Part shown: piece after piece, positions 1 through 13,797 of the stretch
Layout of the letters: each line of letters starts with the position of its first letter
How positions within the stretch are numbered: the stretch's first letter is position 1
Source: a virus
Strand: one strand, 5' to 3'
Length of the DNA stretch: 13,797 bases
Virus genome (UHGV): UHGV-0071160
Program-made: the position numbers and the translations under genes
The notes under the pieces: generated by a model
What the model saw: the letters and a program-made list of their open reading frames with translations, nothing else
Databases searched by the model: none
Told to the model about the DNA's origin: nothing

Positions 1-492
1 TGATGCTCTTCTCTGTTTTGTAAAAAGAGCGGTACCAGCCGGAAGCAAGGGCACAAACTGGTACCGCCAAAGCAGTGGCTGTTGTGGTGGGGTTGTCACT
101 CAGGCGTATGGTCAACCTGACAATCCGGTGTCCTCAACGGGGAAAGAGTAACCCCGCCATACTTACCGCCGCGCCATTTCGCGGATTACCACAACGCTGA
201 GAGCACTTAGCCAGTTACAACACCACACTTTGTCGCGGCTCCATAAATGCCCTCATCGTTGCACCCTGGTCTCTTCCCAGGCGTCAAACCGAATCGCCAC
301 GCTGGTTAGGCGTCTTATCAGCATCCTCATTGACTTGCACATTCCGGCTATCTGGTTTGTTTGCCCGAGCAAGGAGTGGATTGTCCCCTTTAACGTCCCC
401 AGACCGCTAACGACGCATGTGCCATACGCCGTGTTACAACCAAATTTTGTTAGTACCTTGTTTGTAGGTCTGGAGAGAAAGATAAAATGAGG

Positions 493-530
493 TTGCGCGT
501 TATGCAAGTGTTTTATTGCGAGATAAGCAA
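493..530. promoter_or_regulatory. Putative OL operator pair: two 15-bp sites TTGCGCGTTATGCAA (493-507) and TTGCGAGATAAGCAA (516-530), likely overlapping a leftward pL
   Basis: Both sites share the inverted ends TTGC...GCAA with a near-identical site at 1300-1314 on the other side of the repressor gene; -35/-10-like hexamers for a minus-strand promoter (TTGCAT / TATCTT) overlap them. Position left of the repressor mirrors lambda OL. Confidence 0.5.
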
Positions 531-540
531 TTTGGTGGGT

Positions 541-564
541 AATGAAAAGCCACCTTCTGGTGGC
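541..564 (-). terminator. Intrinsic terminator downstream of the repressor gene
   Basis: Perfect 6-bp stem GCCACC/GGTGGC (549-554 / 559-564) with 4-nt loop; on the minus strand it is followed by TTTTCATT (complement of 541-548). Lies 23 nt past the repressor stop. Confidence 0.5.
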
Positions 565-586
565 TAATTGATGTTGAGGTAGGGGG

Positions 587-1279
587 TTAATTGTGTCGCT
601 TAAGGGTCTGTGACTGACTGATTAAGACCTTTCCAAAGACCATAAACCGGTGTTCGTTTTCGCTGGTAATTCCCCATTCGCGGTAAATCTGATTATCAGA
701 AATTACCAGCAGTTTATCAGGTATCATTTGCAGTCGTTTGACGTAAATTTTATCATCAAAACCAAATACATATATACCATCCCCATCAAACTGATTGATA
801 CTGATATCAACGAAGATGAGATCTCCTGGCTCAATGGTTGGACACATACTGTCCCCACGAACGTTGATAACTTTAATGTGATTTGCTGGTCGTCCACCAA
901 ACATCGATACAGCATTATCAGTTCTGTATTCAATGGCATGAATCACATCAATGACATCACCGCCCTGGATAAGGCCATTTCCCGCACTGGCACTGACATC
1001 CAGCATTTCAATACGGAATACATCCTTCACCTGCGTAACATCCTCACTAATACTGTTTTTACATACAGTATTACTTTTGAGGTCTGAGGTAAAGAGATCA
1101 GCAATATCAACACCTAAGCTCCTGGCAATATTACTCAGGGCTTGTTCAGTGAATTGTTTCTGCTTACCTGTTTCGAGGCGCGAGATATTCGCCGCATCCA
1201 CTCCTATTGCTTCAGCGAGATCGGCGATTTTCATGTTCTTCGCCTGGCGAAGTTGTCTGACTCGATTTCCTATGTTCAT
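587..1279 (-). CDS. cI-like prophage repressor (N-terminal XRE-type HTH, C-terminal S24 LexA-like autopeptidase domain)
   Basis: 230-aa ORF; N-terminus resembles an XRE HTH (KIADLAEAIGVDAANISRLETG); C-terminus has GDSM (catalytic Ser) and YVKRL (catalytic Lys) typical of S24 peptidases. Divergent from a Cro-like gene across an operator-rich spacer; no SD before the ATG, so possibly leaderless like lambda cI. Confidence 0.9.
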   Translation of the reverse strand: MNIGNRVRQLRQAKNMKIADLAEAIGVDAANISRLETGKQKQFTEQALSNIARSLGVDIADLFTSDLKSNTVCKNSISEDVTQVKDVFRIEMLDVSASAGNGLIQGGDVIDVIHAIEYRTDNAVSMFGGRPANHIKVINVRGDSMCPTIEPGDLIFVDISINQFDGDGIYVFGFDDKIYVKRLQMIPDKLLVISDNQIYREWGITSENEHRFMVFGKVLISQSQTLKRHN

Positions 1280-1299
1280 GCGTTTATTACATTTCTTTA

Positions 1300-1362
1300 T
1301 TGCGCGTTAAGCAAATCAACTTGCGCAAAATATTTGCGTGAAATAATATGCTCATCACGCAA
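1300..1362. promoter_or_regulatory. OR-like operator/promoter region (candidate pR and pRM)
   Basis: Operator TTGCGCGTTAAGCAA at 1300-1314 (same motif as at 493-530), degenerate copy on the opposite strand at 1348-1362, and palindrome CGCAAA-ATA-TTTGCG at 1324-1338. Candidate pR: -35 TTGCGC (1321-1326), 17-bp spacer, -10 TAATAT (1344-1349). Candidate leaderless pRM -10 TAATAA on the minus strand (1284-1289). Confidence 0.5.
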
Positions 1363-1376
1363 TATGTGGAGGTTAT

Positions 1377-1637
1377 ATGCAATCACCATTACGGAATGTG
1401 CGTAAGGCGCACGGATTTACTTTGCAGCATGTTGCTGCGGGCGTTCAGGTCAATCCAGCGACGCTGAGTCGTATTGAAAGACTGGAACAAATTCCATCTA
1501 TCGATCTTGCAGAACGTCTGGCCAATTTTTTTAAGGGTGAAATCAGCGAAATGCAGATTCTTTATCCGGCACGTTTTCAATCTAGCCAAAACCAGAATGG
1601 GTTTAAACCACAGGAACAGGAGGTAAGCCGTGGGTAA
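1377..1637 (+). CDS. Cro-like HTH regulator (XRE family)
   Basis: 86-aa ORF with HTH (FTLQHVAAGVQVNPATLSRIE); strong SD GGAGG 5 nt upstream of ATG; first gene of the rightward operon, divergent from the repressor. Confidence 0.8.
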   Translation: MQSPLRNVRKAHGFTLQHVAAGVQVNPATLSRIERLEQIPSIDLAERLANFFKGEISEMQILYPARFQSSQNQNGFKPQEQEVSRG

Positions 1638-2187
1638 GCATCATTGGAAAGTGGAAAAACAACCTGAGTGGTACGTGAAAGCTGTCAGAAAAACTATCGC
1701 GGCATTGCCTGGGGGTTACGCTGAAGCTGCTGACTGGCTGGATGTAACAGAGAACGCTTTATTCAACCGCCTTCGTGCAGATGGCGATCAGATTTTCCCG
1801 CTGGGATGGGCAATGGTTTTACAGCGCGCGGCTGGCACTCACTACATTGCGGATGCTGTCGCACAATCTGCTGGTGGGGTGTTCGTATCGCTTCCTGAAA
1901 TTGAGGAAGTAGAGAACGCCGATATAAACCAGCGCCTGCTGGAAGTCATCGAACAGATCGGGAATTACTCAAGGCAGATTCGTTCGGCAATCGAAGATGG
2001 GGTCGTGGAGCCACACGAGCAGACAGCAATTAATGATGAGTTGTATCTGTCAATTTCGAAGCTCCAGGAGCATGCAGCACTGGTCTACAAAATCTTTTGC
2101 GCTCCAGAAAAGAGTGACGCCCGCGAGTGTGCAGCTCCGGGCGTCGTGGCGTCGATTGCTTCTGGTTGTGGAGAAACTAACGCATGA
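1630..2187 (+). CDS. Early-operon protein at the cII position (uncharacterised; possibly a CII-like regulator)
   Basis: 185-aa ORF; GTG start preceded by AGGAGG (1617-1622); overlaps the Cro-like stop and is ATGA-coupled to the next ORF. Function is assigned by position only. Confidence 0.6.
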   Translation: MGKHHWKVEKQPEWYVKAVRKTIAALPGGYAEAADWLDVTENALFNRLRADGDQIFPLGWAMVLQRAAGTHYIADAVAQSAGGVFVSLPEIEEVENADINQRLLEVIEQIGNYSRQIRSAIEDGVVEPHEQTAINDELYLSISKLQEHAALVYKIFCAPEKSDARECAAPGVVASIASGCGETNA

Positions 2188-3332
2188 ACAGTTTAACGGC
2201 AAATAACCGTTTGTCGCAACAGCTGGTGGTCAGCGTCGCTGAACACCTGTTGTTACGGCATGAATGCAGATTACCAAATCACCTGGCTGTAAGTAACCAC
2301 AGAGAACTTTACCTGACTGTGGGGGGCGAGTTGTGCAGGAACTTAACCGCTGGTTTCGTGACGGAAGAGGACTTTATGTTCATGTTATTCGTTGGGAGCC
2401 AGAAACACAGCGCGTTATCTATCTTCGCAAAGACTACCAGCATGAGTGCTTTAGTCCTTTGTGGAAATTCAGGCGTGATTTTGTTGAGTGTGAAGGACCA
2501 CCAGCACATTGATTCTGCCATTCCGGGACGTTACACTGTTCAGGCACCTTATAAAGCGGGTGTCGGGATTGGCGTCCTGGAATTGCATACGGCGACAATT
2601 GGCGCGTTAGCGTCTTTTTTGTTGCTACAACTCAGCTATACCCAAATTATGGTGGGCTGGGTGGGGGCACCGAAAGGTGCGCCGGTTTCCGTATGCGCCG
2701 GTTACGCCAACCCTGCTCAGTTCACCACCAGCGAAATTGGCGTTTCCGGTGGTGGAAGTTATCCATTGCATACGGAGGCTGCCATCATGGCTACGATCCC
2801 AACCCTCACTCAACCTGAAATTGCCATCGTTGATGGTCAGGCTGTTACTTCATCCCTGGCTGTTGCCAACTTCTTCTCCAAACGTCATGACGATGTACTG
2901 AAAAAGATCCGCACGCTTGAATGTTCCGCATCATTCACTGCCCGCAATTTTTCGGTGAGTGATTACACCGATTGCACAGGCCGCAAACTACCTTGCTATC
3001 AAATAACCCGCGACGGCTTTGCGTTTCTTGCTATGGGTTTCACGGGTAAACGTGCTGCCCAGTTCAAAGAGGCATACATCAATGCCTTTAACCAGATGGA
3101 AAAACTGCTTTCAAAGCCATCCACGCTGAGCGATGCCGCAGATAACGCCAGCGTGCTTTACTCCCACCTGTCGGTAATCCACAAGGTCTGGCTGCAGCAG
3201 CTTTATCCCATGTTGGCAAAAGCCGAATCCCCGCTGGCTGTAAGTCTGTATGACCGCATCAACGACGCGGCGCTACTGGCCAGTCTCATAAATTTGTCGC
3301 TGAACCCTTCAGAGGTAAGGGGGCGCAAATGA
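2184..3332 (+). CDS. Rha-family phage regulatory protein (Rha-like domain in the C-terminal 182 aa); ~200-aa upstream in-frame extension of uncertain status, alternative start at ATG 2787
   Basis: Open frame of 382 codons. Residues from the internal Met at 2787 (MATIPTLTQPEIAIVDGQAVTSSLAVANFFSKRHDDVLKKIRTL...) match the usual N-terminus of Rha proteins, with GGAGG 8 nt upstream. The upstream 200 codons are low in charged residues, but the frame stays open and the 2184 ATG is ATGA-coupled to the preceding gene. Confidence 0.55.
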   Translation: MNSLTANNRLSQQLVVSVAEHLLLRHECRLPNHLAVSNHRELYLTVGGELCRNLTAGFVTEEDFMFMLFVGSQKHSALSIFAKTTSMSALVLCGNSGVILLSVKDHQHIDSAIPGRYTVQAPYKAGVGIGVLELHTATIGALASFLLLQLSYTQIMVGWVGAPKGAPVSVCAGYANPAQFTTSEIGVSGGGSYPLHTEAAIMATIPTLTQPEIAIVDGQAVTSSLAVANFFSKRHDDVLKKIRTLECSASFTARNFSVSDYTDCTGRKLPCYQITRDGFAFLAMGFTGKRAAQFKEAYINAFNQMEKLLSKPSTLSDAADNASVLYSHLSVIHKVWLQQLYPMLAKAESPLAVSLYDRINDAALLASLINLSLNPSEVRGRK

Positions 3333-3553
3333 TCCGGAATATTTTCAAACGGTTTACCAATCATACTTTCCGTTGTCCTCGTCCGGGTCAGTGGTACACC
3401 ACGCCTGCAGGGCATGTTCTACGTGTTAGCCTGGTTGACCGTGAATGTCAGAAGGTGATTTGTGAACCGCTGGGCCGTAATTACCGCGTCAGTATGCCGC
3501 TTATAGCCTTTTGCTCCGGAAAAATGTTTAAGCGTCTGGGAGGTGTGGCGTGA
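3329..3553 (+). CDS. Small hypothetical protein (74 aa, Cys-containing)
   Basis: ATGA overlap with the upstream stop, SD-like AAGGGGG 5 nt upstream; part of the coupled operon. Confidence 0.5.
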   Translation: MIRNIFKRFTNHTFRCPRPGQWYTTPAGHVLRVSLVDRECQKVICEPLGRNYRVSMPLIAFCSGKMFKRLGGVA

Positions 3554-3849
3554 ACTGTTTTCAGTTTGTGTGCGGATGTGCTTTCGATAACCCGATTCAG
3601 CGCCTGATTATGTTGCGTGTTTTGATGTCGGGTTCTTCAGACGGTGAAGGCGAGAGAGTTATTGATCATCAGGTGCTTGCTGATTTCTGCTGTTGTTCTA
3701 AGCAAGCGATATTCAGGGAAACCCTGGCACTGGAAAGAGCTGGTTATCTTCATATCCGAAAAATTGCAACGCTTACTATTGATGCAAAAGCCAGACTACA
3801 ACCTGCGCGTGGCTACACAATTCTCATGCTGCGGAAGGAGGTTGTATGA
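3550..3849 (+). CDS. Small hypothetical protein (99 aa), possibly DNA-binding
   Basis: GTG start with GGGAGG 7 nt upstream; GTGA overlap with the upstream stop; ATGA-coupled to the downstream replication gene. Confidence 0.55.
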   Translation: MNCFQFVCGCAFDNPIQRLIMLRVLMSGSSDGEGERVIDHQVLADFCCCSKQAIFRETLALERAGYLHIRKIATLTIDAKARLQPARGYTILMLRKEVV

Positions 3850-4829
3850 GCCGTTACGCCCCCACACCGGAAGTTATGGCTATTGGTCAAATTAATATTT
3901 CCGGCAATGTTACACCTGCGACCTGGTGGAAATATATTCGACTACCCAGTGGGCGTCCGGATGCGACGGCTATCGCTCTGCTTTCAGAGATCGTTTACTG
4001 GTACCGCCCGACAGAGGTCAGGGATGAGCACACCGGAGCGTTGCTGGGATATCGCAAGCGTTTTCAGGGCGACAAACTGCAAAGAAGCTACCAGGCGTTT
4101 GCTGAGCAGTTTGGTTTCGGGAAAAGGGAAACCGCAGATGCGCTGAAGCGTCTGCGCGATGCAGGGTTTATTACTCTGGATTTACGCACGGTGGAAATGC
4201 TCGATGGGGTGAAATGCAGCAATATTTTGTTTGTCGGGATCAACCCACAGGCAATTGCGGCCATCACCACACCTTCTTCTGTTTCGCCAGAAAGTAACAG
4301 CAATAATGCAATCAGCGATACAGCTATTACGTTAAAACGGAACACCCCCCGACGTCATAACGGAACAGGGGATACGCCGAATGTTGATACAAATACAGAG
4401 ATTACTACAGAGATTACAACGGAGACTAAAAACACTATTGATGCATCCGCTGACGCGTCTGCGCCAGCGCGTTCTGCCCGACAGGAATATTCACCGGAAT
4501 TTGAACAGGCCTGGCAGGAATATCCCAAACGTGCTGGTGGCAATTCAAAATCAGCAGCCTTCAAAGCCTGGAAAGCCCGTTTGAACGAGGGGGTAAACCC
4601 CGAAACCATGCTGGAAGGTGTGAAACGCTACGCGGGCTGGGTATCTGCGATGGGCAATAGCGGCACACAATTTGTGAAACAGGCTGTCACGTTCTTTGGT
4701 CCGGATCGTCATTTCGAAGAATCCTGGGAAGTTCCTGCGGTATCTGCAGCCAGACGCGAGGACCCGTACTTCAAAGCCAGTTACGACAACGTGGACTACA
4801 GCCAGATCCCGACAGGATTCAGGGGGTGA
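3846..4829 (+). CDS. Phage replication initiator / replisome-organiser-like protein
   Basis: 327-aa ORF, GGAGG 4 nt before ATG. Two-domain layout with a low-complexity linker (TEITTEITTETK) and a conserved-looking C-terminal domain (EYSPEFEQAWQEYPKRAGG...FKAWKARL). Sits where lambdoid phages carry the O-like initiator; contains internal DNA repeats (see repeat feature). Confidence 0.7.
   Translation: MSRYAPTPEVMAIGQINISGNVTPATWWKYIRLPSGRPDATAIALLSEIVYWYRPTEVRDEHTGALLGYRKRFQGDKLQRSYQAFAEQFGFGKRETADALKRLRDAGFITLDLRTVEMLDGVKCSNILFVGINPQAIAAITTPSSVSPESNSNNAISDTAITLKRNTPRRHNGTGDTPNVDTNTEITTEITTETKNTIDASADASAPARSARQEYSPEFEQAWQEYPKRAGGNSKSAAFKAWKARLNEGVNPETMLEGVKRYAGWVSAMGNSGTQFVKQAVTFFGPDRHFEESWEVPAVSAARREDPYFKASYDNVDYSQIPTGFRG
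4395..4430. repeat. Tandem 12-bp repeats (ACAGAGATTACT / ACAGAGATTACA / ACGGAGACTAAA) inside the replication gene; candidate origin iterons
   Basis: Three consecutive 12-mers seen directly. Just upstream, AACGGAACA occurs twice (4336-4344, 4359-4367) with CCCC/GGGG flanks. In lambda the origin lies inside the O gene. Confidence 0.45.
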
Positions 4830-5320
4830 TCATGAGTCTGATGAACGATGTACAGAAATTCATTGAAGCCCATCCGGGGTGTACTTCAGGTGACATTGCG
4901 GATGCTTTTGCTGGTTACTCACGACAGTGCGTTCTGCAGTCAGCAAGCAAGTTACGTCAGAGTGGCCGTGTGGCTCACTGTTGTGAAGGGAAAACACGCA
5001 GACATTTCCCACACCAGGCTGAGATATCGCAGGAGGAGAAACTGCAACCTGTTCTTGAAACCATACCTGTGCGCAATTTCTATGTCGGCACTAACGATCC
5101 CCGGGTGATTTTGTGCCTGACCCGCCAGGCGGAAGAACTGGAGTCCAGGGGCTTATACCGTCGTGCTGCAACGGTGTGGATGGCGGCATTCCGTGAAAGC
5201 CACTCCCAGCCAGAACGAAACAATTTTCTGGCGCGTCGTGAGCAGTGTTTACGGAAAAGCAGCAAGCGCGCTGTATCGGGTGATGAGTGGTATCTGTCAG
5301 GGAATTACGTGGGGGCTTAA
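4826..5320 (+). CDS. PerC-family (YfdN-like) putative transcriptional regulator
   Basis: 164-aa ORF; the motif EELESRGLYRRAATVWMAAF resembles the conserved core of PerC/Pch proteins as recalled. GTG 4826 overlaps the upstream stop; alternative ATG at 4832 with AGGGGG SD. Confidence 0.55.
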   Translation: MIMSLMNDVQKFIEAHPGCTSGDIADAFAGYSRQCVLQSASKLRQSGRVAHCCEGKTRRHFPHQAEISQEEKLQPVLETIPVRNFYVGTNDPRVILCLTRQAEELESRGLYRRAATVWMAAFRESHSQPERNNFLARREQCLRKSSKRAVSGDEWYLSGNYVGA

Positions 5321-5973
5321 TGAGTAATAAATATTGCCAGGCGCTGGTGGAACTACGGAACAAACCAGCCCATGAACTGAAGGAAGTGGGCGATCAGTGG
5401 CGCACGCCGGACAACATTTTCTGGGGAATTAACACCCTGTTTGGCCCGTTTGTTCTGGATCTGTTTACTGACGGTGATAACGCCAAATGTGCCGCGTATT
5501 ACACGGCGGAAGACAACGCGCTGGCACATGACTGGTCAGAACGTCTTGCGGAGCTTAAAGGTGCTGCCTTTGGTAATCCCCCGTACAGCCGCGCCAGTCA
5601 GCATGAGGGACAATACATCACCGGCATGCGTTACATCATGAAGCATGCCAGTGCCATGCGTGATAAAGGCGGGCGCTATGTTTTCCTGATCAAAGCGGCC
5701 ACCAGCGAAGTGTGGTGGCCGGAAGATGCAGATCATATTGCTTTTATTCGCGGGCGTATTGGTTTTGAACTGCCAGCCTGGTTTATCCCGAAAGACGAAA
5801 AGCAGGTGCCAACAGGTGCTTTCTTCGCTGGTGCTATTGCTGTTTTCGACAAGACCTGGAAGGGAGCGGCAATCAGCTACATCGGGCGCGATGAACTTGA
5901 GGCATGTGGTGAGGCATTTCTGGCGCAGGTTCGCCAGCAGGCGGAAAAACTGGTCAGGGAGATGGCGGCATGA
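5320..5973 (+). CDS. Phage Dam-like DNA N6-adenine methyltransferase
   Basis: NPPY catalytic motif (AAFGNPPYS) and overall resemblance to phage Dam-family proteins. ATG at 5320 overlaps the upstream TAA; an in-frame ATG at 5287 is an alternative start. Confidence 0.8.
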   Translation: MSNKYCQALVELRNKPAHELKEVGDQWRTPDNIFWGINTLFGPFVLDLFTDGDNAKCAAYYTAEDNALAHDWSERLAELKGAAFGNPPYSRASQHEGQYITGMRYIMKHASAMRDKGGRYVFLIKAATSEVWWPEDADHIAFIRGRIGFELPAWFIPKDEKQVPTGAFFAGAIAVFDKTWKGAAISYIGRDELEACGEAFLAQVRQQAEKLVREMAA

Positions 5974-6296
5974 CGACATTAACTCAATGCCAGCAGCAGG
6001 TGCTGGATATGCTGATTTCTTATCAGAAAGAACGTGGCTTCCCGCCAACCAATCAGGAGGTGGCAACCATGCTGGGATACCGTTCGGTGAATGCAGCGGT
6101 GGAGCATCTTCGCGCACTGGAGAAAAAAGGTGTCATCACGATAAAGCGTGGCGTGGCCCGGGGTATCACTCTTCATACCGCGGTGAAGGACGACGACAGC
6201 GAGGCGGTCGGGATTATCCGCGCCCTGCTTGCCGGTGAGGCAAACGCCAGGCTGCGTGCAGCCCACTGGTTACATGAGAGGGGCCTGAAAGTATGA
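5970..6296 (+). CDS. LexA DNA-binding-domain-only protein (LexA N-terminal wHTH paralog lacking the S24 cleavage domain)
   Basis: 108-aa ORF. Residues 4-65 align closely by eye with the E. coli LexA N-terminal domain (LTQCQQQVLDMLISYQKERGFPPTNQEVATMLGYRSVNAAVEHLRALEKKGVI versus LexA [53 protein letters not shown]). No Ser/Lys peptidase domain follows. ATGA-coupled on both sides. Confidence 0.8.
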   Translation: MTTLTQCQQQVLDMLISYQKERGFPPTNQEVATMLGYRSVNAAVEHLRALEKKGVITIKRGVARGITLHTAVKDDDSEAVGIIRALLAGEANARLRAAHWLHERGLKV

Positions 6297-6688
6297 AGCT
6301 AATACTGCCTTTTCCGCCCAGCGTGAACACGTACTGGCGACACCCCAACAAAGGGGCGTTTGCTGGTAAGAGCCTGATAAGCGCGGCGGGGCGAAAATTC
6401 CAGAGCGCGGCGTGTGCAGCAATAGTTGAGCAGTTACGTCGTCTGCCGAAACCAACGTCGGCACCTGCTTCAGTGGAGATCGTGTTGTTTCCTCCGGATA
6501 ACCGGATCCGCGATCTGGACAACTATAACAAGGCGCTGTTTGACGCCCTGACCCACGCGGGTGTGTGGGAAGACGACAGCCAGGTGAAAAGAATGCTGGT
6601 GGAGTGGGGACCGGTTATCCCGGAAGGGAAGGTCGAGATCACTATCAGTAAGTACGAAAAAGCGAGTTGCAAATTAGCAACTCGGTAA
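6293..6688 (+). CDS. rusA: RusA-family Holliday junction resolvase
   Basis: 131-aa ORF with the RusA signature (PPSVNTYWRH ... RDLDNYNKALFDALTHAGVWEDDSQV) and catalytic Asp cluster; ATGA overlap with the upstream gene. Confidence 0.85.
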   Translation: MKLILPFPPSVNTYWRHPNKGAFAGKSLISAAGRKFQSAACAAIVEQLRRLPKPTSAPASVEIVLFPPDNRIRDLDNYNKALFDALTHAGVWEDDSQVKRMLVEWGPVIPEGKVEITISKYEKASCKLATR

Positions 6689-6733
6689 CGGAATTGAGCA
6701 ACACCCTAAATTTGGGTATTACCTCGTTAAAGA

Positions 6734-6753
6734 TACTGTATTTATGAACAGTG
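6734..6753. promoter_or_regulatory. Consensus LexA (SOS) box TACTGTATTTATGAACAGTG upstream of the KilA-N gene
   Basis: Exact CTGT-N8-ACAG core (6736-6751) with AT-rich spacer, in a 160-bp AT-rich intergenic region before the KilA-N gene. Confidence 0.6.
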
Positions 6754-6850
6754 TATCCTTGATAACTATTAAAAATCGCAGTAAGTTCATCCTGCATCAA
6801 CGAAAAGGGAGTGCAGTCCCGCTCGTGGATAAAAATTTGTGGAGAAACCA

Positions 6851-7666
6851 ATGAATCAGTTGCTTGTAATTGATGGCGTTTCTGTGCGCCAGTACTTCGA
6901 ATCTAACTACTGTCTTAACGACCTTCAGAAAGCTGCTCTTCTTGCCGCTGGTGAGAATCGCTCCTCCCGTTCGCTGGAAGTTCACGAGTTTATGCGTCGT
7001 CCTGAAACGAAGGCTCTTGTGGAATTATTGGAAGAAGAAACTACGGGAGATTCCCGTAGTATTCCTGTCATCACCATTCAGGGGCGCAATGGTGGGACGT
7101 ATGTCTGTAAAGAGCTGGTCTATGCATATGCAATGTGGATCAGCCCGGCATTCAGCTTAAAAGTGATACGTACTTTTGATGCGCTTCATAATTCATCACC
7201 AGAAGAAACCACATCCGACAAAATTAAATCCGGGGTCATTCTGCTTGAATCAGCAGCAAAGACTCTAAATCTGTCAAACTCCTCGAAACTTGGTGCATAC
7301 CAGAAATTATCAAAGGTAGCTGGTCTTCCTGAACTTATGCCGATCTATGCCATTGATGCACCTGCTGATGCGCCAGATGGTTCAAGCCGCCCTACGCTGT
7401 CGCTGAGTGCACTGCTGAAGCAGTATGGTATCCGCCTGACGGCTAATCAGGCATATCACCAGATGGCGAAGCTGGGGATCGTTGAACAACGCGAACGATA
7501 CAGCCGTACCGCGATTAACAACATCAAAAAATTCTGGTCGCTGACAGCGAAAGGCTGCATGTTCGGCAAGAACATCACCAGTCCTGCAAATCCGCGCGAG
7601 ACGCAGCCGCATTTCTTCGAATCCCGATTCCCTGAGCTGTTAAAGCTGCTCGATACCGTTCATTGA
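6851..7666 (+). CDS. KilA-N domain protein (Roi/antirepressor-like)
   Basis: N-terminal KilA-N-like signature (VIDGVSVRQYF ... IQGRNGGTYVCKELVYAYAMWISPAF); ATG 6851 with GGAG 7 nt upstream (the track's GTG 6839 is an alternative). Confidence 0.8.
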   Translation: MNQLLVIDGVSVRQYFESNYCLNDLQKAALLAAGENRSSRSLEVHEFMRRPETKALVELLEEETTGDSRSIPVITIQGRNGGTYVCKELVYAYAMWISPAFSLKVIRTFDALHNSSPEETTSDKIKSGVILLESAAKTLNLSNSSKLGAYQKLSKVAGLPELMPIYAIDAPADAPDGSSRPTLSLSALLKQYGIRLTANQAYHQMAKLGIVEQRERYSRTAINNIKKFWSLTAKGCMFGKNITSPANPRETQPHFFESRFPELLKLLDTVH

Positions 7667-7667
7667 G

Positions 7668-8663
7668 GTGACCGTGAGAGCACTACTGACCCCTGAAATC
7701 GCCCCGCGTATGGGGATCGTATTGTTCAGGCCAGGTTCAGAGCTGATGCCCCTGTTTATGCAGGGGCGTGTCCTGCTGGAGCCTGAGCCGGAACGTTATT
7801 CATCTTTTGCCAGTGGTGCCGTTCCGGCATCATCACAACCGCTGGCGGATGATCCTGCCGTTCGGGCCGTGTTCCGCCATGAGGCGGTGATCCGTCGTGC
7901 TGGTGGCGTGGAATGCCTTGAGAGCTGGTTACTTCGTGAAAAGGGCTGTCAGTGGCCTCATTCCGACTGGCACAGCGAGAACATGACCACAATGCGGCAC
8001 GCGCCAGGCGCAATCCGTCTGTGCTGGCACTGTGACAATCTTCTCCGTGACCAGTTCACGGAACGGCTGGAAGCAATGGCAACGGATAACTGTGCCCGCT
8101 GGGTGTTGTCTGTTGTGCGCCGTGATCTTGGTTTTGATGACAGTCACGTTGTGACAATGCCGGAACTGTGCTGGTGGCTGGTTCGTAATGACCTGGCGGA
8201 TGCTTTACCGGAAAGTGCAGCCCGTAAGGCCCTGAGATTACCGAAGCCTGTTTTGCCGTCTGTCACCCGGGAGAGTGACCTTGTACCTTCGGTTACTGCC
8301 ACCAGTATTATCCGGGATAAAGCGAAAAAGGTGCTGGCGCTGAAAGTGGATCCGGAGTCGCCGGAGTCTTTTATGTTACGCCCCAAACGTCGTCGCTGGG
8401 TTAATGAAAAGTACACTCGCTGGGTTAAGACGCAGCCGTGTGCATGTTGTGGAAAGCCAGCTGATGATCCGCATCATCTGATTGGTCACGGCCAGGGTGG
8501 TATGGGGACAAAAGCGCATGATCTCTTTGTGTTGCCTTTGTGCAGAAAACACCATGACGAACTGCATGTGGATACCGTGGCATTTGAAGAGAAGTATGGT
8601 TCCCAACTGGAGCTGATATTTCGTTTTATCGATCGCGCACTGGCGATTGGTGTGCTGTCCTGA
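7668..8663 (+). CDS. DUF968-like (YdfU-like) prophage protein with C-terminal Cys/His HNH-like motif
   Basis: 331-aa ORF; C-terminus CACCGKPADDPHHLIGHGQGGMGTKAHDLFVLPLCRKHHDELH. Lies immediately upstream of Q, as ydfU does next to the Q homolog in E. coli Qin (recalled, not verified). Confidence 0.6.
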   Translation: MTVRALLTPEIAPRMGIVLFRPGSELMPLFMQGRVLLEPEPERYSSFASGAVPASSQPLADDPAVRAVFRHEAVIRRAGGVECLESWLLREKGCQWPHSDWHSENMTTMRHAPGAIRLCWHCDNLLRDQFTERLEAMATDNCARWVLSVVRRDLGFDDSHVVTMPELCWWLVRNDLADALPESAARKALRLPKPVLPSVTRESDLVPSVTATSIIRDKAKKVLALKVDPESPESFMLRPKRRRWVNEKYTRWVKTQPCACCGKPADDPHHLIGHGQGGMGTKAHDLFVLPLCRKHHDELHVDTVAFEEKYGSQLELIFRFIDRALAIGVLS

Positions 8664-8680
8664 TTTTGTGGAGAAAGTTG

Positions 8681-9073
8681 ATGCGTGATATTCAGATGGT
8701 TCTTGAACGCTGGGGGGCATGGGCGGCAAGTGGTAACACCGGGGTGGACTATTCTCCGATAGCTGCTGGATTTAAAGGCCTTTTACCATCCACCGCTAAA
8801 CCTCGCCCGGCCTGCAGCGATGATGACGGCCTTATCATCGAAAACTGCCTTACGCGCCTGAAGAAGAAAAAACCGGACGAGTATTCGCTGCTGGTAGCTC
8901 ATTATCTGCTGCGCATATCAAAAAGGCAGATTGCCAGAACAAGAAAGAAGAGCGAAAAGGCAATACGAATTGAGATGCAGATTGCTGAAGGATTTATTGA
9001 CGGATGTCTGTCGATGCTGGGTGTAAGGCTGGAGATGGACGACTGGCTGCCCAAAAAAGTAAAAAATGATTAG
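8681..9073 (+). CDS. Late-gene antiterminator Q (phage 82/21, QuuD-like type)
   Basis: N-terminus MRDIQMVLERWGAWAASGN...IAAGFKGL matches the recalled QuuD/Q family N-terminus. ATG 8681 has GGAG 8 nt upstream (the track's TTG 8666 is less likely). Followed by terminators and the late-region tRNA cluster. Confidence 0.8.
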   Translation: MRDIQMVLERWGAWAASGNTGVDYSPIAAGFKGLLPSTAKPRPACSDDDGLIIENCLTRLKKKKPDEYSLLVAHYLLRISKRQIARTRKKSEKAIRIEMQIAEGFIDGCLSMLGVRLEMDDWLPKKVKND

Positions 9074-9130
9074 CGCGGTCCGCAAAAAGTATGTCAGTAT
9101 GTTAAGAGTGGTTACTACGCCACACAACTT

Positions 9131-9156
9131 AAACCCGCCGCCTGGCGGGTTTTTTA
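9131..9156 (+). terminator. Intrinsic terminator downstream of Q
   Basis: Stem CCCGCC/GGCGGG (9134-9139 / 9144-9149), 4-nt loop, then TTTTTT (9150-9155). Confidence 0.6.
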
Positions 9157-9278
9157 TGACTGAAATCGCATCAGTACAGTAAACGTGCTGGTGGTGGTGA
9201 ATACCGGTCTTTCAGCTTGCTGGCTTTTTCGACAAGAGTTATTGGTGTGTCACGTTAACCGGAAAAGGGAAAAAGACA

Positions 9279-9475
9279 TGCTGAAACAGCAGGATATGAC
9301 CGAAACCGCCAGAGTGGTGTTTAATGAATTAAGTGCCACCGAACCGGCGACAGTCGGGGAGATTGCGCAGAATACTTACCTTTCACGCGAACGCTGCCAG
9401 TTAATACTGACCCAGCTGGTTATGGCGGGTCTGGCAGACTATCAGTTCGGTTGTTACAGACGCCTTCAGTCCTGA
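9279..9475 (+). CDS. Small putative winged-helix DNA-binding protein (65 aa)
   Basis: ATG 9279 with SD-like AAGGGA upstream; the ORF ends inside a strong terminator hairpin. Sequence (TVGEIAQNTYLSRERCQLILTQLVMAGLA) looks like a wHTH. The longer track version (GTG 9185) has no RBS. Confidence 0.5.
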
Positions 9476-9490
9476 AGGCTTTTTTATTTG
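9462..9490 (+). terminator. Intrinsic terminator (candidate tR'-equivalent) overlapping the stop of the small wHTH ORF
   Basis: Stem GCCTTCA/TGAAGGC (9462-9468 / 9473-9479), 4-nt loop, then TTTTTTATTTG. Confidence 0.65.
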
Positions 9491-9625
9491 TGGTAAATGG
9501 GCGGCTGGTGGGTGTTAGGGGCACTCACCAGCCATCTGCTCATGCGTCCGGATCACAAGCAAACCTCAGGCCCACTGCTTTGCGCAAAAGCAGAATGAGC
9601 CTATCAGAGACAGGCTTAATGATCC

Positions 9626-10684
9626 ATGCTTAATACTGTAAAAATATCCAGTTGTGAGTTAATCAACGCCGACTGCCTGGAATTTATCCGGTCGTTACCC
9701 GAAAATTCTGTTGACCTGATAGTCACGGACCCGCCGTACTTTAAAGTGAAGCCTGAGGGCTGGGATAACCAGTGGAAGGGCGACGATGATTACCTGAAAT
9801 GGCTGGACCAGTGTCTGGCGCAGTTCTGGCGGGTGCTGAAACCTGCCGGAAGTCTTTACCTGTTCTGTGGCCATCGCCTGGCGTCTGACATTGAAATCAT
9901 GATGCGTGAACGCTTCAATGTGCTGAACCATATTATCTGGGCGAAGCCGTCCGGACGCTGGAACGGGTGCAACAAGGAAAGCCTGAGGGCATATTTCCCC
10001 GCCACAGAGCGCATTCTGTTCGCGGAACATTATCAGGGGCCGTATCGCCCGAAAGATGCCGGGTATGAGGCGAAGGGCAGGGCACTGAAACAGCATGTGA
10101 TGGCCCCGCTGATTTCTTACTTTCGTGATGCGCGTGCTGCCCTGGGGATAACGGCAAAACAGATTGCTGATGCCACAGGAAAGAAAAACATGGTGTCGCA
10201 CTGGTTCAGTGCCAGCCAGTGGCAGCTACCGGACGAAAGCGATTATCTGAAATTACAGGCGCTGTTTGCCCGGGTGGCAGAAGATAAGCATCAGCGCGGA
10301 GAACTGGAAAAGCCACATCACCAACTGGTCAGCACATACAGTGAACTGAACCGGCAGTATACGGAACTGCAGAGTGAATATAAGCATCTGCGGCGGTATT
10401 TTGGTGTGACGGTGCAGGTGCCGTACACCGATGTGTGGACGCATAAACCGGTGCAGTACTATCCCGGGAAACATCCGTGCGAAAAACCGGCAGAAATGCT
10501 GCAGCAGATAATCAGCGCGAGCAGTCGTCCGGGTGACCTGGTTGCAGATTTCTTCATGGGGTCAGGTTCGACAGTCAAAGCAGCGATAGCGCTGGGACGT
10601 CGTGCAACTGGCGTTGAGCTGGAGACTGAGCGTTTTGAGCAGACGGTCAGGGAAGTTCAGAATTTAGTCAGTCAGAACGGATGA
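9626..10684 (+). CDS. Orphan beta-class DNA methyltransferase (N6-adenine or N4-cytosine; DPPY motif IV precedes FxGxG motif I)
   Basis: 352-aa ORF; DPPY at residues 35-38 (LIVTDPPYF) and C-terminal AdoMet motif (DLVADFFMGSGST), i.e. the circularly permuted beta-class order. No restriction-endonuclease-like ORF adjacent. Confidence 0.85.
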   Translation: MLNTVKISSCELINADCLEFIRSLPENSVDLIVTDPPYFKVKPEGWDNQWKGDDDYLKWLDQCLAQFWRVLKPAGSLYLFCGHRLASDIEIMMRERFNVLNHIIWAKPSGRWNGCNKESLRAYFPATERILFAEHYQGPYRPKDAGYEAKGRALKQHVMAPLISYFRDARAALGITAKQIADATGKKNMVSHWFSASQWQLPDESDYLKLQALFARVAEDKHQRGELEKPHHQLVSTYSELNRQYTELQSEYKHLRRYFGVTVQVPYTDVWTHKPVQYYPGKHPCEKPAEMLQQIISASSRPGDLVADFFMGSGSTVKAAIALGRRATGVELETERFEQTVREVQNLVSQNG

Positions 10685-10686
10685 TA

Positions 10687-10715
10687 TTGCAGAATTAGTT
10701 ACGTACCGTTATTAT
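10687..10715 (+). promoter_or_regulatory. Sigma70-like promoter for the tRNA cluster
   Basis: -35 TTGCAG (10687-10692), 17-bp spacer, -10 TATTAT (10710-10715), about 9 nt upstream of the first tRNA. Confidence 0.45.
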
Positions 10716-10724
10716 CCTATGCCC

Positions 10725-10800
10725 AGCCCTTTAGCTCAGTGGTGAGAGCGAGCGACTCATAATCGCCAGGTCGCTGGTTCAAATCCAGCAAGGGCCACCA
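10725..10800 (+). tRNA. tRNA with CAU anticodon (Ile2-type/Met; ileX/ileZ-like)
   Basis: Cloverleaf folded by hand: D-stem GCTC/GAGC, anticodon loop CTCATAA (U33, anticodon CAT), T-loop TTCAAAT, 3' CCA encoded. Near-identical in layout to E. coli tRNA-Ile2 as recalled. Position 1:72 is an A-C mismatch. Confidence 0.85.
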
Positions 10801-10809
10801 TATCACATA

Positions 10810-10886
10810 CCGCCATTAGCTCATCGGGATAGAGCGCCAGCCTTCGGAGCTGGCTGCGCGGGGTTCGAGTCCTCGATGGCGGTCCA
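10810..10886 (+). tRNA. tRNA-Arg (anticodon UCG)
   Basis: Perfect 7-bp acceptor stem CCGCCAT/ATGGCGG, anticodon stem CCAGC/GCTGG, loop CTTCGGA (anticodon TCG), T-loop TTCGAGT, CCA encoded. Confidence 0.85.
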
Positions 10887-10899
10887 TTATCAGCATCAT

Positions 10900-10976
10900 G
10901 CGTTGTTAGCTCAGCCGGACAGAGCAATTGCCTTCTAAGCAACCGGTCACTGGTTCGAATCCAGTACAACGCGCCA
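10900..10976 (+). tRNA. tRNA-Arg (anticodon UCU; argU/argO-like)
   Basis: Acceptor stem GCGTTGT/ACAACGC, anticodon loop CTTCTAA (anticodon TCT), T-loop TTCGAAT, CCA encoded. Confidence 0.85.
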
Positions 10977-10990
10977 GACTTATTTTTCCC

Positions 10991-11016
10991 GGCTCGCTTT
11001 TGCGGGCCTTTTTTGT
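10991..11016 (+). terminator. Intrinsic terminator after the tRNA cluster
   Basis: Stem GGCTCGC/GCGGGCC (one G-U pair), loop TTTT, followed by TTTTTTGT. Confidence 0.55.
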
Positions 11017-11146
11017 CTCCGCGCCACGCCCGGCGCATATCAACCACAGAGCCTTTCGGGGGTGAGCTTACGGAGTGGTCAGTGTGACTTTCTCTGTGGG
11101 CAGATCGCTCCCGGGCGTTGGCTCACCCACCCAAAGGAACGTCACA

Positions 11147-11578
11147 ATGCTTGGAATCTTCAAAAAGAAAACCCGCAGAGCGGCTGCGGAAATTAAAAAG
11201 TTTGAAAAACGCGATCTGGCACAGGCAGTGATTAACGCTGCATACCTGGTGGCTTATGCCGATGGTGAATGTGAGGCTTCCGAGAAAGCGAAGATCGAAC
11301 AGGTATTACGTAACCAGCCCACCTTGTCCGCGTTTACGTCAGAAATTAATGCGATTAGCGCAACCATTATCGGTCAGCTGGATACGAACTTTAAAATTGG
11401 TCGTCGAGCGGCGTTACGTGAGATCGAGGATGTGAAACACGATACGCGTGAAGCGGAAGACGTGCTGGATGTGGCGGTGGCCATTGCCGAAGCAGACGGC
11501 GAAATAGAGCCGGAAGAGCGCAAGGTGCTGGAAGAGATTGCCGGTGTTCTGGGCCTTCGTCTGGAGAATCATCTGTGA
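11147..11578 (+). CDS. TerB-like domain protein (tellurite-resistance TerB / DjlA-N-like fold), moron at the stx-equivalent position
   Basis: 143 aa from ATG 11147 (SD AAAGGA 7 nt upstream; the track's GTG 11075 is an in-frame upstream alternative). Two repeated A-x-ADGE motifs (AYADGECEASEKAKI and AEADGEIEPEERKVL) characteristic of TerB-like helical bundles. Confidence 0.7.
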   Translation: MLGIFKKKTRRAAAEIKKFEKRDLAQAVINAAYLVAYADGECEASEKAKIEQVLRNQPTLSAFTSEINAISATIIGQLDTNFKIGRRAALREIEDVKHDTREAEDVLDVAVAIAEADGEIEPEERKVLEEIAGVLGLRLENHL

Positions 11579-11586
11579 CGGTAAAA

Positions 11587-11739
11587 ATGCGTCTGGCTGT
11601 GGTTGCGCTCCTGCTGTTTCTGGTGGTGATGGTGGACTTCAGCAGCCGGATAATGTCAGTGCTGGCTGACGGTGTGCTGGTGGCGGGTGTGGTGGTTGTT
11701 GCTTCCCCGTTGCTGAAAAAGAAAGCATCAGGCGATTAG
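11587..11739 (+). CDS. Small hydrophobic peptide (50 aa, two predicted transmembrane helices, basic C-terminus)
   Basis: Not in the ORF track (under 60 aa). ATG 11587 is 8 nt after the TerB-like stop (in-frame GTG 11575 overlaps that stop). Sequence MRLAVVALLLFLVVMVDFSSRIMSVLADGVLVAGVVVVASPLLKKKASGD; followed by a terminator. Confidence 0.45.
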   Translation: MRLAVVALLLFLVVMVDFSSRIMSVLADGVLVAGVVVVASPLLKKKASGD

Positions 11740-11980
11740 CAGGGTATCAGTTACCCGTTGAAATTTTTAAATACCTCACAATTCAGGCGGTTGACTGTTG
11801 TCTGGTTTACGGGGAGTTTGTTAAAAGAAACTGGCATGGTGAATCCCCCTGTGCGGAGGGGCATATCAGCGACAGGTGTTTGGTCACACCCCTTATCCTT
11901 TCTGGTGCGGGTTCAGGTGCTGATACTGAACTCACCGGGAGGCACCCGGCACCATGCAATGGCACATAGCGCCACTCTCC

Positions 11981-12010
11981 AGCCCCTCTCCGGAGGGGCT
12001 TTCTTGTTGG
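11981..12010 (+). terminator. Intrinsic terminator (plus strand)
   Basis: Perfect 8-bp stem AGCCCCTC/GAGGGGCT (11981-11988 / 11993-12000), loop TCCG, followed by TTCTTGTTGG. Confidence 0.5.
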
Positions 12011-12012
12011 AT

Positions 12013-12041
12013 AAAAAAAAGCCCGCGCCGGGAAGCGCGGG
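12013..12041 (-). terminator. Intrinsic terminator (minus strand), convergent with the preceding one
   Basis: Stem CCCGCGC/GCGCGGG (12022-12028 / 12035-12041) preceded on the plus strand by A8 (12013-12020), giving hairpin plus U8 on the minus strand. Confidence 0.5.
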
Positions 12042-12242
12042 TGGCAAGGAATAAACAACAAAACGTGAAGTGATCAATTTTCAGCTGGCGAATAATACCT
12101 GATAGTAATCACTCTGCGCAACTGTATGGTCTTTTTCGTATTGCGGGCTGTAGTCATCCTCCTGTTTCTGAACCCTTGTCCATGACTGACGTCAGCCCGC
12201 ACCTTATCTTGATTGCATACACTATCCCTGCCGGGAGGAATA

Positions 12243-13797
12243 ATGGCATTTAAACACTATGACGTGGTCAGGGCATCATCGCCGTCAGACCTCGCAGGAA
12301 AACTGACGCAAAAACTGAAGGAAGGCTGGCAACCCTATGGTAGTCCGATTATCTCAAACGCGGGTTATGGTGCTGAATTTATCCAGGCTATAGTCGCTGA
12401 AGGGGATATGACCTCTCCGGTAGTTTCACCGGGGGGAGATGGTACCCGGACTGTTGTTGTTGAACCAGAATATTACTTTGTCATTGCGCTGGCCGGACAG
12501 TCAAACGGCATGGCGTATGGTGAAGGCCTGCCGCTGCCGGAGACATATGACCGTCCGGACCCGCGTATTAAACAGCTGGCGCGTCGCAGTACGGTGACGC
12601 CGGGTGGTGTCGCCTGTAAATATAACGACATCATTCCGGCAGACCACTGTCTGCATGATGTGCAGGATATGAGTAACCTGAATCATCCTGAAGCGGACTT
12701 GTCAAAGGGACAGTACGGTTGTGTGGGGCATGCTCTGCATGTTGCCAAAAAGCTGCTGCCGTTTATGCCTGCGAATGCGGGTATCCTTCTTGTTCCATGT
12801 GGCCGTGGCGATTCGGGATTTACTGCGGGGGCCGAGGGGGCGTTTAACGAAGCGTCGGGAGCGACCGCAGGCTCGTCCCTGTGGGGGGCGGATAAACCGC
12901 TGTATCATGACCTGGTCAGCAGAACCCGTGCGGCCCTGAAGAAAAATCCGAAGAACGTGCTGTTATCAGTGATCTGGATGCAGGGAGAAAAAGATGTCAG
13001 TTCGGGGAGACATGCAGAACACAATGCGCTTTTCCTTGCCATGGTAAATCAGTTCCGTACGGAACTGGCAGATGTGGCAGAGCAGTGTACTGGCGGGACA
13101 ACGGCCAGCGTCCCGTGGATTTGCGGTGATACCACGTACTACTGGAAGGAAAGGTATGCAGCGCCGTATGAGGCGGTTTACGGTGGGTATAAAGGCAAAG
13201 CTGCGCAGAATATTCACTTTGTGCCGTTGATGACGGATGAGCATGGTGTGAATGTGCCGACAAACGAGCCGTCAGAAGATCCGGACATTATCCCGGCGGG
13301 ATACTATGGCGCTGCGTCACGCACTGCCAGTAACTGGACGTCAGCCGATCGTAAAACGCACTTCAGTTCATGGGCGCGAAGAGGCCTTGTTTCAGACCGC
13401 CTGGCAGGTGCCATTTTGCAGTACGCCGGGCGGACATTATCGTTCCTTACCGGGCAGAGCGCACCGCAGTCGGGTGGTACAACTCCCGGTGATGATGTCA
13501 GTCCGGGGGTACCGGGTGTTGAGAAACCGCAGGATGGCGGTGTTGCTGGTACTGGTCATGATGAGGCCGTGAGCAGTACCAGGACGGTGGCTGAATATGA
13601 TGCGAACAGTGGAAATGGTGTATGGACAGAGCAGCAGTGGGGGGCTGCCGGTGGCAAAGGCACTGTGACTGATGACGGTGGACGGAAAGCGCTGCGACTG
13701 GAAAAACAGCCCGGTAAACTGACGTCCTGGAAAATGTTCTGTACTGTTGCAGTGGAGGAGGCAAAAAATCTTCTCAGCAAGGGGGGTGAAATTGCCG
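12243..13797 (+). CDS. nanS: Prophage sialate O-acetylesterase (NanS-p / YjhS-like, SGNH/DUF303 esterase), 5' partial, runs off the window
   Basis: ATG 12243 with GGGAGG upstream; frame open to the window end (518 codons). N-terminus MAFKHYDVV... and GQSN catalytic-serine motif (IALAGQSNGMAYGE) fit the esterase family found downstream of stx in Stx phages. Confidence 0.85.
   Translation, partial: MAFKHYDVVRASSPSDLAGKLTQKLKEGWQPYGSPIISNAGYGAEFIQAIVAEGDMTSPVVSPGGDGTRTVVVEPEYYFVIALAGQSNGMAYGEGLPLPETYDRPDPRIKQLARRSTVTPGGVACKYNDIIPADHCLHDVQDMSNLNHPEADLSKGQYGCVGHALHVAKKLLPFMPANAGILLVPCGRGDSGFTAGAEGAFNEASGATAGSSLWGADKPLYHDLVSRTRAALKKNPKNVLLSVIWMQGEKDVSSGRHAEHNALFLAMVNQFRTELADVAEQCTGGTTASVPWICGDTTYYWKERYAAPYEAVYGGYKGKAAQNIHFVPLMTDEHGVNVPTNEPSEDPDIIPAGYYGAASRTASNWTSADRKTHFSSWARRGLVSDRLAGAILQYAGRTLSFLTGQSAPQSGGTTPGDDVSPGVPGVEKPQDGGVAGTGHDEAVSSTRTVAEYDANSGNGVWTEQQWGAAGGKGTVTDDGGRKALRLEKQPGKLTSWKMFCTVAVEEAKNLLSKGGEIA

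Follow-up and report, generated by a model that had tools for sequence, protein, structure and literature searches.

The immI region of phages P1 and P7 encodes c4 antisense RNA, which controls icd-ant by means of a1/b1 and a'/b' sites (Rfam RF01695, RF03163). RNAs of the C4 class repress translation in P1, promote termination in P4 and are countered by the short IsrK RNA in Gifsy-1, and in P1 and P4 longer transcripts give rise to the C4 and CI RNAs by processing. The long eta ORF of P4 reportedly (Forti and colleagues, 1999) begins upstream of an internal promoter, holds seqA and CI, and has kil at its end. A later summary of that work describes an immunity region of nested eta and kil genes holding seqA, the CI RNA and seqC, with CI encoded inside eta, Kil a truncated form, and translation of eta from an upstream promoter preventing termination (PMC10111431). 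In Gifsy-1, isrK-orf45-anrP has an experimentally supported layout with its own promoter, the IsrK small RNA with its terminator, a read-through RNA carrying a small ORF from about +107, and then an antirepressor-like gene; downstream of IsrK there is also a processed RNA, STnc1160 (PMC4825925). The e14 gene ymfM is the SOS-inducible division inhibitor SfiC, for which blocking of Z-ring formation on expression is shown only with the e14 ORF clone (bioRxiv 10.1101/2020.11.19.390815).

We compared with these systems a 13,797-nucleotide stretch of the viral genome UHGV-0071160 (the window), in which an open reading frame extends some 600 bases upstream of a Rha domain. A sequence-only reading had marked positions 2184-2800 as anomalous, and the features on which it drew (ORFs 2184..3332 and 2333..2512, promoter-like hexamers, hairpin, direct repeat, GGAGG and ATG 2787) are all where it placed them. 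The comparison points with good confidence to a control region of a Rha-type (antirepressor-class) regulator, in which three layers are superimposed: overlapping early genes, an antisense-RNA switch, and a single frame that runs through both into Rha.

Overlapping reading frames in the immunity region

The cI-like repressor places the locus in a prophage immunity region, and the host element is a lambdoid prophage of the e14/ST64B/mEp460 kind (Table 1). The TGA of ymfL overlaps ATG 2184 as ATGA, as read from the sequence. A 17-nt inverted repeat (2182-2198/2529-2545) was also noted.

Table 1. Features of the immunity region, in coordinates of the window
Feature	Position	Strand	Basis or detail
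cI-like repressor, HTH and Peptidase_S24, self-cleaving type	587..1279	-	Pfam
cro-like HTH gene, first gene of the rightward early operon	1377..1637	+	Pfam HTH_3; synteny with mEp460 and ST64B
ymfL, CII-like, Phage_CP76	1630..2187	+	Pfam; NCBIfam NF041471, E 2.5e-50
eta-like long ORF, 382 codons (ymfM-like part, RNA-module or 'Ash' part, Rha part)	2184..3332	+	
ymfM-like early ORF, start-coupled to CII-like ymfL	2184-2490	+	
ymfM-like N-terminal module (MNSLT...), portion outside the DUF4222 overlap	2184..2332	+	
G6 run, Shine-Dalgarno of GTG 2333	2321..2326	+	
DUF4222 gene, 59 aa, GTG start	2333..2512	+	-1 frame within the long ORF
GTG codon at the site of the e14-type ymfM stop and of the ATG of stand-alone 'Ash-Rha' ORFs	2490..2492	+	
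Putative constitutive promoter, counterpart of PisrK and P4 PLE	2509..2537	+	-35 TTGATT 2509-2514, 17-nt spacer, -10 TACACT 2532-2537
IsrK/seqA-like RNA	2544..2620	+	Rfam RF01394, 58.9 bits vs gathering 50, positions 1-77 of 77
a1 site in IsrK-like RNA	2569-2575	+	
b1 site in IsrK-like RNA	2585-2592	+	
Intrinsic terminator, then U6, in IsrK-like RNA	2601-2614	+	Terminator scan
C4/CI-type antisense RNA	2645..2732	+	Rfam RF01695, 80.7 bits vs gathering 45, positions 1-87 of 87
ATG matching first AUG of Gifsy-1 orf45 (about +107 from IsrK start)	2649..2651	+	In frame with Rha
C4 hairpin 1, GCACC-GAAA-GGTGC	2667-2680	+	
C4 hairpin 2 stem	2681-2685 with 2698-2702	+	
C4 b2 loop	2686-2697	+	
C4 a2 element	2704-2710	+	
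a' target TTGGCGT, complementary to a2	2737..2743	+	7/7 Watson-Crick pairs, co-varying in three a2 types
b' target GCATACGGAGG, complementary to b2 loop	2768..2778	+	Includes SD GGAGG 2774-2778
Rha-family regulator proper, short nested form, 181 aa	2787..3332	+	
DUF4222-like paralogue, 74 aa, phrog_1153	3329..3553	+	ATGA overlap with Rha stop

The first layer consists of a ymfM-like ORF coupled to the ymfL stop and, inside it in the -1 frame, a DUF4222 gene. Outside the overlap, the ymfM-like N-terminal module has pN/pS values of 0.22-0.57 in frame 0 and about 1 in the other frames, and the distance from its ATG to the DUF4222 start is 2 modulo 3 in all compared loci. Its position after ymfL, MNSLT start, ATGA overlap and out-of-frame DUF4222 overlap are shared with ymfL-ymfM of e14, whereas YmfM of e14 stops 10 nt before the next gene and here a GTG occupies that codon and the frame continues. 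Profile comparison by hhalign relates the N-terminus of this locus' type to the Enterobacter/Kluyvera type with 97.5% probability and the latter to e14 YmfM with 76.7%; the direct comparison with e14 YmfM gives 58.9% with only 19 residues aligned, so that the link to e14 YmfM is weak and runs solely through the Enterobacter-type intermediate.

The 59-aa ORF that had been called more protein-like is indeed a real DUF4222 gene (PF13973, E 1e-13, 51 bits against a cut-off of 27; phrog_1343, E 4e-36), to which PGAP assigns the protein WP_001341559.1. It has its own Shine-Dalgarno sequence and an ATG, GTG or TTG start in all loci compared, from 9 genera, and its pN of 0.02-0.28 lies far under its pS of 0.34-0.87 (pN/pS 0.04-0.14, or pS saturated); the DUF4222 frame is the one under strong purifying selection. 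The alternative of a frameshifted ancestral gene gained no support. Dual coding of ymfM and DUF4222 is kept in e14 and in at least 9 genera, with PGAP giving DUF4222 alone at such loci and EcoCyc-style annotation giving ymfM alone. Because the published SfiC (ymfM) clones include all of DUF4222, or 53 of its 59 codons, the SfiC division inhibitor could be either product.

At the distal end of the long ORF, the regulator proper begins at the internal ATG 2787, as had been proposed from the GGAGG 8 nt ahead of it. The pRha domain occupies aa 222-307 of the long ORF (PF09669, E 2e-30, 105.9 bits against 29.9; TIGR02681, 101.1 bits against 45.95). All variants contain the junction GAGGCTGCCATC-ATG-GCTAC, which is kept between divergent modules, and the EAAI-M-AT that it encodes is also the junction at the start of P4 kil.

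Charged residues make up 11% of aa 1-201 and 20% of aa 202-382, in agreement with the charge-poor first 200 codons remarked on earlier, and pN/pS is 0.57-0.94 in the 'Ash' part versus 0.21-0.31 in the Rha part; aa 51-201 are without amino-acid constraint. AlphaFold2 returned a confident fold from about aa 212 and pLDDT below 50 for aa 1-211, the latter being weak evidence because the input was a shallow alignment of 16 close homologues. Searches of solved structures with the full long ORF and the DUF4222 profile gave zero matches. The pN/pS and pLDDT values speak against the suggested novel N-terminal, possibly membrane, domain; a transmembrane segment was rejected on the grounds that the hydrophobicity of aa 51-102 is unconserved (e14-type sequences being rich in Ser, Thr and Ala) and that no fold is predicted. 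Likewise, a real 'Ash' domain with GTG 2490 as its ancestral start was considered and was overturned by the near-neutral pN/pS; at that position Stx1a phage L007 has GCG, a non-start codon.

An RNA module of the C4 and IsrK type

The second layer is an RNA immunity module of the type of P1 c4, P4 CI and Gifsy-1 IsrK. In addition to the two full-length Rfam matches, the c4-a1b1 model gives a sub-threshold match at the IsrK-like RNA. Every 'Ash' region tested with Rfam contained both elements (14 C4 and 14 isrK matches), and the search of e14-type and 78-aa-type loci gave neither C4 nor isrK. The most conserved motifs of the 'Ash' part are nucleotide-invariant blocks, third codon positions included, that coincide with the putative promoter and the RNA stems, and its variable blocks co-vary as RNA pairs. 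Bases 2509-2786, the 'Ash domain' of Pfam, are an RNA module, and the conservation captured here by PF10554 probably does not stem from selection on amino-acid sequence or fold.

Complementarity between the C4 loops and their targets, together with co-variation of the two, is evident across variants. Among 21 of them, 92.8% of cells are paired, versus 81.6% after shuffling and 40-45% with partners slid, and the observed pairing score was reached by none of 500 shuffles. In C4, the 17-bp closing stem is 100% paired and includes 4 compensatory pairs; of the 5 pairs of hairpin 1, 4 show compensatory changes; and the b2/b' duplex of 11 pairs includes 7 compensatory ones and is 93.9% paired. Cognate b2 partners form 9-10 Watson-Crick pairs, and non-cognate partners 3-6. 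At least eight specificity types exist for b2 and three for a2, with upstream and downstream copies matching in each; the mEp460 type has the loop/target pair TCTTTGGTGA/TCACCAAAGA. By single-sequence statistics, neither the hairpin region (fold z = -1.68, chance level) nor the 10-nt direct repeat TGCGCCGGTT (2678-2687 and 2694-2703; five repeats of this kind occur in 1.3 kb) is significant, and their RNA nature was revealed by alignment and Rfam alone. Both had been picked out from the letters and both proved to be meaningful: the GNRA hairpin is hairpin 1 of C4, and the stem of hairpin 2 arises from pairing between the CCGG cores of the two repeat copies.

A promoter near 2509-2537 would give rise to a short IsrK-like RNA carrying a1 and b1 and ending at the intrinsic terminator. 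The TACACT hexamer ends 6 nt before 2544, near which the start of the transcript is predicted, and the promoter block is almost nucleotide-invariant (21 variants); the promoter is only putative, because TTGATT and TACACT match the consensus at just 8 of 12 positions, and the promoter scan did not call the pair. Read-through RNA would be processed to C4 RNA as in homologous systems, whereupon a2 and b2 of C4 may pair with a' and b', hiding the GGAGG of ATG 2787. By analogy with P1 c4 and P4 CI, C4 would repress Rha, which would be off in the lysogen because this pairing buries its ribosome-binding site. The option of a small gene plus a regulated leader for Rha was thus essentially right, the gene being DUF4222 and the leader a C4/IsrK module whose target covers GGAGG.

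The resemblance to P1 and P7 extends to the RNA family, as judged by the covariance model, to the two loops with two sites upstream and downstream, and to the overlap of b' with the ribosome-binding site of an antirepressor-class gene. Unlike P1 and P7, the locus has no icd between C4 and the regulator, which is of the Rha type and not P1 Ant, and its C4 RNA sits within an open reading frame. The layout is that of Gifsy-1 isrK-orf45-anrP; however, orf45 has a stop and is coupled to anrP, whereas the frame of ATG 2649 continues uninterrupted into Rha and remains open on the upstream side of the putative promoter as well.

Proposed translation through the module and rival explanations

The third layer is the single frame that leads from ATG 2184 through both other layers into Rha, as in P4 eta. 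The P4 'cI protein' ORF, to which the Pfam Ash family matches (it does not match epsilon), encloses Rfam C4 and isrK matches; extended upstream to 197/198/199 aa it overlaps the end of ORF88, and it contains the EAAI-M-AT junction followed by a 65-aa tail. Common to both loci are a long ORF start-coupled to an upstream gene, an isrK/seqA-type element and a C4/CI-type RNA inside it, the EAAI-M-AT internal start and the Ash match on the ORF. The differences are that the nested C-terminal product is a 181-aa Rha-family regulator here and the 65-aa Kil in P4, that P4 is a satellite and this element a lambdoid prophage, and that the long frame here has its start farther upstream, within a ymfM-like ORF overlapping DUF4222 as well. 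By analogy with P4, translation of the long frame would be confined to transcripts that start at the upstream early promoter once the prophage is induced, and ribosomes in transit would open up the terminator and the fold of C4, making Rha expression insensitive to RNA immunity.

The long ORF is kept at 382-386 aa in E. coli, Salmonella and Citrobacter, is contiguous in 79 of 80 viral loci, and is represented by hundreds of database entries of this length. Over the RNA module, none of 41 variants has a stop in frame 0, although they amount to perhaps 8-10 independent samples because conserved blocks are common to them; the +1 frame lacks stops in about 14 of 41 (2508-2648) and 16 of 41 (2649-2786), and the +2 frame in none and about 10, respectively. 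Across DUF4222, frame 0 is stop-free in all 22 distinct sequences, for which synonymous recoding predicts 1.5-8%. The openness could in part be inherited. The long ORF appears to behave as P4 eta does, as a translated conduit and not a conserved protein domain, and the frame may stay open without amino-acid conservation because passage of ribosomes through the RNA switch needs an open frame. We put forward only tentatively, as a possibility with the odds against it, that the frame from ATG 2184 into Rha is selected solely for openness, a 'ribosome conduit' by which Rha escapes the switch, with SfiC being ymfM or DUF4222. Phage 2851 and APSE-7 carry this RNA module as a plain leader, with an in-frame stop 30 nt ahead of the gene that follows; therefore, the family does not require a through-reading frame.

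These two phages also favour the reading in which, DUF4222 aside, nothing in frame 0 is translated upstream of ATG 2787 and the long ORF is an annotation accident. Such a pure leader would resemble the shortened starts called by PGAP (equivalent to 2382, 2442 or 2475, varying by genome) and would suit the unconstrained aa 51-201, but it does not explain purifying selection on the ymfM-like N-terminus with its conserved ATGA-coupled start and fixed phase to DUF4222, the stop-free frame 0 in both sets of sequences, or a diversified 78-aa derivative in which an in-frame deletion joins the ymfM-like N-terminus to the Rha tail; with P4 eta as a precedent for translation through such a module, we regard it as unlikely. 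The database view at the opposite extreme, a genuine 382-aa multidomain protein in which a folded, functional 'Ash' and the sequence upstream of it are fused to Rha, can claim a Phage_ASH match above its cut-off (aa 117-212, E 3e-17, 63.3 bits against 26), coverage of the 'Ash' part by phrog_821 and phrog_995, and the abundance of full-length entries with a frame that is always open. It is improbable all the same, given the pN/pS and pLDDT of the 'Ash' part, the coincidence of its invariant blocks with a putative promoter and RNA stems and of its variable parts with co-varying RNA pairs, and the P4 Ash match, which falls on an ORF over the CI RNA gene. Alignment of homologues, the check proposed by the sequence-only reading, gave a divided answer: conservation of the ORF, stop-free beyond chance, bears out part of the fusion option, and the DUF4222 frame is strongly selected, but the 'Ash' part is unconstrained and would be a conduit with no conserved domain.

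Two further proposals concern single motifs. The hexamers TTGCTA (2622-2627) and AATTAT (2645-2650) have been read as a -35/-10 pair, which might directly drive C4 RNA or Rha; the spacing of 17 nt and the conservation of the -10-like hexamer are in its favour, yet the pair has 8 of 12 consensus matches and is absent from the output of the promoter scan, which found 1 site versus 2.0 expected, and C4 and CI RNAs are known as processing products in P1 and P4. This promoter is unsupported because TTGCTA lies in the most variable spacer and AATTAT is the conserved C4 5' end, the hexamer being conserved on account of that end and of the orf45-type ATG; we consider a direct role for it improbable. 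Least credible of all is a programmed -1 frameshift, or slippage, at the G6 run (G GGG GGC, 2320-2327), joining the ymfM N-terminus to DUF4222. The heptamer does match X XXY YYZ, the DUF4222 frame is open from 2297, and a natural G7 lineage encodes exactly such a fusion of 109 aa in at least 24 contigs. Against this, ST64B, 118970_sal3, C. braakii and an Stx1a phage carry a TGA in the DUF4222 frame directly before its start codon, DUF4222 has its own initiation signals everywhere, including in other genera without a G run, and the G6 length is unchanged across 80 loci.

Implications for phage immunity and annotation

The 600-base 'extension' is best regarded as an ordinary but widely mis-annotated phage control module, of a known type of antisense-RNA immunity switch. 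Thousands of E. coli and Salmonella prophage genes of 280-386 aa are labelled 'Rha family', 'ash family', 'antirepressor' or even 'peptidase'; part of such 'proteins' would be an IsrK/C4 antisense-RNA switch, with the true regulator starting at an internal ATG. PF10554 appears mostly to model a translated RNA gene, and it is used as a marker for P4 epsilon, yet without a match to epsilon. One frame would here unite translation across an immunity RNA as in P4 eta, the hiding of a ribosome-binding site as by c4, and overprinted ymfM and DUF4222, whose overlap raises the question of which product is SfiC. The loop/target types, at least eight in number, provide a catalogue of hetero-immunity classes for antirepressor control in phages of the Stx, SfV, ST64B and mEp460 types.

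Prophage setting of the long open reading frame

Pfam and NCBIfam matches, together with gene order, mark the window out as the immunity and early region of an e14/ST64B/mEp460/SfV-type lambdoid prophage. The long ORF, of which the Rha regulator proper begins at ATG 2787, is followed in order by a 74-aa gene, a replication gene, PerC, Dam, a LexA-like gene, RusA and KilA-N. Comparable DNA occurs widely: phage records matching the stretch at E ≤ 1e-5 number 281 (87 of them covering at least 80% of it) and include Stx phages, SfV, phiP27, phiV10 and APSE. Databases list many copies of the 382-aa ORF under the name 'peptidase'; Pfam and NCBIfam scans found no match to a peptidase family in it.

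Features of the window, with the C4 loops (a2, b2) and their upstream (a1, b1) and downstream (a', b') pairing sites
Feature	Position	Strand	Remarks
S24-type cI-like repressor	587-1279	-	
cro-like gene	1377-1637	+	
CII-like ymfL	1630-2187	+	
Long ORF	2184-3332	+	382 aa
DUF4222 gene	2333-2512		59 aa
Candidate promoter	2509-2537		TTGATT-17-TACACT
c4-a1b1	2531-2583		Rfam, sub-threshold score
isrK	2544-2620	+	Rfam, full length, 58.9 bits (gathering 50)
a1	2569-2575		UUGGCGU
b1	2585-2592		within IsrK
C4 antisense RNA	2645-2732	+	Rfam, full length, 80.7 bits (gathering 45)
b2	2686-2697		C4 loop, UUUCCGUAUGCG
a2	2704-2710		ACGCCAA
a'	2737-2743		UUGGCGU
b'	2768-2778		contains GGAGG, 8 nt upstream of ATG 2787
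74-aa gene	3329-3553		DUF4222-like
Three clustered tRNA genes	10725-10976	+	Met (CAT), Arg (TCG), Arg (TCT)
STnc100 sRNA	11805-12011	+	RF02076, full length, 134 bits

RNA module in place of the Ash domain

Pfam places an Ash domain (PF10554, Phage_ASH) at aa 117-212 of the long ORF, and stand-alone 'Ash-Rha' ORFs start with an ATG precisely at the equivalent of window position 2490. Ash as a protein domain is overturned by near-neutral pN/pS, compensating hairpins and the two full-length Rfam matches. Against six homologues, pN/pS is 0.57-0.94 in the Ash part versus 0.21-0.31 in the Rha part; AlphaFold2, run on the long ORF with a shallow alignment, gave pLDDT of 19-31 for aa 1-211 and a confident fold beginning only at about aa 212. 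Both isrK and C4 are present in every 'Ash' region examined, and an Rfam scan found neither in e14-type loci or in loci with a 78-aa ORF. Nucleotide alignment of the variants reveals compensating changes among hairpin versions (GCACC-GAAA-GGTGC, CCAAC-TTCG-GTTGG, GAGCC-GAAA-GGCTC and GCATC-GCAA-GATGC); in 21 variants 92.8% of structure cells pair, compared with 81.6% in shuffles (0 of 500 reaching the observed value) and 40-45% with slid partners, and the 17-bp closing stem of C4 is 100% paired. The two RNAs are members of the isrK and C4 families, and the structure covaries across variants.

Loop b2 is complementary to GCAUACGG(AGG) at b1 and b', and loop a2 to the UUGGCGU copies at a1 and a'. 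The loops and all of their targets co-vary across variants, with at least eight b2 types and three a2 types; b2 and b' form 9-10 Watson-Crick pairs in cognate versus 3-6 in non-cognate combinations, and 7 of 11 b2:b' pairs carry compensatory change. C4 is complementary to a target over the Shine-Dalgarno sequence of Rha, and this arrangement of loops and targets is what defines the c4 system of P1/P7. Tandem isrK-C4-Rha duplicates exist (E. coli MS7163, locus L004, 3283-5096), and tandem units are at times read as one protein of about 600 aa (compared proteins P0057, 598 aa; P0072, 592 aa; P0063, 478 aa); in loci L109 and L111, two adjacent RNA modules have different loop specificities.

All features described in the sequence-only reading were recovered at the positions given there by ORF calls, direct reading and a repeat search, including a scarcity of charged residues early in the long ORF (11% in the first 201 codons versus 20% in the remainder). 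Judged singly, its signals look like chance: the region of the GNRA hairpin alone has a folding z of -1.68 in single-sequence statistics, and five repeats of this kind, the 10-nt one included, occur within 1.3 kb. The observation itself is real. The hairpin is hairpin 1 of C4, with compensatory changes at four of five pairs in 21 variants; the supposed direct repeat is present as sequence and acts differently, the CCGG cores of its two copies pairing as the stem of C4 hairpin 2. The promoter proposed from TTGCTA and AATTAT is unsupported: 8 of 12 positions match, a promoter scan made no call, TTGCTA falls within the spacer that varies most, and the variant alignment identifies AATTAT as the conserved 5' end of C4. 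A better candidate would be TTGATT-17-TACACT, which ends 6 nt upstream of the IsrK start in a block almost nucleotide-invariant in all variants, the 'IDSAIPGRYTVQAP' motif of the supposed Ash domain. A 17-nt inverted repeat (2182-2198 and 2529-2545, 88% complementary) connects the region of ATG 2184 with the -10/IsrK 5' region.

Overlapping ymfM-like and DUF4222 genes

The 59-aa ORF that had been picked out in a second frame is a genuine gene: it matches PF13973 (DUF4222, E 1e-13) and, across its full length, phrog_1343 (E 4e-36), carries a PGAP annotation, and in all 18 loci compared (from Citrobacter, Enterobacter, Kluyvera, Kosakonia, Atlantibacter, Phytobacter, Buttiauxella, Shigella and E. 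coli e14) the DUF4222 gene after ymfL begins at an ATG, GTG or TTG of its own, 6-9 nt downstream of a Shine-Dalgarno sequence. Selection acts on DUF4222, with pN of 0.02-0.28 versus pS of 0.34-0.87 in the overlap, where frame 0 (that of the long ORF) behaves as the unused third frame does. The earlier proposal of a small gene plus a regulated leader for Rha, one of three options offered, was therefore correct in substance, the gene being DUF4222 and the leader the C4/IsrK module with its target over the Rha Shine-Dalgarno sequence. The 74-aa gene, joined to the Rha stop through an ATGA overlap, forms with the 59-aa gene a DUF4222-like pair on either side of the RNA-Rha cassette (21% identity; phrog_1153 is matched strongly by the former and weakly by the latter), and a DUF4222 gene is also present downstream of the isrK-C4-icd unit of a P4/PICI-like element (L119).

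Frame 0 begins at an ATG that overlaps the stop of ymfL as ATGA, its first residues form the conserved motif M(N/T)SLT, and over the 48-60 codons outside the DUF4222 overlap its pN/pS is 0.22-0.57, with the other frames at about 1. Its ATG precedes the DUF4222 start by 143, 149, 167 or 179 nt, in every case 2 mod 3. Across DUF4222, frame 0 is open and the remaining frame closed in 22 of 22 distinct sequences; when the codons for these DUF4222 proteins are exchanged at random for synonyms, frame 0 remains open in only 1.5-8% of cases. The upstream 330 nt hold two overlapping genes, and frame 0 is not noise. An in-frame TGA in several lineages rules out -1 frameshifting from ymfM into DUF4222 as a mechanism that is conserved. 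In one lineage (L113:2501-2830, L114:1954-2283; at least 24 assembled contigs) G7 replaces the G6 of the run at window 2321-2326, together with CAG>CGG, and the resulting 109-aa ORF joins the ymfM N-terminus in frame to DUF4222.

The counterpart of frame 0 in e14 is ymfM, the expression of which as a cloned ORF produces SfiC filamentation (bioRxiv 10.1101/2020.11.19.390815). In e14, ymfM stops 10 nt before the ATG of the next gene, whereas the window has GTG 2490 at the position of this stop, so that frame 0 continues. For K-12 e14 (L112; see also L017:2822-3180 and window 2184-2512), PGAP has the DUF4222 gene WP_001250269.1, not ymfM. The SfiC work cloned 'ymfM' without mention of an overlapping ORF (bioRxiv 10.1101/2020.11.19.390815); the clone spans 53 of the 59 DUF4222 codons with their Shine-Dalgarno sequence and TTG start, and the original library clone D1-8E includes the complete DUF4222 gene. 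Because the ymfM clones also carry DUF4222, the division block may be due to the product of either gene.

Open frame through the RNA module into Rha

None of 41 distinct variants has a stop in frame 0 over the RNA module, whose segment lengths are constant (141 nt, then 138 or 141 nt). Over 2508-2648 the +1 frame lacks stops in about 14 of the 41 and the +2 frame in none; over 2649-2786 the figures are 16 and about 10. The open frame is maintained, and the stop-free RNA module and stop-free DUF4222 overlap suggest that selection keeps one frame, from the ymfL-coupled ATG 2184 into Rha, open to translation with no constraint on its amino acids. A 78-aa derivative that arose by in-frame deletion and has diversified, with the ATGA-coupled 74-aa gene next, points in the same direction. 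This ORF (L115-L118, e.g. L116:2501-2737) has a ymfM-like N-terminus in frame with the last 28 Rha residues, is 62-79% identical to the window protein across the shared parts, and is carried by prophages that lack DUF4222, the RNA module and the Rha domain; L115 has an autotransporter gene in place of the 74-aa gene. Both copies of a perfect 12-nt direct repeat, CTGGCTGTAAGT (2283-2294 and 3234-3245; spacing 951 nt, or 317 codons), read LAVS in frame 0. In-frame deletions might arise by way of this repeat, but the 78-aa variants have their junction elsewhere.

In Gifsy-1, the IsrK sRNA is driven by PisrK and ends at a terminator, orf45 lies on the read-through RNA with its AUG at +107 and is followed by antirepressor-like anrP, STnc1160, a processed RNA, maps downstream of IsrK, and IsrK is considered a structural homologue of P4 seqA (PMC4825925). 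The orf45 AUG is the counterpart of window ATG 2649. In P4 (L120), PF10554 matches the old 'cI gene product' ORF (8168-8584, - strand) over the CI RNA gene and does not match epsilon (7888-8175, - strand), which is PF25738; a survey of P4-like satellites took PF10554 as the epsilon marker (PMC8628076). Rfam matches within the Ash-matching P4 ORF are C4 (8420-8507) and isrK (8615-8692), and its upstream extension gives 197, 198 or 199 aa from three ATGs overlapping the end of ORF88. This ORF has the same ...EAAI-M-AT... junction as the window, followed by a 65-aa tail; therefore window ATG 2787 lies at the same junction as the P4 kil start. In the summary of Forti et al. (1999) given by PMC10111431, CI is encoded within eta, Kil is the truncated product, and translation of eta, which occurs from the upstream promoter alone, blocks termination. 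The extended P4 ORF and its tail fit the nested eta/kil genes, and an open frame without amino-acid constraint is what the eta model predicts. Modules to the left of the junction GAGGCTGCCATC-ATG-GCTAC diverge and three different modules occur to its right, with the junction itself standing between them as a conserved island. The through-frame is not universal: phage 2851 and APSE-7 have this RNA pair as a plain leader, and an in-frame stop precedes the regulated gene by 30 nt.

The element is an RNA immunity switch of the c4/CI/IsrK kind that lies within an eta-like frame; for it we infer promoter use at IsrK, processing of the C4 RNA, the direction of regulation of Rha and translation of the long frame as anti-termination. 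In the window the switch and its eta-like frame are fused to a Rha-family regulator, and the overlapping ymfM/DUF4222 pair precedes them.

Follow-up and report, generated by a model that had tools for sequence, protein, structure and literature searches.

A LexA N-terminal-domain homolog encoded near a predicted LexA operator in an E. coli lambda-like prophage

The LexA-like gene and its product

The window, which is the whole 13,797-nucleotide stretch of viral DNA analyzed here, carries a short LexA-like gene lodged between two phage genes, followed by a predicted LexA operator and a kilA-N gene that leads into the late antiterminator gene Q. The features of this region are the following:

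5287..5973, + strand: phage Dam methyltransferase gene (Pfam PF05869, E 6.4e-45)
5970..6296, + strand: LexA N-terminal-domain-only protein gene (108 aa)
6293..6688, + strand: RusA Holliday-junction resolvase gene (Pfam PF05866)
6734..6753, no strand assigned: predicted LexA operator (SOS box) TACTGTATTTATGAACAGTG, recognized by motif, matrix score and position in relatives
6759..6787, + strand: predicted sigma-70 promoter of kilA-N, from an 8-lineage alignment
6801..6825, + strand: conserved hairpin in the kilA-N leader (stem GGGA/TCCC, loop GTGCAG)
6851..7666, + strand: KilA-N domain protein gene (Pfam PF04383, E 1.3e-15; 271 aa; PHROG 129)
7668..8663, + strand: DUF968/HNH gene (Pfam PF06147, E 3.3e-80), packed directly after kilA-N
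8666..9073, + strand: late antiterminator Q gene (Pfam PF06530, E 3.1e-52)

The sequence displays ATGA start/stop overlaps on both sides of the LexA-like gene, with dam upstream and rusA downstream, so that the first gap between genes on its downstream side is the one that bears the box.

The 108-residue protein consists of a winged helix-turn-helix (residues 1-68), a short linker, and a C-terminal tail of two helices (residues 74-88 and 93-103). Its residues 1-65 match the Pfam family LexA_DNA_bind (PF01726) over all 65 model positions (E 2.9e-19; 69 bits, cutoff 23.7), and BLASTP aligns residues 1-91 with residues 1-87 of E. coli LexA at 43% identity, the alignment stopping at LexA residue 87. 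The AlphaFold2 model (mean pLDDT 83.7) finds its best Foldseek match in 3JSO, a LexA-DNA crystal structure, with an rmsd of 0.9 Å over 68 residues, and the protein also matches PHROG 362 (E 4e-59). No Peptidase_S24 (PF00717) match was returned by the Pfam search, and since the chain ends at residue 108 it does not include the C-terminal S24 peptidase/dimerization domain with its Ser119/Lys156 dyad. The protein is a LexA N-terminal-domain-only homolog, for which the absence of the autocleavage domain makes RecA-stimulated self-cleavage impossible. The original prediction, made from the sequence by eye, of a LexA-type winged helix-turn-helix devoid of an S24 domain is borne out by Pfam, BLASTP, structure prediction and Foldseek; its open reading frame and the recognition-helix string that it quoted, SVNAAVEHLRAL (residues 39-50), are correct, and the profile search, named beforehand as a point on which it might fail, places the protein in the LexA family.

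In LexA, the residues that contact bases are S39, N41, A42, E44 and E45 (PMC3091678). The corresponding residues here are S, N, A, V and E, so that four of the five are kept; the protein differs from LexA in carrying Val at position 44, as well as Asn at position 28. The four shared residues, S39, N41, A42 and E45, are the same as those of LexA throughout the E. coli subfamily, and wing residues R64, G65 and I66 vary little or not at all across the LexA-like family. Glu is never found at position 44 within the family, and positions 40 and 42-45 are variable in its distant members, a pattern that is unexpected if the conserved host SOS box is a universal target. The two-helix tail is kept down to approximately 40% identity, and both of its helices are predicted with pLDDT values near 90. 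Within the protein, the segment ‘LLAGE’ aligns with ‘VAAGE’ of LexA, the region of the Ala84-Gly85 cleavage site, which in LexA lies in an extended loop. Here the segment is predicted to be helical and the protein lacks a catalytic domain in cis; a role as cleavage-site decoy is considered unlikely, the ‘AGE’ match being probably vestigial.

The operator and predicted promoter upstream of kilA-N

The box TACTGTATTTATGAACAGTG contains a CTGT-N8-ACAG core at 6736-6751, a motif that occurs three times in the window where 0.19 occurrences are expected. With a position weight matrix built from 29 known E. coli SOS boxes, the site scores 21.4 bits, above the median of 19.7 for the known sites, whose scores span 12.4 to 26.4; the window holds three sites scoring at least 20, as compared to 0.003 per shuffled window. 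Counting CTGT/ACAG pairs in the window at every spacer from 0 to 14 showed enrichment for N8 alone, and other half-site spacings were rejected.

The box lies within the 162-nt region between rusA and kilA-N, 98-117 nt upstream of the kilA-N ATG at 6851, and ends 5 nt upstream of the conserved -35 of a promoter deduced from conservation. This predicted promoter consists of a -35 TTGATA (6759-6764), a 17-nt spacer and a -10 TAAGTT (6782-6787), with transcription predicted to start near 6794. It was recovered solely through cross-genus alignment: a consensus promoter scanner flagged nothing upstream of kilA-N, because the weak -10 matches the consensus at only three of six positions. All eight aligned lineages share T1, A2 and T6 of the -10, while their spacers diverge; seven of them show a legible -35 TTG spaced by 17 nt, and in the Citrobacter farmeri copy the spacing is 14 nt. 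The predicted promoter is conserved across genera. Box-like sequences are found 5 nt upstream of the -35 in Raoultella (score 14.4) and Leclercia (12.3) as well, so that box and -35 are equally spaced in three lineages including that of the window, and Kluyvera georgiana carries a degenerate copy at the same place. Moreover, SOS-like boxes are enriched about 10-fold in the 250 nt upstream of kilA-N orthologs (5 in 19.8 kb versus 12 in 463 kb).

By its sequence and setting, the 6734-6753 site is thus recognized as a genuine, high-quality LexA operator. The box centre would lie near -50 relative to the predicted start, upstream of the core promoter, where repression is less assured than it is for a box overlying the -10. 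Further downstream, the leader hairpin carries a (G)TGCAG loop that is invariant in 12 lineages, with stems that covary (GGGC/GCCC, GGCGG/CCGCC and others).

The KilA-N protein is modeled by AlphaFold2 as a KilA-N domain, a helical linker and a C-terminal winged-helix-like domain. A structure search yielded no significant PDB match, and neither an ANT/KilAC domain nor similarity to Tum was found in Pfam, PHROG and structure searches; the searches thus lend no support to a role as antirepressor. No strong terminator was found between kilA-N and Q, and the packing of the genes suggests that the kilA-N promoter probably also serves DUF968 and Q by read-through.

Distribution of the gene and of LexA boxes

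The LexA-like gene is present in 2,855 copies in 2,233 E. coli genomes (41% of the complete genomes of this species), always just upstream of rusA, which is also its constant downstream neighbor in all family loci examined. Relatives at 40-50% protein identity retain rusA, DUF968 and Q as conserved neighbors, while the slot between rusA and DUF968 is occupied by KilA-N, by a Rha/ANT gene, or is empty. Intact and syntenic from E. coli to Cedecea, Leclercia and metagenomic relatives at 40-50% identity, the gene is a core nin-region gene of enterobacterial lambda-like prophages. Family members are annotated everywhere as ‘LexA family transcriptional regulator’.

The box is distributed differently. 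The box cassette occurs 205 times in 187 E. coli genomes and lies downstream of only about 7% of the LexA-like copies, the other 93% or so having no box downstream; in SfII, SfV and Stx2a/Stx2c phages a box-less gap of 19 nt separates rusA from kilA-N, and the leader hairpin is kept even in SfII-type copies that do not have the promoter. Conversely, SOS-like boxes also precede kilA-N relatives that have no LexA-like gene nearby, and the box together with the KilA-N N-terminal variant of the window behaves as a swappable cassette. An obligate pairing of gene and box is ruled out by the copy counts and the box-less relatives. Of the circuit originally envisaged, in which a non-cleavable LexA-like protein beside a box-controlled antirepressor would rewire or buffer SOS control of induction, or damp host SOS genes, the N-terminal-domain-only protein and the textbook box beside a promoter, whose conserved -35 is only 5 nt away, have held up, while a dedicated pairing of the two (2,855 gene copies against 205 cassettes) and the antirepressor-like label have found no support. 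In a separate line, a link to Shiga toxin was rejected: the copy in 2013C-3264 runs into Q, tRNAs, a nanS-like esterase and lysis genes, with no stx.

Two other strong boxes are present in the window:

1051..1070, no strand assigned: second predicted LexA box TACTGTTTTTACATACAGTA, inside the cI (S24 repressor) gene (score 24.8)
9634..9653, no strand assigned: third predicted LexA box TACTGTAAAAATATCCAGTT, over codons 3-9 of a methyltransferase gene (score 24.0)
9626-10684: M.EcoGI/GII-like methyltransferase gene

The CI-like repressor (587-1279) carries a Peptidase_S24 domain (Pfam, E 6e-19), and the box within its gene is kept at the same offset in five cI alleles that are 68-84% identical, standing out as a conserved island while the linker-coding sequence around it diverges. 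It is present in phages that do not carry the LexA-like gene, which indicates that the boxes do not need the 108-residue protein and that host LexA is their simplest binder. The arrangement at the start of the methyltransferase gene recurs in Citrobacter farmeri and O104:H4, and near-identical box sequences lie approximately 3 kb downstream of kilA-N in two further loci, L008 and L016, where the gene is not annotated.

Two proposed LexA-related devices and other readings

The reading that we favor, to which we give an even chance, is that the window holds two separate LexA-related devices that are adjacent by chance, the 108-residue protein acting as a RecA-insensitive surrogate on CTGT-N8-ACAG-type sites. 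In the first device, host LexA would keep the kilA-N promoter shut in the lysogen and DNA damage would open it independently of CI, generating transcripts that would cover kilA-N and then, by read-through, probably DUF968 and Q. LexA-gated promoters are known in the equivalent region of Gifsy prophages, and in the Gifsy dinI/antirepressor, 186 Tum and N15 AntC modules, as in the window, a LexA box guards a prophage promoter located outside the immunity region, on the downstream side of the replication genes (PMC3121763). In those phages, however, the antirepressor role of the gated gene is proven and the repressor cannot be cleaved, whereas the window’s CI has an S24 domain, its KilA-N has no recognized antirepressor domain, and its operon continues into Q.

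In the second device, the LexA-like gene would be translationally coupled to dam and rusA, so that its product would be made only once the early rightward operon runs; unlike LexA, it would thus come from a phage early operon and not from an SOS promoter. The family-specific two-helix tail probably replaces the missing S24 domain as dimerization module, and any dimerization would, in contrast to that of LexA, employ this new element. The protein probably binds CTGT-type sites during lytic growth in a RecA-insensitive manner, and could shut LexA operators again once the LexA of the host is destroyed, its targets being the three boxes of the window, with repression of the kilA-N promoter among the consequences, and host SOS genes. 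It shares with the N-terminal cleavage fragment of E. coli LexA the same fold, at 43% identity and with the four base-contacting residues retained, and, like LexA3(Ind-), it is not inactivated by RecA-stimulated self-cleavage. Other phage factors modulate the host SOS response, namely GIL01 gp7 (PMC4551915), Listeria AriS (PMC9043618) and Hex of phage 434 (PMC3564112), and in each case, as proposed here, a temperate phage interferes with LexA/RecA signaling; these factors act on the LexA or RecA proteins, whereas the 108-residue protein would occupy DNA sites.

A serious competitor, whose probability we place at a sizeable minority, is that the specificity of the protein has diverged: its operator would not be the SOS box, and it would regulate, possibly by activation, a phage or host promoter unrelated to LexA sites, leaving the 6734-6753 box to host LexA only and making adjacency a by-product of mosaic recombination. 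The model for such a case is gp6 of GIL01, a tectivirus of Bacillus thuringiensis, a truncated LexA homolog that is about 44% identical to host LexA, has a diverged recognition helix in which Lys38 is critical, binds the non-SOS palindrome GaCACAnnTGTGaC and activates a late promoter and late genes (Fornelos et al. 2018; PMC6182141). The literature searches found no experiment on the enterobacterial family, and gp6 was the only characterized phage LexA N-terminal-domain protein that they brought up; by its description it is the closest characterized relative. Both are phage-encoded truncated LexA homologs, and gp6 is likewise made after induction, alongside host-LexA boxes in the same phage. 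Divergence would also fit the variable recognition-helix positions of the family, the frequent separation of gene and box, and the cassette behavior of the latter. Apart from belonging to another phage type and host, gp6 is essentially tail-less where the present protein has a conserved tail of 35-40 residues, and has a diverged helix where that of the 108-residue protein is almost the host’s. Against divergence, the E. coli subfamily keeps four LexA base contacts. Enumeration of all palindromes with 5-nt arms and spacers of 2-12 in 13 loci that carry the gene revealed none in more than five; ACTGT-N8-ACAGT is one of six that reach this number, and no family-specific operator emerged from this enumeration. 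The enrichment of no CTGT/ACAG spacing other than N8 also argues against divergence.

It is improbable, in our estimation, that the protein is an activator at the same box, in a hand-over whereby the kilA-N promoter is kept repressed by host LexA during lysogeny and, after LexA cleavage, is stimulated by the 108-residue protein from the site centred near -50. The placement of the box upstream of the -35 and the weak -10 are consistent with this possibility, as is the activation by gp6 from a site centred at -43.5 (PMC6182141), but the reasoning is purely positional and involves a predicted start, -50 is not a classical activator position, and for most copies of the gene there is no box of this kind. 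Lastly, a decaying gene with no present function beside a chance box is effectively refuted by the intact, syntenic family with its conserved tail, by three boxes scoring at least 21 where 0.003 are expected per shuffled window, and by the conserved position of the box relative to the promoter.

In enterobacteria, DNA repair, mutagenesis, prophage induction and the release of toxins and bacteriocins are all governed by one master switch, the cleavage of LexA. If the 108-residue protein does hold LexA sites as a surrogate while ignoring RecA, SOS dynamics in lysogens would have to be read differently, and a LexA-gated promoter feeding kilA-N, DUF968 and Q would provide late-gene control with an input that bypasses CI. 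A broader proposal, which we put forward as tentative and somewhat doubtful, is that a LexA surrogate resistant to RecA is produced by the prophages of about 40% of E. coli genomes and serves as SOS shut-off and inter-prophage weapon. In such a case, LexA-type repression would be re-imposed, upon lytic commitment, on the host SOS regulon and on all LexA-gated modules: the phage’s own kilA-N-Q promoter, the cI-internal box and the non-specific methyltransferase gene, but also, in competing prophages and plasmids, the antirepressors and bacteriocins under LexA control. The lysogens concerned include pathogenic lineages, among them O104:H4 and those carrying Shigella serotype-converting phages.

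A family of short LexA-like proteins

The window belongs to an E. coli lambda-like prophage, of which it represents the immunity and early-right (nin) region. Over bases 5900-7700 it shares 98-100% identity with Shigella phage SfIV, Escherichia phage PhiR49_1, and numerous E. coli chromosomes, the O104:H4 outbreak lineage among them.

Gene order of the window
587-1279, minus strand: cI-like S24 repressor
1377-1637: cro
1630-2187: ymfL/cII-like gene
2184-3332: Rha/Ash region
between the Rha/Ash region and PerC: replication genes
4826-5320: PerC
5287-5973: Dam
5970-6296, plus strand: LexA-like gene
6293-6688: RusA
after RusA, before KilA-N: gap of 162 nt
6851-7666: KilA-N
7668-8663: DUF968/HNH
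8666-9073: Q
9462-9479: strong terminator
9626-10684: DNA methyltransferase, 352 aa
last, after the methyltransferase: three tRNAs

The original prediction of a LexA N-terminal wHTH devoid of an S24 domain is borne out by Pfam, where the LexA_DNA_bind match spans the 108-aa ORF end to end (E 2.9e-19) with no match to S24. It shares 43% identity with residues 1-87 of E. coli LexA, and its PDB sequence matches are all LexA. The AlphaFold2 model (mean pLDDT 83.7) displays the LexA winged helix (helices 6-22, 28-35, and 40-52, and two strands), followed by a short disordered linker (71-74) and helices 74-88 and 93-103; Foldseek superposes it on 3JSO, a crystal structure of LexA bound to DNA (rmsd 0.9 Å over 68 residues, 50% identity). 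The tail is confidently predicted to form a family-specific helical hairpin, for which dimerization, replacing the absent S24 domain, would be the most natural role.

Close homologs, annotated as ‘LexA family transcriptional regulator’, occur in E. coli, Citrobacter, Salmonella, and Hafnia, and an exhaustive HMMER search yields short relatives (about 105-135 aa, 40-52% identity) matched over their whole length, tail included. Across the aligned family, S39 never changes and N41 almost never does, wing residues R64, G65, and I66 are conserved, and the tail consensus reads EAvxxIRALLaxExxARxRAxxWLxxRG. Gene order is highly stable: loci whose LexA-like protein is only 40-50% identical keep the series (Dam or a different methylase), LexA-like, RusA, one variable slot, DUF968, and Q or another antiterminator, with KilA-N, a Rha/ANT gene, or nothing in the slot. 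Since the gene has ATGA overlaps with both dam and rusA, and no intergenic space of its own, we infer that it is a delayed-early member of the rightward operon, presumably silent in the lysogen. A literature search found no characterization of this enterobacterial lambda-like-phage LexA-NTD family, which is new in combining a near-host recognition helix with a dedicated helical tail, and which is very common and tightly linked to rusA.

LexA boxes and a probable kilA-N promoter

The window contains three CTGT-N8-ACAG sequences against 0.19 expected, scored here with a symmetrized weight matrix that was derived from 29 E. coli SOS boxes and gives approximate scores.

LexA boxes and the inferred kilA-N promoter
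1051-1070: box 1, inside cI, score 24.8
9634-9653: box 2, over methyltransferase codons 3-9, score 24.0
6734-6753: box 3, in the rusA-kilA-N gap, score 21.4
6759-6764: -35 TTGATA, from cross-lineage alignment
6782-6787: -10 TAAGTT, from the same alignment

The next best LexA-type site in the window scores 8.7. Box 3 (TACTGTATTTATGAACAGTG), which had been singled out as a textbook site, is confirmed as a LexA box, its 21.4 bits on the approximate matrix lying above the median of the known sites (19.7; range 12.4-26.4). A consensus promoter scanner found no promoter upstream of kilA-N; alignment of this region in eight lineages (the window, two Kluyvera, Leclercia, Raoultella, Citrobacter farmeri, Cedecea, and Buttiauxella) points to one composed of a -35 TTGnnn, a freely diverging 17-nt spacer, and a -10 with invariant T1, A2, and T6. 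Seven of the eight keep the spacer at 17 nt; that of the C. farmeri copy is 14 nt. The 20-mer box lies upstream, exactly 5 nt from the -35, and hence adjoins a conserved predicted promoter.

Raoultella (score 14.4) and Leclercia (12.3) have weaker box-like sequences at this position, the Kluyvera georgiana copy carries a C-to-G change, and SOS-like boxes are present 75-130 nt upstream of kilA-N orthologs in Serratia, Erwinia, Edwardsiella, and Rosenbergiella. Across 80 loci, counting boxes that score at least as high as the weakest known one, density is about tenfold higher in the 250-nt stretch preceding kilA-N (5 in 19.8 kb) than elsewhere (12 in 463 kb). This recurrence suggests that LexA control is a repeated feature of the kilA-N gene family, host LexA being the obvious candidate binder; LexA-gated prophage promoters are already known in Gifsy, 186, and N15 (PMC3121763). 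The box center, at about -50 from the inferred transcription start, falls within the RNA polymerase footprint yet upstream of the core elements, and LexA repression is therefore plausible, but not certain. As gaps of 1-2 nt separate kilA-N, DUF968, and Q, and no convincing terminator was found from kilA-N to Q, the promoter probably also feeds Q.

A leader hairpin (6801-6825), with an invariant (G)TGCAG loop and covarying stems, precedes the ribosome-binding site of kilA-N by 15-30 nt in 12 of 12 lineages examined, including SfII-type copies without promoter or box; it matches no Rfam family. At the 3' end of the window's rusA variant, an inverted repeat (CGAGTTGC-AAATTA-GCAACTCG, 6663-6684) is followed by a T-run only on the minus strand, and could thus stop leftward transcripts or partially shield the kilA-N promoter from upstream read-through.

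The description of KilA-N as antirepressor-like is unsupported: the protein, modeled as a KilA-N domain, a long helical linker, and a C-terminal winged-helix-like domain, has neither a detectable ANT/KilAC domain nor a significant PDB match, and an antirepressor is not needed for induction, since the prophage's own CI carries an S24 domain. A perfect 9-bp inverted repeat (ACTACGGGAGATTCCCGTAGT, 7040-7060) within the kilA-N coding region is conserved in place in the copies from Citrobacter, Kluyvera, Cedecea, and Leclercia, and encodes a segment predicted to be disordered.

Gene, boxes, and binding specificity

The LexA-like gene and box 3 do not form the dedicated pair that was proposed. Among 5,426 complete E. 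coli genomes, 2,233 carry the gene, with 2,855 copies in total, versus 205 copies in 187 genomes for the box-bearing cassette (the intergenic region plus the window-type N-terminal variant of KilA-N), which speaks against an obligate pairing. In SfII, SfV, and Stx2a/Stx2c phages, only 19 nt separate rusA from a different KilA-N N-terminus, and the box is missing; in Serratia, Erwinia, and Rosenbergiella, a box precedes the kilA-N ortholog and the LexA-like gene is absent within 3 kb. The specific gene/box circuit is weak.

The near-consensus box within cI (TACTGTTTTTACATACAGTA) falls where the gene encodes the linker. Its offset from the start codon is 209 nt in each of five alleles that are 68-84% identical (the window, ST64B, Klebsiella phage Kp4871-1, phage Flotzy, and a metagenomic contig), and it stands out as a conserved island amid divergent sequence; a roadblock or an internal promoter are possible roles. 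Because three of these five phages (ST64B, Kp4871-1, and Flotzy) lack the LexA-like gene, the boxes are independent of its product.

It is about as likely as not that the LexA-like protein binds SOS boxes as a surrogate, RecA-insensitive repressor. The LexA fold is kept, the wing is conserved, and the recognition helix is nearly identical to that of host LexA, with S, N, A, V, and E at the base-contacting positions S39, N41, A42, E44, and E45 (PMC3091678). Among CTGT/ACAG spacings in the window, only N8 is enriched, and ACTGT-N8-ACAGT is found in 5 of 13 gene-carrying loci, being one of six palindromes that reach five; none common to more than five was found. However, Glu44 is substituted across the whole family, Glu never occurring at this position, and within the recognition helix positions 40 and 42-45 vary among distant members. 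A less likely alternative is that the protein recognizes an operator other than the SOS box. The sole characterized analog, the phage-encoded truncated LexA gp6 of GIL01 (PMC6182141), has acquired a different specificity and acts as a transcriptional activator, whereas the window protein has a near-host recognition helix.

The methyltransferase and other accessory elements

Box 2, a strong site, overlaps the start of an N6-adenine methyltransferase gene whose product is 95% identical to a 349-aa enzyme encoded at the corresponding site of the O104:H4 HUSEC2011 prophage. Size and strain fit the non-specific M.EcoGI/GII family, described as ‘not expressed’ under normal growth (PMC5778455), a silence that LexA repression through this box could explain. 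A box is likewise present at the methyltransferase gene start in Citrobacter farmeri, and Kluyvera and Rosenbergiella have near-identical boxes at a similar distance 3' of kilA-N, where no methyltransferase gene is annotated.

Rfam detects STnc100 sRNA (134 bits) and the three tRNA genes 3' of the methyltransferase, at 11805-12011 and 10725-10973, respectively (plus strand). Shiga-toxin phages carry tRNAs and stx at the equivalent position; stx is absent from the window. Rfam also places isrK (58.9 bits) and C4 antisense RNA (80.7 bits) at 2544-2620 and 2645-2732 (plus strand), both within the long Rha/Ash ORF, which may not be one real gene; the arrangement resembles the immI-like c4/ant antirepressor control module of P1.

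LexA boxes beside accessory genes appear to be common in the prophage group of L091, a metagenome/NCBI contig with a 42%-identical LexA-like gene. One box (5560-5579, score 20.8) is in the gap that separates a divergent RNase-toxin/immunity pair from the small ORF preceding the LexA-like gene, and a second (score 24.4) follows the lysozyme gene.

Follow-up and report, generated by a model that had tools for sequence, protein, structure and literature searches.

In phage Mu, the mom gene is preceded by a small gene, and a hairpin in the mRNA hides the start codon. M.EcoGII, an adenine methylase of E. coli, acts on RNA too. E. coli O104:H4 isolate C227-11 carries both M.EcoGI and M.EcoGII, which share 333 of 349 residues (Murray et al. 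2018, PMC5778455). M.EcoGII methylates A non-specifically and is harmful when expressed constitutively; M.EcoGI and M.EcoGII are silent in the lysogen, and no motif was seen for either enzyme in the C227-11 lysogen (PMC5778455). The 1720a-02 phage enzyme was reported to resemble M.EcoGII closely (PMC5778455). Alpha-class promiscuous adenine methylases (Hin1523, Nma1821 and Hia5) replace mom in Mu-like prophages (PMC3299994). The late cargo site of Stx phages, with the order pR'-tR'-ileZ-argN-argO-stx2 in 933W and the small RNA StxS, has also been described (PMC7547250; PMC4104026).

The window analysed here is the whole stretch of 13,797 nucleotides from virus genome UHGV-0071160. All features listed in the initial annotation were present in the window, and the locus is organised as follows.

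8666–9073, plus strand: antiterminator Q gene (Pfam Phage_antitermQ, 176 bits; 48% identity with 933W Q), which defines the late transcription unit
9090–9156, plus strand: late-promoter/qut-like stretch and first hairpin-plus-T-run terminator (hairpin 9131–9152), by homology with 933W
9172–9277, plus strand: conserved untranslated region 5' of the small gene, with a Chi octamer at 9187–9194
9278–9475, plus strand: 65-aa gene (ATG start), phrog_331, probable winged-helix protein
9462–9489, plus strand: second intrinsic-terminator-like hairpin and T-run (terminator scan), overlapping the stop codon of the small gene
9494–9625, plus strand: conserved structured leader of the methyltransferase mRNA, from comparison of leaders
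9497–9543, plus strand: leader domain I, a long hairpin (P1 9503–9514/9522–9533; extension 9497–9502/9538–9543)
9535–9563, plus strand: alternative helix 9535–9540/9558–9563, which excludes the P1 extension and P3
9550–9625, plus strand: leader domain II (P2 9550–9555/9620–9625, abutting the AUG; P3 9557–9560/9614–9617; P4 9569–9571/9599–9601; P5, the palindrome, 9575–9581/9587–9593)
9626–10684, plus strand: beta-class N6-adenine methyltransferase of the M.EcoGI/GII family, 352 aa (DPPY codons 9728–9739; FxGxG codons 10553–10567)
10725–10976, plus strand: tRNA cluster of ileZ-like CAU, Arg-UCG and Arg-UCU genes (ARAGORN; Rfam tRNA matches)

By its sequence, the 352-aa product is a member of the M.EcoGI/M.EcoGII family, an enzyme already known. 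It matches Pfam N6_N4_Mtase (PF01555) with 150.4 bits against a cut-off of 26.7 and, like the C227-11 enzymes, has the motif order of the beta class inside this domain, i.e. DPPY near the N terminus (residues 35–38) and the SAM-binding FxGxG near the C terminus (F-M-G-S-G, residues 310–314). It is identical in 332 of 348 residues (95%), without gaps, to the prophage-encoded WP_000935520.1 of C227-11, which is either M.EcoGI or M.EcoGII, and in 336 of 352 residues to the 1720a-02 enzyme. The window and C227-11 enzymes fall in one 90%-identity cluster and differ by 16 substitutions and in length (352 versus 349 aa). The earlier description as an orphan beta-class methyltransferase, with the M.EcoGII type given as an example of such prophage enzymes, was right. 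No nuclease ORF adjoins it, in agreement with the claim that a partner endonuclease is missing; the neighbours are the 65-aa winged-helix-like gene and the tRNA genes, and likewise no cognate endonuclease adjoins the methylase in the homologous loci of C227-11, 1720a-02, phiP27, SfV, mEp460 and PhiR40_1. The enzyme itself is ordinary, because it is a 95%-identical copy of a prophage enzyme already characterised as methylating adenines whatever their sequence context. It adds little, being one more allele of a family that thousands of E. coli prophages carry and that is commercially available as a reagent.

The genetic context is also shared. In the same six phages and prophages, the order is Q, small gene, methylase, and then tRNAs or lysis genes, and this recurring cassette stands behind different Q proteins. 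In C227-11, the methylase occupies the same prophage position, followed by ileZ-argN-argO, and its leader is 94.6% identical to that in the window over 147 nt. However, the C227-11 prophage has another allele of the small gene (52% identity) and two opposite-strand genes between Q and the cassette. The locus resembles that of 933W and other Stx phages in having a homologous Q, late-promoter stretch and tRNA cluster (three genes downstream of the methylase, transcribed in the same direction; the homologues in C227-11 and 933W are annotated as tRNA-Ile, Arg, Arg), and the cassette lies in the same insertion site. It is found upstream of stx in phiP27, 1720a-02 and several Stx2a, Stx2c and Stx2d phages. 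The window, in contrast, has a TerB-like gene and not stx after the tRNAs, and in 933W-type phages all that is left of the methylase gene is its final ~110 nt.

Window positions 9090–9156 share TAAGAGTGGTTAC and the hairpin-plus-T-run layout with the annotated pR'/qut/terminator stretch of 933W, and the position of the late promoter in the window is defined by this homology only. The hairpin of the first terminator is a perfect inverted repeat of 9 bp. The second terminator has a 7-pair stem, GCCTTCAG/CTGAAGGC (hairpin 9462–9479), followed by TTTTTTATTT, and comparable hairpins are present in homologues; in relatives from Xenorhabdus and Photorhabdus, a U-run follows a P1-like hairpin. The homology of Q and of the promoter stretch with 933W supports the location of the methylase gene in the late transcription unit, as previously claimed, and we infer that its expression would be late and Q-dependent. 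The position downstream of Q, a 933W-like promoter and terminator, and a second terminator thus fits the silence reported for lysogens. In Sakai Stx phages, the transcript started at the late promoter ends only 258 nt downstream (PMC7547250); by analogy, the first hairpin may let some transcription through, in which case lysogens could transcribe the small gene.

The methylase gene is likely cargo of the M.EcoGI/GII type in the late operon of a lambdoid prophage, kept silent in the lysogen by the terminators and further controlled by its leader as a post-transcriptional lock. In the lysogen, the two hairpin terminators (9131–9156 and 9462–9489) between the late promoter and the gene would prevent production of the methylase. 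Upon induction, Q-modified RNA polymerase would read through both, and the methylase made late would hypermethylate the replicating phage DNA at adenine N6; progeny would thus be protected against many restriction systems at once. The ~135-nt leader would act as the second lock, with the more stable fold pairing the bases directly 5' of an AUG that lacks a Shine-Dalgarno sequence and the alternative fold freeing them. Such an arrangement, in which the late promoter, both terminators and a leader occluding the start all precede the gene, would give a concrete explanation for the silence of M.EcoGI and M.EcoGII in lysogens despite the harm they cause when expressed.

The leader was found in 54 of the 90 sources searched first (the window and 89 loci), and 92 leaders were compared in all. 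Column identity over the ~135 nt of the leader is 0.81, a level that matches first and second codon positions and exceeds those of third codon positions (0.46) and fourfold-degenerate sites (0.39). The conservation spans the whole length, including non-palindromic stretches. The leader is common to Escherichia through Providencia, and even Xenorhabdus and Photorhabdus have a recognisable version of its first hairpin. In about 12 loci, the leader accompanies a methylase that has no small gene beside it. Rfam 15 gave no match to the leader, either on the plus strand of 9490–9625 at E up to 5 or in the whole window at gathering thresholds. Matches to isrK and STnc370 near 9082–9196 were weak and far below threshold, and the small RNAs AgvB and AsxR were rejected as the identity of the leader, both being located 3' of the cargo gene.

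No conserved ORF was found among the leaders compared. The conserved AUG at 9497 opens a frame of 33 codons in the window, and most leaders stop after 7 codons at a UAG in the P1 loop, with indels shifting the frame elsewhere; a leader peptide was therefore rejected as a conserved coding region, as was one from the AUG at 9541. A short translated leader ORF (MGGWWVL) is possible. A Shine-Dalgarno sequence before the methylase AUG is likewise not conserved among the leaders. As judged from these comparisons, the leader is a non-coding element under strong selection and without an Rfam family, and is a new observation.

The hairpin that had been placed at about 9507–9533 with a 10-bp stem is present, and its stem is longer, with 12 bp (9503–9514/9522–9533) that can be extended by 6 bp. 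Both sides have changed in 6 of the 12 pairs of P1, which includes many G-U pairs. Domain II recurs in minimum-energy folds of single sequences, and 8 of its pairs have changed on both sides. Two folds that exclude each other are both backed by compensatory changes, and in one of them the bases beside the AUG are paired. In fold A, to which the alignment was fitted, 97% of cells are paired and 14 pairs have changed on both sides, as compared with 5.6 ± 1.3 in shuffles and 1–6 in slid controls; for fold B, the corresponding values are 11 and 5.2 ± 1.1. The covariation comes from few lineages (Providencia/Proteus, phiP27 type and Klebsiella type). An unbiased mutual-information scan gave 9537/9561 as the top covarying column pair (UA 34, CG 33, AU 15 and UG 4 among the 92 leaders), and the helix that holds it is absent from the model used for alignment. 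G-U cells outnumber A-C cells by 273 to 41, which points to a plus-strand RNA. At positions –6 to –1 of the methylase AUG, the predicted probability of being unpaired is 0.06 or less. Two further pairings were discarded: that of GCUCA with UGAGC (9538–9542/9595–9599), the two sides of which vary without correlation, and the hairpin 9598–9616, minus-strand terminator-like in the scan, which is confined to the subgroup of the window and is not conserved.

These data suggest, tentatively, that the leader may be an undescribed two-fold cis-regulatory RNA gating translation of a harmful promiscuous methyltransferase. Candidate triggers could be the enzyme itself, by binding or methylating its own leader, the winged-helix protein, and SAM or SAH; none has direct support. 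Should the switch prove real, the leader would represent a novel riboregulator linked to anti-restriction in phages and would matter to all who express M.EcoGII-type enzymes.

Part of the conservation could lie at the DNA level. The 5' arm of P1 contains a Chi octamer (9504–9511), and the window has 13 Chi sites versus 0.8 expected; in two of the sequences compared, L106 and L144, a mosaic breakpoint falls just 3' of P1; and the centre of P5 is self-complementary in all of its three variants (GCGC, UGCA and CGCG). The leader might accordingly be conserved as DNA (a Chi hotspot, a junction at which the mosaic cassette recombines, or a protein-binding site with dyad symmetry) rather than as a functional RNA structure. 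However, Providencia and Proteus leaders have lost Chi and kept the hairpin, with GC pairs replaced by AU in three sequences and by UA in three, and both the strand asymmetry of G-U over A-C cells and the extension of conservation over all ~135 nt, non-palindromic parts included, argue against an explanation by DNA alone, which is unlikely.

The 65-aa ORF ends, as had been noted, inside a terminator, its stop codon TGA (9473–9475) lying in the 3' arm of the hairpin 9462–9479. Its reading frame is kept in about 70 of 88 loci at 34–98% identity, with an invariant ..CQLILTQ..AGL core, and on this conservation the gene is a real member of a conserved family. The untranslated region preceding it (9172–9277) is conserved among phages of E. 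coli, Shigella and Klebsiella and shows indels that are not multiples of three. A GTG-started reading of 96 aa (9185–9475) finds no support, as homologues carry indels of 1–3 nt 5' of the ATG.

The protein matches phrog_331, a family of unknown function, at 1.8e-37. Pfam TrmB gave 19.1 bits, below the cut-off of 25.6, and a search of NCBIfam gave no match. The AlphaFold2 model, of moderate confidence from a shallow alignment (pLDDT 69.8), has three helices. Almost all of its top 50 Foldseek matches in PDB are winged-helix domains, with a best E of only 0.086 and with SelB among them (query-normalised TM-score 0.71), and the best match of a profile search against PDB sequences, at E 0.005, is the winged-helix domain of DsyB. 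The wHTH-like character previously ascribed to the protein is thus retained as a probable winged-helix fold, with each test short of its threshold. The gene is a frequent neighbour of the methylase, separable from it as judged by their distribution: the methylase occurs without it in about 15 of 80 species-representative loci, and it occurs without the methylase in at least two types of viral contig. Hence, a fixed two-gene system is not supported.

The layout of a small gene, a structured leader pairing the start and a promiscuous adenine-modifying enzyme matches that of com-mom in Mu, and the small protein might bind the leader RNA and shift it from the start-occluding to the open fold, so that the harmful enzyme is made only when both genes are transcribed late. 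The compensatory changes supporting each of the two alternative folds are compatible with such a shift, and RNA binding is known for some winged-helix domains, SelB being among the fold matches. However, the 65-aa protein has only two cysteines, lacks a CxxC pair and is no Com-like zinc finger; about 15 of the 80 loci have the leader and lack the small gene, which in turn is found apart from the methylase; and differences in leader sequence do not follow the alleles of the small protein. A com-mom-like mechanism is rather improbable. The wider likeness to com-mom and Hin1523-type systems, a late, host-harmful and broad adenine modification that shields phage DNA from many restriction enzymes, would hold for the window. 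The window enzyme is of the beta and not the alpha class and would methylate rather than acetamidate, the small protein is winged-helix-like, and the context is lambdoid and Q-dependent.

The near-palindrome CTGCTTTGCGCAAAAGCAG described at 9575–9593 is present, is nearly invariant, and has 7-nt arms that are 100% complementary; its core 10-mer, TTGCGCAAAA, does recur at 1321–1330. This recurrence had been taken as a hint of control by a repressor, which did not hold. With one mismatch allowed, the 10-mer has 4 matches versus 2.0 expected, a number reached by 27 of 200 shuffles, and the 19-mer has no second copy in the window even at 3 mismatches. In mEp460 and PhiR40_1, the immunity region is 99% identical to that of the window, yet TTTAGCGCAAAA stands at the palindrome site; conversely, the element is kept in phiP27, SfV, Stx2c phages and other genera, none of which match the immunity region. 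Among phage records, 60 carry the cassette versus 16 with the immunity region of the window. Thus, neither above-chance sharing with OR nor co-inheritance with the immunity region was found for the palindrome as a cI/Cro operator.

A small DNA-binding-type gene beside a methylase and a palindrome upstream of the latter are also reminiscent of C proteins and self-regulating methyltransferases of restriction–modification systems, and the palindrome might be a DNA operator to which the small protein, the cI-like repressor or both bind, controlling transcription of the methylase as a controller protein would. The palindrome is real, the small protein has a predicted DNA-binding fold, and the centre is self-complementary, a symmetry that a hairpin loop would not need. 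Nevertheless, such an operator is very doubtful: no sigma-70-like promoter for the small gene or the methylase was found anywhere in 8600–11300, about 12 loci that lack the small gene still have the palindrome, which is also kept under other immunity regions, and small proteins only 52% identical (window and C227-11) adjoin near-identical leaders. Unlike C-protein systems, the locus has no endonuclease, and its small protein does not belong to the XRE-type HTH class; the palindrome lies 3' of the small gene, in a leader that is structured and transcribed, and the modules occur separately.

It had been stated that the specificity of the enzyme cannot be read from sequence, which is too cautious given 95% identity to a characterised enzyme pair; from this identity we infer non-specific adenine methylation by the window allele. 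Although CcrM and M.RsrI belong to the same Pfam family and are the best relatives of solved structure by sequence, a sequence-specific orphan methyltransferase acting as a Dam- or CcrM-like epigenetic regulator in the lysogen is highly improbable, given the two terminators that precede the gene, the identity to the C227-11 enzymes, which showed no motif in the lysogen and one of which, M.EcoGII, was shown to be non-specific, and homologues at 92–93% similarity that were predicted to be non-specific, with no attributable methylated motif detected (PMC6602927). The recognition domain of M.EcoGII-type enzymes is central, contains a helix-turn-helix and spans residues about 160–237 (PMC11551740). 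The window and C227-11 enzymes align without gaps over this domain, which includes five of the 16 differing residues (S164A, S191P, D203N, A212S and D220E).

The window is a portion of a lambdoid prophage, and the physical features that the initial annotation placed between the Q antiterminator gene and the tRNA genes (ORFs, hairpins, palindrome and tRNAs) are all present:

8666-9073, Q antiterminator gene (Pfam Phage_antitermQ)
9131-9156, perfect 9-bp hairpin with a T-run, 3' of Q (inverted-repeat search)
9278-9475, plus strand, small ORF of 65 codons with its start ATG at 9278
9462-9479, hairpin containing the small-ORF stop codon, followed by TTTTTTATTT
9503-9514 with 9522-9533, spacer hairpin with a 12-bp stem
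9575-9593, near-palindrome in the spacer
9626-10684, plus strand, methylase ORF of 352 codons after a 150-nt spacer (strong Pfam N6_N4_Mtase match)
10725-10976, three tRNA genes downstream of the methylase

The spacer between the small gene and the methylase is a structured leader under strong selection, which the initial annotation did not include and which is under-described, as is its separable, putatively winged-helix neighbour. In Enterobacteriaceae and Erwiniaceae it is 147–154 nt long, slightly longer than in Providencia and Proteus (about 142 nt). The mean per-column pairwise identity of 52 leaders is 0.81, as compared with 0.80, 0.86, and 0.46 at the first, second, and third codon positions of the adjacent gene, respectively, and 0.39 at its fourfold-degenerate sites. 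No Rfam family matches the leader. A conserved coding region was rejected: read from the invariant AUG at 9497, most leaders reach a stop after 7 codons, and in others the frame is displaced by indels. The spacer measures about 95 nt in Xenorhabdus and Photorhabdus, where a U-run often comes after the P1-like hairpin, as in an ordinary terminator. In eight Xenorhabdus loci (L055, L056, L059, L060, L065, L072, L085 and L087) ATGGAATAGCCNGTGAAT, comprising an ATG, an in-frame TAG two codons on and then a GTG aligned to the methylase start, recurs directly upstream of the methylase match; their sister loci have ATGGAAAATATTGTGAAT, from which the stop is absent.

Single-sequence folds of the leader concur in a two-domain structure (fold A). 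Domain I (9497-9543) is a long hairpin, and in domain II (9550-9625) the closing helices P2 and P3 occupy the 12 nt immediately 5' of the methylase AUG, with the palindrome forming the apical hairpin, P5. A covariance model was built from ten equal-length leaders and used to align 54 and later 92 leaders. In the 92 leaders, an alignment fitted to fold A itself, 97% of cells contain standard pairs, and both sides have changed in 14 pairs versus 5.6 ± 1.3 in shuffles and 1–6 when partners were slid, the compensatory events of the leader being confined to a few lineages. There were 273 G-U cells versus 41 A-C cells, an excess pointing to plus-strand RNA. A caveat is that the self-complementary centre of the palindrome in three variants would be predicted by a DNA-binding site and not by a hairpin loop.

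An unbiased mutual-information scan gave as its top pair 9537/9561, occurring as UA, AU, CG, and UG, in a helix that is not in the covariance model. This helix (9535-9540 with 9558-9563) is incompatible with both the P1 extension and P3. Together with a closing stem of 5 bp (9498-9502 with 9570-9574; one compensatory event, in locus L017) and a hairpin on the 3' side (9594-9600 with 9614-9620), it makes up a second nested fold (fold B) that leaves the start region free. Both sides have changed in 11 pairs of fold B versus 5.2 ± 1.1 in shuffles. The means of fold-constrained refolding were -53.6 kcal/mol for fold A and -48.7 kcal/mol for fold B, and fold B lies within 3 kcal/mol of fold A in 34 of the 92 leaders. 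No conserved Shine-Dalgarno sequence was found among the leaders, and in the predicted ensemble of the window leader the probability of being unpaired is ≤0.06 at positions -6 to -1. Judged from these models, the leader probably acts as a translational gate and possibly as a switch.

Control by a repressor or another regulator through the palindrome, which had been suggested from a 10-mer common to it and the OR region, is not borne out. The 10-mer has 4 matches with at most one mismatch versus 2.0 expected, a number reached in 27 of 200 shuffles, and a search for a second copy of the 19-mer found none. The immunity region of phages mEp460 and PhiR40_1 is 99% identical to that of the window, and both have TTTAGCGCAAAA at the palindrome site, in which the 10-mer is broken. 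The window's immunity region occurs in 16 phage records versus 60 with the cassette (small gene, leader and methylase), and the element is retained in Klebsiella, Citrobacter, Salmonella, Erwinia, Providencia and further genera.

As judged by its sequence conservation, the 65-aa ORF is a genuine gene. About 70 of 88 loci preserve the reading frame that begins MLKQQDMTE, at 34–98% identity and with invariant residues in the ..CQLILTQ..AGL core; a GTG extension upstream of the ATG was rejected, being broken by non-triplet indels in homologues. The protein belongs to phrog_331, a family without known function. The wHTH-like fold assigned to it initially is pointed to by each test at a level below threshold: Pfam TrmB scored 19.1 bits (cut-off 25.6), the AlphaFold2 model has three helices (pLDDT 69.8) and gave winged-helix domains in Foldseek at E ≥ 0.086, and a profile search of PDB sequences reached the winged-helix domain of DsyB at E = 0.005.

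Two alleles of the small gene (window 9278-9475 and L002 11797-12000) share 52% protein identity between near-identical flanks (about 95%), diverging mostly in helices 1-2 and the C-terminal wing. In about 15 of 80 species-representative loci, the leader and methylase are present but the small gene is missing. Conversely, viral contigs L106 and L144 (around the AATGGGCGGCTGG match) have the small gene, terminator and P1 hairpin, then, from a mosaic junction just 3' of P1, AT-rich sequence and another gene, of 237 aa, in place of the methylase. Given the two alleles beside near-identical flanks and the separability of the two genes, a dedicated regulator-target pair is unlikely.

The methyltransferase is of a type described before and stands where such enzymes are usually found. 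It has DPPY at residues 35-38 and FMGSG at residues 310-314. In nucleotide searches the region had 94–96% identity to phage 1720a-02 and to a group of Stx2 phages, and 87% to phiP27. A prophage in the chromosome of E. coli O104:H4 C227-11 has the gene order Q, small gene, 349-aa DNA methyltransferase, tRNA-Ile, Arg, Arg. The window protein is identical to this copy, which is either M.EcoGI or M.EcoGII, at 332 of 348 positions without gaps, and to the 1720a-02 enzyme at 336 of 352; the M.EcoGII type named in the initial annotation was correct. The window protein and the C227-11 copy are both among the 4845 members of a single 90%-identity cluster. M.EcoGI and M.EcoGII, both from C227-11 and each of 349 aa, have 333 of 349 residues in common; Murray et al. 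found that M.EcoGII methylates adenine in any context, that constitutive expression is harmful to the cell and that both enzymes are silent in the lysogen; they list the enzyme of 1720a-02 among its close relatives (PMC5778455). Homologues of 92–93% similarity in STEC O111 are predicted to be non-specific, with no attributable methylated motif detected (PMC6602927). Five substitutions, conservative in type, fall within the published recognition domain, residues 160-237 (PMC11551740), and we strongly infer that the window allele would be non-specific.

Window Q is 48% identical to that of 933W, and the stretch following it has TAAGAGTGGTTAC and a hairpin-plus-T-run layout in common with the part of 933W that carries the pR', qut and terminator annotations. 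In SfV, mEp460, PhiR40_1 and phiP27, the same cassette lies behind quite different Q proteins, upstream of tRNA genes and stx or immediately of lysis genes, and thus behaves as cargo occupying the insertion site already known downstream of the late promoter (PMC4104026). Two terminator-like hairpins separate the late promoter from the methylase and would fit both the reported lysogen silence and expression through Q-mediated read-through, a link that we infer. The late-promoter transcript of Sakai Stx phages runs on to +258 before it ends (PMC7547250); hence the first hairpin may be leaky, and lysogens could transcribe the small gene.

In 933W (L089 3960-4080; window 10574-10684) and most Stx2a phages, only the last ~110 nt of the methylase gene are left, directly 5' of ileZ. 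This fragment, a deletion remnant adjoining the annotated tRNA promoter, is the sole match in about 214 of 251 phage records. The tRNA at 10725-10800 was called tRNA-Met (CAU) by ARAGORN, and its homologue is annotated as tRNA-Ile (ileZ) in C227-11 and 933W. A gene for a TerB-domain protein (11075-11578; Pfam TerB, 58.6 bits) occupies the post-tRNA cargo position, where Stx phages have stx. Above the Rfam gathering score were STnc100 sRNA (11805-12011), 3' of the TerB-like gene, and C4 antisense RNA and isrK (2645-2732 and 2544-2620), within the Rha-family regulator gene region.

A caveat for the leader is that P1 has a Chi octamer as its 5' arm, within a Chi-dense region. The octamer GCTGGTGG has 13 sites in 13.8 kb (window 1870-11683; e.g. 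9187-9194 and 9504-9511), 10 of them on the plus strand, versus 0.8 expected from shuffles. Homologous loci have a similar density, and Chi-rich lambdoid phages have been described (PMC12315714; PMC3784561). In many loci and genera, the methylase gene contains, about 693-706 nt from its start, a convergent pair of overlapping Chi octamers (CCACCAGCTGGTGG; e.g. L011 3693-3706); the window allele is without this pair.

Follow-up and report, generated by a model that had tools for sequence, protein, structure and literature searches.

The tciA–tciB accessory gene pair occupies the Shiga-toxin cargo slot of a lambdoid prophage and lies behind a structured leader RNA

The DNA analysed here, referred to as the window, is a viral stretch of 13,797 nt (UHGV-0071160), in which a first-pass annotation had singled out a TerB-like gene and a small membrane-peptide gene lying where stxA and stxB would sit. 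The features located from the late antiterminator gene onwards were the following, with the basis of each assignment in parentheses.

8666–9073, + strand: late antiterminator gene Q (Pfam PF06530 Phage_antitermQ, E=3e-52)
9133–9156, + strand: tR′-like intrinsic terminator, CCCGCCGCCTGGCGGG + TTTTTTAT, about 60 nt 3′ of Q (direct reading of the sequence)
9626–10684, + strand: N6/N4 DNA methyltransferase gene in the Q-to-tRNA interval (Pfam PF01555, E=9.5e-44)
10725–10976, + strand: cluster of three tRNA genes (ARAGORN, Rfam tRNA)
10725–10800, + strand: tRNA CAU (ARAGORN)
10810–10886, + strand: tRNA Arg-UCG (ARAGORN)
10900–10976, + strand: tRNA Arg-UCU (ARAGORN)
10991–11014, + strand: intrinsic terminator following the tRNAs, stem 10991–11008 plus T-run (terminator scan)
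11017–11146, + strand: structured 5′ leader of tciA (alignments, RNAalifold, covariance-model searches)
11147–11578, + strand: tciA, encoding a TerB-family protein of 143 aa (Pfam TerB profile)
11575–11739, + strand: tciB, encoding a predicted DUF3927 membrane hairpin of 54 aa (Pfam PF13064, PHROG 1470)
11805–12011, + strand: STnc100-family (PasD-related) sRNA gene with its own terminator at 11981–12000 (Rfam RF02076)
12022–12041, − strand: intrinsic terminator (terminator scan)
12243–13797, + strand: gene for a nanS-p type sialate O-acetylesterase, DUF1737 + SASA, continuing past the window end (Pfam PF08410, PF03629)

The flanks had been described as those of an Stx-converting phage, and the Pfam and ARAGORN searches confirmed this, with Q and the three tRNA genes on the 5′ side and the NanS-p esterase on the 3′ side. 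The terminator at 9133–9156 was found by eye, being absent from the output of the terminator scan, and its role as tR′ is putative. The tRNA cluster is homologous to ileZ-argN-argO of phage 933W (94% identity across the tRNA region), and the terminator that follows it aligns with the one annotated in 933W as 'terminator upstream of the stx genes' and is backbone common to Stx phages. On the 3′ side, the STnc100 match was full length (model positions 1–206, 134.2 bits with a cut-off of 47), and this gene, also a component of the slot backbone, occupies the equivalent position 3′ of stx2B in 933W, where STnc100 has been described (PMC12370729). Homology to 933W stops at position 11025 and restarts at 11776, with stx2AB replaced between, so that the two-gene cassette fills the exact stx2AB slot, as had been proposed. 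A phage with an empty slot was also found and supports the same mapping, while unrelated genes found there in other phages indicate a general cargo site, whose layout is modular: terminator, structured leader, cargo and STnc100 sRNA. The cassette had further been said to be bracketed by terminators; + strand terminators do exist on both sides, but the downstream one belongs to the STnc100 sRNA gene. The interval 11981–12041 holds two convergent terminators according to the terminator scan (+ strand, 11981–12000; − strand, 12041–12022), the second of which lies at the position of AsxR in 933W (L224 3985–4037, − strand), and the Rfam search gave no match to AsxR itself within the window.

We are close to certain that the cassette is the tciA–tciB accessory ('moron') pair, lying in the late-operon cargo slot of lambdoid prophages that extends from the tRNA cluster to the STnc100 sRNA. 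The two genes were named in phage P1, correspond to Pfam TerB and DUF3927 and to PHROGs 632 and 1470, and are annotated by RefSeq as a pair in hundreds of E. coli genomes. The assertion that no TerB-plus-peptide pair had been described at this locus was thus mistaken, the pair being catalogued in P1, JLK-2012, Pfam, PHROGs and RefSeq, and the claim of novelty fails on the very ground that the first-pass annotation had named for its own rejection. At least 80% of the cassette length was present in 790 of 5,426 complete E. coli genomes (~15%), and O157 strains often have several copies. TciA was matched by 130 phage records, whose ten leading organism-name categories include no Stx-converting one. 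No experiment on any tciA or tciB gene was found in the searched literature.

The identification of the 143-aa product as TerB-like held up at the level of profile, predicted fold and motifs. TciA matched Pfam TerB (PF05099) over residues 26–138 with 60.1 bits (cut-off 24.4, E=3.2e-16), and its predicted fold is all-helical and TerB-like. It carries two copies of an acidic DG-x5-E motif (D39 G40 E46 and D117 G118 E124), and of these six residues only D39 and G40 show any variation, and little of it, among homologues down to 50% identity. Duplicated acidic motifs of this kind are reportedly the metal-binding site proposed for TerB by Anantharaman et al. in 2012, and those of TciA would correspond to that proposed site. 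The N-terminal 22 residues have a net charge of +7 and the remainder of −13, and TciA can be described with confidence as a soluble acidic TerB-fold protein with a basic N-terminal helix. Its conserved start is the ATG at 11147, with AAAGGA at 11133–11138 as the ribosome-binding site. An in-frame GTG at 11075, giving 167 aa, was rejected as an unconserved extension because the upstream region is non-coding in the homologues, where its indels are not multiples of three.

For the peptide, the first-pass annotation had given 50 aa starting 8 nt after the TerB gene, at ATG 11587. That codon is not conserved, being a Leu codon in most alleles, while the conserved start, GTG 11575, overlaps the tciA stop codon (GTGA, 11575–11578) and has GGAGA 7 nt upstream; tciB therefore most likely starts there and encodes 54 rather than 50 aa. 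RefSeq annotates an identical 165-nt tciB CDS in a locus that is 99.9% identical. The product matched positions 4–50 of the 53-position DUF3927 profile (Pfam PF13064) with 66.9 bits (cut-off 25, E=1.6e-18). The two hydrophobic helices attributed to the peptide are supported by two hydropathy peaks, and judged from its sequence TciB should form a helical hairpin with both ends cytoplasmic by the positive-inside rule. Its conserved core reads VDF(S/T)Sxx(M/L)SVLADG. Many E. coli genomes seemed to have DUF3927 in the absence of TerB, but these cases were traced to truncated remnants in decayed prophages and were discarded as evidence of a separate role for the peptide.

The two genes were linked in 211 of 221 loci, tciB being detected with an HMM that was made from four TciB sequences and applied to the ORFs of the collected tciA loci, so that the peptide ORF proved to be conserved beside the TerB gene across phages; the start-stop gap was −4, −1 or +3 nt where tabulated. 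The pair is retained across lambdoid, P1-like, N4-like and jumbo phages, temperate and strictly lytic; its two genes lie side by side in Erwinia jumbo phages as well as in Pollock and SP-058, which are lytic and N4-like. Exceptions are some Pseudomonas-type clades, in which the TerB gene is accompanied by a small partner of another kind, and Vibrio phage D520, in which it has no partner. Both genes are under purifying selection, with a dN/dS of ~0.02 for tciA (dS ~0.6–0.7, dN ~0.01) and of ~0.28 for tciB, and so they are not chance ORFs. Frameshifted tciA copies are frequent in prophages, the P1 genes are nonessential by CRISPRi (PMC10695390) and roughly half the members of one P1 subgroup have lost the pair (PMC9603915); dispensability in P1 together with frequent loss or frameshift is what a gene with an accessory or conflict role would show.

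Comparison with P1 showed the same arrangement of a TerB-family gene (~141–143 aa) followed by a 54-aa DUF3927 peptide gene overlapping the upstream stop codon, with tRNA genes adjoining the pair, although TciA and TciB are only 42% and 50% identical between P1 and the window. P1 also encodes a third peptide, TciC (35 aa, a single helix), which is absent from the window, where the 65 nt from the tciB stop codon to STnc100 contain no ORF. In P1 the pair follows the ban promoters, which C1 controls, and is without the structured leader, while that of the window would belong to a Q-dependent late operon. Phage JLK-2012 (NC_049942) is far closer, with the order Q, tRNAs, tciA, tciB, STnc100-like region, nanS-p (yjhS) and S-R-Rz; JLK-2012 and the E. 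coli prophage pairs that RefSeq annotates as 'TerB family protein / DUF3927 family protein' share this slot and gene order with the window, with 96% and 98% protein identity and the same leader. JLK-2012 differs in its Q type and tRNA set (Asn/Thr/Gly), differences that are allelic only. The stx2AB genes of 933W share the interval, from an argO-type tRNA and terminator to STnc100/nanS-p, but they are unrelated genes whose leader and promoter region are their own, and 933W stx2 lacks a leader of the tciA type, scoring only 11.5 bits with the leader covariance model, R1.

The gene pair itself is already known, and what is new in this analysis is the leader. Alignments, RNAalifold, pair counts and the covariance model R1 showed that the ~130 nt at 11017–11146 are conserved, structured and supported by covariation. 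The elements are a hairpin, P0 (11021–11025 paired with 11032–11036), the helices P1 (11044–11051 with 11092–11099) and P4 (GUGAGCC/GGCUCAC, 11060–11068 with 11120–11128), an anti-SD sequence, CCUUU (11052–11056), and the SD sequence AAAGGA (11133–11138). Pairing of CCUUU with AAAGG probably sequesters the ribosome-binding site of tciA. The folding energy of the window's leader was by itself unremarkable (z = −1.78), so that the case for a structure rests on covariation. Two further helices drawn by RNAalifold, P2 (CCUU/GGGG) and P3 (GAGC/GCUC), were lost in the wider leader family, which the long-range P4 fits better. Rfam gave no match to 11017–11146 on the + strand at E≤5, and none at the gathering score for five further leader-bearing loci. 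Searches with R1 also found the leader 5′ of unrelated accessory genes. When 596 Gb of contigs were scanned with a pattern of 18 fixed bases and a variable gap, chance matches dominated, and 3 of the 120 matches preceded tciA. Base pairing between STnc100 and the leader was considered and rejected, the RNAduplex energy being no better than with shuffled sRNA (200 of 300 shuffled sequences equalled or bettered it).

The absence of an own promoter for the pair was borne out by the promoter scan, which found no sigma-70-like promoter on the + strand in 8600–12400. A candidate inside the leader, TTGTCT-17-CATATC, is weak and its −10 element is not conserved across the alignment; it was rejected, and a role at the RNA level preferred. 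The stretch from Q to tciA contains at least three intrinsic terminators, and since the pair has no promoter of its own and several terminators upstream, Q-dependent late expression is a reasonable inference. Expression of stx2 depends on Q and pR′. Read-through dependent on Q, established for stx2AB of 933W, would likewise account for most transcription of tciAB, starting from pR′ after induction, and some Q-independent read-through may come from the putative tRNA promoter that is annotated in 933W within the region common to the window. As the tciB start overlaps the tciA stop, the two proteins are probably made together.

What the pair does can be approached through other TerB proteins. TerB of the terZABCDE(F) cluster (IncHI2 R478, K. 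pneumoniae; NMR structure 2JXU) resembles TciA in Pfam family, length, helical bundle and acidic motifs, and has a reported membrane association and an integral membrane protein, TerC, as its partner; TciA differs in lacking other ter genes, in having a 54-aa hairpin instead of TerC as partner and in lying in a phage late operon. In DjlA and DUF533/YebE a TerB-like domain is held at the inner membrane by a fused membrane segment, whereas the membrane part of TciA would be a separate gene, and TciA has no J domain. The corresponding matches were weak and below the cut-offs: 28.6 bits for DjlA (NCBIfam NF006948, cut-off 162), partial, over residues 87–138 and without the J domain, and 24.4 bits for DUF533, also partial and under the curated cut-off. 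The defence systems Bunzi (BnzA), Shango (SngA) and Dionysus (DinB) likewise combine a TerB-like module with membrane components, but they are host-encoded, have a multi-domain or three-gene make-up and use enzymatic or pore-forming effectors. Among the PADLOC-DB v2 defence models, which presumably include those of Shango and Bunzi, TciA had no significant match (best PDC-S48, E=0.0031, 14.7 bits) and TciB had none at all.

We tentatively propose that tciAB is a lytic-cycle, membrane-associated TerB module for phage competition or membrane surveillance, a reading that is plausible though short of an even chance. Q-antiterminated read-through from pR′ would produce the pair after induction, with translation probably gated further by the structured leader. 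TciB would be the membrane partner or anchor of TciA, and the two proteins would rebuild in two pieces the layout of membrane segment plus TerB domain seen in TerB-TerC, DjlA and DUF533/YebE. The pair may then protect the inner membrane of the infected cell against superinfecting phages or pore-forming colicins. Abortive infection, superinfection exclusion and lysis timing, put forward in the first-pass annotation, keep their standing as candidate roles. The R478 ter cluster reportedly confers phage inhibition and colicin resistance, according to Whelan et al. Superinfection competition has already been proposed for phage TerB genes (PMC7824862), and TerB domains are also components of Bunzi, Shango and Dionysus, validated defence systems for which 'membrane surveillance' has been proposed. 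An AF2 model of a TciA–TciB fusion that a frameshift had produced naturally (P0004, unpaired alignment; pLDDT 73.7, pTM 0.63) gave the TciB part as one low-confidence helix with no confident docking, so that a physical interaction of the two proteins remains conjectural. Also counting against the account are the lack of a significant PADLOC match, the putative tRNA promoter shared with 933W, the siting of the P1 pair outside a late operon, and the phages in which the TerB gene has another small partner or none. On this reading the pair is not a toxin, and is not a tellurite-resistance determinant on its own. With identity, anatomy, expression and function taken together, we regard this account as the best explanation overall and as somewhat likelier to be right than wrong.

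An unlikely alternative is that TciA–TciB acts as lysis-timing insurance, keeping the inner membrane, or the proton-motive force, stable while late genes are expressed and thereby preventing premature triggering of the holin by incidental damage. Holins of the lambda type fire on membrane depolarisation, the pair of lambdoid prophages sits in the late operon 5′ of nanS-p and the holin-endolysin cassette, and TerB proteins are tied to inner-membrane stress modules (PMC11003894), all of which would suit such a role. However, the pair is not consistently associated with lysis genes: the P1 pair follows the ban promoters, Erwinia jumbo phages carry theirs within a tRNA cluster, the N4-like pair lies among hypothetical genes and an N4 gp24-like ATPase gene with no lysis gene nearby, and the slot itself receives unrelated genes.

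It is less probable still, in our judgement, that TciB is a membrane-damaging, holin-like or type-I-toxin-like peptide with TciA as its cytoplasmic regulator or antidote, the pair forming an abortive-infection or cell-division-inhibition switch. The meaning 'inhibition of cell division' is built into the tci name, TciB resembles small membrane toxins and class II holins in size and predicted topology (two hydrophobic helices and a basic tail), it is strictly coupled to an upstream soluble partner, and Dionysus joins a TerB-like protein to a pore-forming membrane protein. Against this, the Pfam search assigned TciB to DUF3927 only, with no holin or toxin family, and it does not qualify as a class II holin or pinholin; its conserved polar residues fall in the turn and not on a pore-lining face; and knock-down of tciA is tolerated in P1, although CRISPRi is polar. 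A related prophage carries its own class II holin and lysozyme ~3 kb downstream of the pair. The DUF3927 remnants without tciA say little either way on toxicity because they are truncated.

Lysogenic conversion to tellurite, metal or oxidative-stress resistance, with the prophage TerB adding to or replacing the host ter system, is very improbable. It draws on the TerB name and family, on database annotations of 'tellurite resistance' and on the multiple copies in O157 strains, but no terC, terD or terE lies nearby, the neighbours being tRNAs, tciB, the sRNA and nanS-p, and the RefSeq annotation of the 99.9%-identical locus has no ter gene within 24 kb. Resistance constructs in the strains studied carry at least terBCDEF, the window offers no promoter for expression in a lysogen, and a trait that makes the host resistant would be of little use to the strictly lytic phages that also carry the pair. 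Finally, a functionless hitch-hiker persisting only through its embedding in a recombining backbone, as the frequent frameshifted tciA copies, the truncated tciB remnants and the loss in the P1 subgroup might suggest, is scarcely credible and already disfavoured by the substitution pattern (tciA dS far above dN), the conserved overlap of the two genes and the fact that lambdoid, N4-like and jumbo phages have all kept the pair.

Returning to the lytic-cycle module, a wider and more speculative reading, which we hold to be possible but doubtful, joins it to the leader. The leader would represent an undescribed class of cis-regulatory RNA, built of a hairpin and two interleaved helices (pseudoknot or switch) that keep the ribosome-binding site closed off by the conserved CCUUU. 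Lambdoid and Erwinia jumbo phages would use it ahead of many accessory genes that are unrelated to one another, Shiga-toxin-slot cargo among them, and a signal of the phage cycle would open it, for example temperature, cleavage by RNase III or the binding of a protein to the RNA, with TciA–TciB behind it serving as a membrane-surveillance or superinfection-exclusion device of the lytic cycle.

The value of the finding is in part corrective, in that a TerB gene with a peptide gene at the stx locus is among the commonest cargoes of the slot and not a new module. The pair is strongly conserved and tightly coupled across temperate and strictly lytic phages with a function that is only proposed, and as TerB domains are now appearing in validated defence systems, a knock-out or expression study of tciAB could be informative. 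The leader seems to act as a translational gate that different accessory genes can reuse; if this is confirmed, it would bear on the timing with which the cargo of prophages, perhaps with virulence genes among it, is expressed after induction.

The window is lambdoid prophage DNA covering the immunity-to-late region, with genes for a CI-like S24 repressor, Dam, RusA, KilA-N and DUF968 proteins, and a regulatory ORF of the Rha/Ash type (Pfam Phage_pRha, Phage_ASH). Two Rfam RNAs lie inside this long ORF (2184-3332, Ash and Rha domains), isrK at 2544-2620 (+, 58.9 bits) and C4 antisense RNA at 2645-2732 (+, 80.7 bits), which suggests that this lambdoid prophage carries a C4-controlled antirepressor (immI-like) module of the P1/P7 type. 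The features from Q onwards were as follows.

8666-9073, +, Q (PF06530)
9133-9156, +, hairpin and T-run 60 nt after Q (read from the sequence; missed by the terminator scan)
9185-9475, +, 96-aa ORF with no Pfam match, followed by the terminator at 9462-9479
9462-9479 and 10991-11008, +, intrinsic terminators between Q and tciA (terminator scan)
9626-10684, +, N6/N4 methyltransferase (Pfam)
10725-10976, +, three tRNAs, anticodons CAU, UCG and UCU (ARAGORN)
11147-11578, +, tciA, TerB family
11575-11739, +, tciB, DUF3927
11805-12011, +, full-length STnc100-family (PasD-related) sRNA gene between tciB and nanS-p (134 bits)
12041-12022, −, strong terminator convergent with STnc100, where 933W encodes the anti-sRNA AsxR
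from 12243, +, NanS-p type esterase, DUF1737 and SASA (Pfam)

Positions 10574-11025 aligned to the tRNA region of phage 933W with 94% identity, a block that takes in the terminator annotated there as 'upstream of the stx genes'. Since 933W homology breaks at 11025 and restarts at 11776, 46 nt past the stx2B stop codon, the interval 11026-11775 replaces stx2AB, and the pair does occupy the Shiga-toxin locus, as the first-pass annotation had proposed. In phi296 (L223 1785-2316; L-numbers denote fetched comparison loci) the slot is apparently empty, with 23 nt between the flanks, and in viral contig L333 (77-1822) other cargo lies between a tciA-type leader and STnc100, namely a periplasmic 278-aa signal-peptide protein with an NMT1_3/phosphonate-binding-like domain. 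The terminator signal described downstream of the pair is present, but it comprises two convergent terminators, the + strand one ending the sRNA gene. STnc100 is a fixed component of the slot, found also 3' of stx2B in 933W; the family has been reported 75 nt 3' of stx2 in Stx2 phages (PMC12370729) and as related to PasD (bioRxiv 10.64898/2026.05.13.724894). The window gave no match to AsxR or AgvB and has a minus-strand terminator at the AsxR position, so the nanS-p 5' region (about 12042-12240) may face some other small antisense transcript. A 42-aa minus-strand ORF at 12074-12202 is unsupported.

Among the 80 closest viral contigs, counting those long enough to tell, TciB followed tciA in 75 of 75, STnc100-like sequence lay within 400 nt downstream in 71 of 72, NanS-p within 1.6 kb downstream in 42 of 46, and a tRNA within 250 nt upstream in 50 of 79. 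P1-like phages (L002, phage P1, about 2400-2470; L153, L187) carry upstream of tciA a hairpin, ACCGGGA(A/G)GCACCCGGCACC, very similar to the conserved STnc100 core CACCGGGAGGCACCCGGCACC; in lambdoid phages this motif is downstream of tciB.

Both ORFs reported earlier are real, the 143-aa one running from the ATG at 11147 to 11578 and the small hydrophobic one ending at 11739. The start formerly placed at 11075 is an in-frame GTG extension, where homologues are non-coding and carry indels that are not multiples of three; the tciA ribosome-binding site, AAAGGA, is at 11133-11138. The small peptide, described as 50 aa starting 8 nt later, is instead 54 aa and translationally coupled to tciA by a start/stop overlap, given the GTG at 11575, the conserved N-terminus (V/M)TVK and an identical 165-nt tciB CDS in the RefSeq annotation of a locus 99.9% identical to the window. 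Judged from sequence, this GTG, on the TGA of tciA and with GGAGA 7 nt 5' of it, is most likely the start; at 11587, the ATG of the earlier proposal, most alleles have a Leu codon.

The TerB-like identity of TciA held up against Pfam TerB (60.1 bits; cut-off 24.4), while TciB matched DUF3927 (66.9 bits; cut-off 25); the PHROGs entries are phrog_632 'tellurite resistance' and phrog_1470 'TciB-like', respectively. The AlphaFold2 model of TciA was confident (pLDDT 87, pTM 0.81), and its sequence matched the Klebsiella pneumoniae TerB structure 2JXU (E=4e-8). Two acidic DG-x5-E motifs are invariant or nearly so among homologues down to 50% identity, and the net charge is +7 over the first 22 residues and −13 over the remainder. 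TciB showed the two predicted hydrophobic helices as two hydropathy peaks with the polar turn DFSSRIMSVLADG between them, and basic residues at both ends; the KKK tail is present here but allele-specific, tciB variation lying mostly in the C-terminal third. Against alleles with dS of ~0.6-0.7, dN was ~0.01 for tciA and ~0.16 for tciB. In membership tests the cassette belonged to none of the ter operon, DjlA, PADLOC systems or holin families (PADLOC defence models gave no match); it is a member of the TerB and DUF3927 families and a P1-type tciAB cassette without tciC.

The pair is not novel: megablast against phage records found it annotated as tciA/tciB at the same position in Escherichia phage JLK-2012, in the order Q, tRNAs, tciA, tciB, yjhS (nanS-p), S, R, Rz. 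The phage P1 products are 42% and 50% identical to TciA and TciB of the window; P1 tciA, tciB and tciC were all rated nonessential in a CRISPRi screen (PMC10695390), and tci genes were lost from about half of one P1 subgroup (PMC9603915). Of the 5,426 complete E. coli genomes in RefSeq, 790 contained the 686-nt cassette over at least 80% of its length and 2,189 contained some part of it, with matches in up to 8 places per genome and, among the matches listed, 4-5 in O157 strains. The full-text literature yielded annotations and speculation and no functional experiment on tciA, tciB or DUF3927. The module is known and common, and functionally uncharacterised; the earlier observation is confirmed and its interpretation partly supported.

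The expected co-occurrence of the two genes was borne out in 221 loci fetched with TciA queries spanning 42-100% identity, 211 of which had a TciB-like ORF with tciA; in the tabulated loci tciB was on the same strand, 3' of tciA, with a start-stop gap of −4, −1 or +3 nt. Loci without TciB came from cut-off contigs or from clades that have diverged strongly. Pollock and SP-058, which are strictly lytic N4-like phages, encode a TciA 28-34% identical to that of the window with an obvious TciB homologue abutting it, and Erwinia jumbo phages also retain the pair. A Pseudomonas-type clade has in place of TciB a 65-73-aa peptide with one hydrophobic helix (L466 about 1632-1850, Pseudomonas phage AF; L210, L212) and a conserved motif, C-x-WYGYQTER...FVGCMV...GWVP, and this peptide may be an alternative membrane partner for the TerB protein; Vibrio phage D520 has no partner. 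Apparent cases of DUF3927 alone in E. coli proved to be truncated remnants at the Q-tRNA position of decayed prophages. Such remnants adjoin iraM in defective prophages (L221 3004-3120, L222 2969-3100). Of 120 viral contigs containing the leader, roughly 17 (e.g. L228, L231, L238) carry a frameshift in tciA, so that decayed copies of the cassette are common.

tRNA genes adjoin tciAB in unrelated phages (L001 5792-6025; L003 976-1444; L092, L094): Met/Arg/Arg (as at 10725-10976) or Asn/Thr/Gly in lambdoid phages, Asn and Thr upstream and CAU downstream in P1-like phages (L002 1616-1769, 3201-3276), Trp/Cys in Erwinia jumbo phages and Ser/Thr/Asn in others; several other clades had no tRNA within 3 kb. 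Either a mobile module common to these phages or a shared hotspot for cargo may explain this proximity.

In line with the first-pass annotation, no sigma-70-like promoter was found on the + strand of 8600-12400. The strong hairpin at 9133-9156 looks like a tR' terminator, and pR' was not located by consensus. Expression of stx2 depends on Q and pR', and by this analogy the transcription of tciAB after induction should come from Q-antiterminated read-through. Because the 933W annotation includes a putative tRNA promoter in a segment conserved with the window, weak Q-independent read-through into tciAB is also conceivable.

Taken together, overlapping genes in a late-operon cargo slot encode TciA, with a TerB fold, and the small membrane hairpin TciB, conserved together in temperate and lytic phages. 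TciB would anchor or partner TciA at the inner membrane, a partnership paralleled by TerB and TerC, which are reported to interact (PMC11003894), and by DjlA and DUF533, whose architectures are fused; TciA matched both below threshold. AlphaFold2 on a TciA-TciB fusion gave no support for or against docking. Among validated defence systems, Bunzi, Shango and Dionysus contain TerB domains, and 'membrane surveillance' has been proposed for them. The R478 ter cluster confers phage inhibition and colicin resistance. The standalone TerB of Erwinia jumbo phages has been suggested to counter superinfecting phages (PMC7824862). On these analogies we ranked first, tentatively, a role for tciAB in membrane surveillance or competition during the lytic cycle; insurance of lysis timing came second and a toxin-regulator pair third, while tellurite resistance as such was placed last.

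The 130 nt 5' of tciA (the leader, 11017-11146) are conserved well above expectation; compared with Erwinia jumbo phages, nucleotide identity was 77%, against only 70% for the protein. Little or no variation was seen in the blocks AGAGCCUUU, GGCUCACCC and AAAGGA. In 28 non-redundant leaders, RNAalifold and explicit pair counts gave 98% pairing, with compensatory changes in 7 pairs; the observed covariation score was reached by 0 of 500 column shuffles, and register-shifted controls showed only 38-58% pairing. The window's own leader is unremarkable by folding energy alone (z = −1.78), and Rfam gave no match to it. A leader covariance model, R1, matched 5' of every tciA in the window's clade and found no leader in P1-like or P7/D6-like loci or in roughly 55 chance genome loci. 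Weaker full-length copies preceded accessory genes of unrelated kinds, namely ant of 933W (P22_AR_N, located between R and Rz), an antirepressor gene with KilAC, the NMT1_3-like gene and three ORFs without a family assignment. Copies were located at:

L224 (933W) 7710-7857
L238 13772-13922
L333 77-209 and 3724-3849
L259 3688-3815
L309 157-284

Across this wider family, helix P1 (11044-11051/11092-11099) occurs in five different complementary sequences (CACAGAG/CUCUGUG, CCGUAGAG/CUCUACGG, CCAAAGA/UCUUUGG, GAAAGU/ACUUUC and CGAUAAC/GUUAUCG), and the long-range helix P4, GUGAGCC/GGCUCAC (11060-11068/11120-11128), covaries, e.g. GAUGAGCCCUG/CAGGGUUCAUC. In the wider alignment A6 (19 sequences, built with a model without P4), hairpin P0 (11021-11025/11032-11036), P1 and P4 were together 93.5% paired; 13 pairs were compensatory, and the score was reached by 0 of 500 shuffles. 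The compensatory changes represent few independent events, and the alignment was in part fitted to the model. Because helices P1 and P4 interleave, the structure is either a pseudoknot or a pair of alternative folds. Thermodynamic folding of six divergent leaders showed both G's of the ribosome-binding site mostly paired, and most of the MFE structures had this site paired with the conserved CCUUU (11052-11056), which points to default translational repression by the leader. Pairing of STnc100 with the leader was tested and rejected; the conjectured triggers are cleavage by RNase III, temperature and an RNA-binding protein. This conserved structured leader is newly described here and, as an element shared by the cargo slot, is the one most worth following up.
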